DNA of 64,000 nucleotides from Minisyncoccia bacterium (GTDB taxonomy: Bacteria; Patescibacteriota; Minisyncoccia; SW-4-49-11): NCBI GenBank assembly GCA_044356725.1, contig JBIKVS010000004.1, forward strand, positions 1 through 64,000, read 5' to 3'. This document shows, piece after piece, positions 1 through 64,000 of the stretch. The notes under the pieces were generated by a model. It had not been told where the DNA came from, did not search any database, and saw only the letters and a list, made by a program, of their open reading frames with translations. Within the stretch, counting starts at the first letter, position 1, and every line of letters begins with the position of its first letter. The position numbers and the translations under genes were made by a program.

Positions 1-200
1 ATAATCTCAAAATTCAAGAGTTTAGAGATAAGATTATACAGGAGGAGAGTTTTCAGGATTTGGCTTTAGCGGAGCAAAAACAGATTTTTATTGCTATGCT
101 GGATAATAATCAGATGTATGTGAATGCTTCTGAAATGTCAGATGCTAAATTTGGTATTAGTGAGGAGGAGCAGGCTTTGACTGAAGAGTTTTATAATTAA
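1..200 (+). CDS. 3' end of type III restriction-modification methyltransferase (Mod), partial
   Basis: Frame 3 reads ...LALAEQKQIFIAMLDNNQMYVNASEMSDAKFGISEEEQALTEEFYN* (TAA 198-200), resembling the C-terminus of LlaFI-type Mod subunits; lies upstream of a Res helicase. Confidence 0.7.
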   Translation, partial: NLKIQEFRDKIIQEESFQDLALAEQKQIFIAMLDNNQMYVNASEMSDAKFGISEEEQALTEEFYN

Positions 201-216
201 TTATAAATTGTGAATT

Positions 217-612
217 ATGAATGATAAATTAAAAAAATCATCTAATCAAACAATAGAGGCTAGTTCTGGTATTAAGAAGCACTTAATACCAGCTACTGGT
301 GATAAAAAAGATAATTCAATTATTTTATTTAATCAAAAAGAAGTTCGCAGATACTGGGATGTAGATCAAGAGCAGTGGTATTTTTCAGTTGTGGATATAA
401 TTGAGATTTTGACAGGCTCTAGTATTCCGAAAAGATATTGGAGTGACTTAAAAAATAAACTAAAAGAAGAAGGAAGTGAAGTGTACGAAAAAATCGTACG
501 GTTGAAAATGAAAGCAGAAGATGGAACAGTGATTAATAATCTTATGTTTAAACTCCAACATTATCCTTTTAACTGTCCTCCCTTGGGGGAGGTGGTCACT
601 CCCATACTTTAG
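217..612 (+). pseudogene. Truncated BRO-N-like (antirepressor-type) protein
   Basis: LFNQKEVRRYWD..WYFSVVDIIEILTGS..PKRYWSDLKNKLKEEGSEVYEKIVRLKMKAEDG is the N-terminal part of this family; similarity stops after EDG and the ORF ends inside a palindromic repeat. Confidence 0.65.
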
Positions 613-734
613 TTTGGGAGTGGACGGAGGAGGACTATACATATTTTTAAATTTATCATCTATACTCCTAGTTAATAATTCTCATTTACAAATGTCCTCC
701 CTCCCCCTACGGGTACTCCCTCCAAAGGGAGACA
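573..734. repeat. Pair of REP-like palindromes, family A (TGTCCTCCCTTGGGGGAGGTG...GACGGAGGAGGAC)
   Basis: Imperfect palindromes 573-635 and 693-734; related copies near 5508, 9061, 26146, 29713, 37273, 58012, 60650. Confidence 0.8.
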
Positions 735-857
735 TCATTCGCTTAACCTAATTAAAAGAGTATAAAACATTATAGACACTACAAGAATATAATATTATAA
801 TAGTAATAAAATCAAGGTTTAATCTATTATTTCTACAATTCACAATTAATATCAACT

Positions 858-3650
858 ATGTCTGAGATCAAAAACTTATATGAGATAATCAACACTCAAA
901 AAGAGGCATTAAAAAACTTTAATCCTGAAATTTTTGAAATCCCAGATTATATTTCTAATAATTTAAAATATAGTTTTTTTGATTGGCAAAGAGAGGCTTT
1001 GGAGAACTTTTTATTTTATCAAAATCCAAAATCAAATTTAGCTAAATCCCCCACTCATCTAATGTTCAATATGGCGACTGGGACGGGGAAAACTATGCTG
1101 ATGGCGGCTTCGATTCTGTATTATTATAAGCAGGGTTATCGGCATTTTATATTTTTTGTGAACCAAAATAATATTGTGAGTAAGACAGAGAATAATTTTA
1201 TTGCTAATTTGCATAATAAGTATTTGTTTCAAGATAAGATTGTGATTGATAATCAGACGGTGGAGATTAAAAAAGTGGAGGCTTTTAGTGATAATCCAAC
1301 TGGTATTGAGATAAAATTCACTTCGGTACAAAAATTATATAATGATATTCATCTACAAAAAGAAAATCAGACGACTTTGCCGGATTTATGGAATAAAAAT
1401 ATTGTAATGTTAGCTGATGAGGCTCATCATCTCAATACGGATACTAAAAAAGCAAAATTACAGACGAATTTGATTGAGTCTGAACTGAACAATAAATCTA
1501 GTGAAAATGTGGTTGAAAAGCTAGGCTGGGAGCATACGGTGATTGAATTGATTTTGAATAAAAATAATAAAAAATCCACCCCGCTGTCTAAAGACAGCAC
1601 CCCTCAAGAGGGGAATTCTAACTGTAATGTCTTATTAGAATTCACGGCGACTATTCCGGCTACTGCCAGTGTGGCTAAAAAATATGAGGATAAAATTATT
1701 TATAAATTTGATTTGAAGCAATTTTTGCAAGCTGGGTTTACGAAGCAGATTAATCTGATTTCTTCTAATCTGAATAAGCGGGATAGAATTTTGCAGGCTT
1801 TATTATTTCATTGGTATCGGCATAAAGTTGCTCTGGATGCTGGTATTCCTAATTTTAAGCCGGTGATTTTATTCCGTAGCAAGACTATTGAGGAGTCTAA
1901 GCATGATTATGAGGAGTTTTTGGATATGATTCAGAATTTGAGTTTGGATGATTTGCAGTTTTTGGATTATATTTTGGAGAATTTTAAGTTTGCTAATCAT
2001 AGTTTGTATGAACAAGGTAAGAATAGGACAGAGCAATTAGTGGATTATATTCAAGTTAATAAAATTAAAAGAAGTGAGATTATTGACTTTTTGAAGCAGA
2101 ATTTCCAAGCGAAAAATGTGATTATTACTAACTCTAAGAGTAATAAGACTAAAAAAGAAAAAACTGATGAGGAAATAGATAATTTATTGAATAATTTGGA
2201 GGATAAGAACAATCATATCCGAGCTATTTTTACAGTGGAGAGATTGACTGAAGGTTGGGATGTGCTGAATTTGTATGATATTGTGCGGTTATATGAAGGG
2301 CAGAATACAGGTGGGTCTTATCAGAAAGGTAATAAAACTCCTGAATCTACTACTAAAGAGAAGCAGTTAATTGGTCGTGGAGTGAGATATTATCCTTTTG
2401 ATTATCCAGAAAAAGAGAGGCATCGGCGAAAATTCGATAATGACACTCAAAAACGAGAGCGAATTTTGGAGGAGTTATTCTTTTATAGTATAAATGAGAG
2501 TAGATATATCTCGGAGTTAAAAACCGAGCTCAAGAGGGATGGATTTATTGATGAGAATCGTAATATTAGAACCTTTGAATTGAAGGATAGTTTTAAGAAA
2601 ACCAATTTCTATAAACAGGTGAAAGTTTGGCAGAATAAAAAAATTCCGAATCCGAATAGGCGGAAGAATACCCTAGCCGATTTGAAGCAAGATAAAAATT
2701 ATTTTATGTCTGCTTATCAGGTGCCAACTTATAGTGTAAGAGAAGACGGAGTGGACTTTGAGAAGGAGGAAAAAGAATATAGATTGAATCAAATGGCTAA
2801 TCCAAATTCCAATTTTGAGATTTCTTTAGCTCAGATGGAGAAGCATATTTTTTATAAAGCGATTCATATTTTGTCTAAACAAAGTAATTCTTTGTATCGT
2901 TTTGATAATTTGAGGCAGGAATTGAATATTGATAGTATGGAGGATTTGTTGCAAGTAGAGTTTTTGGGAGATATTATGATACCTTTTAAGCTACCAGCGA
3001 AAATGACTTATCAGGATTTGGATAATAAGCATAAATTACAAGCATTGATGCAAGTTTTGACTGATATTGAGCGAAGATTAGCGGAGTCTATTAGTGAATA
3101 TATTGGTAGTAAGGAGTTTTATCCAAAGAGCTTGGAAAGTGTTTTTGGAGCTCCGAAAGCTAAAGCGATTGATACTTTGAATGAGCATACTGAGATTGCT
3201 GAGCAAAATGATTGGTATGTTTTGAATAATTTTGTAGGCACAGATCAGGAGCAGTATTTACTGGAGTTTATCAAAAGCTCTATGTCTGAATTAGAGCAGA
3301 AATATGGGGAAATTTATTTATTAAGAAATGAAGAGGTGTATGGGATTTATGATTTTGACAAAGGTAGAACTTTTATGCCGGACTTTTTGTTATTTTTGAA
3401 AACTAAGGATAAACACAATGTGGGGGTAGCTAAGACGGAATTGTATTATCAGGTATTTATTGAGCCAAAAGGAGCGCAATTAGCAACTTTGGATGCTTGG
3501 AAAAATGACTTTCTAGCTAAAATTCAATATAATTATGGGTTGGAGAATGTAATTCAAGCTGAAAATTCTAATTATAGATTGATTGGTTTGCCTTTCTTTA
3601 ATACTAATCTAAGTGCCGAGTTTAGAGATAAATTCTCGGAGTTAATTTAA
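858..3650 (+). CDS. Type III restriction endonuclease Res subunit (DEAD/DEAH helicase + PD-(D/E)xK nuclease)
   Basis: MATGTGKT Walker A, DEAHH, FTAT, EGWDV, QLIGRGVR helicase motifs; C-terminal FMPDF...FIEPKG nuclease motif. Confidence 0.9.
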   Translation: MSEIKNLYEIINTQKEALKNFNPEIFEIPDYISNNLKYSFFDWQREALENFLFYQNPKSNLAKSPTHLMFNMATGTGKTMLMAASILYYYKQGYRHFIFFVNQNNIVSKTENNFIANLHNKYLFQDKIVIDNQTVEIKKVEAFSDNPTGIEIKFTSVQKLYNDIHLQKENQTTLPDLWNKNIVMLADEAHHLNTDTKKAKLQTNLIESELNNKSSENVVEKLGWEHTVIELILNKNNKKSTPLSKDSTPQEGNSNCNVLLEFTATIPATASVAKKYEDKIIYKFDLKQFLQAGFTKQINLISSNLNKRDRILQALLFHWYRHKVALDAGIPNFKPVILFRSKTIEESKHDYEEFLDMIQNLSLDDLQFLDYILENFKFANHSLYEQGKNRTEQLVDYIQVNKIKRSEIIDFLKQNFQAKNVIITNSKSNKTKKEKTDEEIDNLLNNLEDKNNHIRAIFTVERLTEGWDVLNLYDIVRLYEGQNTGGSYQKGNKTPESTTKEKQLIGRGVRYYPFDYPEKERHRRKFDNDTQKRERILEELFFYSINESRYISELKTELKRDGFIDENRNIRTFELKDSFKKTNFYKQVKVWQNKKIPNPNRRKNTLADLKQDKNYFMSAYQVPTYSVREDGVDFEKEEKEYRLNQMANPNSNFEISLAQMEKHIFYKAIHILSKQSNSLYRFDNLRQELNIDSMEDLLQVEFLGDIMIPFKLPAKMTYQDLDNKHKLQALMQVLTDIERRLAESISEYIGSKEFYPKSLESVFGAPKAKAIDTLNEHTEIAEQNDWYVLNNFVGTDQEQYLLEFIKSSMSELEQKYGEIYLLRNEEVYGIYDFDKGRTFMPDFLLFLKTKDKHNVGVAKTELYYQVFIEPKGAQLATLDAWKNDFLAKIQYNYGLENVIQAENSNYRLIGLPFFNTNLSAEFRDKFSELI
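1575..1617. repeat. REP-like element, family B (TCCACCCCG...CACCCCTCAAGAGGGGAATT), in frame inside Res
   Basis: Same element as intergenic copies at about 22125-22162, 26210-26254, 32618-32658; encodes STPLSKDSTPQEGN. Confidence 0.8.
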
Positions 3651-3660
3651 GGTTTAATTT

Positions 3661-4650
3661 ATGGCTGAACTATTCGCTTTTATATTCTTAATATCACTAG
3701 TTTGTTTGGTGGTGGGTTTGATTCGGCCAGCAATATTTACTAAGTTATTTCGTGATAAGCCTAAGAGGAAACAGATTGGGGTGCTTTTTGGGGTTTTGAT
3801 ATTTATTTCTATTGTTGGAATAGGAGCTAGTCCTGCTCCTGAGGGGTCTCAAGATATAAAACCAGAACCAGTAGCGGAGACGGTGGAGACTACAGATGTC
3901 ATTCCTGCTGAGGAGAATATCGCTACATCAGAACCTGAGAGTGTGTCTGCGGCGCCTGTTTTACCAGTTCCAAGCCCTATTGAGGAGCAGTCTAGTGTTA
4001 CACGGCCGGAGGTAAAACAAGAGCCAAATCCCGCCCAAATTCCGACTAGAGATTTATTCCAAGTAACTGAAGTTGTAGATGGTGATACGATTAAGGTCAG
4101 TACAATTGGGACTTTAAGATTAATTGGGATGGATACTCCAGAGACTAGAGACCCAAGAAAGCCGGTACAGTGTTTTGGTAGGGAGGCTAGTAATAAAGCT
4201 AAGGAATTATTAAGTGGTAAGAAGGTATATCTAGAATATGACCCAGCTAATCGTATTGATAAATATGGGCGTACGCTTGCCTATGTATACCGTGAAGACG
4301 GGTTGTTTTATAATGCTGAGATGATTAAACAGGGATATGCACATTCATATGTTAAATTCCCACATCCTAGATTGGATGAATTTAACACTTATCAGCGAGA
4401 GGCTAGAGATAATAATAGAGGCTTTTGGGCGGCTAATACTTGTAATGGGAATACTACTCAAGCCGCTTCTGGGAGTTCTAAAACCGCCATTCCTCTACCG
4501 ATTAGCCCTGAGGTCAATAAAGACGGGTTTATCAAAGGTAGTTGTGCGAGTTTGAAAAAATTAGGTTTAGGTAATTTTGAGAGAGGAGACCCTAACTATA
4601 CTGTGGCTAGAGACCGTGATAAGGATGGTATTGCTTGTGAGATGAAGTAA
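3661..4650 (+). CDS. Membrane-anchored thermonuclease (SNase-like) with C-terminal excalibur-like Ca-binding motif
   Basis: Two N-terminal TM segments, Pro/Glu linker, VVDGDT, RLIGMDTPE, DKYGRTLAYV, C-terminal DRDKDGIACE. Confidence 0.9.
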   Translation: MAELFAFIFLISLVCLVVGLIRPAIFTKLFRDKPKRKQIGVLFGVLIFISIVGIGASPAPEGSQDIKPEPVAETVETTDVIPAEENIATSEPESVSAAPVLPVPSPIEEQSSVTRPEVKQEPNPAQIPTRDLFQVTEVVDGDTIKVSTIGTLRLIGMDTPETRDPRKPVQCFGREASNKAKELLSGKKVYLEYDPANRIDKYGRTLAYVYREDGLFYNAEMIKQGYAHSYVKFPHPRLDEFNTYQREARDNNRGFWAANTCNGNTTQAASGSSKTAIPLPISPEVNKDGFIKGSCASLKKLGLGNFERGDPNYTVARDRDKDGIACEMK

Positions 4651-4652
4651 TG

Positions 4653-4674
4653 AAAAACCCCTCTCGAGAGGGGT
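4653..4674 (-). terminator. Intrinsic terminator (minus strand, possibly bidirectional)
   Basis: Minus strand CCCCTCTCGAGAGGGG followed by TTTTT, downstream of the ADO-like gene. Confidence 0.7.
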
Positions 4675-4704
4675 GAGAGTGGATTGAGTTGTAGTGGTCG
4701 GGGC

Positions 4705-5406
4705 TTATCCGACCAGTGCAGCAGCTGCCATGCGGGCGATTTCACGGCCAGTGAAACCGATATCCATCAGTGCTTCCTGATAGGAACTGAGGAAATCTGC
4801 CATCAGGTCTTCCTGGTTCATACGCAGCACGGCTGCGTCATCCGTCACTTGGTCAAGCATCCTGCGTACGAGTGGCAGGTTTACTCGGTTGGCCTCCATC
4901 AGTTCCTCTCGACAGGTAACGAGATTGGCCTTCAGCCATTCCTGTCCATAGTTGAGATGAGTGTACTCATCCTTGACCACACCTTCGGTGATCTTGCGAG
5001 CGAACGGATCCGCCACAGGGATATAGATGTGATAGGCTGAAATCGCGAAGGCCTCAATCAAAATCGCCTAGATCAAGAGGCAGGTGGTCACCTTGCCCTC
5101 GGCTAAAGCGGCTTGGAAGTTGTTGTTCAGTGGAGCAAAAAACTCCTTAGCAAACGGCATATCTGCTGTAACCTTCAGATTATTGGCACAGGCGGTAAAA
5201 CCATTTTTGTGCTTCAGCTCCATTCGAGCCAGCTTTCTGAGCTCTTCAGCCTGGTCGGGGATCAGTGTGCCCAGAGCAATGTAGTTGTCATGAGCCTCCT
5301 GCTCGCCCTCGAGCACTATTGCATTGATGCGACCGTAGGCATCCTTGTAGGTGTCACTAGTGAAGTCGGGCAGACCAGGTTGGTCCGGAGTAGTCGCAGT
5401 TGTCAA
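4705..5406 (-). pseudogene. ado: Cyanobacterial-type aldehyde-deformylating oxygenase split by an in-frame TAG
   Basis: [28 protein letters not shown]...[50 protein letters not shown]; ORFs 5068-5406 and 4705-5061 are in the same frame, TAG 5068-5070 sits where ADOs have Gln; visibly GC-rich. Confidence 0.9.
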
Positions 5407-5507
5407 GGTGCTAGCTGGGTATATAACCCAGTCTATAGTACACCGTTATACTATACCTTTTTTATAGTTTTGTATATAGTCAATAAAAATGGAGGGATAA
5501 AACAAAA

Positions 5508-5640
5508 GTCCTCCTCCGTCACCTACGGTGCCACCTCCCCCAAGGGAGGACAAAAATTCAAATTACAAAAATACTCCACTCTTTCCAGCGAAGCTGTCCA
5601 CCCCCGCCTTTCAGGCTTCCCCCTCCGAAGGGGGACAAAA
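5508..5640. repeat. REP-like palindrome cluster (families A and B-like)
   Basis: GTCCTCCTCCGTCACCTACGGTGCCACCTCCCCCAAGGGAGGACA and a second CCCCT..GGGGACA palindrome. Confidence 0.75.
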
Positions 5641-5666
5641 CAGATCTTAACTAAATTTACTTGAAA

Positions 5667-6002
5667 CTACTCTTGTTCCGACTCAGATCCCCCTCCTCCA
5701 ATGGTAAAAGCTGAGATAATTTGTTCTCTTACGGCTGTAATATTGGCTTGGATGATCTCAGAGACTATATTGCCAGCTTCTTGCTGCCCTTGTTCTATTC
5801 CTTCTTGTACTAGTTTCTCTCCTTCTTCTACTATGGGATTTGCAATCTCATTTACGGTTTCATTGACGGGCTCTACAACATTAGCCAAGTTTGGCTGAAT
5901 AAAAGTATTGAATACAAATATACCTCCAACAACTGTGAGTATTAGAAATACTCCAATCCCTGCAACGATGAAGGCCATAATTTTAGGTATCATTTTAGGC
6001 AT
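5667..6002 (-). CDS. Small single-pass membrane hypothetical protein
   Basis: N-terminal hydrophobic helix, amphipathic acidic remainder. Confidence 0.7.
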   Translation of the reverse strand: MPKMIPKIMAFIVAGIGVFLILTVVGGIFVFNTFIQPNLANVVEPVNETVNEIANPIVEEGEKLVQEGIEQGQQEAGNIVSEIIQANITAVREQIISAFTIGGGGSESEQE

Positions 6003-6091
6003 AAGTTTATTCTTAATTTATACTAATATATTATAATATAGATTATTTTTTTAGAAAAGAGTATAATATGGGTATTAATTATTAATTTAAT

Positions 6092-7270
6092 ATGCTTGGA
6101 TATTGGCTTTTGATTGCTAGTGTGATTACAGGCCAGATTACTAGAATTGGTGATTTGGGTGTTTTGATTGATATTTTAATTCCTTTATATCTTGTATTTT
6201 GGTTATTGAAAAGAGATAAAAAAAGACCACTCCCCTTTTCTAGCTCTATTGTATTAGTAATAATTTGGCTTCTTTATCTTTTAGGAAACCTTTTGATTAA
6301 TATAAACTTTATCCCAGCAGTTGGCGGAGAGATTGGCTCTGTTCTTTATTGGGTGAGGTTGGCAGCTTATATGTCTCTTTTATTACCTTTGGTGGATTAT
6401 AGGGCACAAGAACCAGAACGAGTAGATAATCAATTATGGTATATGGTGTTTTTTAGCTCTATTATCTTGTCTATTCTTGGATTTGTGCAGCTTATTTTAT
6501 TCCCAGACTTTTCTTTTATGGCTCAATACGGGTGGGACCCTCATCAAGGTAGATTGCTCTCCACTTGGTATGACCCAAATTTCTTAGGAGGATTTTTAGG
6601 GCTTGCATCGGTTATTATTTTGAGTCGAATTTTGGTATTTTTGAAAGAAAATAAATCTTGGCAAAGACAAAACATAATTTTACTGTCTAGTTGGATTATA
6701 GGACTCGGAGTTGTATTTGGAGCTTTGATGCTGACCTATTCTAGAAGTGCACTATTAGCCTTTTTGATAGGAGTGACTATTGTGACTATTCTTATCTCAA
6801 GGAAAACTTTCTTTTTGGTAATTATTATTTTATCTATTATCGTAATCTCGAATCCTAGATTACAAACTAGAATTCAAGGAGCTATTCAAGTAGATGTGAC
6901 AGCTTCTCTTAGAATTCAATCTTGGCTTGAAACTCTAGATGATATTGATAAGAATCCAATTTGGGGCATAGGGTATAATACGATTAAATATCAGACTATT
7001 GTCCCATCAGAGCTAAACTCAGCCTCTGGTCGGGATAGTAGCTTATTAACTTTGTGGTTGACAGGAGGAATTATTGGGCTTGGGTTGTTTATAATAATTA
7101 TTTTTAATTCTATCATAAAGGCTTGGCAAAAAGTATCTAGATCTGGCTTAGAAAGAGTTTGGGGGGTGGCTACTATTGCTGGTTGGGCTTTGATTTTAGT
7201 CCACTCTATGTTTGTAAATAGTATTTTCTTTCCCCATATTCTGATATTTCTTTTATTCTTCTTATTATGA
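6092..7270 (+). CDS. O-antigen ligase family (Wzy_C) polytopic membrane protein
   Basis: RLLSTWYDPNFLGG, LTYSRSA, RIQSW..PIWGIG, late HSMF motif; many TM helices. Confidence 0.8.
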   Translation: MLGYWLLIASVITGQITRIGDLGVLIDILIPLYLVFWLLKRDKKRPLPFSSSIVLVIIWLLYLLGNLLININFIPAVGGEIGSVLYWVRLAAYMSLLLPLVDYRAQEPERVDNQLWYMVFFSSIILSILGFVQLILFPDFSFMAQYGWDPHQGRLLSTWYDPNFLGGFLGLASVIILSRILVFLKENKSWQRQNIILLSSWIIGLGVVFGALMLTYSRSALLAFLIGVTIVTILISRKTFFLVIIILSIIVISNPRLQTRIQGAIQVDVTASLRIQSWLETLDDIDKNPIWGIGYNTIKYQTIVPSELNSASGRDSSLLTLWLTGGIIGLGLFIIIIFNSIIKAWQKVSRSGLERVWGVATIAGWALILVHSMFVNSIFFPHILIFLLFFLL

Positions 7271-8502
7271 ACAGACTACTCTTTTTAGTTGGTTTAACTA
7301 TACCCCTATATGTAATTAGATTTCAGATTTTTGGTATCCCGGCAAATGTTTTGGAAATTGCTATTGGACTTGTATTTATAATATTTTTATTCAAATTCAG
7401 AGAGTATAAAAGCTTATTCAAACTAGACAATTATTGGAATAGAAAGAGTTTAGTTTTTGGAAGTTTATTATTATTGGCTAGTCTAGGAGTGTTGGTTAGT
7501 GAGGAGTTACGGTCAAGCTTGGGGATCTGGAAGGCTTATTTTGTACTGCCAATTTTGCTGATATGTGTTTTATCTAAAATGAAATCAAAATATTATCTAT
7601 CTCTAATACGAGGAATTATTGGTAGTGGAGTTGGAGTGTCGATTATAACTATTGCTCAAGTGGTGGTAATGGGTATAGATAGTAGTTTTAGACCGACGGC
7701 TTTATATGCTTTTGGTTTAGACCAGGCTGTAGCTCAAGGAGGTTTTGCGAATTATATTGCTATGTATTTAGTGCCAATCTTTGTCTTAAGTTTATCACGG
7801 CGAAATATCCCTGTGGAGCTAAGGTGGTTTGTAGTCAGTATGTTGTTAATAGGCATTATCTCAACACAATCCTATGCTGGCATTTTTGCCCTTTTAGGAG
7901 TATTTGCAATCTGGACATTGACTAGAATATTGATTAGCCATAAGAATAAACAAGAACTAATTACTGCCCCTGTTTTAAGAAAGTATTTGATACCAATTAG
8001 CATAGCTCTGATTATTGGGGTTAGTTTGTTTGGATTTTGGCAATTTAATACTCCAAAATTCCAGAGCCTACTGGATATGGAGAATAGGAATTCTATTACC
8101 ACTAGAATACAAATTTGGGATACTGCCATTACGATGATTAGAGAAAATCCAATTCTAGGAATAGGTTTAGCTGACTTTCAAAGAGTATATAGTGAAACAA
8201 TCCCAGAAAAGTACTTCCCTCCTTATGAATGGCTAGTACCTGAACCACATAATTTATATTTTGCTTTTTGGTTACATTTAGGTCTGGCGGGTATAATTTG
8301 GCTAATTTATGTCTTAAGATATACGATTTTGAAGTTAATAGAAGCTATAAAATCAAATCAATGGGAAGCCTATTGGCTTAGCTTATCATTATTATCTATC
8401 TATATTTACGGCATATTAGACACCCCTTTTTGGAAAAATGATTTAGCTTTGTTATTTATTGTGATATTGTATGGAGTTGTGGGGAAAAGGAAAAAGCCGT
8501 AG
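7267..8502 (+). CDS. O-antigen ligase family membrane protein
   Basis: ANYIAMYL, TQSYAG, RIQIWDTA..NPILGIG, PHNLY motifs; overlaps the previous stop. Confidence 0.85.
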   Translation: MNRLLFLVGLTIPLYVIRFQIFGIPANVLEIAIGLVFIIFLFKFREYKSLFKLDNYWNRKSLVFGSLLLLASLGVLVSEELRSSLGIWKAYFVLPILLICVLSKMKSKYYLSLIRGIIGSGVGVSIITIAQVVVMGIDSSFRPTALYAFGLDQAVAQGGFANYIAMYLVPIFVLSLSRRNIPVELRWFVVSMLLIGIISTQSYAGIFALLGVFAIWTLTRILISHKNKQELITAPVLRKYLIPISIALIIGVSLFGFWQFNTPKFQSLLDMENRNSITTRIQIWDTAITMIRENPILGIGLADFQRVYSETIPEKYFPPYEWLVPEPHNLYFAFWLHLGLAGIIWLIYVLRYTILKLIEAIKSNQWEAYWLSLSLLSIYIYGILDTPFWKNDLALLFIVILYGVVGKRKKP

Positions 8503-8541
8503 TAATGCTACGGCTTTTGTGGGTTGAGCTATACTGCTAGC

Positions 8542-8928
8542 TCATTCAGGATCTGGGGTGTGGAAAAGATCCCACAATAGTTTGATATATTCTTTCATAG
8601 CGGACTCATTTTTAGATAATGGTAGATACCAATTATCCGTTACAGCCCCTAATGAGTCTGCTTGTTTCTCAAAACCAAATTTTCTTAATTCAGGTAGGAG
8701 AAAGATACTGAGAGTATTGTTGTTGTCTTTAAAAGTCAAAGTTAAATATGTGATATAATCAGTAAGGTCTAGAAAATTTGGAACAAATTCCATACCTTTT
8801 TCTAGTAAAATTGCCAATAGTCTGGCAGTGACTTTATGATCACGGAAGCGGATTATCGTCACCTCTCTTTGCTTTCTTTCTTGCCCATTGATTTTAGCAA
8901 GAAGATTTTTGATGTTATGGATAGCCAT
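8542..8928 (-). CDS. Orphan hypothetical protein in a stand-alone promoter/terminator unit
   Basis: TTGACA(8986-8981)-17-TATAGT promoter, ATG at 8928, terminator AAAAGCCGTAG..CTACGGCTTTT at about 8491-8518. Confidence 0.6.
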   Translation of the reverse strand: MAIHNIKNLLAKINGQERKQREVTIIRFRDHKVTARLLAILLEKGMEFVPNFLDLTDYITYLTLTFKDNNNTLSIFLLPELRKFGFEKQADSLGAVTDNWYLPLSKNESAMKEYIKLLWDLFHTPDPE

Positions 8929-9060
8929 AACGGCTCCAATTGCAAGGTACAAAAAAGACTATATCACAAAAATTACAAAATGTCAATAGTAGTAGACAAT
9001 ATACCTTATCTTATTCAGATTATGAAGGGGTAAACCCTCAGCTATGGGAATTTAAACAAG

Positions 9061-9105
9061 CTGTCCTCCTCCGTCACTTCGTGCCACCTCCCCCAAGGGA
9101 GGACA
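9061..9105. repeat. REP-like palindrome, family A
   Basis: CTGTCCTCCTCCGTCACTTCGTGCCACCTCCCCCAAGGGAGGACA. Confidence 0.8.
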
Positions 9106-9120
9106 AAAAACTGTTCCTCG

Positions 9121-10227
9121 CTATTTCAACGGTACTTTATACAAATTATTATCTTTACGGTTAATGAAGAATAATTCGGTTCCAGCGGAATTTAAGAATA
9201 AATCTCTAGAGTCTACACTACCAATATTACTAGATAATTGACTAGTAGTAGCTGTACCTATGTCTATTTTATATAAACTTTCATTAAAGTCTCCTAGATT
9301 AGAGGTATAATAATCGTCGGGTAAAATTTTATTATTAGCTACTTCTGGTTTGGTAAAGTAAGCGGTTTTACTGTCCTGACTCCATACTATTTTCTCAGCA
9401 ATAGTCCCTACATCTGGAACTTTTGCTATTTCGAACCCTTTTTTATCTACTATAGACAAAGCTAATACTCCACCACCTCTTTCTGTAGTATAGGATATAA
9501 TTCCAATTTCTCCATTAGGAGCCCAGGATATATTGAGTCCATTTTTTTCATCCAGGACTGAGGTTGCCTCACCAGTATCTACGTTAATAATACGAAGTGC
9601 AGAAGCTCTAAAGCTACTAGGAATTAAGGTTTGGCTAATACTATTTTTGAAAGGGATATTTTTTAAGAATACAGCACTAGAGCTAAGGGTTATAATTCTA
9701 TTCCAATTAGACCCATCCGCCTGACTGACAGATAAGTCGGCAGACCCATCTCTATTTTGGAAGACATAAAAAACTCTATTATCAGATAAGAAGTTAGCAG
9801 AGACCACATCAATAGGGAAGCTGTAAGATTGATTTTCAGCATAGTTATAACTATATACTCTATTTTGAACTTTAGTTAAGACAAAAGGAGCTGTTTTTGC
9901 CCATTCTACAGAAGATAAGCCATTTAAAACAGTCTCATCTATAATACTAGCCTCTCCCCCACTAGCGGGAATACTAAAAGTTTGACCTTTGTCTAGAGAA
10001 TAAAATCTAATTAAGTTTTTCTCATCTATAGTAGCATTGACAATTGGCTGATTAACTAATTTTGTAGCTGTTAAGTTAGTTGTATTTTCTTTAGTATCCT
10101 CAGCTTTATTTTCTTCAGATTTTGCATCTTCAATAGGTCGAGAAGTGTATTGAAAAAGCATAAAACCAACAATACCTAGAGGAACGAGTACCATTATTAT
10201 AATGAGAAATAATTTTGTTTTAGACAT
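9121..10227 (-). CDS. Membrane-anchored beta-propeller-like (TolB-like) hypothetical protein
   Basis: N-terminal TM helix; repeated WAPNG/WSQDS-type blade motifs; directly downstream of the VirB4-like ATPase. Confidence 0.65.
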   Translation of the reverse strand: MSKTKLFLIIIMVLVPLGIVGFMLFQYTSRPIEDAKSEENKAEDTKENTTNLTATKLVNQPIVNATIDEKNLIRFYSLDKGQTFSIPASGGEASIIDETVLNGLSSVEWAKTAPFVLTKVQNRVYSYNYAENQSYSFPIDVVSANFLSDNRVFYVFQNRDGSADLSVSQADGSNWNRIITLSSSAVFLKNIPFKNSISQTLIPSSFRASALRIINVDTGEATSVLDEKNGLNISWAPNGEIGIISYTTERGGGVLALSIVDKKGFEIAKVPDVGTIAEKIVWSQDSKTAYFTKPEVANNKILPDDYYTSNLGDFNESLYKIDIGTATTSQLSSNIGSVDSRDLFLNSAGTELFFINRKDNNLYKVPLK

Positions 10228-10231
10228 AGTT

Positions 10232-12061
10232 TTATAGATTTAGTGTGAATACATCATTTGAGACAGCCTCTTCATCCATCTGAGCCTTAGCTGCTTGAAT
10301 TTTGAGTAATTGTTCAGGGTCTGAGGTTATAATCTGGTCTTCTCCATAAGAGGCAACCACTTTTATAGCAGCATGCTTTAATCCAGCAAAGAAAATACCT
10401 TCTCCTACATCAGACTCTAGCAAGAGAAATTTCTCTTCTTCAGTTAGATAAAAAGTATCTTTAATAATATCAATTGAGGCCGGAGACTGCTTAAGTAAAA
10501 TCTGAATAGATGAGTTGGTAAGAATAGCTTTTCCATATTCTGAGGCTAAGAAATCAGCTATATCCTGGGTAATTGTGGTAAGTCCAAGATAATATTTACG
10601 AGCTCTTTTAGCTAGAGAGAATAGGAAGGAAGCCACAGCTTTATCTTTCATCATTACCCACGCTTCGTCTACGAATAAAATACGCTTTTTGAGGGTTCGT
10701 CGAATCTCTTTCCAAATATATTGAGTTACTACAAACATAGCTAGGGATTGCAACTCATCCTCCATATCTCTAGTATTAAAAATAACTAACTGATTATCAA
10801 AATTAATATTAGTTGGCTCATTCACAAACCCACTGAAGCTCCCGGTGGTATATTTAGACAGACGAATAGCTAAACTCTCTCCCCCCTCCATATTGTTAAG
10901 AATATTCTCTAAATCAGAAAGAGTTGGAATGTCTTTATTCGTATAGTCTTTAGTCTCAAGAGTAATGTCTTTACTGGCATAGGTCTCATATAAAGCTCTA
11001 TCTAGAACAGCCTCTTCCTCAGCATGGAATTTATCTTCTTCATTACCTCCTTGAAGCATCAATTTGAGCATACTCAATAAGTCTGCAATATTAGACTTTA
11101 GTAAATCAGCTGGATTTTCATCAGCTCTTGGGACTGGTAAATCAAATGGATTAATATGTTGATTGGAGTTCAGAGATATTTTGATAAAAGTGCCTCCCAC
11201 CGCTTCACTCAAATATGAATATTCATTTTCAGGGTCAATTACTAGGATATCTATTCCTAACATCAGATGTCTTAGAATCTCTAATTTAGCAAGATAGCTC
11301 TTCCCTGCTCCAGATTTAGCGAAAATAACCTCATTAGCATTCTCCATTGAGAATCTATCGAACAAAATAAGACTATTATTATGTCGATTAATACCGTATA
11401 AAACACCTTTATTGGAGGAGATACTAGCTGAAATAAAAGGAAAGGTAGTAGATAGAGGTGAAGTATTAAGATTATTAGCAATAGCAAGATCGTCTTTTAG
11501 AATAGGCACAGTAGACTGGAATCCTTGTTCAGTTTGAAATAGACAAGGCTTGGAATATACCATTTTTGTCTGAAGCATAGCATCAATTTGAGCAATATTT
11601 TCCTCTAGTTGAGCCACACTATCCGCATAAACTGTAATATATAATCCAAAACGGAAAAATCTCTCAGTCCCCTGTTGTAACTGGTCTCTTAACATCTCAG
11701 CATCCTGATAAGCAGTTTCTACAAGAGGGTCTCGGATTAAACCCTTCTCTTGAGCTATTGAAATTTGGGCTTGGAATCTAGTTACTTGAGTTCGTAAGTT
11801 CTTCAAAATCACTCCACTATCCATCGGATACATAAACATAGAAATATCCAAAACATAATCAAGAGTGATCAAAGGACTAAACCACCCAGTTACTAAAAAT
11901 CTCGGATAGGTCATTACAAAAATAGTACGAGCAAATTTAGAACCAATTTGAATATATTTAGGGTCAACTAAAATACTAGCCGGAGCTAATAAATCTCTAA
12001 GGCTATTTTGACCTTTTAGGTATTCGGAAATCTCTGGACTGGTTTGAGGTTGCTTCGCCAT
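10232..12061 (-). CDS. VirB4/TraC-like secretion ATPase
   Basis: AKSGAGKS Walker A, VIDPENEY, FVDEAW Walker B, KRARKYY, TQDIADF. Confidence 0.9.
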   Translation of the reverse strand: MAKQPQTSPEISEYLKGQNSLRDLLAPASILVDPKYIQIGSKFARTIFVMTYPRFLVTGWFSPLITLDYVLDISMFMYPMDSGVILKNLRTQVTRFQAQISIAQEKGLIRDPLVETAYQDAEMLRDQLQQGTERFFRFGLYITVYADSVAQLEENIAQIDAMLQTKMVYSKPCLFQTEQGFQSTVPILKDDLAIANNLNTSPLSTTFPFISASISSNKGVLYGINRHNNSLILFDRFSMENANEVIFAKSGAGKSYLAKLEILRHLMLGIDILVIDPENEYSYLSEAVGGTFIKISLNSNQHINPFDLPVPRADENPADLLKSNIADLLSMLKLMLQGGNEEDKFHAEEEAVLDRALYETYASKDITLETKDYTNKDIPTLSDLENILNNMEGGESLAIRLSKYTTGSFSGFVNEPTNINFDNQLVIFNTRDMEDELQSLAMFVVTQYIWKEIRRTLKKRILFVDEAWVMMKDKAVASFLFSLAKRARKYYLGLTTITQDIADFLASEYGKAILTNSSIQILLKQSPASIDIIKDTFYLTEEEKFLLLESDVGEGIFFAGLKHAAIKVVASYGEDQIITSDPEQLLKIQAAKAQMDEEAVSNDVFTLNL

Positions 12062-12066
12062 ATATT

Positions 12067-12744
12067 TTATGCAATATCTAAATCTTCTAAACTATGCAGA
12101 GATTCTGTTGGTTTGGAATCAGGGTTATAGAAAGAATAATATAATTCAATCAACTCTTGAGTATTAAGAGGAGTCATATATATTCCAGCTCTTTTCAGTC
12201 CGTACATAACCCCATTTACTCTTTGCCAAAGTTGAGTTTTATACTTTTCAAAATCTTCTTTTTTATACTGAATAGCAATTTTAGGATTAAAAGCATTGCT
12301 TAGCTTATCGAAGACACCCTCTTTAATCTCAACTGGGTCAAAAGGCACAACAACATAAAAAGTTTTATTCACAATATTAGCTCCAGCAACCAATTCTCTA
12401 ATAAATTGAGAATATTCCCCAATCTGTAATCTCAAGAGTTCATTTTTTTGGGTTTGCTGAAACTCGGCAAGATAGCTTAGATACCCATTAATATTCAGCA
12501 CTCTGGAGCTAATTTGAATTTGTAGTGGAAAATCAAGTGAGTTTATAAAATTCTGATAAGCGTAAATAATCGCATCCTGTTCATCAGAGGACTTAAGGTC
12601 AAAGTTCACAGAAGAAGTCATCAAAACCGCCCTCAAACCACCATCTTTGAGGATTACTACACTGTCTTGAATGGTGTCGATAGATAAGTACTTTTGCGTA
12701 CTAGTCTCCGGCTTATTTTTAATGTTTGATTTTTTATTAGCCAT
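12067..12744 (-). CDS. Conserved hypothetical protein of the VirB4-associated cluster
   Basis: STQKYL.IDTIQD.VVILKDG.LRAVL..SSVNFDLKS.DEQDAI..YQNFINSLDFPLQI motif, typical upstream of CPR VirB4. Confidence 0.75.
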   Translation of the reverse strand: MANKKSNIKNKPETSTQKYLSIDTIQDSVVILKDGGLRAVLMTSSVNFDLKSSDEQDAIIYAYQNFINSLDFPLQIQISSRVLNINGYLSYLAEFQQTQKNELLRLQIGEYSQFIRELVAGANIVNKTFYVVVPFDPVEIKEGVFDKLSNAFNPKIAIQYKKEDFEKYKTQLWQRVNGVMYGLKRAGIYMTPLNTQELIELYYSFYNPDSKPTESLHSLEDLDIA

Positions 12745-12851
12745 ATAATATATTATATCATAAAAAATAAATTTTGTAAAACAGAGATTTTCTCTTGATT
12801 TTTAAATTTGAATATGGTATATATTATTTTGTGTTTATTCTTTCTGACACG

Positions 12852-13067
12852 ATGAAAAAGCCCACACAAACAGATTGCCTTAAATACGTGATAAGAAATG
12901 CTATATTGGAGGGTGTAAGAAAGACTCTCATCTTTGCAGCCTATTCGTTTCAATGGATAGAGCTTAAAAGATATATCAAAAGCATCTGCAAAGGATTAAG
13001 TGTAAAAGTTGTAATTCTTAGGAATTATATCAATAAGCCTTACGGAATACAAATAATCCCAGCCTAG
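12852..13067 (+). CDS. Small basic orphan protein in a stand-alone unit
   Basis: TTGATT(12795)-17-TATATT promoter, ATG 12852, terminator CCCCGTC..GACGGGGTTTTT at about 13094-13120. Confidence 0.5.
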   Translation: MKKPTQTDCLKYVIRNAILEGVRKTLIFAAYSFQWIELKRYIKSICKGLSVKVVILRNYINKPYGIQIIPA

Positions 13068-13151
13068 TCGGCTGGAGACGACTCTCTTCTCAACCCCGTC
13101 GCTCGCCTGACGGGGTTTTTCATTTTTCGCAAAATTATTATCAAATATCCT

Positions 13152-13327
13152 CGTAGGGCTTTTATCTCTCCTATTAGATTTTTAAAAGAGATATTTGTAA
13201 GTAGTAGGGGCGACCTCTCAGTCGCCCGATATAATTTCAACCAAAATACAGGCGACTGAAAAAGGTTATCCCTACAATAAAATGGAGAAATAAACGTTTC
13301 CCTTCCGTAGGGACGACTCCGCTACGA
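13152..13327. repeat. GTAG-type REP cluster, family C (GTAGGGGCGACC..GTCGCCC)
   Basis: Short palindromes with GTAG/CTAC ends; similar copies at about 14178, 17901, 18720, 19288, 25320, 26257, 28793, 37180, 44079, 49460. Confidence 0.75.
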
Positions 13328-13336
13328 ATTTATAAT

Positions 13337-14134
13337 TCAGATCTCCTGATACAGCTCTATCCAATTCTCTATGGTGAGGTTCTCGGGACGGAGGGTGAGT
13401 AGTTCTTGAATATTTTGGCTATACTCCCCTATTGTTTTGGTGAGTTTAGGTTTGAGGGAGGTGGAGAGCTTTTTTCTTTTTTGTTGGAAGGCAAGTTTGG
13501 CGAGTTGTATGATTTCTTCTCTAGGGTATTGGCTATATTTAGTATGTGGGATTAGTTGTATGAAGCTAGAGTCTACTTTGGGTTGAGGATAAAAGCATTC
13601 TTTTGGGATATTGGATAATAGTTTGGCTTCAGCATAAATATTGACACTGAGTTTGAAGAGTGTCTGCTCTTGTGAGAGTATATTTTGAGCCACTTCTTTT
13701 TGAATTAGTAAATTTATACTCTGGGCGGGGTTAGCTCGGTCGACTAAGAGCCTGATGATAGCTCCGGTAATATGATATGGGATATTGGCTATAACTGTAT
13801 AGGGGGTGTTTATGTCATCTATTATATTTTGGGATTTGAGTATGTCTTGATGATATACAGTAAGGTTGGCTGGATTATCTAATATTTTGGGTAATATTTT
13901 AGCAAAAGTTTTATCTAGTTCAATGGCGATGACTGGCAATTGAGTTTGGACTAAGAGTTCGGTGAGGGAGCCAAGACCTGGTCCGATTTCTAATATGCTT
14001 GAGTTAGCTGGGAGATTGATTTTATTTAGGATTTTTTGGAGTAATTTAGAGTCAATAAAAAAGTTCTGGGATAAAGACTGTAGGGGCTTTATCTTATGCT
14101 CTTCTAAAATGCTGATGATTTGGCTTTGGGTCAT
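13337..14134 (-). CDS. rsmA: 16S rRNA m6,2A dimethyltransferase RsmA/KsgA
   Basis: SQNFF, ILEIGPGLGSLT, IANIPYHIT, PQPKVDS, RPENL; likely start MTQSQ, the upstream extension being repeat-derived. Confidence 0.95.
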   Translation of the reverse strand: MTQSQIISILEEHKIKPLQSLSQNFFIDSKLLQKILNKINLPANSSILEIGPGLGSLTELLVQTQLPVIAIELDKTFAKILPKILDNPANLTVYHQDILKSQNIIDDINTPYTVIANIPYHITGAIIRLLVDRANPAQSINLLIQKEVAQNILSQEQTLFKLSVNIYAEAKLLSNIPKECFYPQPKVDSSFIQLIPHTKYSQYPREEIIQLAKLAFQQKRKKLSTSLKPKLTKTIGEYSQNIQELLTLRPENLTIENWIELYQEI

Positions 14135-14140
14135 AGAGAA

Positions 14141-14270
14141 ATTATGAATTATGAATGGTAAATTGTAAATTATAGCGAGCGACTGAAAGGGCGCCCCTAC
14201 GAGAAGTGGAGGGATAAACCCTCCGCTACGAAAGGACATAATGTCGGCGGGGTCGCCGACTCTACGAAAT
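14141..14270. repeat. Heptamer tract (TGAATTA/TGAATGG) plus family C REPs
   Basis: ATTATGAATTATGAATGGTAAATTGTAAATT followed by GCGACTGAAAGGGCGCCCCTAC and GTCGGCGGGGTCGCCGAC. Confidence 0.65.
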
Positions 14271-14356
14271 ATAATACCGGTAAGATACCCCTCCCCTACT
14301 TGTAAAAAGCCTAGAATAGTTGTAGTATAAAGGTATTAGTAATATTTAGCAAGAGT

Positions 14357-14839
14357 ATGGTTTTGGAGATTGTTTTATTGAGTTTAAGCTTGATTGCTAT
14401 TGGAGTGGCTGGGTATAGCTGGTGGCGAGTTAGTTTTTTACAAAATAAAATTAAGGGGGTTTTTCAATCTGACAAAATAGACAATGTGGATGAACTCTTG
14501 GAGTCATACTCTAAAAAGTTTCAAACTATAGATAATAAGCTAGATAAAACCTTTACAGAACTACAATATCATAGTACAATATTGAATTATACCTTGCATA
14601 AAGTAGCGATTAAAAGATTTAACCCTTTTGCAGATATGGGTGGGGATACTAGTTTTACAGCTGCCCTCTTAAATAATGAAAACTCTGGTATTTTACTCAC
14701 TTATATTGCGACCAGAGAACAAGGAGGTCGCTCTTATGCTAAACCTATTGAAAAAGGCCGATCTAATCAGCAATTAAGCCAAGAAGAAGCCGAAGTCCTA
14801 GCCACTGCTATCAATACTCCCCTCACCAATAAACTCTAA
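14357..14839 (+). CDS. DUF4446-like membrane-anchored protein
   Basis: N-terminal TM, RFNPFADMGGDTSF..ALL, R.YAKPI..G.S...LS.EE. Confidence 0.8.
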   Translation: MVLEIVLLSLSLIAIGVAGYSWWRVSFLQNKIKGVFQSDKIDNVDELLESYSKKFQTIDNKLDKTFTELQYHSTILNYTLHKVAIKRFNPFADMGGDTSFTAALLNNENSGILLTYIATREQGGRSYAKPIEKGRSNQQLSQEEAEVLATAINTPLTNKL

Positions 14840-14844
14840 CTCTT

Positions 14845-16341
14845 ATGTCAAACTCTCAGATTCAACCAAGACCACCAATAGTCACCATTATGGGTCATAT
14901 CGACCATGGTAAAACTAGTCTTTTAGATTATATTCGCAAGGCTAATGTGACGGCTGGTGAGGCTGGTGGAATTACTCAGCACATTGGGTCTTATCAGGTG
15001 GTTTATAAAGATTCTAAGATTACTTTTATTGATACTCCTGGGCATGAGGCCTTCAAATCCATTCGTAGTCGTGGGATTAGGACTGCTGACATTATTATTA
15101 TTGTGATTGCTGGAGATGAAGGAGTAAAGCCGCAGACTTTGGAGGCGATTGAACTTGCTAAAAGTACCAAGCTACCGATTATTGTGGCTATTACCAAGAT
15201 TGATAAGCCAAATCTAGTGCTAGATAAAATTAAAGCTGATTTAGCTGAATTAGAACTTACCCCGGAAGAATGGGGTGGGCAAACTATTGTCTTGAATGTC
15301 TCTTCTGTCTCAGGTGAGGGTATGCCAGAACTCTTAGAAATGATTTCTCTTGTAGCGGAAGTAGAAGAATTGAAGGCTAATTATGATAAATCTGCTACCG
15401 ATGGGTTTATTTTGGAGTCATTTTTGGACTCTAAGGCAGGCCCATTATCGGATATTGTGGTTTTGAATGGAAAATTAAAATTAGGAGATGTGGTATTAGT
15501 AGGAAATTCCGTCTATGGTAAGGTTAGAAGACTTACAGATGATAAGGGGGGAAATATCAAAGAGGTAAATCCTGCCGAGCCAGCTAGAATTTTGGGACTT
15601 AAAGGCGTGGCTTCCGCTGGGGATGAATTTAGAGTAGTATCTTCTGAGAATGAAGCAATGGAGCTAATTGAAGCGGCTAAAATTCCACCAGCTAATAATC
15701 CAGTCATTCAATCAATGTTAGAAAAAGAAAAAACTTTGAATCTGATTATAAAAGCTGACTCTATTGGGTCTCTAGATGCTATTGAATATGCTTTAGGGCA
15801 AATTGTTCAGCTAGATATTAAGATTACAATTGTATCTCGTGAAGTTGGAGATATTAATGCCAATGATATAAGTGAGGCTAAGGTCAAACAAGCTGTTATC
15901 TTAGGTTTTGGAATCAAGCAAGATAAAAAAATGCTGGAACTTGCCAATCTCAAAGATGTGGTTATCAAGCATTACAAATTAATCTATGAGCTAATAGATG
16001 AAATCCGAGACCAAATCACTCAGTTAGAAGGTCCAAAAGTAACTAGAACTGACTTGGGAGAACTAAAGGTGTTGAAAGTATTCAAAGAAGATAAGAAGAG
16101 CTTGATACTAGGAGGTTTGGTTCAAACAGGACGAATGGTCAGAAATGGTTTGATTGAAATTGAGAACTCCGAGGGCAAGGTTATTGTACAAGGTAAAATG
16201 TCTAATTTACAACAAGACAAACAAGATGTAGCTGATGTTATGGAAGGTAATGAATGTGGAATGGTGATCTCTTGTTCCTTCAAGAAAACTACTCCAGTTG
16301 TAGGAGATATACTGTATGTCTATGAGCAAATCAAGAAATAA
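14845..16341 (+). CDS. infB: Translation initiation factor IF-2 (short form)
   Basis: RPPIVTIMGHIDHGKTSLLD, GGITQHIG, DTPGHEAF, GNECG. Confidence 0.97.
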   Translation: MSNSQIQPRPPIVTIMGHIDHGKTSLLDYIRKANVTAGEAGGITQHIGSYQVVYKDSKITFIDTPGHEAFKSIRSRGIRTADIIIIVIAGDEGVKPQTLEAIELAKSTKLPIIVAITKIDKPNLVLDKIKADLAELELTPEEWGGQTIVLNVSSVSGEGMPELLEMISLVAEVEELKANYDKSATDGFILESFLDSKAGPLSDIVVLNGKLKLGDVVLVGNSVYGKVRRLTDDKGGNIKEVNPAEPARILGLKGVASAGDEFRVVSSENEAMELIEAAKIPPANNPVIQSMLEKEKTLNLIIKADSIGSLDAIEYALGQIVQLDIKITIVSREVGDINANDISEAKVKQAVILGFGIKQDKKMLELANLKDVVIKHYKLIYELIDEIRDQITQLEGPKVTRTDLGELKVLKVFKEDKKSLILGGLVQTGRMVRNGLIEIENSEGKVIVQGKMSNLQQDKQDVADVMEGNECGMVISCSFKKTTPVVGDILYVYEQIKK

Positions 16342-16343
16342 TT

Positions 16344-16682
16344 ATGGCAGATAGGCATCTTATACGCTACCAACAATTAATTCAAGAGCAATTATCATCT
16401 CTAATGTTAAGAGAATTAGATGTGGAGCCTGGAATTTTGGTGACAGTTTCTAAAGTCATTGTGAGTGCTGATATGCAAGTAGCCGATGTCAAAATAACTG
16501 TATTCCCTACCGATAAACAAGGTACGGTTTTACAAAAATTAAGAAAAACTCATAAAGAATATGAGTACTTTTTGGCAGATATACTATCTAGAGGACGCTC
16601 CCCCGAACTTAGATTTGATATAGACAGCGAAGCACTGGAGGCTTATGAAGTGGAGAAACTTTTGGATGAGTTGAGTGAGTAA
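16344..16682 (+). CDS. rbfA: Ribosome-binding factor A
   Basis: Follows infB; VTVSKVIVSADMQVADV and PELRFDID motifs. Confidence 0.85.
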   Translation: MADRHLIRYQQLIQEQLSSLMLRELDVEPGILVTVSKVIVSADMQVADVKITVFPTDKQGTVLQKLRKTHKEYEYFLADILSRGRSPELRFDIDSEALEAYEVEKLLDELSE

Positions 16683-16701
16683 GCTCAAAAGCTAATAATT
16701 T

Positions 16702-16730
16702 TTGACAAAAGTTAGGTTTTGTGATATAAT
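16702..16730 (+). promoter_or_regulatory. Consensus sigma70 promoter with extended -10
   Basis: TTGACA-17 nt-TATAAT with TG immediately upstream of the -10. Confidence 0.8.
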
Positions 16731-16764
16731 ATAGAACATAAAATTGCTCTTTTAGGAGGGTGTT

Positions 16765-16923
16765 ATGATTACTCAAATCATTGATTCACTTAAATATGAT
16801 CGTAAAACTCTGCTGTTGAGATATAAAGCCAACCCAGACGAATACAATCGTAACAGATTGGTTCGCTGTGAGACACAGCTTGAAGAACTTGTATCTCGAG
16901 TTCCCAAGCCTTCACCTTCCTGA
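16765..16923 (+). CDS. 52-aa orphan protein (below ORF-track cutoff)
   Basis: AGGAGG RBS, ATG, MITQIIDSLKYDRKTLLLRYKANPDEYNRNRLVRCETQLEELVSRVPKPSPS*, terminator at about 16943-16970. Confidence 0.65.
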   Translation: MITQIIDSLKYDRKTLLLRYKANPDEYNRNRLVRCETQLEELVSRVPKPSPS

Positions 16924-17045
16924 GTGGTTTACACTCAAATACAACCGACTACCACTGGCAGCCGGTTTTTCATACAATAATACTTTGATTTTATATAATA
17001 AAGAGCCAGCTTATTTAAACTGACTTAATTATGGAGAGTAAAGTA

Positions 17046-17240
17046 TTAATTAGATTTTTTAAATTCAAAAAATAGTTTTATACTAGTTATGAGACTGATT
17101 CCCCCAGTAAATCCTATTAAAACATCAGCTTCTGGAAACCAAGTAGCAATAAAAGGTGAAAATAGTCCCATTATTGATAACATACCTGCAAAGAAAATTA
17201 GAACAGCAGGCTTCAAATCTTTCCAGTTAGTATTAGACAT
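17046..17240 (-). CDS. Small two-TM membrane protein
   Basis: MSNTNWKDLKPAVLIFFAGML..; two hydrophobic helices. Confidence 0.6.
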   Translation of the reverse strand: MSNTNWKDLKPAVLIFFAGMLSIMGLFSPFIATWFPEADVLIGFTGGISLITSIKLFFEFKKSN

Positions 17241-17435
17241 AAATCTGTGAAAGTACAACATAGAAATTATACCATATTTGAGCTTATAATTGCAATTTTT
17301 GGTGTTTAATATCTATGTCTCTCATTGGAGCTGAGGGGGGTGAAGATGACTAAAAAGTATTCCCTACAAATATAAACTATTGACAAAATAACTATATTGA
17401 TGTAGAAATAAAGAGTAAAGTAGTAACTTAATCTC

Positions 17436-17867
17436 ATGAAAGCTCTTTATTTTATCTTGGGTCTATTTTCAAGGGAAGCTCCCGGAAAAGTCAAGGAACA
17501 AAAAGCACTCACAGAAAAAGAACTCACAGAAAAAGAACTCACAGAAAAAGAACTCACAGAACAAGAAGCATTAGAGATACTAGAGAATACAGATTGTCCG
17601 TTTTTAAAACATGTGTACACTCATTTTCAGAGAGCATATGATGCTAGTTCTGAAAATGAAAGAAGATGTAAACTAGCTTTGGCCAACAGTGCGGTTAAAA
17701 AATCTCAATTTGGATATAGTGTTATGGGGCTAGAAATACCCAAAAAATATTTAAGCGCGGTTCAAATTCTTTTACTAGGTTTTGAAAAAAGAGAGCAAGT
17801 TAGACGAGATTTACTCGCAGCCTATCGTCTTGCAATCCAAGATGGATCTGCAGACCCTTTGCTTTAG
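17436..17867 (+). CDS. Orphan protein with (LTEKE)n tandem repeat, stand-alone unit
   Basis: TTGACA at 17380; 15-nt repeat x4 at 17507-17567; terminator GCTCACC..GGTGGGCTTTTT. Confidence 0.6.
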   Translation: MKALYFILGLFSREAPGKVKEQKALTEKELTEKELTEKELTEQEALEILENTDCPFLKHVYTHFQRAYDASSENERRCKLALANSAVKKSQFGYSVMGLEIPKKYLSAVQILLLGFEKREQVRRDLLAAYRLAIQDGSADPLL

Positions 17868-17899
17868 CTCACCCTCTCCGGACGGTGGGCTTTTTCATT

Positions 17900-18030
17900 T
17901 CAGGCGACTGTAAGGTCGCCCCCTCCTAACATCTCTTTACAAGAGCTAATAGGAGGTACTTAAAGCCCTACGAAATCTATGTCGGCGAGGGCGCCGACTC
18001 TACATAATTTATCATTCACAATTCATAATT
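17900..18030. repeat. Mosaic REP cluster (family C with nested family E CCCCTCCTAA.ATCTCTTTACAAGAGCTAATAGGAGG)
   Basis: Family E recurs at about 32507-32545 and 49523-49561. Confidence 0.75.
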
Positions 18031-18618
18031 ATTCTTCACCCTATAATCATACAAGACAATCCCAGTCGCTACAGAGACATTCAGGGAGCGGGTGGTACCA
18101 TATTGTTCTATCTCAATAGTGGTATCACAAATATCTAGAATTTCCTGTGGTAATCCCCTGCCTTCATTACCGACAGCGATGAGAATACTCTTATCCTTCG
18201 GCCATTTATAACTATATAATTCTACTGAATTGTCAGTCTGTTCTAAGCCTATAATTAAGTCAAACTCTTGCTTTAGTTCAGAGAGATCTTCTATAAATTT
18301 AATATGACGAAATTGCATAAAAAACTCCGCTCCCACACTAGTTCGGCGGTCAAACTTTTTCCGCCCATAGATTAACACTTCCTGCACCCCAAAAGTATTG
18401 GCTGATCTGATAATATTGCCAATATTATTGTCTCTATCTATATTGACTAATAGTAGCGAAATTGGGATTTTGTGAGGGTTAATAGTCTCTAGAATATCCT
18501 CCCGCTTCGCCCAAGCTAATTGGTCGGCCACATTGCGCTTAGCATTGATATCATAAGGTAAAGTCCCCTGCTCTCTCGGCTCAAAAGTATAGGATTGTGA
18601 TTTAGGAGGCTTACTCAT
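18016..18618 (-). CDS. TrmH/SpoU family RNA 2'-O-methyltransferase
   Basis: NIGNIIRSANTFG, GNEGRGL, RSLNVSVATGIVLY SPOUT motifs. Confidence 0.9.
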   Translation of the reverse strand: MSKPPKSQSYTFEPREQGTLPYDINAKRNVADQLAWAKREDILETINPHKIPISLLLVNIDRDNNIGNIIRSANTFGVQEVLIYGRKKFDRRTSVGAEFFMQFRHIKFIEDLSELKQEFDLIIGLEQTDNSVELYSYKWPKDKSILIAVGNEGRGLPQEILDICDTTIEIEQYGTTRSLNVSVATGIVLYDYRVKNNYEL

Positions 18619-18940
18619 AGAAAAACAGTTTAATATGGTGTTATTATAGCATAAGGGGGAAGTAAACACTAAACTGCCCTCCCTTGTTAGAGGTGCCCGT
18701 AGGGCGGAGGATGACTTGAGGCGACTAAAAGGTCGCTCCTACGAATACAAAGTTACTCCACACTACGAAAGTCAAAATGATTCAGAATAAAATATAACAT
18801 AATAACAAAACACTAAAGTAAATAAGAGTTATGGTTAAATAAAAAGAGAAAAGTTTTAACTAAAATTAATAATAGGTATTGACAAAATGAGGAAGATGTG
18901 GTATGGTTGGAAAGGTTTTTCATTTCTGGGAAAAGTAATC

Positions 18941-19225
18941 ATGGTACAAGCATCATTGTGGGACGAGCATCATAGAATGCTTGGTGAACTATATCTGGAG
19001 TTCGTGGGAACTTCAGATGAGTTAGATAGAGCTGAAAGTGAGCTATATGAAGAATTTTTAGATAGAGAATCTTTAGATAATCTACAACATTCAAGAGGAA
19101 TGGATTTACTAAATCAATCTCACAAACCCCACGAAAGTAGTTTTGACAGACATATACATCATAACCATTCTAACCCCTGGTGGGCTAGAAGACGAGCATA
19201 CCGACTTCGTAAATGGAGAAGGTAA
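18941..19225 (+). CDS. Orphan protein in a stand-alone unit
   Basis: TTGACA(18879)-17-TATGGT promoter places the start at ATG 18941; terminator at about 19253-19282. Confidence 0.55.
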   Translation: MVQASLWDEHHRMLGELYLEFVGTSDELDRAESELYEEFLDRESLDNLQHSRGMDLLNQSHKPHESSFDRHIHHNHSNPWWARRRAYRLRKWRR

Positions 19226-19490
19226 TATCATACCTTTAGCAGTTAACAAAAGAGCCCACCCTCTTCGGACGGTGGGCTTTTTCATTTCGGGCGACTTAAA
19301 GGTCGCCCCTACGTGAGTTAAAACTATTTAGAATAAAACATAAAATAATAGCAAAATATAAAATTTTATAAAAATAAGTAAATAAGCTATTATATTGGCA
19401 AAGTAGAGATAATGATTATAAATAAATCACAACACATCTTGACAAAATGGGGGAGGTGTGGTATGGTGTTTAGGTTGTTGCATAAGTTTC

Positions 19491-19790
19491 ATGTCCCTAC
19501 AAGAAATTCACTCCCGCGCTATGGTACAAGCAGCCCGTGCTAGGAGTGAAGTTACAAAAGCTCGATGTGCTTTAGATGATTGTGTTTTAGCTATTAAGGC
19601 CAAAGATGCCGACGCCTTTTACAAAGCCCGTGTAGATTTTTTCAGACACCTCGATTTACTTACCATTGTAGCTCAAACTTCCTGTCAAGCCTGTTATGTA
19701 GCCCAAGATTTTTGGGAGGAACTTGGAACAAAATATAATAAACTCGCCTTATTCGAGGATGCCCGTACTACATTTGGGCACACTGACTAG
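19491..19790 (+). CDS. Orphan helical protein in a stand-alone unit
   Basis: TTGACA(19439)-17-TATGGT, start MSLQEIH, terminator CCCCCA..TGGGGGTCTTTTT at about 19793-19819. Confidence 0.6.
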   Translation: MSLQEIHSRAMVQAARARSEVTKARCALDDCVLAIKAKDADAFYKARVDFFRHLDLLTIVAQTSCQACYVAQDFWEELGTKYNKLALFEDARTTFGHTD

Positions 19791-19882
19791 GGGCCCCCAC
19801 CACCATGGGGGTCTTTTTTCTTTTCTCCCTATCTCCACATTTCCCTAAAAACTGAATCTATGATATACTAAAACCCATAACT

Positions 19883-19956
19883 GGCTCCATGGCCGAGAAG
19901 TTAGGCACGGGTCTGCAAAACCCTCTACAGCAGTGCGAGTCTGCTTGGAGCCTCCA
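19883..19956 (+). tRNA. tRNA-Cys(GCA)
   Basis: GGCTCCA/TGGAGCC acceptor stem, loop CTGCAAA, U discriminator plus CCA. Confidence 0.9.
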
Positions 19957-20000
19957 TCAGTTAGCTTTATTTGATATCAAAATTATAAATTATTAACCAA

Positions 20001-22004
20001 ATGTCCAAAGAGAAAATACATCCAATTTTAAGTGGTTTGAATGACAAACAACTCGAAGCGGCTCAAACTATTGAAGGTCCGGTTTTGGTGTTAGCTGGAG
20101 CTGGGTCTGGTAAAACCTCAACTTTGACTAAGCGAATTGCTTATATGGTGGCTAAAGGGATTGATCCATATAATATTCTGGCTGTTACCTTTACCAATAA
20201 GGCTGCCAAGGAGATGAAAGAGCGAATTAGTCATTTGTTAGAGACTTCTTTTGATGGCTATGTACCCAATATGCCGATGGTTGGTACTTTTCACTCGGTT
20301 TGTCTGAATATTCTACATCGAGAGGCTGGAGCTTTAGGTTATGATAAGTCGTTTCTAATCTATGATACTGGGGATAGTCAAAATATTATAAAAGATTTAC
20401 TTAAGAAGAGAGATATTTCAAAAGAGCAAGTCAAACCGGCTACTATTCAGAATCTTATCTCTAAGGCGAAGAATAATTTAGTCACTGCTACTCAATTTGC
20501 TACTTATAACCCCACTAGCCCGCTAGAGGAGCTGACTATTGAATTATATCAGGAGTATCAGAAGCAGTTGCGGAAGAATAATGCTATGGACTTTGATGAT
20601 ATTATTATGAATACGGTTGTTTTATTCAAAGAATATACTGATGTGCTAGCCAAATATCAGGAGAGATTTAGGTATATTATGATTGATGAGTATCAGGATA
20701 CCAATCAGGCTCAGTATGAATTGGTAAAGTTATTGGCTAACAAGTATAAGAATTTATGTGTGGTTGGAGATGACTTTCAAGCTATTTATTCTTGGAGAGG
20801 GGCTGATTTTAAGAATATATTAAATTTTGAGAAAGATTATAAAAATACTAAAGTTGTACTCTTAGAGCAGAATTATCGCTCGACTCAGATTATTTTGGAT
20901 GCGGCTAATCAGGTAATTGATAAGAATACACAAAAAAAGGATAAAAATCTTTGGACAGATAAAGAATCAGGAGATCTTATTCAGTTGGTAGAAGCTGAAA
21001 ATGAGTATCAGGAGAGTATGTTTGTGGCAAGAACCATCAAAGATTTGGTGGGCAGGAACAAATACTCTCTATCTAGCTTTGCTTGTCTATATAGGACTAA
21101 TGCTCAGTCTCGAGCTTTGGAAGAGGCTTTTTTACAACTTAGAATCCCCTATCAAATTGTAGGTGGGACGAAATTCTATGAGCGAGCAGAGATCAAAGAC
21201 TTGTTAGCTTATCTTAAGTTTATTTATAATAATAATGACACGGCTTCTTTTCGGCGAATTATCAATGTACCTAAAAGGTCAGTTGGTAAGGCTAGTGTAG
21301 AGAAAATTTTATTAGCCTATTCTGAGATTAATGATGCTGATGCTAATGTCAATTTAATTCAATTATTGACTGAACCAGAGGCTTTCTCCCTCAAGCTAAC
21401 AGGTAAGGCTAAAAGTGGAATTCTAGCCTTCTGTGAGCAAATTATGGAGCTTAGAGGGTATTTTGAAAAAGAAAAGTATAATTTATCCCAATTAGTGGCA
21501 GATATTATTAAAATTACCAAATATACTAGTCATTGGGAGAAGAACAAAGAAAATGAAGCCAGAATTGAGTATATTGAGGAATTATTCACGGTCACTCAGA
21601 AGTTCGATAATCTGCCCGTTGAGGAGGCTTTATATGAGTTTTTACAAGAGACGGCTTTACTCTCGGATATTGATGGTATGCAGGCTAGTCAAACCGTCAC
21701 TTTGATGACTTATCATGCGGCTAAAGGTCTGGAATTCCCTGTTGTGTTTATGATTGGTATGGAAGAAGGTATACTCCCCCACTCTCGTAGCCTAGTCTCA
21801 CATAAAGAGTTGGAAGAGGAGAGAAGATTATGCTATGTAGGTATTACTAGAGCCAAAGATAAACTATATATGACATATACTCAGTTGAGGCGAATTTTTG
21901 GACAAATTCAATCTAATCCATCCTCAAGATTTATCAATGAAATCCCGGATCATCTTTTAGAACAATTATCTCTCACCTATACTGATTATGACCCTGAGTG
22001 GTAA
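20001..22004 (+). CDS. pcrA: UvrD/PcrA ATP-dependent DNA helicase
   Basis: LAGAGSGKT, IDEYQDTN, VGDDFQAIYSWRGA, LEQNYRST, HAAKGLEF, EERRLCYVGITRA. Confidence 0.95.
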   Translation: MSKEKIHPILSGLNDKQLEAAQTIEGPVLVLAGAGSGKTSTLTKRIAYMVAKGIDPYNILAVTFTNKAAKEMKERISHLLETSFDGYVPNMPMVGTFHSVCLNILHREAGALGYDKSFLIYDTGDSQNIIKDLLKKRDISKEQVKPATIQNLISKAKNNLVTATQFATYNPTSPLEELTIELYQEYQKQLRKNNAMDFDDIIMNTVVLFKEYTDVLAKYQERFRYIMIDEYQDTNQAQYELVKLLANKYKNLCVVGDDFQAIYSWRGADFKNILNFEKDYKNTKVVLLEQNYRSTQIILDAANQVIDKNTQKKDKNLWTDKESGDLIQLVEAENEYQESMFVARTIKDLVGRNKYSLSSFACLYRTNAQSRALEEAFLQLRIPYQIVGGTKFYERAEIKDLLAYLKFIYNNNDTASFRRIINVPKRSVGKASVEKILLAYSEINDADANVNLIQLLTEPEAFSLKLTGKAKSGILAFCEQIMELRGYFEKEKYNLSQLVADIIKITKYTSHWEKNKENEARIEYIEELFTVTQKFDNLPVEEALYEFLQETALLSDIDGMQASQTVTLMTYHAAKGLEFPVVFMIGMEEGILPHSRSLVSHKELEEERRLCYVGITRAKDKLYMTYTQLRRIFGQIQSNPSSRFINEIPDHLLEQLSLTYTDYDPEW

Positions 22005-22009
22005 GAGGT

Positions 22010-22162
22010 CAATTATAAGTTATGAATGGTGAATTATAATTAAATTCCCCTCTTGAGGGGTGGCAGGCTTTGCCTGACGGGGTGGAAAATAAACTAAAAT
22101 ATTTATAAAAAAGAGCAAGCACACTCCACCCCACCTTACAGGCACCCCTCAAGAGGGGAATT
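22010..22162. repeat. Heptamer tract plus inverted pair of family B elements
   Basis: TTCCCCTCTTGAGGGGTGGCAGGCTTTGCCTGACGGGGTGGA ... TCCACCCCACC..CACCCCTCAAGAGGGGAA. Confidence 0.75.
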
Positions 22163-22279
22163 TTTAGGAGGAACAAAATTCCTACGACTATTATATGTAT
22201 AACAGTTTAGTACAAAGATGAGAAGCGGGCTTTTTTCTTGCAAAAACTTATAATATTTGTTATAATCTTGAATGATAAT

Positions 22280-22353
22280 GTCTCTGTAGCTCAATTGGAT
22301 AGAGCAACAGCCTTCTAAGCTGTAGGTTATTGGTTCGATCCCAATCGGAGACA
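22280..22353 (+). tRNA. tRNA-Arg(TCT)
   Basis: GTCTCTG/CGGAGAC acceptor stem, ACAGC-CTTCTAA-GCTGT anticodon arm, GTTCGATC T-loop. Confidence 0.92.
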
Positions 22354-22612
22354 CCCCCAGAAAGTGAGATGAAATTAGAAATCGAATAAGAAATTAAAAT
22401 ATCAGATTAAAAAGGATCGAACTGGGAAGGGGTCGGGAAACGGGAGTTTCCTGAGTAGGAAGGCAACGAGGTCAAAGACCGAGTGTTGGAAACCGTGGGT
22501 TTCCAAGGAGCTATAGCGATTGAGATGCCCAATCGGAGACACCCCCAGAAAGGAAGATAAAATTAGAAATCGAATATTAAAAGGATCGAACTGGGAGGGG
22601 GTCGGGAAACTC
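22340..22612. mobile_element. Miniature element at the tRNA-Arg 3' end
   Basis: 25-bp direct repeat CCCAATCGGAGACACCCCCAGAAAG at 22340-22364 and 22528-22552; inverted T-loop GGATCGAAC; GGGAAGGGGTCGGGAAAC core. Confidence 0.65.
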
Positions 22613-22634
22613 AACTCTCTTAATAAACATAAAT

Positions 22635-23975
22635 ATGGCATATACTGAAAGACTAAAAACTATTCAAGATGTAGCTAAAACCCCATACAATTTAGCTCAA
22701 ACAGATTCTTGGAAATTGTTCAAGGTTATGGCTGAATTTGTAGAGGGTTATGACTTGATGTCTAAATATAAAAATGAAGTCACTATTTTTGGTTCAGCCA
22801 GAACCCATGAAGGAGATGAATATTATATTAAAGCTCGTAAATTAGGAGAAATTTTAGGGCTTAATAACTTTACTGTTATCACAGGAGGAGGCCCAGGAAT
22901 TATGGAGGCAGCTAATCGGGGAGCTTTTCAAGTAAAAGGAACTTCAATTGGGCTTGGGATTGAACTCCCAATGGAGCAAAGAATTAACCCCTATGTGACA
23001 GATTCGGTAGATTTTAGTTATTTCTTTACCCGTAAAGTGATGCTTACAACCCCTTCTCAGGCCTTTGTGTATTTCCCTGGAGGATATGGTACTCTGGATG
23101 AACTATTCCAAGTTTTGAATGAAATGGCTTTGGGATTTATTCAAAAAGTTCCAGTTATTTTGGTAGGTATAGAGTTCTGGACACCTTTAGTAGATTTTCT
23201 TAACAATACTTGTCATCAAATACTAGGAGCTATTAAGGCTGAGGATTTAGCTATGCTGCAAGTAGTAGAAACTGCAGAAGAAGCCTATGATATTATTAAA
23301 AATACAGAAGATCACCCTAACTTTCTAGATAATATATCTAATACTACAAATCAGGTTGCTAGTGTAAACTGGAGGATATTTCGTATTATGGCTGAATTAG
23401 TAGAGGGGTTAGATTTTTTACAAAATTTACCGAAGAATATAACTATTTTAGGGAGTAATAAAGTCTCAAGAGAAAGTCATTATTATGAGGATGTGTACCA
23501 TATTGCACAACAAACAATCAAGCATGACTTTAGCATATTAACTGGAGGAGGGTTTGGAGTTGCTGAAGCTGCAAACAAAGCCTCGTCTGAAGCTAAAAAA
23601 CCAGCTTATGCTACTCTGCTCAATCAAGCTGGTAAAACAATGAATCAGTATGTTAGTGATTCTATCCACTTTAGATTTCCATTTACTAGGCAATTTATTC
23701 TCACTGGGCCTACTAATCAATATTTATTTTGCCCAGGAGGTTTAGGGACATTACATCAATTGTTTGAAGTTTTGACACTAGTGCAAACACATAAAGTAGA
23801 CCCTACACCCTTAATTTTGTATGATGATAAGTTTTGGTGCCCCTTAGTTAATTATATAAAAGAGGTTTTGGATCAAAAATATAGAACTATTAGTCCAGCT
23901 GATTTGAATTTATTCCAAGTAACTTCTAGTCGAGATGAGGTTATAGATATGATAGTCAAGAATAGTCAGGGATAA
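22635..23975 (+). CDS. LOG family (TIGR00730 Rossmann-fold) protein with two tandem domains
   Basis: TIFGSART, TGGGPGIMEAANRGA, PGGYGTLDE; second domain WRIFRIMAE..TGGGFGVAEAAN..PGGLGTLHQ. Confidence 0.9.
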   Translation: MAYTERLKTIQDVAKTPYNLAQTDSWKLFKVMAEFVEGYDLMSKYKNEVTIFGSARTHEGDEYYIKARKLGEILGLNNFTVITGGGPGIMEAANRGAFQVKGTSIGLGIELPMEQRINPYVTDSVDFSYFFTRKVMLTTPSQAFVYFPGGYGTLDELFQVLNEMALGFIQKVPVILVGIEFWTPLVDFLNNTCHQILGAIKAEDLAMLQVVETAEEAYDIIKNTEDHPNFLDNISNTTNQVASVNWRIFRIMAELVEGLDFLQNLPKNITILGSNKVSRESHYYEDVYHIAQQTIKHDFSILTGGGFGVAEAANKASSEAKKPAYATLLNQAGKTMNQYVSDSIHFRFPFTRQFILTGPTNQYLFCPGGLGTLHQLFEVLTLVQTHKVDPTPLILYDDKFWCPLVNYIKEVLDQKYRTISPADLNLFQVTSSRDEVIDMIVKNSQG

Positions 23976-24167
23976 TTGTGAACGGTGAATCAAATACTGT
24001 CATTATTGTAGAAAATATATAACAAAATAAAAACATATAATATAAGTATATATAACAACTAAGCATATAAACTGCAAGTAAATTTAATAAGTAAAAACAG
24101 AATTTATTGACAAAATTAGGAAAATGTGGTACAAGTATTTTGTTGTACCTTTCCCATTGAAACGGTA

Positions 24168-24398
24168 ATGAATATCAAATAAATCGAAAAAACTAGACTA
24201 GCTCACGGGTGGGCTAGTCTGCGGTTCATCACAGCAGGGGTAGGTTGTATTATACTCATACTTGTTATTGGATTCTTTGTTGATCCATATGGACCACATA
24301 GGAGAGTAGCTCAAGTATCCATCCTAGCCAGCATGATGTTGGCAGGAGCCTGTATTTATAAGGGGTACCGCTCTTTGGAACGGTCACGAATATGTTGA
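24168..24398 (+). pseudogene. Two-TM orphan ORF with in-frame TAA at codon 5, stand-alone unit
   Basis: TTGACA(24107) promoter; MNIK*IEKTRLAHGWASLRFITAGVGCIILILVIGFFVD..VSILASMMLAGACIY..*; terminator at about 24416-24446. Confidence 0.5.
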
Positions 24399-24528
24399 CG
24401 TTCTCTAATCCTTTCTCCTCCGTCACAAGTTGGCGGGGTTTTTTTATAGTACATACATTTGCAATTTGTAGATATTTTTGGTAGAATATGGATTATTGAA
24501 CATTATAATCCTAAGAGAAGCATTGTGT

Positions 24529-24603
24529 GGTGGCCATAGTTTAATGGTAAAACTTCGGGTTGTGGTTCCGACATTACGGGTTCAATTCCCGTTGGCCACC
24601 CCA
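24529..24603 (+). tRNA. tRNA-His(GTG)
   Basis: G-1, GTGGCCA/TGGCCAC stem, loop TTGTGGT, CCA end. Confidence 0.92.
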
Positions 24604-24654
24604 GAGTGTTGCTCTTGCTAAATTCCAAGAACATTGCTATAATGATTCAATCAT

Positions 24655-24732
24655 GGGGGCGTAGCTCAGTCGGTTTAGAGCGTCTGCCTGTCACGCAGAA
24701 GGTCGCCGGTTCGAGCCCGGTCGTCCCCGCCA
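24655..24732 (+). tRNA. tRNA-Asp(GTC)
   Basis: GGGGGCG/CGTCCCC stem, loop CTGTCAC, GCCA end. Confidence 0.95.
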
Positions 24733-24960
24733 AGAAAAGAAGAGGCATCAATTAAGCCTCTTTTTATTTTGGCGGGGACGAGTATGGGAAAGGGGTCGGG
24801 AAAACGGGAGTTTTCCCGTGGCGGAAATACCAAAACCGAGGGGTTTTGGAAAATGTATACATTTTGGGAATCCCCGCCAAGAAGAAAACGGGTTTTATCC
24901 CGTTTTCTTATTCGCATAGCGGTCGGTTGTGGGAAGGGCTCGGGAAAACGGGAGTTTCTC
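24724..24960. mobile_element. Miniature element at the tRNA-Asp 3' end
   Basis: Inverted tRNA end TTGGCGGGGACGA 24769-24781, core GGGAAAGGGGTCGGGAAAACGGGAGTTTTCCC, direct copy TCCCCGCCAAGAA 24871-24883, second partial core at about 24930-24958. Confidence 0.6.
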
Positions 24961-24977
24961 ATGGCGTCTGTTTTAAA

Positions 24978-25345
24978 ATTCCCCTCTTGAGGGGTGGACA
25001 GCTCTGCTGGACGGGGTGGATAATAATTAGTCTATATTTTAAATAAAAATTATAACTCTATCTACCCTCGCCCGTCGCAAATGGGATTTGCTCCTGTGAA
25101 ACCTCACGGTTTCCCAACCTTCCTCAACGGGAAAACTCACCATTTCCACTAATCCCCCTAAAACCCTGTCTCGGACACCTTAGGTTTCCGACACTCGGAG
25201 GTAAACTCCTCGTAGCCTTCCTACTTAGGGGGATTACTTACCCTTTCCCAAAGGATAAGGCCTTTTTATAGGTACTCCCTCCGCCTGCCTCCCGTAGGGA
25301 TGGAAGAGAGACAAAATGCAGGCGACAAAAGGTCGCCCCTACAAA
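24978..25345. repeat. Mosaic repeat region (family B, reversed tRNA-element-like core, family C)
   Basis: 25072-25270 matches 60755-60880 (CCGTCGCAAATGG.ATTTGCTCCTG.GAAACCTCAC...CCCTTTCCCAAAGG). Confidence 0.7.
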
Positions 25346-25413
25346 GTGCAAATGCTACGAAACTATATTCAAATAAATAAAAAAACCAGCTTAGTGGCTG
25401 GTCTAAGGAACGA

Positions 25414-25566
25414 TTATCCCTGATGGCAAAGCCAATTATTGTAGGCAATTTGAAATGAATGTTTATCGATATACTCCTTTTCCTGAGGAGGTATGTCTCT
25501 AAGAAATGTTCTTTCTAAACGAACTATAGCGTGTAGAATGGGTTCGGAGATAGAGTTGTCAGGCAC
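25414..25566 (-). CDS. 50-aa orphan protein in a stand-alone unit (GTG start)
   Basis: TTGACA(25620-25615)-17-CATACT; MPDNSISEPILHAIVRLERTFLRDIPPQEKEYIDKHSFQIAYNNWLCHQG*; terminator ACCAGCCACTAAGCTGGTTTTTT. Confidence 0.5.
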   Translation of the reverse strand: MPDNSISEPILHAIVRLERTFLRDIPPQEKEYIDKHSFQIAYNNWLCHQG

Positions 25567-25692
25567 AGCTTAAGGTTCAGAGGATAACAACAGTATGCCA
25601 AATGGTAAATAAAATGTCAATATTAATAACGCTTATAGACAATACAATCATAAAAGGTATATAATACAAGTGTAATATTTATTACTACAACT

Positions 25693-26118
25693 ATGAAAAT
25701 GATTGAAGACAAGGGAAAACAACCAGCAGTATTTAATCTAGAAGAATTAGTAATTGAAAATCAAGCCTATCGTCAGACAATTTGGACAGGAGATAAGATG
25801 CAGGTGACAGTGATGTCTATCCCTGTGGGCGGAGAAATTGGCCTTGAGGCACATCATAATATTGAACAGTTTATAAGAGTAGACCAAGGACAAGGAAAGG
25901 TATATATGGGGCAAAATCGGGATAATTTAGATTTTGTAAAAGATATTAGTGATGGTTATTCGGTACATGTACCAGCTGAGATATTTCATAATATAGTCAA
26001 TACAGGCTCTGAACCTCTACAACTATACTCTATTTATGCAGAACCAGAACATCCTTTTGGAACTGTGCATTTAACCAAAGCAGAAGCTGATGCTGCTGAA
26101 GAACATCATCACGAGTAG
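25693..26118 (+). CDS. Cupin domain protein
   Basis: YRQTIWTG..MQVTVMSIPVGGEIGLEAH..EQFIRV..G.G, HNIVNTG..PLQLYSIYA.PEH. Confidence 0.9.
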   Translation: MKMIEDKGKQPAVFNLEELVIENQAYRQTIWTGDKMQVTVMSIPVGGEIGLEAHHNIEQFIRVDQGQGKVYMGQNRDNLDFVKDISDGYSVHVPAEIFHNIVNTGSEPLQLYSIYAEPEHPFGTVHLTKAEADAAEEHHHE

Positions 26119-26145
26119 GGGGTAATTATAAACTTCGAATTTTTT

Positions 26146-26345
26146 GTCTCCCTTTGGAGGGAGTACCCGTAGGGGGAGGGAGGACAAAAAGCTCAAGTTT
26201 TAAAATACTTCCACCCCGTCCTGCTTAGCAGTCCACCCCTCAAGAGGGGAATTTAAGGCGACTGAAGGATCGCCCCTACGAAAACAATGTCGGCGAGGGC
26301 GCCGACTCTACAAAATTCACAATTTACCATTCACAATTCACCATT
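26146..26345. repeat. Mosaic of families A, B, C and heptamer tract
   Basis: Order A-spacer-B-C; spacer GACAAAAAGCTCAAGTTT.AAAATACTTCCACCCCGTCC is shared with 37313-37352. Confidence 0.8.
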
Positions 26346-26404
26346 ACTCTCTCCTCTTGCATAAAAAACCTAAATTTGATATACTCTAGTCTGTAATTAG
26401 ATTA

Positions 26405-26477
26405 GGGCCTGTAGCTCATATGGTAGAGCGCCTCGCTTGCACCGAGGAGGTGGCTGGTTCGATCCCAGTCAGGTCCA
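26405..26477 (+). tRNA. tRNA-Ala(TGC)
   Basis: GGGCCTG/CAGGTCC stem with G3:U70, loop CTTGCAC. Confidence 0.92.
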
Positions 26478-26481
26478 CAGT

Positions 26482-26928
26482 ATGAAAAATATTCATAAAG
26501 ATAAGTTGTGTGAGTTAGGAGATGGGATACTATGTCCTATTGCTATAATTGAAAAAGAAGGTAAAATTCTCACTGGCCTTCGACATTATAAATTACAGGA
26601 CACTGATACACTATCGGTATGGACATTGCCGGGAGGAAGATCAGAAATAGGGGAAACTATAGAACAAACCTTGCGACGAGAGGTTTTAGAAGAGGTTGGT
26701 ATTAATGAGTTGTATATTCAAGATTTTGTTGGACAAATTCCTGGTAGTAGTGATGGAGACAATGTATATATTTTTCATTGTACAACTGATCAAGAATCAA
26801 CCCTTATGGAGCCAGAAAAATTTTCTGAATGGCGATGGGTACCTATTAAAGAATATATAGAAAGTGAAATATATGGTAGTATAAATATATTAGTATATGA
26901 AACTATAAGAGATTATTTTCAAAAATAG
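26482..26928 (+). CDS. NUDIX hydrolase
   Basis: Nudix box LPGGRSEIGETIEQTLRREVLEEVG; start MKNIH just after tRNA-Ala. Confidence 0.9.
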   Translation: MKNIHKDKLCELGDGILCPIAIIEKEGKILTGLRHYKLQDTDTLSVWTLPGGRSEIGETIEQTLRREVLEEVGINELYIQDFVGQIPGSSDGDNVYIFHCTTDQESTLMEPEKFSEWRWVPIKEYIESEIYGSINILVYETIRDYFQK

Positions 26929-26934
26929 ATTTAT

Positions 26935-27564
26935 ATGAAAAACATATATTTTGTTAGGCACGGTGAGTCGGAAGGAAATCAAGCAAGACTTTATCAGTCG
27001 GCTGAGACTTCTTTATCTGAGAAAGGACATTCACAGGCTAAATTAATTGCGGATAGGTTTTCTAATATTGAAGTTGAAATTATTATCAGTAGTGACTATA
27101 CCCGAGCTAAACAAACTGCTGAGTATATTGCTCAAGTGACAGGTAAGGATATCATTGAGAACAGTTTATTTAGAGAAAGAAAAAGACCGTCTATTCAAGA
27201 GAATAAGAGTAAAAATATCCCAGAACTACAAGCGATAGACGAGAAAATTGAAAAAAATTGGGGGGGGGGAGAATGGAAATATTCAGATGAAGAAAACTTT
27301 GTAGATTTGAGGCAGAGAGCTAGAGAATGTTTTGAGTTTTTAGAAAATAGGATAGAAGATAATATTGTTGTAGTAACACATAAAAACTTTTTACATTGTC
27401 TGCTTTGGTATCGTTTATTTGGGTTAGAGGTGACGCCAAAAGAATCAAGGACTATAGTTAGTAATTTTATAATGAGTAATACCGGTATTGTCTGGATGCA
27501 ATATGATGAGGTTGAAAAATTTTGGAAAGTCGTCACTTGGAATGACCATGCCCATCTTGGGTAG
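26935..27564 (+). CDS. Histidine phosphatase (phosphoglycerate mutase family)
   Basis: FVRHGES, SSDYTRAKQTA, VVTH motifs. Confidence 0.92.
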   Translation: MKNIYFVRHGESEGNQARLYQSAETSLSEKGHSQAKLIADRFSNIEVEIIISSDYTRAKQTAEYIAQVTGKDIIENSLFRERKRPSIQENKSKNIPELQAIDEKIEKNWGGGEWKYSDEENFVDLRQRARECFEFLENRIEDNIVVVTHKNFLHCLLWYRLFGLEVTPKESRTIVSNFIMSNTGIVWMQYDEVEKFWKVVTWNDHAHLG

Positions 27565-27575
27565 AGTTACTAAAT

Positions 27576-28121
27576 ATGACTAAGGAAGATGTTATTAATT
27601 TAATTAGAGAAGACGAATGGATGATGCAAGTTTTGCATTTAGCGGAAGAACTTAATCTCCCAAACTGGTTTATTGGAGCTGGATTTATTCGAAATAAGGT
27701 TTGGGATCATCTACATGGATATCATAATGTAGAGGTAGACACAAAAGATATAGATTTAGTCTATTTTGATATAAAGGGAAATGACTATAGGTCTGATGAA
27801 AGTCTTTCAAAAAAACTAATAGAAGAAACCGGTATTAGATGGGAGATTATTAATGAAGTCTATGCTCATAAATTTAATAATAGACTGCCTTTTAAGTCAA
27901 CAGAAGATGCTATTTCATCTTGGCCAGAGACAGCTACTTGTATAGGAGTTAATTTGGATAGAGGTAAATTAACACTTTTAGCACCATATGGAATTAGTGA
28001 TATAGTTAATTTATGTATAAAGGTAAATCCAAAATTTCCAGATCATATAGAGTTGGTAAAATCTCGTGTTAAAGAGAAAAATTGGTTAGTAAAATGGCCT
28101 AAATTAACTCTTGAATTATAA
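27576..28121 (+). CDS. Nucleotidyltransferase family protein (DUF925-like)
   Basis: WFIGAGFIRNKVWD, DIDLVYFD, WPETAT.IGV, APYG, W..KWP. Confidence 0.85.
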   Translation: MTKEDVINLIREDEWMMQVLHLAEELNLPNWFIGAGFIRNKVWDHLHGYHNVEVDTKDIDLVYFDIKGNDYRSDESLSKKLIEETGIRWEIINEVYAHKFNNRLPFKSTEDAISSWPETATCIGVNLDRGKLTLLAPYGISDIVNLCIKVNPKFPDHIELVKSRVKEKNWLVKWPKLTLEL

Positions 28122-28124
28122 GTG

Positions 28125-28712
28125 TTAAGATAACACATTAACTCTAGCCTTAATCAAAGAAGCCATTTCTAAGGCCATTACAACACCAATTGCTAATGCT
28201 TGTATTGAGATTCCTTCTTCAGATCTTAGGCTAATCAAAAGTACATGTCCAAAGATCAGCCATCCGATAACATAAGTTAGTCTATGTAATTTTTTCCAAT
28301 TGGACTTGAGTTTGCGAGTAGACCAGTTATTGGAAGTTATGAACAGTGCTAAAGATAAAATAATTGCTGCCAGCCCAAAAGCCTGATAATCAGGCAAAGA
28401 TGGAGGTAGTTTGAATTGCAAAGTCGGGATTACTTTCATTGCTAAATAATGAGTAAAAGCTGTCATAAACATCAAAATGCCAAATTGTCTTCTGACAGGT
28501 AGGGTTAATTTAATTAATAAACTAAACTCTTTTGCCAATCTAAATCGCCTAATCATACTCGGGATAAGAGTAATGATGAATAGAATAAGAGATAAAGTTC
28601 CCATATTCTTACCATACTCTACTCGCTCACTAATTGTAAGAAAGAAAAAAGGTAAGAATAGAACAGGACTACTCCAAGTAAGCCAGATAATGATTTTGTG
28701 TAGAATTTTCAT
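28125..28712 (-). CDS. MsrQ/YedZ-like ferric-reductase transmembrane heme protein
   Basis: RRQFGI...H, L.ITSN, WKKLHRLTY, conserved His residues. Confidence 0.85.
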   Translation of the reverse strand: MKILHKIIIWLTWSSPVLFLPFFFLTISERVEYGKNMGTLSLILFIITLIPSMIRRFRLAKEFSLLIKLTLPVRRQFGILMFMTAFTHYLAMKVIPTLQFKLPPSLPDYQAFGLAAIILSLALFITSNNWSTRKLKSNWKKLHRLTYVIGWLIFGHVLLISLRSEEGISIQALAIGVVMALEMASLIKARVNVLS

Positions 28713-28900
28713 AGATTTAAGTTTATAAGTTTAGCTTTATTATAGCATATAGGGTAATAATTATAAATTATGAACGGTGAGTTATGAATGCCGTAGGGGC
28801 GACCTTTCAGTCGCCTGTTATTCTACCCCAAACAGTATGAGATATAACATTGACAAAAAGAGGGAAATGTGCTATGGTTCAGAAGGTTTTTTACTAAACG

Positions 28901-29419
28901 ATGTCCCCCTCCACCTCCTTTCTCGCTGCCCTCGACGCCGCCCTCTGCGCCGACCCCGCCCTTCGCGCCACTCGTGCCCGCGCAGCCATCACCACTCTCG
29001 CCGCCCCCGGTCAGTCCGATACCAGGAACTATATCACCCACAGCTCTTTAGTCGACAACTGCGCCACCCTTGCTGCCAACATTGCTGCACACGTCGCCAC
29101 TACCGGCAGAGAGCCCAACCTCACCTCCTGTGACACCCTCGCTGTCGCCATCAACTCTTCTCTTCTTGCTCTCCTTATCGACGGCGCAGCCATCACCACT
29201 CTCGCCGCCCTCGGTCAGTCCGATATCAGGAACTATATCACCCACAGCTCTTTAGTCGACAACTGCGCCACCCTTGCTGCCAACATTGCTGCACACGTCG
29301 CCACTACCGGCAGAGAGCCCAACCTCACCTCCTGTGACACCCTCGCTGTCGCCATCAACTCTTCTCTTCTTGCTCTCCTTACCGACGGCGCACCCCTCAG
29401 CGAATCTCATGAGACGTGA
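28901..29419 (+). CDS. GC-rich orphan protein with 68-aa tandem duplication, stand-alone unit
   Basis: TTGACA(28850)-17-TATGGT; C-ending codons in this frame; terminator CAGCCCCCGA..TCGGAGGGCTGTTTTT at about 29440-29470. Confidence 0.6.
   Translation: MSPSTSFLAALDAALCADPALRATRARAAITTLAAPGQSDTRNYITHSSLVDNCATLAANIAAHVATTGREPNLTSCDTLAVAINSSLLALLIDGAAITTLAALGQSDIRNYITHSSLVDNCATLAANIAAHVATTGREPNLTSCDTLAVAINSSLLALLTDGAPLSESHET
28981..29392 (+). repeat. 204-bp near-perfect tandem duplication
   Basis: Unit starts CGCAGCCATCACCACTCTCGCCGCCC at 28981 and 29185; only a few substitutions. Confidence 0.95.
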
Positions 29420-29493
29420 ATTCACTGTTTCTCAACCCCCAGCCCCCGATTGTTTCGGAGGGCTGTTTTTATAAAGTAGATAATATAGTTAAA

Positions 29494-29509
29494 TGTTCCA
29501 CGTGGAACA
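29494..29509. promoter_or_regulatory. parS site
   Basis: Perfect palindrome TGTTCCACGTGGAACA fitting the ParB/Spo0J parS consensus. Confidence 0.85.
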
Positions 29510-29712
29510 TTTTAGGGGAAGACAAACAAAAAAAGAGCTGAGCGCCCTTTTTAGAATGATATTTATAATTGTCTTTGCTTGCTTAAGCAGAATAATATAC
29601 TATAATATTTATATAAATTTGTCAAGAGTTGACATTTGTAACCAATAATTTGTCAAAATGTATATTGCAAAGACTTATATTATTCTATTATATTTAATCT
29701 TAATCTAATCTA

Positions 29713-29760
29713 TTGTCCTCCTCCGTCACCTACGGTGCCACCTCCTCCAAAGGAGGACAG
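29713..29760. repeat. REP-like palindrome, family A
   Basis: TGTCCTCCTCCGTCACCTACGGTGCCACCTCCTCCAAAGGAGGACA. Confidence 0.8.
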
Positions 29761-29880
29761 TTAATTATATAATATTCTGTGTCTACCATAACGAGTATCT
29801 TATTCAGCACCTATATTTGCTTTTTTTCCTAATTTAATATACAATAATCCCATTAATAAACTCATTTATCTCCTAATTAT

Positions 29881-31689
29881 ATGAATTCACATATCCGTAA
29901 CCTTGCTATTATTGCTCACGTTGACCATGGTAAAACCACTTTGATGGATGCTATTTTGCATCAAACTCAGATTTTTAGAGAGAATCAGGCTGTTCAGGAG
30001 AGAGTGATGGATTCTATGGATTTGGAGCGAGAAAAAGGTATTACTATTAGGGCTAAGAATGCTTCTGTTACTTATAAAGACTATACTATTAATTTGATTG
30101 ACACTCCCGGGCATGCTGATTTTGGAGGAGAAGTAGAGCGAGTTCTTAAAATGGCTGACGGAGCTCTTTTATTGGTGGATTCTAAAGAGGGGCCAATGCC
30201 TCAAACTAAATTTGTACTTAAAAAAGCTTTAGCTTTAGGGCTTCGTGTAGTAGTGGTTATTAACAAAATTGACCGACCTGATGCTAATCCCGATGCAGTG
30301 GTGGATAAGACTTTTGACTTATTCGTTACTCTGAATGCTAATGATAAGCAATTAGATTTCCCAATTGTGTATGCTTCGGCTATTAATGGTTCGGCTTCTT
30401 TGGAAACTGACCAGACTGGTAAGGATTTGACTGAACTATTCGAGGTTATTGTGAATGAAATACCAGCTCCGACCTCTCCTATTGAAGAGTCTTTTCGTAT
30501 GCTGACTTTGAATTTGCAATTTGATAAATTCAAAGGTACTATGGCTGTCGGTAGAATTGATGCTGGTAAGATAGTGAAGGGTATGTCTGTGGTTAGAATA
30601 GACAAAGCAGGTAATCAGACTAAGAATAGTATCACTAGTTTGCTGAAATACAATGGAATGGAATTAGTGGAGGCTACTGAAATTGTAGCTGGAGATATTG
30701 CGGTGATTGCTGGTATTGCCGATATTGAAATCGGAGATACTATTGCAGATGCTCAAAATCCAGTTCAAATTGCCCCTGTAGAGGTGGAAAGCCCTACTTT
30801 GCAGATGATGTTTGCTATCAACGACAGTCCTTTTTCTGGGAAGGAAGGTAAATATTCTACTTCTCGTATGATCCGAGATAGATTATATAAAGAGCAAGAG
30901 ACTAATATTAGTTTGAGAATTGAAGATACAGATAGCCCTGACAAATTCTTGGTAGCTGGCCGTGGGGAGTTGCATTTGGCTGTTTTGATTGAGACTATGC
31001 GACGAGAGGGATATGAGTTTTCTGTTGGAAGGCCTCAAGTAATTCTCCGAGAGAATAATGGAGCTACAGAAGAGCCTTATGAATTATTGAGTCTAGATGT
31101 GCCTGAAGAGTATAGTGGTAAGATTATTGAAGCTGTAAATAAAAGGCAGGGAGAATTAGTGAATATGGAAATTAATGAGCATAATGAGTCTCATATTGAA
31201 TATAAAATTACTACTCAGAATTTGATTGGGCTAAGGAGTGTATTATTGACTTTATCTAAGGGAACTGTGATTATGAATAGTTCTTTCCTGGAATATGGTC
31301 CAAGAATGTCTAATGGTAAAGGAAGAGCTACCGGGTCTATTGTGTCTCTGGAACTAGGTAAAATAACCAAATATGCTCTGGATGGAGCTTCTGATCGAGG
31401 TGTGTTTTTTGTGTCTGATGGAACTGAAGTTTATCCTGGTATGGTCTTAGGAGAATCCAATCGGGAACAAGATGTGGAAATAAACCCCATTAAAGCTAAA
31501 AAATTGACCAATATGAGGGCTTCCGGCTCAGATGACGGTGTATTTATTGCCCCTCCAAAAGATATGTCTCTAGAGGCTAGTATTGAGTATTTGGCTGATG
31601 ATGAATTGTTGGAAGTGACTCCACTTAGTCTTCGAATTCGCAAAAGAGTATTAGATTCCAATGAGCGAAAGAGATCTAATAGAGGGTAA
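29881..31689 (+). CDS. typA: Translational GTPase TypA/BipA
   Basis: [51 protein letters not shown]. Confidence 0.97.
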
Positions 31690-31745
31690 ATTAAAAAGCC
31701 CCACAGTGTGAGGCTAGGGATGTAAATTTTAATTGAAGTCTATAA

Positions 31746-32033
31746 TTATGCCGATACTGAATATTTCCAAGAGAATAAGAATTTAAGTATAATATGTTTA
31801 CAAGAGTGACTTGGTAATGTAAACTCTAAAGTATCAGAATATCTATATTGTTCAGAATTTATAGTACTTAAAATCTCCTTTCTCAATATATTTAAATTTC
31901 CATGATACTTACCTCTTATTTTTTGTAGTAATTTAGGGTAGTTCGTATCAGACATTATTTCTGCCCAGTGGCACTTCTGCATTTTCAATTCAGGTTCTAG
32001 AAAAGAAAGAAAATGTATTACATTAACTCTCAT
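31746..32033 (-). CDS. Orphan hypothetical protein
   Basis: 95-aa ORF with upstream TTGCAA..TATATA promoter-like sequence and hairpin at about 31697-31715. Confidence 0.45.
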   Translation of the reverse strand: MRVNVIHFLSFLEPELKMQKCHWAEIMSDTNYPKLLQKIRGKYHGNLNILRKEILSTINSEQYRYSDTLEFTLPSHSCKHIILKFLFSWKYSVSA

Positions 32034-32196
32034 GACAGGTCTTGAGTGAGTTTTCTATATTTATATACCATAAATTGTAGTAAAATTGCAAGTTTTTTGT
32101 ATTCTGCTATTTCAAAAATATCAAATAATCTTATTAACTATTTACAAAGTCAAATATATATGATATATATTAAATGCTAAGCTATCTTTTTTCATC

Positions 32197-32409
32197 ATGT
32201 ACCCTCGAACAATTTGGTTTTTTTTGTCTAATTTGCTTAACTTTTTGAGTGTAAAGATTGAACATACGTGTTATTTGATTGAGAATTTAGTCAAATATTC
32301 CCTCAAATTACCTCTTTTTTTGGCGGCTATACTACAGAATGGTAGTGTATTTATTTATCACAGAAAAGTAAGAGAAACATACACGAGCACGAGAACTGAA
32401 GCTAATTAA
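32197..32409 (+). CDS. Small orphan ORF
   Basis: TTTACA(32141)-17-TATATA promoter-like sequence, terminator CTCC..GGAGGTTTTTT at about 32438-32470. Confidence 0.35.
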   Translation: MYPRTIWFFLSNLLNFLSVKIEHTCYLIENLVKYSLKLPLFLAAILQNGSVFIYHRKVRETYTSTRTEAN

Positions 32410-32505
32410 TCAATATTTTATTTAAATTTCAAACCTCACCTCCTTGGAGTCATACTCCGGAGGTTTTTTGTTTATAAATTTTATAATATGGAAGGATAAA
32501 CATTT

Positions 32506-32735
32506 ACCCCCTCCTAATATCTCTTTACAAGAGCTAATAGGAGGGACTTAAAGCTCCCTCCAACTACTTACGGCAGTTAGAAAAGAGGACAAAAATACTC
32601 CACCCCGTCTCCTCGCTATGTAAACATAACAAGAATCCACCCCTCAAGAGGGGAATTTAAAAACAAGATCATATCAAGGATATGCGACAAAAAGTCGCCC
32701 TTGCAAAATTATCAACTCACTATTCACTACTCACA
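32506..32735. repeat. Mosaic of families E, B, C and heptamer tract
   Basis: CCCCTCCTAATATCTCTTTACAAGAGCTAATAGGAGGG, CCACCCCTCAAGAGGGGAATT, GCGAC..GTCGC, TCACTATTCACTAC. Confidence 0.7.
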
Positions 32736-32736
32736 A

Positions 32737-33723
32737 TTAAATCAATCTATACAAAGCTTCAGCAAGTTTAAGTGGATCATGTCGGATTAAAGTCCTTCTA
32801 AGAGAATCTTTTTTATTTGGGTTGATAAATATACCATCTGCAATTAAATCAGCTCCTATAAGGGTAGTTTTACCAAGCTTATTAGCTTTACTTGATTTGA
32901 CAACAGGTTCTCCCTCCTCTTGATACTTTGCTACCAATTTTGGATCAGGTTGAGTGGTATTATATAAAGCTATATCTATAACTTCAGTCCCCATAAACTT
33001 ATTCAGTTGTCTAATATGTTCCTCTACTGACCATTGTTTATGTCCAGCTACTTTAGACATCAGATTTACATTATAAATAATTTGAGCTTGGGTTTTTTCT
33101 AAGGCTTGACTCATTCCTGGAACTATCAAATTAGGTAGTAAACTCCCGTAAAAAAGACCAGGTCCGATGACAACACTATCTGCTTCCATAATAGCTTCTT
33201 TGGCTCTGGGATTGAGTGTGGTTTTGGGAATTAACTTTAATTCTTTGACAGGATGCTGTAAATATTCTGTAGAATCGTGGATTCTAGCTTCTCCCAATAG
33301 TTCAGTTCCGTTGTCAAGAGTAATAGATAGATTAATACTATCTGTGGTGACGGGTATAACCTCTCCTTTGATGGATAAAATATCACCAGCAGTTTTGACA
33401 GCTTCTTCAAAATTACCAGTAATTTTTTCTAGAGCTGATAAAAATAAATTTCCAAAATTATGTCCAGTCAATTCTCCACAGTCAAATCTATAGTTGAATA
33501 AATGTCTTAGAATTTCAGGTGATTCAGCAAGAGCCACTAGACATTGTCTAATATCTCCTGGTGGTAAAACTCCCAATTCATCTCTTAGCTTACCAGTAGA
33601 ACCACCATTATCCACCATATTAACTATAGCTTTAAGATTTAGATTGCTAAATAATTTTAATCCAGATAAAACAGTGAAAGAGCCAGTTCCTCCACCAATC
33701 ACCACTATATTTTTATTAGACAT
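32737..33723 (-). CDS. YvcK/GlmR (UPF0052) family protein
   Basis: VIGGGTG, DNGGSTGKLRDELGVLPPGDIRQCLVALA, GHNFGNL, RHDP.KLA. Confidence 0.92.
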   Translation of the reverse strand: MSNKNIVVIGGGTGSFTVLSGLKLFSNLNLKAIVNMVDNGGSTGKLRDELGVLPPGDIRQCLVALAESPEILRHLFNYRFDCGELTGHNFGNLFLSALEKITGNFEEAVKTAGDILSIKGEVIPVTTDSINLSITLDNGTELLGEARIHDSTEYLQHPVKELKLIPKTTLNPRAKEAIMEADSVVIGPGLFYGSLLPNLIVPGMSQALEKTQAQIIYNVNLMSKVAGHKQWSVEEHIRQLNKFMGTEVIDIALYNTTQPDPKLVAKYQEEGEPVVKSSKANKLGKTTLIGADLIADGIFINPNKKDSLRRTLIRHDPLKLAEALYRLI

Positions 33724-33743
33724 AAACAAAATTTAATAATAAT

Positions 33744-33850
33744 TGTGGATAACTTGGGTATAAGTCGGGGTTTCTCACAAGTTATCCACAAAATGGAATA
33801 TGATATGATTATAATAAATACATATACATATATTAAATATATATTATTCT
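33744..33850. promoter_or_regulatory. DnaA-box cluster with adjacent AT-rich tract (candidate oriC)
   Basis: TGTGGATAA 33744, TGGGTATAA 33755, TTTCTCACA 33771, TTATCCACA 33782, then a strongly AT-rich stretch. Confidence 0.6.
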
Positions 33851-33890
33851 TTAGCTGATAGCAAGATTAGATTATTGAAAAGTAAATGAA

Positions 33891-35153
33891 ATGCAGAATA
33901 AAATTAAATTATTTATATATACTAGTATAGGCATAAGTTTGCCATTTTTGATAAGGACAACCTTATTTGAATATAATATTAGAAATATTAGTTCTCCGTA
34001 TGCAACTATATATTTACATAGTCTAGATATAATCTTTCTTATAGCTATATTCTTTTTTTGGTGGAAAACTAAAAATCTACCATTTAGTGATATAAAAAAT
34101 GTGGATAAGTTATGGATAACTTTATTTTCTCTTATATTTTTACACTTGTTTTGGGTAAAATATCCTCTTTTGACTTGGGTTTCTGGAATGAGATTTTATT
34201 TAGGACTAGCCTTGATTTGGTATATAAGTAGATTTCAATATTTAGCCAGAGACCTGAAATACACTATAAACGGACTCTTTATTGGGATGTTAGCTCAAGC
34301 TATTATAGTTATAGCTCAATTTGGATTACAAAAAAATCTTGGATTACCTCTTGTGATAGAACCGGTTTTATCTAATAGTATTGCAGGTGTGGCTAAAGTT
34401 GATATTTTTAACAATACCTTTATAAGGGGTTATGGAACTTTTCCACATCCTAATATATTGGGTTATGTTGGTATATTAGCTTTAATTTTGTTATATGCTC
34501 AAAAACTAGGCAGAAAACTATCTATAATAATTTACTCGGCTACTATTATTATTGCAGGACTTATAGATCATTATATCTTAACCTCAATACAAGCTTTTGG
34601 GATATCTATTTTGACAGCAACATATCTTTTATACGCTAGATTAGATGGATTTGGTAAGGTTTTTCGTAAATTTATAATTCTTATTCTACACCTTTTAATC
34701 TTACTTAGTTTTTCTAAAACGGCTATAGCATTGCTTTTAGCGTTAGACTTAGTATATTTGACAACATCGACTCAAAAGTCAATGTTCCACGTGGAACAAT
34801 TTCAAAGAATATTAAAATCCCTGCCAAGATTATTCGTCAACGCAATGTCCGTATCGGGAATCATATTCTTATGGATTATTCCATATGCACAAATTATAGA
34901 CACCATAACCAAAAGGTTTCTATATGTACAGGATGCTTTTCAAATGATAGGTTCTAATTTATTCTTTGGAGTTGGGTTGGGGCAGTATGTTATAAATTTA
35001 TCTGATAATCGTGAATTATGGCAATATGAGCCGGTGCATAATATACTTTTATTACTATGGAGCGAGCTTGGCTTTATTGGACTTAGTCTTATAATAGTAA
35101 TTTTTTGTGTGGAATGTTACACTTATGTATATGGATACAAAAAACAAAGGTGA
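33891..35153 (+). CDS. O-antigen ligase family membrane protein
   Basis: IRGYGTFPHPNILG, LSFSKTA, FFGVGLGQY, EPVHNILLLLWSELG. Confidence 0.85.
   Translation: MQNKIKLFIYTSIGISLPFLIRTTLFEYNIRNISSPYATIYLHSLDIIFLIAIFFFWWKTKNLPFSDIKNVDKLWITLFSLIFLHLFWVKYPLLTWVSGMRFYLGLALIWYISRFQYLARDLKYTINGLFIGMLAQAIIVIAQFGLQKNLGLPLVIEPVLSNSIAGVAKVDIFNNTFIRGYGTFPHPNILGYVGILALILLYAQKLGRKLSIIIYSATIIIAGLIDHYILTSIQAFGISILTATYLLYARLDGFGKVFRKFIILILHLLILLSFSKTAIALLLALDLVYLTTSTQKSMFHVEQFQRILKSLPRLFVNAMSVSGIIFLWIIPYAQIIDTITKRFLYVQDAFQMIGSNLFFGVGLGQYVINLSDNRELWQYEPVHNILLLLWSELGFIGLSLIIVIFCVECYTYVYGYKKQR
34783..34798. promoter_or_regulatory. parS site inside a CDS
   Basis: TGTTCCACGTGGAACA, translated as MFHVEQ. Confidence 0.85.
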
Positions 35154-35517
35154 TTTGGGTGAAAGATTGGCGGTAAAATTATTACTATCCAAAGGGTTTG
35201 AAATTATAGACCAAAATGTAAGATTGGGTAAGTTCTCAGAACTAGACATTATTGCTATTAAGGATAAAGTTTTACACATCATAGAAGTCAAAACTGTGTA
35301 TAAATGTGGAAAACTTGGGGATAACTTAGATTTTCCTATATATAATATCACTCCAAGAAAGATCAAACATCTCAAACTAGGTGCTCAAATGTATGTGCAG
35401 AAGCGGAAATTACAAGATATGGATATGACAATAGATGCTATTGCCTGTATTGTGGATAATTGTCATAAGAAAAGTTGGATTAAGCTTTATCCTAATATTC
35501 TAGAGGGGCTTGACTAA
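35131..35517 (+). CDS. YraN (UPF0102) family putative endonuclease
   Basis: GDLGE.LA...L..KGF.I, ELDIIA, HIIEVKT, ITPRK. Confidence 0.85.
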   Translation: MDTKNKGDLGERLAVKLLLSKGFEIIDQNVRLGKFSELDIIAIKDKVLHIIEVKTVYKCGKLGDNLDFPIYNITPRKIKHLKLGAQMYVQKRKLQDMDMTIDAIACIVDNCHKKSWIKLYPNILEGLD

Positions 35518-35519
35518 AT

Positions 35520-35535
35520 TGTTCCACGTGGAACA
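35520..35535. promoter_or_regulatory. parS site
   Basis: TGTTCCACGTGGAACA. Confidence 0.85.
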
Positions 35536-35636
35536 ATGGCGAAATATTGAAAAATAAAAGTTTTTACAGTACAATTATATTTATCATTTAATTCAAAGAT
35601 CAGAATTATTGAACAGTATAAATAATAGATTTTAAT

Positions 35637-36770
35637 ATGGACAAAATAGAAAAGATTTTTACAGAAGCTATGGCTCTTGGAGATATTAAGGTAAATGGAG
35701 ATAGAGTTTGGGACTTTCAGGTTAAAAATCCAGCTATTTGGCAAAGAATGCTGAAAGATGGTTCAATGGGTGTCGGTGAGGGGTATGTAGAAGGTTGGTG
35801 GGATGTAGAGGCTTTGGATGAATTCTTATTTAGAATAAGAAAATATAAAGTTTTGGATGCTTTATCTGATGTTTTTGGGGGTTCTTGGCAAAATCGACTA
35901 TATGTTTTACAAAGTAAGGTTTTGAATTTACAAGATAAAGAAAAAAGTAAGAGAGTAGCTAAAGAGCATTATGATATAGGGAATGATTTGTATACTAGAA
36001 TGCTTGATCCTTATATGCAATATACCTGTGCTTATTGGAAAAATGCTGATAATTTAAATCAAGCTCAAGAGAATAAATTAGATTTGATTTGCCGTAAATT
36101 AAAGTTAGAAAAAGGAATGAGAGTACTAGACATTGGTTGTGGTTGGGGCGGTTTATTGAAGTTTGCTTCAGAGAGATATGGTGTTATTGGAGTTGGGATT
36201 ACTATTTCACAAGAGCAACAAAAATTAGCTCAAGATACTGTTAAGGAGCTTCCAATAGAAATTGTTTTAGCTGATTATAGAGAATATTCATCAGAGCCTT
36301 TTGATAGGGTGGTTTCAGTTGGGATGTTAGAGCATGTAGGGTATAAAAATTATAAAGAGTATATGGAGGCTGTGAATAAGAATCTAAAAGATGATGGTTT
36401 AGCTCTTTTACATACTATTGGAGATAGTGTTTCTACTACCACTACTGAACCTTGGATAGACAAATATATATTCCCAGGAGGTCAAATACCATCTTTGCAA
36501 CAATTATCTAAATCTTGGGAAAGCATATTAACTATACAAGATTTGCATAATATTGGACCAGATTATGACCTTACTCTGATGGCTTGGTATGAGAATTTCA
36601 CACAATCTTGGCCAGAGTTAAAAGATAAATACGGAGAAGAGTTTTATAGACTATGGGAATATTATCTTTTGAGTTGCGCTGGTAGTTTTAGGTCTGGATA
36701 TCTACAGTTGTGGCAAATGGTATTCACTAAGCAATATAATCGACTAGAAAGATACGAAGCTGAGAGATAG
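35637..36770 (+). CDS. cfa: Cyclopropane-fatty-acyl-phospholipid synthase
   Basis: HYDIGNDLY, MQYTCAYW, VLDIGCGWGG, SVGMLEHVG, KYIFPGG, WEYYLLSCAG. Confidence 0.95.
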   Translation: MDKIEKIFTEAMALGDIKVNGDRVWDFQVKNPAIWQRMLKDGSMGVGEGYVEGWWDVEALDEFLFRIRKYKVLDALSDVFGGSWQNRLYVLQSKVLNLQDKEKSKRVAKEHYDIGNDLYTRMLDPYMQYTCAYWKNADNLNQAQENKLDLICRKLKLEKGMRVLDIGCGWGGLLKFASERYGVIGVGITISQEQQKLAQDTVKELPIEIVLADYREYSSEPFDRVVSVGMLEHVGYKNYKEYMEAVNKNLKDDGLALLHTIGDSVSTTTTEPWIDKYIFPGGQIPSLQQLSKSWESILTIQDLHNIGPDYDLTLMAWYENFTQSWPELKDKYGEEFYRLWEYYLLSCAGSFRSGYLQLWQMVFTKQYNRLERYEAER

Positions 36771-36839
36771 AAACTTTAATGGTGAATTACTCTCTTCTTG
36801 TCAAAATTCTAAAAATAAGATATAATGATTTCACTATCA

Positions 36840-36924
36840 GCTAGGGTGGCGGAATGGTAGACGCAACGGACTTAAAATCCGTCGGTGATTAAACACTGTG
36901 AGGGTTCAAGTCCCTCTCCTAGTA
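36840..36924 (+). tRNA. tRNA-Leu(TAA)
   Basis: GCTAGGG/TCCTAGT stem, ACGGA-CTTAAAA-TCCGT arm, long variable arm. Confidence 0.92.
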
Positions 36925-37095
36925 CAAATTATAGAAACAAAAAAGCAATAGTCAGTTTTGACTATTGCTCAGGACTTGAAGGTCGGAGCGATGTGTGAGT
37001 TTGTGCGAAGCACAAGGCGAACACCGCGAGACGGGGTCGCGAGAATTTTCCGTCAGGAAAATTACTTGTGACCAAGTCCCTCTCCTAGTACAAAT
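36907..37095. mobile_element. Miniature element at the tRNA-Leu 3' end
   Basis: 23-bp direct repeat CAAGTCCCTCTCCTAGTACAAAT at 36907-36929 and 37073-37095; inverted T-loop GGACTTGAA 36972-36980; GGGGTCG plus hairpin core. Confidence 0.65.
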
Positions 37096-37125
37096 AGAGA
37101 AGCAGTCCGTTTGGACTGTTTTTTA

Positions 37126-37445
37126 ATTCCCCTCTTGAAGGGTGTCCCAAAGGGGCGGGGTGGATGGATTTATAAAACACAGGTGACATAAGGTCGCCCC
37201 TACGGGATGAGTGTAAAGCAAATGTCATTGCCTGCTTTAGGCAGAGATGTCTCCATTGAGCGACCGAAAATACTGTCCTCCCTTGGGGGAGGTGTCACGA
37301 AGTGACGGAGGAGGACAAAAAGCTCAAGTTTCAAAATACTTCCACCCCGTCCAGCGAAGCTGTCCACCCCCTCAATTTATCTCCATCCCTACGGGAGGTA
37401 AACCCGTAGGCAGAGAGGGGAATTTAAGGCAACTGAAAGATCGTT
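37126..37445. repeat. Mosaic of families B, C, A and B with nested insert
   Basis: Multiple palindromes shared with 26146-26345 and 43997-44104. Confidence 0.75.
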
Positions 37446-37465
37446 CTCTCCTAGTATATCTTTAA

Positions 37466-37562
37466 AATATAGACAAAAGTTTCAAAATATGGTATGTTTC
37501 TGATTGTACGGACTCTAGAGCAATTTAGAGTCAAATTTTCTCTACCCTGAGGAGGGGTTATG
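37466..37562 (+). promoter_or_regulatory. Conserved promoter + hairpin leader + RBS, copy 1
   Basis: TAGACA-17-TATGTT, GACTCTAGA-GCAA-TTTAGAGTC, GAGGAGG; nearly identical to 38146-38243. Confidence 0.85.
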
Positions 37563-38009
37563 TCTAACTCTCAATCGGATATAGATCCATTTGAAGAAGC
37601 ACAATTTTTCATTCCCAACTCATCATACTTTAGTAGATTGTATTGTTTGGATTATATACTTACAAAACTTGATAGGGAACATAGAAGAATGGCTTTAAAT
37701 ATTTCTGATGACTCTAAACTTGCATTTGAAGGTGCTAATATACAACCTCCTGAGTATATTTATATTAAATTCATTGAAGAGTGGGAGTTAAGTGATAGTG
37801 ATGTCCTGCACTTTGATTATCAGAGAAGAGGAGGAATTATCCCCAAATGGGGTCCTGGTGAAAAGTCGAAAGAATCACTTTTGCACATTGGGGCAATTAT
37901 AAGGTTAAATCTTTTATATCAAATTAGAATGATAGGGCCAATAGATCCTAGCCCAAATGACTGTGAGTGGAGAAGAGTAGGAAAGATTGAAGTGGTAAAG
38001 CAAAGTTAA
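37560..38009 (+). CDS. Orphan hypothetical protein (cassette 1)
   Basis: 149-aa ORF with strong RBS and its own terminator. Confidence 0.75.
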   Translation: MSNSQSDIDPFEEAQFFIPNSSYFSRLYCLDYILTKLDREHRRMALNISDDSKLAFEGANIQPPEYIYIKFIEEWELSDSDVLHFDYQRRGGIIPKWGPGEKSKESLLHIGAIIRLNLLYQIRMIGPIDPSPNDCEWRRVGKIEVVKQS

Positions 38010-38024
38010 TAAGTGTTTTCATTT

Positions 38025-38066
38025 CCCCCGCGTGCGATGCGGGGGTTTTTATTTTCGACTATTTAT
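38025..38066 (+). terminator. Intrinsic terminator, copy 1
   Basis: CCCCCGCGTGCGATGCGGGGGTTTTTATTTTCGACTATTTA, repeated at 38615-38656. Confidence 0.85.
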
Positions 38067-38145
38067 TCACTCTCTCCACCACTTCCTAAACTTAAAGTAT
38101 AGGAGGAACTTAAAGCCCTACGACAAGAATAGATTATCTCTTCGC

Positions 38146-38243
38146 AATATTGACAAAAGTTTCAAAATATGATATGTTTCTGTTTGTCCAGGCTCTAAAG
38201 TAATTTAGAGTCAAATTTTCTCTACCCTGAGGAGGGTTTTATG
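38146..38243 (+). promoter_or_regulatory. Conserved promoter + hairpin leader + RBS, copy 2
   Basis: TTGACA-17-TATGTT, GGCTCTAAA-GTAA-TTTAGAGTC, GAGGAGG. Confidence 0.85.
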
Positions 38244-38603
38244 TTGAATGTTCATTCGGCTGCATCAGCTGCAGAATTTTTTGTAGTAGATAGAATAACT
38301 GGGAAAGCTAGAATATATGACTTATCTTGTAAAGAGACTAAGGAAACAAGAATATTTTGGCTTCAAACTAGTCCTCTGAAAACAGAGTATATAGTTCTAT
38401 TTTGCGATGTAACTTTAGACAATGGCAGAACAATTTCAGGTGGTGGTGAAATATCTATTATAAAAGAAGAGTTTGATAAACTCGAAATTAATGATAATGT
38501 AGAAATAGGATTTGAGATACGTCAGAATTTCGGAGAACCTAGGAAATTATACCCACTTACATTAAAGTTTATAGATAGAGAAGGAGCTCTCGATCTTTCT
38601 TGA
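38241..38603 (+). CDS. Orphan beta-rich hypothetical protein (cassette 2)
   Basis: 120-aa ORF with no visible similarity to cassette 1, same flanks. Confidence 0.75.
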   Translation: MLNVHSAASAAEFFVVDRITGKARIYDLSCKETKETRIFWLQTSPLKTEYIVLFCDVTLDNGRTISGGGEISIIKEEFDKLEINDNVEIGFEIRQNFGEPRKLYPLTLKFIDREGALDLS

Positions 38604-38606
38604 TTA

Positions 38607-38656
38607 CCCCCCCCCCCCCGCGTGCGATGCGGGGGTTTTTATTTTCGACTATTTAT
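38607..38656 (+). terminator. Intrinsic terminator, copy 2, with expanded poly-C
   Basis: C13 tract leading into the same hairpin and tail as copy 1. Confidence 0.85.
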
Positions 38657-38705
38657 CTATAATTTGGTATAATAAATATACTTCAAATTAAGAAAATATA
38701 CTGTT

Positions 38706-41261
38706 ATGCCCTCGCCGATGATGACTCAGTTTTATGAAATCAAAAAATCTTATCCGAATGATATTTTGTTTTTCCGCCTTGGGGACTTTTATGAAATGTT
38801 TGCAGAGGATGCGAAGTTAGCAGCTCCAATACTGGATTTAGTGCTAACAGCAAGAAAGAATACAGTAGATGGTAGTATTCCAATGTGTGGGGTACCTTAT
38901 CATTCATCTACTCAATATATTCAAAAACTAATCAAAGCTGGACATTCCGTAGCTTTATGCGAACAACAAGGATCAGCTCAAGATACTAAAGGTTTAGTCA
39001 CTAGAAAGGTGGTAAAAGTCATTACTCCGGGGACAGCCTTATTTGAGACTGAGACAAGTGAATCAAGATATATAGCTAGTATTTATAAACAGAAAGATAT
39101 TATATATATCGCTTTTGCTGACTTAGGGACTGGAATTTTTGAAGTGGGGGAATTTAGTTCTCAAGAATTAAAAGATATTTTAAGTTCAAGACAAGTCAAA
39201 GAAATTATATTGCCACAAAATAGTGATTTGAGTGAAGAATTAAAAGATTTGGGTATAAAATTAAGTATAGAGTCAAAGTGGAACTTTCAATTAGAGCGGT
39301 CTATTGAGACTTTGACTAAACATTTTGGAGTTACTAGTATGTCCGGATTCGGTTTTGAAATTGATGATTTACGGTTAGCCCCAGCAGGAGCTTTACTTAA
39401 TTATCTTATTTATACTCAACAAGAGGATTTGAAGCATATTACAAAATTGCAAAGCATGAAGTTATCTCGATATATGCGATTAGATGCCCAAACCATTCAA
39501 AATTTAGAGTTGTTTTATCTATCAAGAGCTAGTCAAAAGGGAAAAAGTTTTTATCAAGCTATTAATTATACTAGAAATCCTCTGGGATCTAGAATGTTGA
39601 AAAACTGGATATTAGCTCCATTATTAGATATTAAGTCAATTCAAACTCGTCAGAATCATATACAAAATTATATTCAAAACCCTAGTAAAATTGACCAAAT
39701 TAGAGATTTATTAGCTCAAATTGCTGATATTGAGAGACTATTAGCTAGACTTTCTAGTAATGTCGGCGGACCTAGAGATATGTTATTATTATCCAAAAGT
39801 TTTGAATATATTATTAAAGTTTTAGAGATTGATAATGAGGATTATATAAAGTCTGCTATAAAGGCTTTGAGTCAATTAAACCCTCTACAACAAGAATTGC
39901 AAAAAGCTCTACAAGAAAATGTTCCAATATTAGCTCGGGATGGTGGATTCGTGGCCAAAGGTTATAGAGCAGAAATTGATGAGTTACTAGATTTAAGTCA
40001 AGGAGGTAAGGAGTGGCTACTAGAATTACAAACCAAAGAACAAGCGAGAACCGGGATTAATTCTCTTAAAGTTAAGTATAATAAGGTCTTTGGATATTAT
40101 ATAGAAATTAGCAATGCTCATAAGAATCAGGTTTTACCAGACAATTATATCAAAAAGCAAACTTTAGCTAATGCAGAGCGATATATTACTCCTGAATTAA
40201 AAGAATTTGAGGAAAAGATATTAAGTTCAGAGTCTCAACTATTAAATTTAGAACAAATAGTTTTTGAAGAATTAAGACAAGCTATTATAGCCGAGGCGGA
40301 ACAAATTTATACTATTGCTGAGACTTTAGCCTATATTGATTGTATACAAGCTGGGGCCAAATTAGCCCTAGATTGGAATTATATAAAGCCTATAATTACT
40401 AAAAAATCTAAATTATATATAGAGGCCGGCCGACATCCAGTTTTGGAGCAGTTAATTACAGATTATATACCTAATAATTGTAAACTCACCGAACCAAATC
40501 ACTCTCTAATGTTAATTACAGGTCCTAATATGGGAGGTAAATCTACTTATATTAGGCAAGTAGCTTTGATTGTGCTTCTAGCTCAAATTGGATACTATGT
40601 CCCAGCTATTGAGGCTGAGATTGGAATAGTGGATAGAATTTTTACTCGAGTAGGAGCTTCGGATAATATGAGTGAGGGACAAAGTACTTTTATGGTGGAA
40701 ATGCTTGAAGTTGCAAATATTTTGCATAATGCTACCAAATCTAGTTTGGTTATTTTAGATGAAGTCGGTAGAGGCACTTCTACTTATGATGGGATGAGTA
40801 TAGCCAAGGCTTTGATTGAATATATTCATAATACAATTGGAGCTAGAACTCTATTTGCGACTCATTATCACGAATTATTAAATTTGGAAGCAGAATTAGA
40901 GGGAGTGGTGAATTATCAGGTTTTAATTCAAGACTCTGAGGATGATATTATTTTCCTACATCGTATTGAACAAGGTGGAGCTGATAAAAGCTATGGAATT
41001 GCCATTGCTAAATTAGCAGGATTTCCAATAGATGTGCTAGAATTAGCTAAAGGAGCACTTATTCAATATGAACAAAAAAAGTCTCAATTATCTTTTTTAC
41101 CAACAAATAATCTAAAATCGCCTCAAGATCCAGCAATAAACCCAAAAATTGAGAAATACAATAATTTATTACAAAATCTGCACTCTTATAATTTGAATAA
41201 TTTAACTCCGATGCAGGCATTATCTATATTAGATGACTTACAAAAGAATAATCCACTATGA
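38706..41261 (+). CDS. mutS: DNA mismatch repair protein MutS
   Basis: FFRLGDFYEMF, MCGVPYH, TGPNMGGKST, DEVGRGTST, FATHYHEL. Confidence 0.98.
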   Translation: MPSPMMTQFYEIKKSYPNDILFFRLGDFYEMFAEDAKLAAPILDLVLTARKNTVDGSIPMCGVPYHSSTQYIQKLIKAGHSVALCEQQGSAQDTKGLVTRKVVKVITPGTALFETETSESRYIASIYKQKDIIYIAFADLGTGIFEVGEFSSQELKDILSSRQVKEIILPQNSDLSEELKDLGIKLSIESKWNFQLERSIETLTKHFGVTSMSGFGFEIDDLRLAPAGALLNYLIYTQQEDLKHITKLQSMKLSRYMRLDAQTIQNLELFYLSRASQKGKSFYQAINYTRNPLGSRMLKNWILAPLLDIKSIQTRQNHIQNYIQNPSKIDQIRDLLAQIADIERLLARLSSNVGGPRDMLLLSKSFEYIIKVLEIDNEDYIKSAIKALSQLNPLQQELQKALQENVPILARDGGFVAKGYRAEIDELLDLSQGGKEWLLELQTKEQARTGINSLKVKYNKVFGYYIEISNAHKNQVLPDNYIKKQTLANAERYITPELKEFEEKILSSESQLLNLEQIVFEELRQAIIAEAEQIYTIAETLAYIDCIQAGAKLALDWNYIKPIITKKSKLYIEAGRHPVLEQLITDYIPNNCKLTEPNHSLMLITGPNMGGKSTYIRQVALIVLLAQIGYYVPAIEAEIGIVDRIFTRVGASDNMSEGQSTFMVEMLEVANILHNATKSSLVILDEVGRGTSTYDGMSIAKALIEYIHNTIGARTLFATHYHELLNLEAELEGVVNYQVLIQDSEDDIIFLHRIEQGGADKSYGIAIAKLAGFPIDVLELAKGALIQYEQKKSQLSFLPTNNLKSPQDPAINPKIEKYNNLLQNLHSYNLNNLTPMQALSILDDLQKNNPL

Positions 41262-43033
41262 TACAATTATTACCCAAGAATATTATCAATCAAATTGCTG
41301 CCGGTGAAGTAGTCGAGAGACCAGCCTCTATTGTCAAAGAATTATTAGAAAATTCTATAGATGCCGGCGCTACTGAAATTAAAATTGAAATTCTAGATGC
41401 TGGATTAACCGAAATATCAATTCAAGACAATGGTTCTGGGATTGATAAGGCTGATTTTGAAAATTTATTCAAAAGGCATGCTACCAGTAAAATCGAGAAA
41501 ATTGAGGACTTACATAGCTTGTCTACTATGGGTTTTCGAGGAGAGGCTTTATCTAGTATTCAAGCCGTAGCTCAGGTAGAACTTATCACTAAGACTGAAT
41601 CAGATAAGACAGGTTATTATTATAATCCCCATACTACTGAAATTAAAGCAATAGCTAAGTCTAATACAGGGACAACTATCACTATTAGAAATCTATTCTA
41701 TAATGTGCCTGCCCGTAAAAAATTCCTCAAAAGCAATACCACCGAACTCTCACATATTACCAAAATTATTGAAGAAATTGCTCTAGTAAATCCAGATATA
41801 GCTTTTATTTATAAATCTCAAAATAGAGAACTTATCAATGTTAAGACAAGTGATTTATTAACCAGAACAGTGAACATACTCAAAGTCCAAGAGCCAGATT
41901 ATTTATTATTAGTCGATTCTCAAAAGCATAATATCAAGGCTATCGGGTATATTGGACATCCTAGAATTTCTAAAAAATCACCCCAATATCATATTTTTAT
42001 CAATAATCGCCCGGTTATACAGCCTCTCATCAATAAAGCTATTCAACAAGGTTTTGACACTATGCTAGAAGTCGGTCATTATCCTTTTGCTTTTGTGTCT
42101 ATTTTTATCCCGCCACAAGAACTCGATGTTAATGTACATCCAAGAAAAACCGAAGTCAAATTCACTGACGATAGAGCTATATTTCAAAGTATCAAATATT
42201 TAATCAGAGACACCTTACAGCAGTCGGCTTTTGAAGTTATTTTAAAACCACAAAACAGTAAACAAGAGACATCTCAAATTAGTCCAAGTTTTAATAGCAA
42301 TAACCCTAAAAACTATAATTTTAAGCCATATAATCAGACTTATAATAGCAACACTAAATCTACAATAGCGGAACCCAATTTTGCTCAATATACTCCTAAA
42401 CAAATCCTAAAAGCTCAATATAACTTCCACAACATACAGCCAAATTTCAGGGAATTATTAGAAGCTGAGACTGAAAAACCTAATTTTCTACATATTTTTG
42501 ACACCTATGTAGTATATCCTAATCAAAAAGGGATAATGATTTTAGACCAACATGCTGTACATGAGAAAGTGATTTTAGAGCAATTAATAAATCAAGCAGA
42601 TACGGTTAAATCACAACCTTTATTATTTCCATTAGCTATCAGTGTACCACAATCACAAAAAGATTTTACAATAGAGGTATTAACTCAACTCCCAGGTTTC
42701 GAAGCAGATGATTTTGGAGCTAATGAGATTATAATAAGAGCCTTACCGACATTCTTAGCCAAAACTCAAAAGGCAGAAGAGCATATACATACCCTAATTG
42801 CTCAAATTCAAGACAGAGGTCATACTATAGAATTATCTGAATTAAGAATAGAATTATTGAAAACCATAGCTTGTAAATCGGCTATCAAAGCTGGTTATAG
42901 TATGACAAAATCAGAAATAGAGGCCTTAATAAAAGATGCAGCTAAGACTGACTTTGGATTTGCCTGCTGTCATGGGCGGCCAACTATGGTACAATTAGAT
43001 CAGGATTGGTTTGAAAAACAGTTCTCAAGATAA
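41258..43033 (+). CDS. mutL: DNA mismatch repair protein MutL
   Basis: IAAGEVVERPAS, GFRGEAL, DVNVHPRK, DQHAVHEK endonuclease motif, ACK, CCHGRP. Confidence 0.98.
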   Translation: MIQLLPKNIINQIAAGEVVERPASIVKELLENSIDAGATEIKIEILDAGLTEISIQDNGSGIDKADFENLFKRHATSKIEKIEDLHSLSTMGFRGEALSSIQAVAQVELITKTESDKTGYYYNPHTTEIKAIAKSNTGTTITIRNLFYNVPARKKFLKSNTTELSHITKIIEEIALVNPDIAFIYKSQNRELINVKTSDLLTRTVNILKVQEPDYLLLVDSQKHNIKAIGYIGHPRISKKSPQYHIFINNRPVIQPLINKAIQQGFDTMLEVGHYPFAFVSIFIPPQELDVNVHPRKTEVKFTDDRAIFQSIKYLIRDTLQQSAFEVILKPQNSKQETSQISPSFNSNNPKNYNFKPYNQTYNSNTKSTIAEPNFAQYTPKQILKAQYNFHNIQPNFRELLEAETEKPNFLHIFDTYVVYPNQKGIMILDQHAVHEKVILEQLINQADTVKSQPLLFPLAISVPQSQKDFTIEVLTQLPGFEADDFGANEIIIRALPTFLAKTQKAEEHIHTLIAQIQDRGHTIELSELRIELLKTIACKSAIKAGYSMTKSEIEALIKDAAKTDFGFACCHGRPTMVQLDQDWFEKQFSR

Positions 43034-43043
43034 TATAAAATAT

Positions 43044-43979
43044 ATGCAGAATCAAAAAACAGTATTAATAGAAGTCGGTATAAGTGCTTTACTTTGGATC
43101 ACTATTGTGATGATATTAAATTCAGTACTTGGCAGTATACCCACTCTATTAGGAGGTATATTGGCAGGACTTTTAGGGATAATATATATTTCAACACTAT
43201 CATTATATGTCTGTATTGAAGATACTCCGAAGCATATTGTACAATTTATACTTTTACAAATTTTACCATTAATTTTTATAGGTCTTTGGTTTGACCTAAT
43301 GACAGCCTTAATTATAGTATTTACATTAATCCTAGGGATACAAACATTATTCAAGACTATTAAAGATATGAATGAAAGTGCCAGTGACCATATCAGATTT
43401 AGGGTAAAGACTATCGTGCTACCACATACCAAAAGGATGATTATATGGTTAATGCTCTTAACCTCAGTCTTTATCTACGGGAACACTATTAGAACCAATC
43501 CTAATGGTATTTTGCTCGAAGAATCTTTTGTAGGCAATCAAATTCAAGCCTGGCTTCCTATTGTTCAAGAAATTGCTCCAGACTTTGACCCTAATATCTC
43601 AGTTGGAAATTATGTCTCCGAGCAATTAGACTCCCAGATAGAATCTCAAAATCTAGATACAAGGCTAATTAATAGAGATACAGCTATTCAAAATCAAATC
43701 AGCACTCTATCCAATAGATTCCAAATCCCTATTAATCGAGACACCCCAATCATTCAAGCTTTTATCACTTATATTAATAAATTTATTTCTCCTTGGATGA
43801 GTGGTCCACTTTGGGGAATTATAGTCTCCTTGATAGTATTTTTGACCTTTTTACCATTTGTGTGGGTATTCCAAATAGGAATTAGACTTATTACAAATTT
43901 GATAAAATATTGGAGCATTAAAACTAATTTAGTTAAATTGAATGTTAAAAGCACTGAGAAAGAGAGATTGAGGTTGTAG
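43044..43979 (+). CDS. Polytopic membrane hypothetical protein
   Basis: Several TM helices with one soluble loop; follows mutL closely. Confidence 0.75.
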   Translation: MQNQKTVLIEVGISALLWITIVMILNSVLGSIPTLLGGILAGLLGIIYISTLSLYVCIEDTPKHIVQFILLQILPLIFIGLWFDLMTALIIVFTLILGIQTLFKTIKDMNESASDHIRFRVKTIVLPHTKRMIIWLMLLTSVFIYGNTIRTNPNGILLEESFVGNQIQAWLPIVQEIAPDFDPNISVGNYVSEQLDSQIESQNLDTRLINRDTAIQNQISTLSNRFQIPINRDTPIIQAFITYINKFISPWMSGPLWGIIVSLIVFLTFLPFVWVFQIGIRLITNLIKYWSIKTNLVKLNVKSTEKERLRL

Positions 43980-43996
43980 TTAGTGAATTGAATTAA

Positions 43997-44104
43997 AATT
44001 CCCCTCTCTTCCTACGGTTTACCTACCGCAGGCAGGGAGATAAATTGAGGGGTGCCCATAGGGCAAGGTGGAAAAACCAGGCGACTGAAAGGTCGCCCCT
44101 ACGA
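43997..44104. repeat. Family B element with nested insert plus family C REP
   Basis: TTCCCCTCTC[TTCCTACGGTTTACCTACCGCAGGCAGGGAGATAAA]TTGAGGGGTG; GGCGACTGAAAGGTCGCCCCTAC. Confidence 0.7.
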
Positions 44105-44190
44105 GAACTATGAACTAAAATGAGGAATATATTATAGACAAAAGTGGGGAAATATGCTATTGTCTAGGAGTTCCCTCAAACCATCAGGCT

Positions 44191-44481
44191 ATGACCATGT
44201 CACAAACTGATAAAGATAGAGCTTTGCAAGAGGCAAGAGGTGCCTACCAGGATTCTGACGGAGCTCTCGTGGCTCTTGCTGCTGCTGCCAAAGAGTATCA
44301 GGACATTTTTGCCCTTACCAGGCACCCCAACTTTAAGGATAGTGTCATGACAGGAGAGGTTTTCGCTGATCTGACCCAGGCTAGGCGAAAAATGAAGGAG
44401 GCTTTTGATGAAGTCTCTCGCACAGAAACAGCTCTTTTTAAGCAAGTTGCTAGTCTTCTTGCACCGGCATCGGGTGATTGA
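44191..44481 (+). CDS. Orphan helical protein, GC-richer than host, stand-alone unit
   Basis: TAGACA(44135)-17-TATTGT, AGGAG upstream, terminator CCCGA..TCGGGTTTTTTT at about 44508-44538. Confidence 0.6.
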   Translation: MTMSQTDKDRALQEARGAYQDSDGALVALAAAAKEYQDIFALTRHPNFKDSVMTGEVFADLTQARRKMKEAFDEVSRTETALFKQVASLLAPASGD

Positions 44482-44617
44482 ATCAATCTTCACCTCCACG
44501 CCCTCCCCCCCGACCGTTTCGCGGCTCGGGTTTTTTTTACATCAAAATAGCACTCTGTACAGATTAGTGCTAATATTGTATAATATTTGGTATAAAACAA
44601 TTTTAGATATCAAGTCA

Positions 44618-45721
44618 ATGGCAAAAGATTATTATCAAATACTAGGAGTGTCCAAAGATGCTAATGAGGCGGAGATCAAAAAGGCCTATCGTAAATTAGC
44701 TCATCAATATCACCCAGATAAAAAAGGAGGAGATGAAGCTAAGTTCAAAGAAATTAATGAGGCTTATCAGACTCTGAGTGATCCTCAAAAACGACAACAA
44801 TATAATCAATTTGGGTCTAATTATCAGCAAGCAGGTGGAGGTGCTGGAGGTTTCTCTGGATTTAGTGGAGGACAGGGATTTTCTTTTGACGATATTTTTG
44901 GGCAGAGTGGATTTTCTTTTGGAGGAGGAGGTTTTGAGGATGTTTTCTCAGATGTTTTTGGTGGTGGAAGCTCAAGAGGTGGTTCTAGAAGGCAGTCAAG
45001 AGGTAGGGATATTGAGCTTGCCGTAGATATAACTTTAGAAGAAGCTTATGCGGGAATATCTAAAACTATAGATTTAGAACTTAATTCTACTTGTGATGTT
45101 TGTGATGGAACTGGTGCTCAGAATAAAACCACCAAACAATGTCCCACTTGTAATGGGAATGGTTATATAGATCAGCAAGTCAGAACTATGCTCGGGACAT
45201 TTAATCAAAGAGCCACTTGTGGCACTTGTCAGGGACGTGGTGTAATTCCAGAATCTAATTGTAAAGCTTGTCAAGGAACAGGTGTCAAGCGACAGAAGAA
45301 ATCTATCAAAATTGAGATTCCAAAAGGAATTGCTAATGGCCAAACTTTAGAAATGCGAGGAGAAGGAGAAGCAGCCCCATTTGGTGGAGCTAATGGAAAT
45401 ATATATATTCATATCAAAGTCAAGCCACATAAAAGATTTGAAAGACGAGGTGATGATATTCATTTAACTCAAGATATAGTCTATACCACAGCTGTATTAG
45501 GTGGAAATGTAGACATAGACACTTTAGCTGGAGAATTAAATTTAAAAATTCCAAAACATACCCAATCAGGAGAAATATTCAGACTTCGAGAAAAAGGTAT
45601 GCCTCATTTACAAGGTAGAGGCTATGGAGATATGTATGTCACAGTCAGAATTACCACCCCAAAGCATATTTCTCGCCGAGCTCAGCAATTACTAAAAGAT
45701 TTGCAATTTGAAGGAATGTGA
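44618..45721 (+). CDS. dnaJ: Chaperone DnaJ
   Basis: MAKDYYQILGV, HPD motif, G/F-rich linker, four CxxCxGxG repeats; true start 44618. Confidence 0.97.
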   Translation: MAKDYYQILGVSKDANEAEIKKAYRKLAHQYHPDKKGGDEAKFKEINEAYQTLSDPQKRQQYNQFGSNYQQAGGGAGGFSGFSGGQGFSFDDIFGQSGFSFGGGGFEDVFSDVFGGGSSRGGSRRQSRGRDIELAVDITLEEAYAGISKTIDLELNSTCDVCDGTGAQNKTTKQCPTCNGNGYIDQQVRTMLGTFNQRATCGTCQGRGVIPESNCKACQGTGVKRQKKSIKIEIPKGIANGQTLEMRGEGEAAPFGGANGNIYIHIKVKPHKRFERRGDDIHLTQDIVYTTAVLGGNVDIDTLAGELNLKIPKHTQSGEIFRLREKGMPHLQGRGYGDMYVTVRITTPKHISRRAQQLLKDLQFEGM

Positions 45722-45755
45722 TATAATATAAAAATATAGTTTTAAATATAAAAAT

Positions 45756-46277
45756 ATGGATGCATTAGAACCTCTATTTGGCAAAGTAACTCCTAGCTCA
45801 ATTTCGGGAGACTTATTTATTAGTATAGTTTTAATTTTAGGCTTATCTTTTTATATTTATAAAAAAGGAGTAAAAGATATCTTTATTCTAGCCATTGCTT
45901 TGTATATTGCCCAAGTTTTATCCACCGTTTATCCCTGGGAGATTTCTAATATAGGAAGTTTTCCAGGAGACGGGGCATTGTTTTTAGTATTAACTTTGAT
46001 TATAAACTGGGCATTACAAAGCTCAGCCATAGCCTCCAACCTCAGCATTGCCAAAAAACCACTGTGGCGAAATTTATTGTTCGGAGTCTCAGTAGTTGGA
46101 TTATTATTAGTCAATGTCTTAAGTGTGATCAAAACTCAAGATAAATCAGTTCTAAACATTATTGAACAATCTTTATTCAGTAAAGAATCATTTCAAATTT
46201 TTTGGACTATTTCTCCATTATTATTTTTCCCATTTCTTAAAGCTACAGCTAAAAAGTCTAGCTCCAAATCCAAATGA
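45756..46277 (+). CDS. Membrane hypothetical protein
   Basis: About five hydrophobic helices; stop overlaps nrdR start. Confidence 0.7.
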   Translation: MDALEPLFGKVTPSSISGDLFISIVLILGLSFYIYKKGVKDIFILAIALYIAQVLSTVYPWEISNIGSFPGDGALFLVLTLIINWALQSSAIASNLSIAKKPLWRNLLFGVSVVGLLLVNVLSVIKTQDKSVLNIIEQSLFSKESFQIFWTISPLLFFPFLKATAKKSSSKSK

Positions 46278-46726
46278 AATGCCCACAATGTTCCAATATA
46301 GATACTAGAATTACTGACTCCAGATTGTCTCGGGATGATATGATAGTCAGACGAAGACGAATTTGTGAAAAATGCCAGTATAGATTTACCACCGCTGAGA
46401 CCAGAGAAGTCTTAGATGTGATGGTAGTAAAAAAATCTGGCATTAAAGAGAGATATAGCACAGATAAATTGCTAAAGGCCGTATCTATATCATTACACAA
46501 AAGACCATTTACTCAAGATAAAATTAGAGATTTTATAATAAAACTAGAAGTAGATTTATTCAAAAAAGATCCAAAAGAAATCTCTACCAAGCAAATTGGA
46601 GACACAGTATTAAAGCATCTTAAAGTTTTTGACGAAGTAGCCTATATTAGATTTGCTTCTATTTATCGCGACTTTAGAACTATCAAAGGATTTAGACACG
46701 AAATAGACAAATTATCACAAGATTAA
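46274..46726 (+). CDS. nrdR: Transcriptional repressor NrdR
   Basis: MKCPQC..DSR..RRRRICEKC.YRFTT.E, ATP-cone, VAYIRFASIYRDF. Confidence 0.97.
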   Translation: MKCPQCSNIDTRITDSRLSRDDMIVRRRRICEKCQYRFTTAETREVLDVMVVKKSGIKERYSTDKLLKAVSISLHKRPFTQDKIRDFIIKLEVDLFKKDPKEISTKQIGDTVLKHLKVFDEVAYIRFASIYRDFRTIKGFRHEIDKLSQD

Positions 46727-46736
46727 ATTAATCAAT

Positions 46737-47465
46737 TTACATTTGATTATAAAGTCTCAGGATGGTATTAGTATCATCATAAGCGACTAATTCACCTTTA
46801 TGTAGCAAAATACATTTATTACAATGTTGTTGAATCTCATCCATATTATGGCTAACAATAATAGCGGTTTTACCCATTTGTTTTAATCTTTGGAGGCGAT
46901 TATTAACTTTGGCTTGAAAATTAGCATCAGTAGTAGCTGGAATTTCATCAAACAGATAAATATCAGCATTAATATTGAGAATTAAACCTAAAATTAACCT
47001 AGTTTTCATCCCAGTAGATAAAAATTTTATCTTTTGAGAGGTAAAGTCATGTAATTCTGAAAAATTAATAATATTCTGATAAATTTTATTAATATCCTCT
47101 CTTGGCAATCCAACCTGCAAAGCTTTCACTAGAACAGCATCCTCAGCTCTACCTTCAGGATGCAGCATTTCATCAGGCCCAAAGAAGGGTAAAACCGAAC
47201 CCTCCACTGTTACCTGTCCTTGGTCAGGAGTATGAATACCAGCTAATAACTTCAAAAAAGTGCTCTTCCCACTACCATTTTTACCAATAATACCAATCCA
47301 CTCACCCTGATTTATATCCAAAGTAATATCTTTTAATACAGGATTAGCTGTGGTTTTAAAAGATTGAAAACCGTCCATTTGACCTCCAGAACGACTATTA
47401 TTCTTACTCTGTAAGTTAAAATATTTAGAAACACTATCTATCTGAATTAATTTTTTTGTAGCCAT
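46737..47465 (-). CDS. Polysaccharide-export-type ABC transporter ATP-binding protein (Wzt/TagH-like)
   Basis: GKNGSGKST, LSTGMKTRL signature, LFDE, VSH. Confidence 0.85.
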   Translation of the reverse strand: MATKKLIQIDSVSKYFNLQSKNNSRSGGQMDGFQSFKTTANPVLKDITLDINQGEWIGIIGKNGSGKSTFLKLLAGIHTPDQGQVTVEGSVLPFFGPDEMLHPEGRAEDAVLVKALQVGLPREDINKIYQNIINFSELHDFTSQKIKFLSTGMKTRLILGLILNINADIYLFDEIPATTDANFQAKVNNRLQRLKQMGKTAIIVSHNMDEIQQHCNKCILLHKGELVAYDDTNTILRLYNQM

Positions 47466-47626
47466 ATTTAATAATTGTATACAATATTGTATTTATTATA
47501 AAGAATTTAGATAAAAAAAGCAAGGAAAAGAAAAAATACTTCAACATATTTGAAGATCTAATTAATATCTTTTTAATAATATGAGTGGAAAAAAGGGGAG
47601 GATTTATAGTAGACTTGAATTAGGTG

Positions 47627-48583
47627 TTATCTGAATATATCTCTAAAGAAATCTTTAAGAGGATTTGTAATTACTGTTTCACCAGGAGCTCCAATTGCTC
47701 GGTTAATATCACTATGATTATACTTACTTCCATCTACTACCGAAACATCCACATTCACAGAACGTAGTTTATCTATGAAGGCCAATGTATTAGCTGTTTT
47801 AGTAGTGGTCCCACGTTTTGCTATAAAAAACTTTGGGTAAGAAGTCCCTGGAAACAGATTATTAATTGGTGATGCTTCAAATAATACTGCTGGATCAGTT
47901 CCAAATGCATTTTTATATAAATCCAACTCAGCTTCTTCCACTCTTTGTGAAATGTCATATCCTTCTGTATCAATAGAAGCTACTCCCTTTATAGCGTCGA
48001 GTGGAATATCTCTTTGAGGTAAAAATTGCTTACTTGTACCGGACAAACTAACTAAGTGGCCTCCAGCACTATGTCCTAGTAAAGCAATTTTTTTATTATT
48101 TCCTCCATAAGTACTAATGTTTTCATACGTCCATTTAATAGCATCAGCTACATCATTATTATGGGTAGGGTACATTACTCGATTTGGATCAGTATCCCCT
48201 GAATTAGTGCTAAGTCGATAATTAATACTTACAAGTATATACCCCTCTTCAGCAGTAAGATTTAGTTTATTATTTAATCCATTAGACTTGTCGCCAGCTC
48301 TCCAGCCACCTCCATGTACCCAAATAACTACAGGTGATTTTTTGGCTACATTATTAAAATGGTATATATCTAAACTTAATAAGTTTGGATCAACATTTTC
48401 TATAGTTTTATATTCTCGTGTCACCTTTTTGTAAATATCAGGAACTGTAGTGATATAAGTTGGGATAACAATATTTTTTGAATTTACAAGAAAAAATATA
48501 AGAAGGACTATTATTATTGACAATGATATATAATATATATTTCTATTTTTTTTTGCATACTTTGCATACATAATTACATACAT
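47627..48583 (-). CDS. Alpha/beta hydrolase (HSL-like carboxylesterase), N-terminal anchor
   Basis: VHGGGW oxyanion motif, SINYRL, GHSAGG nucleophile elbow. Confidence 0.88.
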   Translation of the reverse strand: MYVIMYAKYAKKNRNIYYISLSIIIVLLIFFLVNSKNIVIPTYITTVPDIYKKVTREYKTIENVDPNLLSLDIYHFNNVAKKSPVVIWVHGGGWRAGDKSNGLNNKLNLTAEEGYILVSINYRLSTNSGDTDPNRVMYPTHNNDVADAIKWTYENISTYGGNNKKIALLGHSAGGHLVSLSGTSKQFLPQRDIPLDAIKGVASIDTEGYDISQRVEEAELDLYKNAFGTDPAVLFEASPINNLFPGTSYPKFFIAKRGTTTKTANTLAFIDKLRSVNVDVSVVDGSKYNHSDINRAIGAPGETVITNPLKDFFRDIFR

Positions 48584-48600
48584 TATTCATATAACAGTTG

Positions 48601-48682
48601 TGCCGAGGAGAGGACTCGAACCTCCACATCATAAGATACATGCTCCTAAGGCATGCGTGTCTACCAATTCCACCACCTCGGC
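48601..48682 (-). tRNA. tRNA-Leu(TAG)
   Basis: Reverse complement GCCGAGG...CATGC-CTTAGGA-GCATG...CCTCGGCA. Confidence 0.92.
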
Positions 48683-48826
48683 TTATGTTATACATTGTAC
48701 TATATATTGACATTTTGTCAATTATGTGCTATAATTTTTCCCATCTCTCAAATATAAGACCTATTTTATATTTGTCTACACTGTTTTTGGCTGAATTTTG
48801 GGAGAGGTTATCAGTTGTCCTAGTTA

Positions 48827-49387
48827 ATGGATATATTATATATAATTTTGGCTGCAGTTATTGGAATTACGGGAGTTCTTCCAAGCAATACTCAGCCCGC
48901 GGTTGCAAGTTCATTTGATTTAGAAGTGACCAACTCAGTTATCAATGGAGTTAATCCCGTTGAAACTATCATAACCCCTAAACCTGAGCCTGAAAAACCT
49001 AAACAAGCTCAAGTTAAACAAGCTACAGTACAAACCAAAACTTCTTTCTATGCTTCAGTAGAAGCCGAATTAAGCAATATTCCAGCACAAGGTTCTTGTT
49101 TTGATTACGTGCCTGAGATGGCCGCTAAATATGGAGTAGATGCTGACTTGATGACTAGAATTATCAAGGCTGAATCTGGAGGAAATCCTCTTGCTAAGAA
49201 TAAAAACTCTACCGCCTCTGGTTGTGGACAGTTTATTCGAGGTACTTGGGCAGGAACATTGAGACAAATGGGTAGAGAATGGGTAACTCCGTTCGATGCC
49301 AAAACCAATGTCGAGGCTATGGCTTTCAAAATCTCTCGTGGAGGTATTGGAGCTTGGAATGCCAGTAAATCTAAGTGGTCTAAATAA
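48827..49387 (+). CDS. Secreted lytic transglycosylase (SLT/lysozyme-like domain)
   Basis: Signal-like N-terminus, IIKAESGGNPLAKN..STASGCGQF..TW. Confidence 0.85.
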   Translation: MDILYIILAAVIGITGVLPSNTQPAVASSFDLEVTNSVINGVNPVETIITPKPEPEKPKQAQVKQATVQTKTSFYASVEAELSNIPAQGSCFDYVPEMAAKYGVDADLMTRIIKAESGGNPLAKNKNSTASGCGQFIRGTWAGTLRQMGREWVTPFDAKTNVEAMAFKISRGGIGAWNASKSKWSK

Positions 49388-49458
49388 TACTGTTTATTAG
49401 CCACTACCAAAAGCCCTCTTTAATCGGAGAGCTTTTTGGTTTATAGGGAGATTTTCTT

Positions 49459-49620
49459 TGTAGGGGCGAACTTATTAGTCGCCTGTATTTTATCTAAATT
49501 CTAGCAAGCGACTGAGAGGTCACCCCCTCCTAATATCTCTTTTCAAGAGCTAATAGGAGGGACAAAAACCCTACGAATTAAAAATTCACAATTCATAATT
49601 CACCATTCACAATTTATAAT
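49459..49620. repeat. Family C/E mosaic plus heptamer tract
   Basis: GTAGGGGCGAAC..GTCGCC, family E copy, TTCACAATTCATAATTCACCATTCACAATT. Confidence 0.7.
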
Positions 49621-49697
49621 TTTACTTACCTCCTCTTGCAATATAATTCAAATTATGTTATATTTATATCAACTACTAAGATAATATATTTTAAGTT

Positions 49698-49964
49698 ATG
49701 TTAAACTCAGACTCAAAAGGGCAGATTATTAGCAAATTCCAAACACATGAAACTGATAATGGATCAGCTCCAGTTCAGATTGCTTTGATTACAGAAAGAA
49801 TCCTTTATTTAACAGAACATTTGAAGACAAATCGTAAAGATTTTCATTCTAGAAAAGGTTTGATCCAACTAGTTTCTCAAAGAAAAAAACTTTTAGCTTA
49901 TCTTAAAAAAACAGACTTAAGTTTATTTGAAAAAACCGTCAAAGAGCTTGGGCTTAGAGCATAG
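49698..49964 (+). CDS. rpsO: 30S ribosomal protein S15
   Basis: DNGSAPVQIALIT, KDFHSRKGL, RKKLLAYL. Confidence 0.97.
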   Translation: MLNSDSKGQIISKFQTHETDNGSAPVQIALITERILYLTEHLKTNRKDFHSRKGLIQLVSQRKKLLAYLKKTDLSLFEKTVKELGLRA

Positions 49965-49979
49965 ACTCACCCTAATTAT

Positions 49980-52040
49980 ATGAACTTCAAAACATATCAA
50001 ACACAAATAGCAGGACAAAACCTAATAGTAGAAATTGGTAAATTAGCAAAACAGGCTAATGGCTCAGTTATGGTTTCTTTGGGTGAGACCACAGTTTTGG
50101 TCACCGCTGTAATGTCCAGCAAGCCAGTGAGTTCTAATTATTTACCACTATTTGTAGATTATCAAGAGAAGTTTTATGCTAATGGTAAAATCAAGGGCAG
50201 CCGTTTTGTAAAAAGAGAGGGTAAACCTAGCGATGACTCTATCTTGACTGGTAGATTGGTAGATAGAGCAATACGTCCATTTTTTGACCAATCTCTTCGC
50301 AATGAAATACAGGTAGTGGTGACAACTCTTTCTATGGATGATAGTAATGATCCTGATGCAGTAGCTTTGTTTGGAGCTTCGTTGGCACTGTCTATCTCAG
50401 ATATTCCTTGGAATGGTCCGGTAGCTGCTTTAAGAGTAGCAATGGCAGGTGGTCAAATTATCGTCAATCCTTCCTTTGAACAAAGAGAGGCTGGAGATTT
50501 TGATACGATTATAACCTTAAATTCAGATAACAGATTGGTAATGATGGAGTTTGGGGGGCGTCAGATTCCAGAAAGTACTATTTTAGATGCGTTTACTCAA
50601 GTTGCTCCTGAAATCAATAAGATGATTCAATTTCAAAATAGTATTGTCTTAGAGATAGGAATGGAAAAACAAGATTTAATAAAATCTGAGTCTAATATAG
50701 AAATCGTTGAAGGGATTAAAAATATTATCCAGGGTAGATTGGATTCTGCAATATACGGCGATTCTATTTCGACCAAACAAGCACATCATCAATTATTGAC
50801 CGAATTAAATCAATCATATCCAGAGTATAGAGATTTAGTAGAACATACTCTAGACAAAGAATTAAACAGAGTTTTTAAAGAAAAACTATTAGAGCAAGAG
50901 TTAAGACCAGATGGTAGGGCATTAAATCAAATTCGTGAATTAAGTTCAGAAATAGATATTTTACCTAGGGTTCATGGTACAGGGTTATTTAATAGAGGTG
51001 CTACTCAGACTTTATCGGTGTTGACTTTAGGTTCTCCCGGAGAAGCTCAAATTATAGATGAGATGAAAGATGAAATCAAAAAAAGATTTATGCATCATTA
51101 TAATTTTCCTCCTTTCTCAGTGGGTGAAGTTGGGCAATTAAGGGGTCCAGGAAGAAGAGAAATAGGGCATGGAGCTTTGGCTGAGAAAGCTTTAGAAGGA
51201 GTCTTGCCACCTGTGGAAGATTTTCCATATACAATTAGAATTGTCACAGAAGTCTTAGGGTCTAATGGGTCATCTTCTATGGCCAGTGTTTGTTCATCAA
51301 CCTTAGCATTGTTAGCAGCAGGAGTTCCTATAATGGCACCAGTAGCTGGAATCGCTATGGGGATAGTAGAACAAGATGGTAAATATAAAATCTTAACAGA
51401 TATTCAGGGATTAGAAGATCACTTTGGTGAGATGGACTTCAAGGTGGCTGGTACACATAATGGTGTCAACGCAATCCAGATGGATATCAAAGGACAAGGA
51501 ATGTCAAAAGAAATGTTTGTTGAAGCTCTAGAAGCTGCTAAAAAAGCTAGATTTACTATTCTTGACAATCTATCTCAAACTATATCAGAAGTTAGAACAG
51601 AAGTTTCTCAATATGCTCCTAAGATTGATACATTTACAATTAACCCTACTAAAATTAGAGATGTAATTGGAGCGGGGGGTAAGACAATTAATGCTATAAT
51701 AGAAGCAACAGGAGTAAAAATAGATATAGAAGATGATGGAAAAGTCTTTATAACAGGAGAAGATTTATCTAAAGTAATTCAAGCTAAGGATAAGATTTTA
51801 GATTTAGTATATGTGCCTAAAGAAGGAGATGTATTCGATGGTAAAGTAGTTAAAATAATGCCTTTTGGAGCTTTTGTAAATATCAAAAATGGAATAGATG
51901 GACTTATTCACATTTCTGAACTTTCAGATAAGCATATCAAAATGGTAGAAGATGTGATACAATTAAATCAAAGCATTAGGGTGAAAATCAAAAAAGTAGA
52001 TTCAGACGGTAGAATAAGTCTGACACCCTACCTTGAATAA
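49980..52040 (+). CDS. pnp: Polyribonucleotide nucleotidyltransferase (PNPase)
   Basis: LAKQANGS, RREIGHGAL, SNGSSSMAS, MDFKVAGT, KH and S1 domains. Confidence 0.98.
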   Translation: MNFKTYQTQIAGQNLIVEIGKLAKQANGSVMVSLGETTVLVTAVMSSKPVSSNYLPLFVDYQEKFYANGKIKGSRFVKREGKPSDDSILTGRLVDRAIRPFFDQSLRNEIQVVVTTLSMDDSNDPDAVALFGASLALSISDIPWNGPVAALRVAMAGGQIIVNPSFEQREAGDFDTIITLNSDNRLVMMEFGGRQIPESTILDAFTQVAPEINKMIQFQNSIVLEIGMEKQDLIKSESNIEIVEGIKNIIQGRLDSAIYGDSISTKQAHHQLLTELNQSYPEYRDLVEHTLDKELNRVFKEKLLEQELRPDGRALNQIRELSSEIDILPRVHGTGLFNRGATQTLSVLTLGSPGEAQIIDEMKDEIKKRFMHHYNFPPFSVGEVGQLRGPGRREIGHGALAEKALEGVLPPVEDFPYTIRIVTEVLGSNGSSSMASVCSSTLALLAAGVPIMAPVAGIAMGIVEQDGKYKILTDIQGLEDHFGEMDFKVAGTHNGVNAIQMDIKGQGMSKEMFVEALEAAKKARFTILDNLSQTISEVRTEVSQYAPKIDTFTINPTKIRDVIGAGGKTINAIIEATGVKIDIEDDGKVFITGEDLSKVIQAKDKILDLVYVPKEGDVFDGKVVKIMPFGAFVNIKNGIDGLIHISELSDKHIKMVEDVIQLNQSIRVKIKKVDSDGRISLTPYLE

Positions 52041-52067
52041 TTATTAAATATATAAATTATAAAAACT

Positions 52068-53423
52068 ATGGCAGATCAAAATCAAAATCCACAAACTCAA
52101 ATTCCAGGAACTCTAAGAACACTCAAAACCGACTTGGAATTAAATAAGTTGAATCCTCAAGACAGATTACAGCAAGCTGGTAATTTTGTGCAAGCAAGAC
52201 CAGAAATTAGTAATAATTTAGGTGCTTTAAATACATCAGATGCTCCTCTTAGTGATATAAATACACCCCCAAACACTCCTGCACAAGAACCTAAAGCAGA
52301 AAATCAAAAGAAGGACATTCCAGCAGTTAAGCCTGAAACGAATCCACAGCCTAATTATACATGGAGCAATATGAGTGCTCCTTCAAGTCCATCACCAGCT
52401 TTTAATTCTAATAATGTCAGCACTAAACCTAATACTCAAAATCAGCAAGCTCAACCTATGGCAGAATCTAAATCTGGATTCTCAGTTTTAGATGATAGTA
52501 TAGATTTACCTTTAGATAGTAATTCATCAACAAAGTCTCAAGCTCCAAATCCAATTAATTTTGATACAACACCTAAAACACCTGCAACAACGCCAAATAT
52601 AGATGCTAATAATCAAAACAATCAATTTGATATCAACAGTCTTAATTTACAAGATGACGTAAAAGATGTTAATTCTAAAAAATCATCAGCTAAGGGATTA
52701 TCCCCACTCTTAATAGTAATTTTATTATTAGGATTAATCGGAGGAGGAGTATATTTTTATTTTAATATTTATTCTAATGATGTTGTTACAGATGTAGCTA
52801 CCGATATGGATACGAATACTGATAACACTAATCCAACAAATGAGCCAACAGAAACAGATAATACAACACCAATTGCAACCTTTAACTCACCTTTAATTCC
52901 AAATTCCACCTTAGACATAGCTTTTGTTGACTCAGAGCCGATTCGTAGAACTATTACAACAGCAATAGCAGATAAATCGGATACTTTAATAGAATTAAAC
53001 CTAATAAAAGATAATAGTCCTGTAAGTCTAATAGATATTGCTGATATAATGGGGATAACTATTCCATCAATTGGAACAATAGAAAACTATAAATTTTATG
53101 CCTATAATCAACAAGGAGTTTATAAATTAGTAGCAGTACTGGGATTAGTTGAAGATCAAGAGGCTAAGACCTTTGTAGAAAATTGGTCTAGTGCCATTCC
53201 TCGTGATTTAGCAGGATTTTCAATTAACCTTCCTTCTAGAATAGTAAACTCTCCTGAAATTAAAAAATCTACTATTACTAATAATTCTGGCAAAGTCTTT
53301 GATAATTATTATTACAATTATACTTCATCTACAGACTCAATAGATGTGTCAAGTTATGAAAACTTTGTTTTAATAGCCTCTTCTCAAGATTCAATGAAAT
53401 ATGTCTTAGAACAAATTCGATAA
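52068..53423 (+). CDS. Single-pass membrane protein with long disordered N-terminal region
   Basis: LRTLKTDL start motif, P/N/Q-rich tract, one TM helix, C-terminal domain. Confidence 0.75.
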   Translation: MADQNQNPQTQIPGTLRTLKTDLELNKLNPQDRLQQAGNFVQARPEISNNLGALNTSDAPLSDINTPPNTPAQEPKAENQKKDIPAVKPETNPQPNYTWSNMSAPSSPSPAFNSNNVSTKPNTQNQQAQPMAESKSGFSVLDDSIDLPLDSNSSTKSQAPNPINFDTTPKTPATTPNIDANNQNNQFDINSLNLQDDVKDVNSKKSSAKGLSPLLIVILLLGLIGGGVYFYFNIYSNDVVTDVATDMDTNTDNTNPTNEPTETDNTTPIATFNSPLIPNSTLDIAFVDSEPIRRTITTAIADKSDTLIELNLIKDNSPVSLIDIADIMGITIPSIGTIENYKFYAYNQQGVYKLVAVLGLVEDQEAKTFVENWSSAIPRDLAGFSINLPSRIVNSPEIKKSTITNNSGKVFDNYYYNYTSSTDSIDVSSYENFVLIASSQDSMKYVLEQIR

Positions 53424-53448
53424 ATTGTGGATAACTTCTCTAGTATAC

Positions 53449-53810
53449 ATGTCCTTACTTTGATAAAATATAAGAGTAAGGACATCAGAGTAATCATACA
53501 ATCACAAGTATAAAATTTTAATAAAGATATAAAAATACTTGTGGTTGAATTCTTGCTCTAATCTTTACAATCATAAACATAAACTCAAACTAATAATCGT
53601 TTAAGTAAAATATAAACAAAGTAATATTCATCAAAATTGCACCTTTGGTAAAAATAAAAAGGCGTCAGCCAAAGATTAGATGAGGATATCTACTTTCTGG
53701 CAATCTCGAAATATATAAAGAGTTTGTCAGAAATAGAGCAAAATAAAGTACTCTTACCCCCCTTTACACTAACAGAGTCAAGAAGGAGAAGGAAGGGTAT
53801 TTTATTTTTA
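53449..53810 (+). ncRNA. Candidate structured non-coding RNA (consecutive long hairpins)
   Basis: Stems ATGTCCTTACT/AGTAAGGACAT, AATCACAAGTAT/ATACTTGTGGTT, TTTCTGGCAA/TTGTCAGAAA, TACTCTT/AAGGGTA; mismatches read as G-U on the plus strand. Confidence 0.4.
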
Positions 53811-53931
53811 TATTCACCAATATATAGGTATACAGTTTGCAGTAAAATGATTTGAGATAAATAGGTATTGACAAAATTAGTAGTATATAATATAATTAGG
53901 TTTATATTATGTATATAGAGTTGTATAATTT

Positions 53932-54165
53932 ATGCCCGAAAGTCAAGATTTGAACTCAAAGAACCTCCTCATTCAAGAAGGTGTAGTCAGTGAAGTCTTG
54001 CCAAACACAACCTTCCGTGTTATATTAGAGAATAATTCAGAGGTTTTAGCTCATCTCTCTGGTAAAATGCGTATGCATTATATCAAAGTTTTGCCGGGAG
54101 ATAAAGTTACGGTTGAGTTAAGTGCTTATAATTTGACACAGGGTAGAATTACTAGGAGAAATTAA
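53932..54165 (+). CDS. infA: Translation initiation factor IF-1
   Basis: [30 protein letters not shown]. Confidence 0.97.
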
Positions 54166-54173
54166 GATACTAT

Positions 54174-54290
54174 ATGAAAGTTCAAGCTTCAGTTAAGAAA
54201 AGATGTATTAAGTGTAAGGTTATTAAGCGAAAGCGAGTAATTCGTGTTATTTGTGAAGCTAATCCGCGTCACAAGCAAAGACAAGGATAA
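54174..54290 (+). CDS. rpmJ: 50S ribosomal protein L36 (below ORF-track cutoff)
   Basis: [38 protein letters not shown]. Confidence 0.97.
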
Positions 54291-54308
54291 TATAAGATAT
54301 ATTAAATT

Positions 54309-54692
54309 ATGGTAAGAATTGCAGGAGTTGTCATCCCAGATTATAAAAATGTTGAAATAGCTTTAACTTATATTTATGGTGTTGGTCTTACTCGTTCTAA
54401 AAAAGTATTAGCTATTACAGGAATTGATCCTTATAAAAAGGCAAAAGAGCTAGATGAAAAAGAAATAGCTTTACTAAAAGAATGTATTGAGAAAAATTAT
54501 AAAATTGAAGGAGATCTTAGAAGAGAGGTTGCTAATAATATCAAGAGATTAAAAGATATTAATTCATATCGTGGAAGTCGTCACTCCAAAAAACTACCTA
54601 TAAAGGGTAGAACTAAAACTAACTCTAGAACTATTAGAGGTAATGTGGTCCGAACTATGGGAAGTGGACGACGAAAAGTTGAGAAGACATAA
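54309..54692 (+). CDS. rpsM: 30S ribosomal protein S13
   Basis: RIAGV, ALTYIYGVG, EGDLRR, YRGSRH. Confidence 0.98.
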   Translation: MVRIAGVVIPDYKNVEIALTYIYGVGLTRSKKVLAITGIDPYKKAKELDEKEIALLKECIEKNYKIEGDLRREVANNIKRLKDINSYRGSRHSKKLPIKGRTKTNSRTIRGNVVRTMGSGRRKVEKT

Positions 54693-54719
54693 TCATTAAG
54701 TAATTAAGGAAACTTTTAT

Positions 54720-55148
54720 ATGGGAAAGAAGCGTGTAGCACAAAAAGGAGATTCAGTATCTTCATTGAAAATGGGAGTAAAAGAGACTTCTTCAAAAAAG
54801 AAGGTAGTAAGAGGTACTGCTTTTATTGTTTCTACCTACAATAATACTATGGTCTCTTTAGCTGACTTATCTGGAAATATACTAGCTTGGTCATCCTCAG
54901 GATCTCTTGGGTTTAAAGGAGCTAAAAAAGCTACTCCTTATGCGGCAACTATGGTAGCTAAAACTGTTGTAGAAAAAGTCAAAAAAACTGGTCTACAAGA
55001 GATTAAAGTTATTATTAAGGGTGTTGGTCCAGGTAGAGAAGCTTCAATTAGAGGTTTGGCAGGAGCAGGGCTTAATATTATGTCTATTAAAGATTTAACT
55101 CCTGTTCCACATAATGGAGTTCGTCCTCGCAAACCAAGAAGAGTATAA
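54720..55148 (+). CDS. rpsK: 30S ribosomal protein S11
   Basis: STYNNT, GFKGAKKATPYAA, TPVPHNGVRP. Confidence 0.98.
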   Translation: MGKKRVAQKGDSVSSLKMGVKETSSKKKVVRGTAFIVSTYNNTMVSLADLSGNILAWSSSGSLGFKGAKKATPYAATMVAKTVVEKVKKTGLQEIKVIIKGVGPGREASIRGLAGAGLNIMSIKDLTPVPHNGVRPRKPRRV

Positions 55149-55165
55149 TAGATTTATAAGAGTAT

Positions 55166-55765
55166 ATGTATAGTCGTAAGAAAGTTAAAATTTGTAGAAA
55201 ATTTGGAGAGAGAATCTTTTCAGAGGTTAAAATTACTGATGAAAAGTTAGCGAAGGCTCCTGGAGTTCATGGAGCAAAGAGACGTCGTTCAGCTTCTGAA
55301 TTTGGTAAGCAACTTCAAGAAAAGCAAAAAGTTAAGTATGTATATGGTCTTCGTGAGAAACAATTCCGACGATTTTATGAAAAAGCTTTGGCTGATGCTG
55401 AGCCAACCCCAACAGCTTTATTGAGAATTCTAGAAACAAGACTAGATAATGTTGTCTATAGAGCTACTATGGCATATACTAGAGAACAAGCTAGACAAAT
55501 GATTTCTCATGGACATATTTTAGTTAATGGTAAAAAAGTTACTATTCCTAGCTTTATGGTTAAGCCAGGGGATGTAATTACATATTCAGCTACTAAATCT
55601 AAATTGGTTGCTGAATACAAAGATAAGTTAAAAGATTCAGACCTTCCTTCTTGGCTAACTTTAGACAAGAAAAATCAAACTGTCGAAGTAGCTCACACTC
55701 CTGGAGTGGAGGAATTGAGTCAAAACTTCAACATTGCTCTAGTGATTCAGTATTATTCCCGATAA
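55166..55765 (+). CDS. rpsD: 30S ribosomal protein S4
   Basis: QLQEKQK, LETRLDNVVYR, ARQMISHGH, YYSR. Confidence 0.98.
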   Translation: MYSRKKVKICRKFGERIFSEVKITDEKLAKAPGVHGAKRRRSASEFGKQLQEKQKVKYVYGLREKQFRRFYEKALADAEPTPTALLRILETRLDNVVYRATMAYTREQARQMISHGHILVNGKKVTIPSFMVKPGDVITYSATKSKLVAEYKDKLKDSDLPSWLTLDKKNQTVEVAHTPGVEELSQNFNIALVIQYYSR

Positions 55766-55783
55766 TAATAATCAAATACTCTT

Positions 55784-56713
55784 ATGTCTAATTATATCAT
55801 TCTTCCAAAAGCACCTGTACTAGTACAAGAAATTAGTTCTTCTCAAGCTATATATGCTATTGAGCCACTTAACCCAGGATACGGAGTTACTATTGCTAAT
55901 TCTCTAAGAAGAGTTATGTTGTCTTCATTAGAAGGAGTTGCAGTTACTAGATATAGTATTAAGGGAGTAAGTCATGAATTTACTACTATCCCTAATGTTC
56001 TGGAAGATATTCTAGATATTACCCTTAATATTAAGGCTTTAAGATTTGATGCTGTTATAGATTCTCCAACTCTATTAACTCTAAAAGCACAAGGTTCTAA
56101 AGTTGTTACAGGAGCAGACTTAAAATTACCTGGAGGAGTAACTGTAGTGAATCCTGAGACACCTATTCTAACTTTGACTAGCAAAGATGCTAAAATTGAA
56201 ATGGAATTAATTATTGAGAAAGGATTTGGATTTAGAAAGGATATAGAGCAAAATTTACAAGGAGAAGTTGGAATTATTGCTGTAGATTCAATTTTTACTC
56301 CAGTGACTAAAGTTTCTTATGATGTAGAAGATACTCGAGTAGGAGATAAGACTAATTATAATAGGGTAGTTTTCAATATTAAAACTGATGGTACAATTAC
56401 TCCATTAGAAGTAATTCAGAAATCTGCTACTATTTTGGTCGAACAATTTAATGCCTTGACTGTGGAAGGAGCTAAAATCGAGGAGGTTAAAGAAGAAAAA
56501 CCAGCTCTAGATATTGAAACTTCAAGTATTAAGATTGCAACTCTAGACTTATCTCAGAGAACTATTAAAGCTCTTGAGACTTCTGGAATCAAGAACATTG
56601 CTCAATTAGCACAATTTACACAAGAAGATTTATTAGCTATCAAAGGAGTCTCAACCAGTGCTGTCAAAAAATTGGCAGACCAAATAGCTCAATATGGTAT
56701 CACTCTTGCATAA
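55784..56713 (+). CDS. rpoA: RNA polymerase alpha subunit
   Basis: EPLNPGYGVTIANSLRRVMLSS, HEFTTI, DSIFTPV, TRVG. Confidence 0.98.
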   Translation: MSNYIILPKAPVLVQEISSSQAIYAIEPLNPGYGVTIANSLRRVMLSSLEGVAVTRYSIKGVSHEFTTIPNVLEDILDITLNIKALRFDAVIDSPTLLTLKAQGSKVVTGADLKLPGGVTVVNPETPILTLTSKDAKIEMELIIEKGFGFRKDIEQNLQGEVGIIAVDSIFTPVTKVSYDVEDTRVGDKTNYNRVVFNIKTDGTITPLEVIQKSATILVEQFNALTVEGAKIEEVKEEKPALDIETSSIKIATLDLSQRTIKALETSGIKNIAQLAQFTQEDLLAIKGVSTSAVKKLADQIAQYGITLA

Positions 56714-56761
56714 ATAGCAAAAATAAGGTATAATGCAAAACATTAACAGGATCACACGATT

Positions 56762-57112
56762 ATGAATAAGGGAAATAAGTTACATAAGATTGGAAGAAAT
56801 AGAGAGCAAAGAAAAGCGCTTTTGCGAAGTCTTTCTAATGATTTAATTACTCGTGGTTCTATTACCACTACAGAAGCTAAAGCTAAAGCTTTAAAACCTT
56901 TTGTAGAAAGAATGGTGACTCATGCGAAGACAGGTTCTCTATCTTCTAGAAGATATGTGCTTAGATTTTTGACTCAAGGAGCTACTCATAAGTTGTTTGA
57001 TGAAATTGCACCTAATTATGCAGATAGAGTAGGTGGATATACTAGAATTATTAAAGCTCCTATTAGACAAAGTGATGTTAGTAAAATGGCTATCATTGAA
57101 TTAGTTAAGTAA
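56762..57112 (+). CDS. rplQ: 50S ribosomal protein L17
   Basis: ITTTEAKAK, RVGGYTRIIK, MAIIELV. Confidence 0.97.
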   Translation: MNKGNKLHKIGRNREQRKALLRSLSNDLITRGSITTTEAKAKALKPFVERMVTHAKTGSLSSRRYVLRFLTQGATHKLFDEIAPNYADRVGGYTRIIKAPIRQSDVSKMAIIELVK

Positions 57113-57118
57113 TATAAT

Positions 57119-57484
57119 ATGCAGAGAGAAATTATTACCATTGATGCAGATAATAAAAGATTAGGGACTCTTGCTACGGAGGTAGCTACTCTTTTGATGG
57201 GAAAAAACACAGCCAACTTTGAATATCATGTAGATGGGGGAGCTAAAGTTATTGTCTATAACACTAACAAATTATCCATTCATCCTAATAAACTAGGATC
57301 TAAAACATATTATAGACATACAGGTTATCCAGGAGGAATTAAGTCAATAACTGCAGATAAGCAGATGGCTAAAGATTCAACTGAGGTTTTGAGAAAAGCT
57401 GTATATGGTATGCTTCCAAAAAATCGATTAAGAGCTAAAATGTTAGCTAGATTGGTATTACATAAGAATGATATAACTAAATAA
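57119..57484 (+). CDS. rplM: 50S ribosomal protein L13
   Basis: LG.LA..VA.LLMGK, YYRHTGYPGG, AVYGMLPKN. Confidence 0.97.
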   Translation: MQREIITIDADNKRLGTLATEVATLLMGKNTANFEYHVDGGAKVIVYNTNKLSIHPNKLGSKTYYRHTGYPGGIKSITADKQMAKDSTEVLRKAVYGMLPKNRLRAKMLARLVLHKNDITK

Positions 57485-57487
57485 TTT

Positions 57488-57907
57488 ATGGCCACAACTA
57501 CTACAACCAAAGCAAGTCATTATTATGAAGGAGTAGGACGAAGAAAAGCTGCTACTGCTAGAGTAAGAGTAACCTTATCTCGTAAAAAAGAACATAGTAT
57601 TATAGTTAATGATAAATCTCTTCAAGAATATTTTGATTTAAGTGATCATCAAAATAATGTAATTAAGCCTTTATCTGTTTTAGGAGTAGAAAACTTTGAT
57701 ATTACAGTAAAAGTTACCGGAGGTGGTGTTACTGGACAAGCTGATGCTATACAATTAGGATTAGCTAGAGCTTTAGTTAAGTATGATGAGAATTTGAAAA
57801 AGCAACTTAAAGACAATAACTATCTAACTCGTGATCCAAGAGGTAAGGAAAGAAAGAAACCAGGACTCAAAAAAGCAAGAAAGTCTCCACAGTGGGCAAA
57901 AAGATAA
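57488..57907 (+). CDS. rpsI: 30S ribosomal protein S9
   Basis: GRRKAA.ARV, GGG.TGQA.AI, LTRDPR..ERKKPG, PQWAKR. Confidence 0.98.
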   Translation: MATTTTTKASHYYEGVGRRKAATARVRVTLSRKKEHSIIVNDKSLQEYFDLSDHQNNVIKPLSVLGVENFDITVKVTGGGVTGQADAIQLGLARALVKYDENLKKQLKDNNYLTRDPRGKERKKPGLKKARKSPQWAKR

Positions 57908-57916
57908 ATTATACTG

Positions 57917-57947
57917 CAAAAAAGAGGGAATATTACCCTCTTTTTTG
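57917..57947 (+). terminator. Intrinsic terminator after rpsI
   Basis: AAAAAAGAGGG-AATATTA-CCCTCTTTTTT. Confidence 0.8.
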
Positions 57948-58011
57948 TTTATCCAATAATTAAAAATGTGTATAGGGCGATGGATCTTAGATAAAGCAAT
58001 AAATAATTAAT

Positions 58012-58072
58012 TGTCCTCCTTTCTACCTACGGCAGATAAATGGAGGAGGTGGCACGAAGTGCCGGTGGTGGA
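58012..58072. repeat. Family A element with nested insert
   Basis: TGTCCTCCTTT[CTACCTACGGCAGATAAAT]GGAGGAGGTGGCACGAAGTGCCGGTGGTGGA; uninterrupted version at about 60650-60692. Confidence 0.7.
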
Positions 58073-58113
58073 TAGATTTTAATACTGTAAGTAATTAAAT
58101 AAATTATTGAGGT

Positions 58114-59559
58114 CTAATTATTAAAGTTAATTAAAGGAGTTCTTATAGGAAATTGGAAGTATTGAACCTTATTCTCAATATCACTAATTAGAGTTCTAGC
58201 ATCATTGTTAATTCTAATTGAAATAAAGTTTTGAGTATTGTCTAATAAGGTATAACTATTAATATTACCACGAGTATCTGATTCTACTACTTTCAGAGTA
58301 TTATTTTCTACAAACATTATATATTCAGAGTTAGGCTCCCAGAATTCAGATTTAGTGATAGCTTCTTTAGAAGTATATAAAGTATCAAAATCTCCCTCAA
58401 TTCTCGACTTATACCCTTCAATCGTATCAAGATATAGTTTAGAAATGGCATTTTCACCCTTTAGAAGGGCTTTTTTTGAATCTAGGCTAAATTGTATATC
58501 TTTTATCTCAAGTTCTGAAATTTTGTTAAATTCTGGGGTTTTAGCTCCTAGAGATTTAAGCCAAGCTTGTTGTTTGTCATCGATTAGTATAATATGCCCT
58601 TGACTTGGGCTTACAAAAATTTTACTAATTTGGATTTCAGGCATATCTATGGAGGTATTTTGTTTGGTATCAATATTATATATGCGAACTAAGTTTTTAG
58701 AGATATCTTTTGTAGAGGTATAATAAATATTATTATTTACAAATTTATATTGTTCCATATCTCCCACTAATGGCTCTGATATAGTACTAAACTGTTGTTT
58801 GACTTCATATAATGAACCTGCTTGTGTGAAGAATAGTCTATCTGTATCTAGACTTACAATTTTGACGGGGTTTGCAATTGTATCGGCTACAGGAATAAGA
58901 TTAGTAATATTGAATATTATAGGGTTGGTATCTACATTAATAATAACAAAATATTGAAAAATATTATTAATAGAGGTTTTAAAGCTAAGAGTGGTACCAG
59001 TAGCATCCCAAATAAAATCAGAGTAATCTTGATTATCTAGACCACCTAAAGCCACGCTATCGGTAATTCTTTTACGAAGTTTGGTGTCTAAATCTAATAT
59101 CCAAAGACCAGACTCTTGAGGGATATAAGAGGTATAAAGTAGAGAAGAGGGGTTAGGGAGTCTACTAATATTACGAGCTACTGATAAATCTGTAAATTTA
59201 TCTAAATTAGGTTTTTCTGGAAATAGAGTTACTTCACTTATCAATTGAACTAAAGAAGGTTTGATAGATATTTTTTTAGCCCATGGTTGATATCCCTTTG
59301 AAGATAATACTACATCTAAATCTTGTGGAGCTAAACCTACCTTTAGAAGAGGGCTTTTTGACTCAAACTTGTCATTAATTGCAATCTCATAAGCTATTCT
59401 AGTATTAATTCTAATCCCTCCAGTACTAGTCAAAATTGCACCATCACCGCTATCTTTGCTTAGACGATACCCCATACTATATAGGACAATAGCAGGAGCT
59501 ATGATAAAGAATAAGAAGATAAGTGTCCAAGCGAAGATTTTTTGTATAGTTCTATTCAT
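58114..59559 (-). CDS. PEGA-domain-like membrane-anchored protein with propeller-like C-terminus
   Basis: N-terminal TM, LYSMGYR..TGGI, KGYQPWAKKI, typical of CPR PEGA proteins. Confidence 0.7.
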   Translation of the reverse strand: MNRTIQKIFAWTLIFLFFIIAPAIVLYSMGYRLSKDSGDGAILTSTGGIRINTRIAYEIAINDKFESKSPLLKVGLAPQDLDVVLSSKGYQPWAKKISIKPSLVQLISEVTLFPEKPNLDKFTDLSVARNISRLPNPSSLLYTSYIPQESGLWILDLDTKLRKRITDSVALGGLDNQDYSDFIWDATGTTLSFKTSINNIFQYFVIINVDTNPIIFNITNLIPVADTIANPVKIVSLDTDRLFFTQAGSLYEVKQQFSTISEPLVGDMEQYKFVNNNIYYTSTKDISKNLVRIYNIDTKQNTSIDMPEIQISKIFVSPSQGHIILIDDKQQAWLKSLGAKTPEFNKISELEIKDIQFSLDSKKALLKGENAISKLYLDTIEGYKSRIEGDFDTLYTSKEAITKSEFWEPNSEYIMFVENNTLKVVESDTRGNINSYTLLDNTQNFISIRINNDARTLISDIENKVQYFQFPIRTPLINFNN

Positions 59560-59568
59560 ATATTTATG

Positions 59569-59982
59569 TTAATTTTCATCTAGAGCCTTATTAGCAAGGG
59601 CATCAGCTTGTTTATTTAATTCTCTTCGAATATGGATAAACTCCACTGAGGAAAATTTAATTCTCAAATTCCAAATTTTAATAAAAGCTTTTTGAATAGC
59701 TTCGTCTTTTAGCTCATATATACCTGTTAGTTGTTTTTGAGCTAATTCAGAGTCAAGATAAAGTTCTACTGAATAATTTTTAGTATTAGTTTTGCCTACA
59801 AGAGCCTTAGCCTTTTCTAAAGCAACAATAATAGCTTGATACTCAGCATAATTATTAGTAGCGATACCAAGGGTTTGATGATAAGTTTTCACTGTACCAT
59901 CTGGTAATTCTATTACTACTCCTATTGATGCTGGACCTGGATTACCTCTGGAGGCTCCGTCTGTATGTATTTTGATTGTCAT
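59569..59982 (-). CDS. rnhA: Ribonuclease HI family protein
   Basis: TDGASRGNPGPA, TNNYAEY, DSEL, RELNKQADALAN. Confidence 0.93.
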   Translation of the reverse strand: MTIKIHTDGASRGNPGPASIGVVIELPDGTVKTYHQTLGIATNNYAEYQAIIVALEKAKALVGKTNTKNYSVELYLDSELAQKQLTGIYELKDEAIQKAFIKIWNLRIKFSSVEFIHIRRELNKQADALANKALDEN

Positions 59983-60162
59983 ATAAAATATAGATTAAAA
60001 TTATTATATCATATATTTTATATTTGTGTATAGTAGTGGGGGGATTAATTATAAATTGTGAATGGTGAATTATGCTTCGACAAGCTCAGCAAACTCAATT
60101 TACTCTCGCTTGAGAGGGTCACTATAAAATATAATTATAAATTTAAATATTTTTTATAAATG

Positions 60163-60235
60163 TGGGTGCAGGTGGGCTCGAACCACCGACCAAAGGCTTA
60201 AAAGGCCTCTGCTCTACCAACTGAGCTATGCACCC
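60163..60235 (-). tRNA. tRNA-Lys(TTT)
   Basis: Reverse complement GGGTGCA..loop CTTTTAA..TGCACCCA. Confidence 0.93.
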
Positions 60236-60304
60236 TTAAAAACTTAATACCAACATAGTATACACAAAATAAAATATTTTGCAACTATTATTGATACTTT
60301 TATG

Positions 60305-60389
60305 TGGGCAGAGTAGGACTCGCACCTACGTAGCCTGAAAAGGCGTCGGTTTTACAGACCGATGCGTTTGACTGCTCCGCCATCTGCCC
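60305..60389 (-). tRNA. tRNA-Tyr(GTA)
   Basis: Reverse complement GGGCAGA..TCGGT-CTGTAAA-ACCGA, long variable arm. Confidence 0.92.
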
Positions 60390-60422
60390 AAATGTACATA
60401 CATTATACCATAGAAATATCTA

Positions 60423-60498
60423 TGGAGCCGAAAAGAGGACTTGAACCCCCGACCTACCGCTTACAAGGCGGTTGCTCTACCAGCTGAGCTATTTCGGC
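60423..60498 (-). tRNA. tRNA-Thr(TGT)
   Basis: Reverse complement GCCGAAA..ACCGC-CTTGTAA-GCGGT..TTTCGGCTCCA. Confidence 0.92.
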
Positions 60499-60649
60499 TA
60501 TGGGTAATATAACTTTATAATGCACTCTATCAAATATATCACAATTTTAAATTTTTGTCTATTGTTTGTACTAGATGAGATGATCGTAGACAAATTGCAA
60601 AATAAAAAGTTAAAGAATGGAAGGAACATATAAAGTATTATATAATTCA

Positions 60650-60891
60650 CTGTCCTCCTTTGGAGGAGGTGGCACGAAGTGCCGGTGGTGGATTGAGTTT
60701 AATATTATTATAAACAAGTGTTTATTTTAGTATTCCAAAGTATATCCACTCTCCCCCGTCGCAAATGGCATTTGCTCCTGGGAAACCTCACAGGTTTGAC
60801 CAACCTTCCTCCACGGGAAAACTACCGTTTTCCCGACCCCTTTCCCAAAGGCCAAAGCCTTTTTTACGGGTACTCCCTCCAAAGGGAGACA
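60650..60891. repeat. Family A elements enclosing a reversed tRNA-element-like core
   Basis: Minus strand GGGAAAGGGGTCGGGAAAACGGTAGTTTTCCCGTGGAGGAA matches the core at 24786-24826. Confidence 0.75.
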
Positions 60892-60944
60892 CAATAAATT
60901 TCAACCTTAAAGTAATGTCTGTGATATTTCTCATCTTTTTCATA

Positions 60945-62837
60945 TTAGGTAGAAGTAGATGATGGAGTGGTCTCAGGAGTGGGAGTGTCGAGTTTATAAT
61001 CATCTTTCATCTCCTCCCATAATGCCTTGACAAAAGATAAGTCTGGTTGCCTTAGAGTACTTAAATCTAATAGTCCAAAATGTAAATGTTCTTTTGCTGT
61101 TTCTAGGTTAATCCCAGATACTAATATAAGATTTTGAAGTTCAGGGTGTCTTAAGATCTCTTCTACTACTGCTTTTTGTTCAAGATAGGCAGTATCTTTG
61201 GTAGAAGGAATAGACCGGTCTGTATTATTAAAGTTTATTGAGTTACGGAATAATCTTCTAGCACTACTAAGAGCTGTTTTAAGAGCTAATGATTTTGACT
61301 TTTTTGGATTAACAGATATAGTACTTTCATAATAAGCCTTTACACAATCTAAATAATCTCCACCAGCTTGTTTTGCTGCCATAGCTCTAATATAGTGTGG
61401 TACCGGAGGACTAGCGAATCCAAATAATTCTTGAGATGCTTTATCTTGATAATACATTGCTCCGCCTTCTTGAAATAAAACAGATCTATCACCTCCAATT
61501 TGGTCGGGATGAGTATAGAGAGGTAGTCCTATTTCCGCTGTATTTTCATCTTGTAAAACATGGACTATTTCATGTACTGTACCCTTAGTTAGGACATCTA
61601 TAATAGACCTATTTTTAATTGGTATAAATATAGTTTTACTTTTAGGGTGGGTTTCAAACACAGATTGGTTGGGCTTTATATAACATCTCCATTTATTGTC
61701 AGGAGGTTTAATATTATTATCTATTTGCTCTTGATCAGAAGGATGTTCACTTAATAATCCATACTCTGATAAAATTCTATCTAAATATATTTTTATTTGC
61801 TCGGGCTCAACACTTTCGAACTCCATTTTATTTATATCTAATCCTTGTTCTGCTAAAATTGAGGCTTTTTCTTGGTTTAATTTAATATGTTCTTCAGCTA
61901 TTTCATCAGCTTGTTGGAATAGTCTATCATCGACTTGGTCATAATTTCCATCTGCATTCATTTTGCCAACTCCATATCTAAATTTATCTAATTTATACTT
62001 TGATTTGTGAGATTTTAAATCTGATTCAGCATCTAAAATAGCTTTATCTTCTAACGTTACAGCTAATAATACATTCACTTTTTTAATTATATGTTTGAGG
62101 CTATATAATTTTGAATGGATTAGAGCTAGACTTTCTGTTGAAGACTCCTGCTCCCCATTTGTAACAGCCGCTTCTTCTTGGAATAGGGTTGACCTTGATT
62201 GTTCGAGTCTTGACCTTAGTTCTCTTAAGAATTCAATTTTTTTAATTAACTCGTCAGGTTTTTTGATAAACATTAATTTCTCGGGATTATCCAAACCTTC
62301 CACATCTAAACTACCACTCTCAGTGATGTGAGGTGATAATTGCTCTAACATTGTTTTGGTAAAATAATTAAGACTTTTTTTACCTAACAAACTTAAGGAT
62401 TTAGAATCTAGTTTTCTTAAAACATCAATATTTTCTCTAATATCTATTGCAAAATTACTATTCTTAGAATCTTCGTCTGAAGATAATCTATCTAAAATAA
62501 CTTTAGTTTTATCGGTAGAATTATCTAATAAATAAGCTGATAATATGGATTCTTGTAATACATTTTGTCCCTCAACGGTATCGAAATATTCAGGATACAA
62601 TGTTTTTACATTATACTCTATTGAATATGCTTGAGCTAATTCATTTACAAAGGGGTTTGTAAATTCTATTAAACTATTTTTTTCATCTTCTGTTAATACT
62701 TCTTTTTCCCTTTCTCCAGACAAATACTTTAGAATTTCGTTTAAAAGTTTCTCTGCAGAGTAGGAAGGCCTTTCTGGATATAAGGATCTTCTTTCAGCAG
62801 TATTTTCTAAAGGTTTTGGTGTAGTTTCAAAAGACAT
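60945..62837 (-). CDS. Zn-metallopeptidase, DUF1704/MATCAP-like (QEGLA-motif) carboxypeptidase candidate
   Basis: VHEIVH..N followed by FQEGGA third-ligand motif, late TKDTAYLE motif. Confidence 0.6.
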   Translation of the reverse strand: MSFETTPKPLENTAERRSLYPERPSYSAEKLLNEILKYLSGEREKEVLTEDEKNSLIEFTNPFVNELAQAYSIEYNVKTLYPEYFDTVEGQNVLQESILSAYLLDNSTDKTKVILDRLSSDEDSKNSNFAIDIRENIDVLRKLDSKSLSLLGKKSLNYFTKTMLEQLSPHITESGSLDVEGLDNPEKLMFIKKPDELIKKIEFLRELRSRLEQSRSTLFQEEAAVTNGEQESSTESLALIHSKLYSLKHIIKKVNVLLAVTLEDKAILDAESDLKSHKSKYKLDKFRYGVGKMNADGNYDQVDDRLFQQADEIAEEHIKLNQEKASILAEQGLDINKMEFESVEPEQIKIYLDRILSEYGLLSEHPSDQEQIDNNIKPPDNKWRCYIKPNQSVFETHPKSKTIFIPIKNRSIIDVLTKGTVHEIVHVLQDENTAEIGLPLYTHPDQIGGDRSVLFQEGGAMYYQDKASQELFGFASPPVPHYIRAMAAKQAGGDYLDCVKAYYESTISVNPKKSKSLALKTALSSARRLFRNSINFNNTDRSIPSTKDTAYLEQKAVVEEILRHPELQNLILVSGINLETAKEHLHFGLLDLSTLRQPDLSFVKALWEEMKDDYKLDTPTPETTPSSTST

Positions 62838-62838
62838 A

Positions 62839-63699
62839 TTAGTTTTTAGATTCAATTTCTTGTATTATATATTTAGTGATAACTTCAAATAAATTAATAC
62901 CAGTAGTTGCCATAAATCCTTTAAATTGAGGAGCAGCATTTACCTCCATAATATAGTATTTTTTAGTTTCTATATCCTGAATTATATCCACTCCTGCCAT
63001 ATCTAAATCTAGAATTGCCACTGATTTTATAGCCATATTTAACGCTTCATCAGGGAGAGTGGCTATTTCTGAAGTCCCACCAAGGGATATATTAGATCTA
63101 AACTCACCTTCTTCAGTAGGGCTTCTCTTGATTACCCCAATTACTTTGTTTTTTAATATCCAAACTCTATAGTCACCATCATTTGGAATCATAGGTTGAG
63201 TTATTAGAGGAATTTCAGATTTTTGTACGGTATCCAAGATTGATTCTATAGATGAATGTTTCAGTATCTCCCTCCCTTTTTTCCCATTGATAGGCTTTGT
63301 TATAAACGATTGCTTATATTGAGATGTGAAATACCTTATTTTATCTACACTTTTTGATATGAGTGATGGTATTATAGATATGTTATTATTGCTTAAATTA
63401 TATATTTCAAAGGTTTTAGAATCAATATAATTTGGCTTATGTCCATAAAATATAAATGGAATATTATTATTAATAAGATATTGCTTTAAGATAGGGCTGA
63501 TATGCTTGTGTTTTTCTGTTAATCCTACAAGTACAAATTTAAAATCTTCAAGTAGTTTATCATCTATAAGTATCTTATTATTCAATAAAGCTACTTCAGT
63601 AAACTTAATATGGTGAAACGTATATCCATTATACTCAACAAGCTTTTTAAATTCTATCTGAAATGACTCTGGAAAGTTAATAAATAAAATATTTCTCAT
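62839..63699 (-). CDS. RimK-family ATP-grasp (alpha-L-glutamate ligase-like)
   Basis: KPINGKKGR, QPMI..DYRVW, FRSNISLGG, AGVDI, EVNAAP.F. Confidence 0.9.
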   Translation of the reverse strand: MRNILFINFPESFQIEFKKLVEYNGYTFHHIKFTEVALLNNKILIDDKLLEDFKFVLVGLTEKHKHISPILKQYLINNNIPFIFYGHKPNYIDSKTFEIYNLSNNNISIIPSLISKSVDKIRYFTSQYKQSFITKPINGKKGREILKHSSIESILDTVQKSEIPLITQPMIPNDGDYRVWILKNKVIGVIKRSPTEEGEFRSNISLGGTSEIATLPDEALNMAIKSVAILDLDMAGVDIIQDIETKKYYIMEVNAAPQFKGFMATTGINLFEVITKYIIQEIESKN

Positions 63700-63703
63700 A
63701 CAC

Positions 63704-64000
63704 CTACTCTTTAGTTGATATTAAATACTCCAGTAATAAATCTTCAACTTTAATATTAAATGTTTTATTAAAACCATAGAACTGAGGGTTTGCATTTATT
63801 TCAATAACATAAGGTTTATTATCAGAATCAAATAAGATATCTATTCCTGCATATTCTAAAGATAATGTATTAGCTACATCTAGAGCTAGGATTTCTATTT
63901 CAGGGGATAGTGTAAATTTTTCACCAATACCTCCTTGAGATATGTTGGTGACAATAGAATCTTTATGAGGTTTATTTCTTTTCATAGCTCCAATAACTTT
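63704..64000 (-). CDS. Second RimK-family ATP-grasp ligase, C-terminal part
   Basis: Open to the window edge (KVIGAMKR..); TNISQGG, YAGIDI, EINANP.F. Confidence 0.85.
   Translation of the reverse strand, partial: KVIGAMKRNKPHKDSIVTNISQGGIGEKFTLSPEIEILALDVANTLSLEYAGIDILFDSDNKPYVIEINANPQFYGFNKTFNIKVEDLLLEYLISTKE

Follow-up and report, generated by a model that had tools for sequence, protein, structure and literature searches.

A locus between tRNA-Leu(UAA) and mutS in Paceibacteria carries the same expression signals around different orphan genes in different lineages, and we favor, with moderate confidence, the reading that it is a hypervariable slot for the expression of one gene, with ORFs that are swapped through homologous recombination in the flanks. 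Judging from consensus matches, the frame would consist of an extended -10 promoter of near-consensus sigma-70 type, a leader with a GNRA hairpin, a strong Shine-Dalgarno (SD) sequence, and an intrinsic terminator. In the 64,000-nt stretch of DNA that was analyzed (hereafter, the window), the slot is present twice in tandem, holding ORF A and ORF B (Table 1). If the favored reading is right, whole ORFs are replaced one for another among lineages only 3-4% apart in MutS while the expression apparatus around them does not change, and the locus would show clearly how regulatory and coding parts can evolve in nature as modules independent of each other. CPR/Patescibacteria have very small, streamlined genomes, in which variation between strains is, to our knowledge, mostly unexplained.

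Table 1. Features of the tRNA-Leu to mutS interval, with positions in the window
Feature	Position	Strand	Basis
tRNA-Leu(UAA), conserved left anchor of the variable locus	36840..36925	+	ARAGORN, Rfam
Second copy, in direct orientation, of the final 23 nt of the tRNA-Leu region	37073..37095	+	repeat family D3, 23/23 identical
GC-rich filler of short repeats, outside the frame	37100..37450	.	blastn-short
Cassette 1 promoter: TAGACA, 17-nt spacer with TGn extended -10, TATGTT	37470..37498	+	consensus scan, 9/12 matches with TG
Leader hairpin 1: 9 bp, GCAA (GNRA) loop	37511..37532	+	sequence, folding, scan
SD 1: GAGGAGG, 4 nt 5' of ATG	37549..37555	+	sequence
ORF A, 149 aa: orphan, soluble, acidic, purifying selection	37560..38009	+	ORF list, homology searches, dN/dS
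3' module 1: GC-rich stem and T-run, plus 11 nt also present ahead of the mutS promoter	38025..38066	+	repeat finder, scan
Cassette 2 promoter: TTGACA, 17-nt spacer with TGn, TATGTT	38150..38178	+	consensus scan, 10/12 matches with TG
Leader hairpin 2: 9 bp, GUAA loop	38191..38212	+	sequence, folding, scan
SD 2: GAGGAGG, 5 nt 5' of ATG	38229..38235	+	sequence
ORF B, 120 aa: orphan, fast-evolving, predicted beta-rich	38241..38603	+	ORF list, homology searches, dN/dS
Poly-C tract, 13 C, at the cargo/terminator junction	38607..38619	+	sequence
3' module 2: same terminator and 11 nt, merging into the mutS promoter	38615..38656	+	repeat finder, scan
mutS promoter, conserved right flank: TCGACT, 17-nt spacer, TATAAT with TG	38645..38673	+	consensus scan
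mutS, conserved right anchor	38706..41261	+	ORF list; tblastn synteny kept in all loci

The repeated frame and its two ORFs

The two units had been predicted from the bare sequence to share a 5' and a 3' module, and both a repeat finder and blastn-short confirmed this. The repeat finder aligned the 5' modules (37455-37559 and 38135-38239) over 105 nt at 88% identity, and a blastn-short search of the 897-kb genome gave 91.2% identity over a 91-nt core (37466-37556 and 38146-38236; E 4e-28). The 3' modules are identical at 42 of 42 positions (E 2e-18 in the same type of search). These identities and E values place the repeats far beyond chance. No third copy of either module was found by blastn-short anywhere in the genome, in which the sole other match was to 27-30 nt of the promoter part, at C10:80479-80509. 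Both cassette promoters are among only 16 genomic sites that fit the strict extended -10 pattern. The predicted intrinsic terminator, with a 9-pair stem (7 G-C) followed by TTTTTATTTT, lies at 38025-38055 and 38615-38645, and its core was present 3' of all 11 intact cargo ORFs that were compared. Counted by eye, the poly-C run at the cargo/terminator junction spans 5-13 C at 10 of the 11 junctions, and the run of M52 is broken by an A. That a strong SD is rare in this genome, as originally predicted, holds on a crude count in which the first ATG was taken as the start: a GGAG, GAGG, or AGGAG core at -20 to -4 precedes 22 of the 519 ORFs of at least 200 aa, and GAGGAGG precedes one. A short motif of the 3' end of 16S rRNA had no match in the assembly.

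The hairpins in the two leaders read exactly as originally described, with only structure-preserving changes between them. In the 13 leaders compared, the pairing is kept throughout (117 of 117 cells), compared with at most 51% of cells in slid-alignment controls. The 17 cells that depart from Watson-Crick pairing are all G-U, with no A-C among them, in keeping with an RNA structure formed by the sense strand, and one pair moves between A-U and G-C via G-U (5/5/3). Covariation is modest, since 15 of 500 shuffles matched the observed score and a double change occurred in one pair only. Taken together, these comparisons support the first hairpin as a putative sense-strand RNA structure. Hairpin 1 would begin about 5-10 nt past the transcription start, the position of which was derived from the -10 box only. 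No Rfam family matched the leader. A scan had flagged the hairpin as a terminator or attenuator, and we rejected this candidate because AAA stands between the stem and a T-run of 3-4 nt in most genomes.

A second stem that would occlude the ribosome-binding site had also been proposed, and the comparison of leaders lent it no support. RNAalifold gave no second helix over the 13 leaders, most of the 5' arm of the proposed stem (alignment columns 35-39) is taken up by columns 35-37, where 11 of the 13 leaders have gaps, and a 3-bp pyrimidine/purine version showed no double change. A CCCU/AGGG mini-hairpin pairs in 77% of cells, with variants that break the pairing, and is present in three of five single-sequence MFE folds.

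In agreement with the original prediction, ORF A and ORF B proved to be without detectable similarity. BLASTP between the two gave E 0.068, hhalign of the family profiles gave a probability of 0.3%, and the HMM of the ORF B family scored ORF A at -0.6 bits, a value reached by 791 of 2200 shuffled sequences; they are thus not recognizable as diverged paralogues by these methods. Among 5.8e9 proteins, we found seven homologues of ORF A and two of ORF B, and a 41%-identical copy of ORF B occupies the mutS-proximal slot of metagenome contig L053. A profile search with ORF A against 1.84e9 representatives returned its own 50%-identity cluster and one marginal match (E 7e-4) to a 1424-aa MBG/YDG repeat protein, which was summed over five repeats and was judged to be a repeat-inflated motif match. 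The dN/dS value was 0.20 for ORF A, measured against the copy in G010, and 0.86 for ORF B. Pfam, PHROGs, and PADLOC searches with A, B, and nine other cargo proteins gave no match at or above the curated thresholds.

The AlphaFold2 models of both proteins were unusable, with pLDDT values of 40.5 for ORF B (four sequences) and 40.8 for ORF A (seven sequences). ESM Atlas models gave leads only: the model of B (pLDDT 0.75) is nearest to small beta-barrel families at a TM score of about 0.6, and that of A (pLDDT 0.52) has neighbors all below 0.5. The Atlas feature matches for both proteins are at chance level, those of B being viral hypothetical clusters (score 0.80). An exact 151-nt contig from a metatranscriptome, which may come from DNA in the library, covers the start of ORF A (37557-37707), and this one RNA-library contig hints weakly that ORF A is transcribed. 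By eye, the first six or so codons of the two ORFs look alike (MSNSQS and MLNVHS).

Distribution of the frame and diversity of its cargo

A covariance model of the leader gave nine matches in 7 of the 17 genomes of the family, all at tRNA-Leu/mutS. The frame is confined to this one chromosomal locus, from tRNA-Leu to mutS, of one lake-water Paceibacteria genus, in which it was found in 7 of 12 genomes and in four metagenome contigs; five other genomes of the family lack it. Searches with a degenerate leader pattern retrieved the four metagenome contigs (five sites), all adjoining mutS, and, among 185,579 species genomes, contigs of the same six relatives and no others, and they hit no viral contig. 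Altogether, we compared 11 distinct loci (12 counting M55, a copy of G012) with 13 distinct slots, which carry eight cargo families (A-H), all orphans restricted to the genus. The leader/terminator pair thus does recur elsewhere with other cargo. The cargo ORFs encode 92 to 149 aa, have a GC content of 31-39% that is native-like, as is their GC3, and are open from an SD-preceded start to the terminator in 11 of 13 cases, the D copies in G004 and G009 being broken. Together with the low dN/dS of A, these features mark the cargo ORFs as real genes. Sites without a cassette were found in G008, G011, and G006, with gaps of 117, 133, and 281 nt, respectively, and G005 retains a terminator remnant only. 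Each of the 11 genome and metagenome loci that extend far enough has a tRNA-Leu gene upstream of the slot.

The break points of homology coincide with the ORF boundaries. G003 and M53 are 97% identical in MutS, while one of them carries cargo C and the other cargo B; their homology runs at 95% as far as the ATG, and then at 93% from the stop/terminator on. The same break pattern at the ATG and the stop/terminator was observed for G007 and G010 (MutS 96%) and for G000 and M52, and between-genome homology picks up again at the mutS promoter. Furthermore, the cargo does not follow the phylogeny of mutS. Cargo A is shared by the two mutS clades that lie farthest apart, with a dS of 0.64, compared with 2.22 for mutS in the same genome pair, and B, D, and D-like cargo are scattered across the mutS tree. 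Leader identity between slot 2 and M53 is 96%, compared with 43% for their cargo, which points to constraint on the frame. Between families, blastn and tblastx found nothing at E < 0.001, the best match being B/E in tblastx (E 0.001), which excludes frame-shifted homology at that sensitivity. The pattern itself, namely the incongruence and the sharp breaks of homology, suggests recombination. The original prediction had described a reusable frame into which cargo ORFs are swapped or captured. The break points, the incongruence, and the different cargo support swapping; capture from elsewhere is unsupported because the frame belongs to a single locus and is not dispersed.

It is possible, but in our view unlikely, that a simple tandem duplication produced the two units and that the copies then diverged extremely fast, all cargo descending as alleles or paralogues from one ancestral small beta-barrel gene while selection and gene conversion kept the flanks alike and diversifying selection drove the coding part apart. 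The first six or so codons do look alike by eye across families (MSNSQS, MLNVHS, MFNAHS, MSNLIR, and MSNELS), and similarity within and between families is graded, from 98%, 67%, and 41-43% identity within B to 28% (E 0.002) between D and D-like cargo. The B-family HMM also finds cargo E (10.4 bits, a score equaled by 0 of 2200 shuffles) and cargo G (5.5 bits, 11 of 2200), and the dN/dS of B is high. OB-fold hints were obtained below threshold (RsgA_N, E 0.026; DUF4131, E 0.044), and among the Atlas models, besides the small-barrel neighbors of B, the poor model of A is nearest to CusF/DUF5666-type barrels (TM 0.37-0.41). Nevertheless, A and B share nothing by BLASTP, hhalign, or HMM, and cargo ORFs differing in length from 92 to 149 aa lack nucleotide similarity in any frame between flanks that are 91-100% identical. 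Cargo A, moreover, is under purifying selection and is less diverged than mutS, and in-place divergence is too slow to yield unrelated cargo at 96-97% MutS identity. Because B, E, and G are remote relatives, fast divergence in situ contributes, and the best reading of the cargo is fast ORF evolution combined with exchange.

Proposed exchange in the slot and related variable loci

Unrelated sequences that occupy one locus are known as idiomorphs or ancient balanced alleles, as at fungal mating-type loci and pherotype loci, and a polymorphic region also lies between mutS and rpoS in enterobacteria. The slot resembles these in holding unrelated sequences in one locus with sharp conserved flanks, and the mutS-rpoS region also in lying beside mutS; unlike the idiomorph systems, it has no known recognition or signaling role of the mating-type or pherotype kind. 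The adjacency to mutS may be coincidental, since the hotspot is more likely due to the tRNA gene. In the exchange that we favor, the slot ORF would be an idiomorph, each lineage holding a non-homologous or unrecognizably diverged small soluble orphan gene. ORFs would be exchanged between lineages by homologous recombination, with the tRNA and leader on the left and the terminator and mutS promoter on the right. Tandem arrays of two to three slots, as in the window, could then arise when the repeated leader/terminator modules cross over unequally, and in some lineages the cargo would have decayed or the site become empty. The pattern can be accounted for by homologous recombination in the flanks, without a dedicated recombinase. 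Such recombination moves cargo that is already framed and does not explain the first entry of non-homologous ORFs at exact boundaries, and differential loss from an ancestral multi-slot array may be the history of some cases instead.

Stabilizing hairpins at the 5' terminus of mRNAs are known from the ompA 5' UTR and from Bacillus 5' stem-loops with a strong SD. The hairpin of the slot would lie near the mRNA 5' end and may likewise act as a stabilizer and, combined with the rare strong SD, give high constitutive expression. The likeness lies in a stable stem-loop a few nucleotides from the deduced 5' end, in a strong SD 3' of it, and in pairing that is kept through G-U and compensatory changes; unlike in the known stabilizers, the start is here placed solely by the -10 box, and Rfam has no family that matches. 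The eight orphan families would probably be expressed at a high level and be subject to frequency-dependent or diversifying selection, and our guess is that they serve frequency-dependent functions, e.g., as immunity or defense proteins. The cargo families are thus candidate factors for interaction with hosts, phages, or competitors in organisms so far uncultured. In addition, the promoter, leader, and terminator set could be used for expression work in Paceibacteria, and the locus could serve as a strain marker in lake metagenomes.

Among described systems, the slot can be compared with replacement flexible genomic islands of the O-antigen type in aquatic bacteria (PMC4033161). As far as the part of that report considered here describes them, these islands have a fixed position, non-homologous content in each lineage, conserved flanks, and a distribution incongruent with the core phylogeny, and homologous recombination in the flanks has been proposed for them. 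In the slot, too, the same position holds different content (11 loci, 13 slots, 8 families), and signs of flank recombination are present as a pattern (mutS incongruence, dS, and break points). In contrast to the multi-gene clusters described there, what varies here is one ORF, 92-149 codons long; homology breaks off at the start codon and at the terminator, which leaves the promoter, 5' UTR, SD, and terminator within the conserved flank; and the slot can be tandem-duplicated or empty, with orphans as cargo. A literature search on hypervariable loci and gene cassettes of the Candidate Phyla Radiation found no report of such a locus among the papers listed; a paper on hypervariation in CPR (PMC6851277) deals, in the part considered, with a PTD-repeat surface protein unrelated to the slot.

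Origin of the cassettes and surroundings of the locus

The 23-nt 3' end of tRNA-Leu is directly repeated 166 nt downstream. This repeat closes a partial tRNA copy of about 150 nt, an att-like remnant, and the cassettes are not bracketed by the repeats. The module with the partial copy is also present in G012, G006, and G002, and neither it nor an sRNA-like unit of L053/L046 matched Rfam. A third partial copy of the repeat, 11 nt long, directly precedes cassette 1. The absence of an integrase from the window, as originally noted, was verified and extends to the whole contig: a single tyrosine recombinase (PF00589) was matched in the genome, on contig C19 rather than C10, and no dedicated recombinase lies between yraN and mutL in any genome stretch examined.

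If exchange needed more than homologous recombination, the locus would represent a new gene-capture mechanism. In the boldest version, it would be an integrase-free, ORF-precise exchange slot in CPR that accepts any small ORF between an invariant promoter/hairpin/SD and an invariant poly-C/terminator junction, with the two hairpins or the poly-C tract perhaps serving as joining sites and with rotating, highly expressed, lineage-specific proteins deciding compatibility with hosts, phages, or competitors. We consider this a long shot; if true, it would add a capture/variation system distinct from integrons, shufflons, and DGRs.

Site-specific capture behind tRNA-Leu by an integrase, or a miniature integrative element of the integron, tycheposon, or rAID kind with the leader and terminator hairpins as recombination sites, seems doubtful. 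The position 3' of a tRNA gene, the repeated tRNA end with its 11-nt third copy, the empty sites in G006, G008, and G011, the array-like tandem units, and the poly-C junction of variable length would all suit such an element. The slot also shares with integron cassettes and with Bacteroidales rAID-1 arrays of orphan immunity genes, as depicted in part of a preprint (bioRxiv 10.1101/471110), unrelated small tandem ORFs, a repeated intergenic sequence, and a gene content that differs among close relatives. It departs from them in having at most three units and no IntI or XerD-type recombinase at the locus, the only PF00589 protein of the genome being encoded on another contig. Pfam and PADLOC searches of the 11 cargo proteins found, at their thresholds, no immunity-gene homologue as in rAID-1. 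Furthermore, the tRNA repeats enclose the partial tRNA copy and not the cassettes, the frame is present at no second locus, and a promoter precedes each unit, whereas integron cassettes share one Pc. The sole 3' structure is the terminator stem of 7-9 bp, and hairpins of 7-9 bp are too small for attC-like sites.

We regard it as very improbable that the cassettes are remnants of a prophage, or morons that stayed behind at a tRNA attachment site when a phage degraded. A phage moron, as characterized in part of the report PMC3594210, is an autonomous unit with its own promoter, a small gene, and its own terminator, and the promoter, small orphan gene, and terminator found here between unrelated genes fit that definition. 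The gene also appears dispensable to its neighbors, given the sites that are empty in G006, G008, and G011, an att-like repeat lies beside the tRNA, and the Atlas feature matches of B are viral hypothetical clusters, though at chance level. Unlike the morons of that description, which bring their own signals, the same signals are reused here around different genes. The surroundings are not those of a phage: the leader occurs in no viral contig, A and B have no PHROG match, the flanks are tRNA-Leu and mutS, no phage genes were present at the locus in any genome examined, the cargo composition is native-like, and the frame is kept across the genus at a housekeeping junction.

We give almost no credence to a collapsed or chimeric repeat from assembly or binning, since, although the source is a metagenome-assembled genome and public short-read contigs break at the repeated modules, the same architecture is present in seven independent genomes and four metagenome contigs and is bridged by exact contigs from other runs at 38037-38231 (terminator 1, spacer, and leader 2) and 38061-38605 (spacer through ORF B). 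For the lake populations with this genome, 23 DNA runs and one RNA run are listed. In four read runs, no contig joined alternative cargo to the flanks of this genome, and no alternative joints were found at the cassettes. The filler upstream of cassette 1 gave 77 blastn-short matches (E<=1e-3, its own place counted) on 16 of 20 contigs and is thus dispersed genome-wide, and a palindromic unit within it (37273-37316) has about 48 further copies in the genome.

Twin units between tRNA-Leu(UAA) and mutS

The source genome (897 kb, 20 contigs, about 33% G + C) carries, between tRNA-Leu(UAA) and mutS, two adjacent cassettes, each made up of a promoter, a leader hairpin, an SD sequence, a cargo ORF, and a terminator. 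As originally predicted, the two units share modules at both ends: a repeat finder and whole-genome BLAST both recovered the 5′ pair (91.2% over 91 nt by BLAST, E = 4e-28) and the 3′ pair (42/42, E = 2e-18). No third copy of either module was found anywhere in the 897-kb genome, and a promoter-only match of 27–30 nt to the 5′ module lies at C10:80479-80509, on the contig whose first 64,000 nt (C10:1-64000) form the window. The two cargo ORFs, A and B, had been described as showing no visible similarity, and none emerged by BLASTP (E = 0.068), by profile–profile comparison (probability 0.3%), or with a B-family HMM, which scored A at −0.6 bits with 791 of 2200 shuffles equally good. A and B are not detectably related, and their first six codons are the sole stretch that looks alike by eye. 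The stretch from terminator 1 to leader 2 and that from the spacer through ORF B are each spanned by exact DNA contigs of other runs, evidence against an assembly artefact. An exact 151-nt contig in one metatranscriptome run covers the start of ORF A (37557-37707); this single RNA contig, which may come from DNA carry-over, is a weak hint that ORF A is transcribed.

Features of the cassette region (window coordinates)
Feature	Position	Description
tRNA-Leu(UAA)	36840-36925	left flank
Partial tRNA copy	36926-37095 (region)	~150 nt; anticodon arm to 3′ end; a hairpin also lies in this region
GC-rich repeat stretch	37100-37450	~350 nt between tRNA and cassette 1; genome-dispersed short repeats
Palindromic unit	37273-37316	44 nt; ~48 further genome copies
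Other repeat unit	37340-37370	~17 further genome copies
5′ modules	37455-37559; 38135-38239	direct repeat, 105 nt, 88%
Promoters, both units		TAGACA or TTGACA, 17-nt spacer with TGn extended −10, TATGTT
Leader hairpins	37511-37532; 38191-38212	9 bp, GNRA loop, ~12 nt past the −10 box
RBS		A/U-rich spacer after the hairpin, then ACCCUGAGGAGG, ATG 4–5 nt on
ORF A	37560-38009	149 aa
ORF B	38241-38603	120 aa
3′ end of each unit		poly-C run (5 C and 13 C), 9-pair stem (7 G-C), then TTTTTATTTT
3′ modules	38025-38066; 38615-38656	perfect repeat, 42 nt
mutS promoter	38645-38673	overlapped by second terminator
mutS	38706 (start)	

The frame and its cargo in related genomes

BLAST against 17 genomes of the family found both leader and terminator in congeners. 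A covariance model built from 13 leaders gave nine hits in seven of these 17 genomes and nothing further at E ≤ 0.1, while a degenerate leader pattern matched four metagenome contigs (five sites), contigs of the same six relatives among 185,579 species genomes, and no viral contig. The leader recurs with different cargo and always at this interval; the order is O-antigen-ligase-like / yraN / (cfa) / tRNA-Leu / slot / mutS / mutL in every case. The window's genome (G000) and its relative G007 have two slots, and the metagenome contig L053 has two plus a promoter-only remnant. One slot is present in the genomes G003, G010, and G012 and on the contigs L052 and L054, and one with a broken ORF in G004 (in-frame stop at codon 6) and G009 (frame-shifting duplication). 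G005 retains only a terminator remnant. The gap is without a leader in G008 (117 nt), G011 (133 nt), and G006 (281 nt), where a different small terminator hairpin stands upstream of the same mutS promoter; the locus of G002 is interrupted by a contig end. An sRNA-like unit is repeated between slots, upstream of cassettes, in G007 (locus L046) and L053 (reverse strand; in the oriented copy at about 105-330 and 1640-1880), but does not occur in the window. The unit has a consensus promoter and a terminator of its own, and a stem closes off its variable interior; neither the L053 nor the L046 unit had an Rfam match.

The 13 distinct slots hold eight cargo families, namely A (G000, G010), B (G000, L053), C (G003), D (G007, broken in G004 and G009, with a 28%-identical relative in L052), E (G007), F (G012 and its twin contig L055), G (L053), and H (L054). 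All cargo proteins are soluble and of 92–149 aa, without a long hydrophobic stretch, with pI values from 4.1 to 9.6; cargo G + C is native-like, and the conserved terminator lies behind all 11 intact cargo ORFs. No family library gave a name to any cargo protein. Among 5.8e9 proteins, A has seven relatives, B two, and C eight, each at least 67% identical, and an A profile run against 1.84e9 representatives returned its own cluster and one marginal repeat-protein match. No blastn or tblastx match between families, whatever the frame, improved on E = 0.001. The B-family HMM scored 10.4 bits on E, a value that none of 2200 shuffles equalled, and 5.5 bits on G, equalled by 11 of 2200, so B, E, and G probably form a single family that has diverged deeply; the same HMM did not reach A, C, D, F, or H.

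Probable exchange and divergence of the cargo ORFs

The central proposal of the original prediction, a reusable frame in which cargo is swapped, is supported by the number of slots and families and by sharp breaks in alignment. Between G003 and L053 (MutS 97%), DNA identity is 95% up to the ATG and 93% from the stop codon and terminator on, with cargo C in the former and B in the latter; equally sharp breaks are seen for G007/G010 (MutS 96%) and G000/L052. The two clades that lie furthest apart in the mutS tree both contain cargo A; B is found in clades II and III, and D and its relative in I, II, and IV. Cargo A of G000 and G010 has a dS of 0.64 (dN/dS 0.20) against 2.22 for the adjacent mutS; judged from sequence comparison, cargo A is functional and, well after the two lineages had split, entered one of them. 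Leader closeness strictly tracks neither cargo nor host, the G010 leader being nearest that of G004 (91%). The sharp breaks, tree incongruence, lower dS, and leader pattern argue for exchange, while the remote kinship of B, E, and G and a dN/dS of 0.86 between B copies with 96%-identical leaders argue for divergence. We conclude that both processes are at work. The most probable mechanism, held with moderate confidence, is ordinary homologous recombination together with rapid ORF evolution at a hotspot beside the tRNA gene: cargo ORFs would evolve fast, whole ORFs would pass between lineages via recombination in the conserved flanks, and tandem arrays would arise from unequal crossing-over between the repeated modules. 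Recombination in the flanks does not account for how unrelated ORFs first arrived at such precise boundaries.

The closest pattern is that of replacement flexible genomic islands (PMC4033161), here scaled to one ORF with the entire expression apparatus in the flank. Phage morons (PMC3594210) work in a similar way, but the present locus lies outside phage (no leader match in viral contigs, no PHROG hits for A or B). Integrons and rAID-1 arrays (10.1101/471110) likewise have repeated intergenic modules; here each unit has its own promoter and, in agreement with the original prediction, the locus is without a recombinase or attC sites. In a limited search of the open-access literature, no account of a comparable locus in CPR bacteria turned up.

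Leader hairpin, SD sequence, and flanks

The leader hairpin was proposed to change only in structure-preserving ways, and its 9-bp helix indeed pairs in 117 of 117 cells over the 13 leaders. One pair alternates between A-U (5), G-C (5), and G-U (3), and the 17 non-Watson-Crick cells are all G-U and never A-C, which fits a sense-strand RNA structure and not a DNA palindrome. Twelve of the 13 leaders have a GNRA loop; the covariation score was matched by 15 of 500 shuffles, and slid controls paired in at most 51% of cells. 5′ stabiliser hairpins are stem-loops that lie near the start of an mRNA and ahead of a strong SD, and the position of this hairpin, near the inferred 5′ end with a strong SD downstream, would fit such a role. 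The suggested second stem occluding the RBS found no support: its 5′ arm falls mostly in columns gapped in 11 of the 13 leaders, and RNAalifold predicted no second helix. Nor is there comparative support for an alternative CCCU/AGGG mini-hairpin, which would hold half of the SD: it was seen in three of five single folds but pairs in only 77% of cells, with no compensatory changes.

Strong SD sequences, said to be mostly lacking from housekeeping genes, are indeed unusual in this genome: by a crude count, in which every ORF is assumed to start at its first ATG, an SD core (4–5 nt) precedes 22 of the 519 ORFs of at least 200 aa in the whole genome, and GAGGAGG precedes one. The 16S 3′ end was unmatched in the assembly when sought by short motif. 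The strict extended −10 pattern occurs at 16 genome sites, two of them the cassette promoters. A second small unit in the same style (16702-16925) has a promoter of the strict extended −10 type at 16702, followed by a brief leader and AGGAGG; its 52-aa ORF, starting at 16765, is among the few other strong-SD genes of the genome.

At 38607-38619, and at the 3′ junctions of the other slots, a C homopolymer lies exactly between cargo and terminator. It measures 5–13 C in 10 of 11 junctions and is broken by an A in L052; it may be prone to slippage or may be a trace of the junction's formation. On the left, the GC-rich stretch gave 77 blastn-short matches at E ≤ 1e-3, self-match counted, on 16 of the 20 contigs, and its repeats look like REP/MITE-type elements in a genome of 33% G + C; they are found at the same locus in relatives too. 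The partial tRNA copy, called by neither ARAGORN nor Rfam, is GC-rich with three internal hairpins, closes with 23 nt that perfectly repeat the 3′ region of the tRNA, and is kept across the genus (also G012, G006, G002, G010, and G005). This module, flanked by the direct repeat, is in essence what sets G006 apart from the empty site of G011; it may represent a scar of integration or a small RNA derived from the tRNA. At the right flank, between the slot and mutS, G012 (locus L049) and L055 carry a duplicate of the mutS 5′ end, covering its first 16 codons at 75% identity and placed about 560 nt ahead of mutS itself, a sign of illegitimate recombination; between this fragment and the real mutS, the opposite strand holds a 122-aa ORF.
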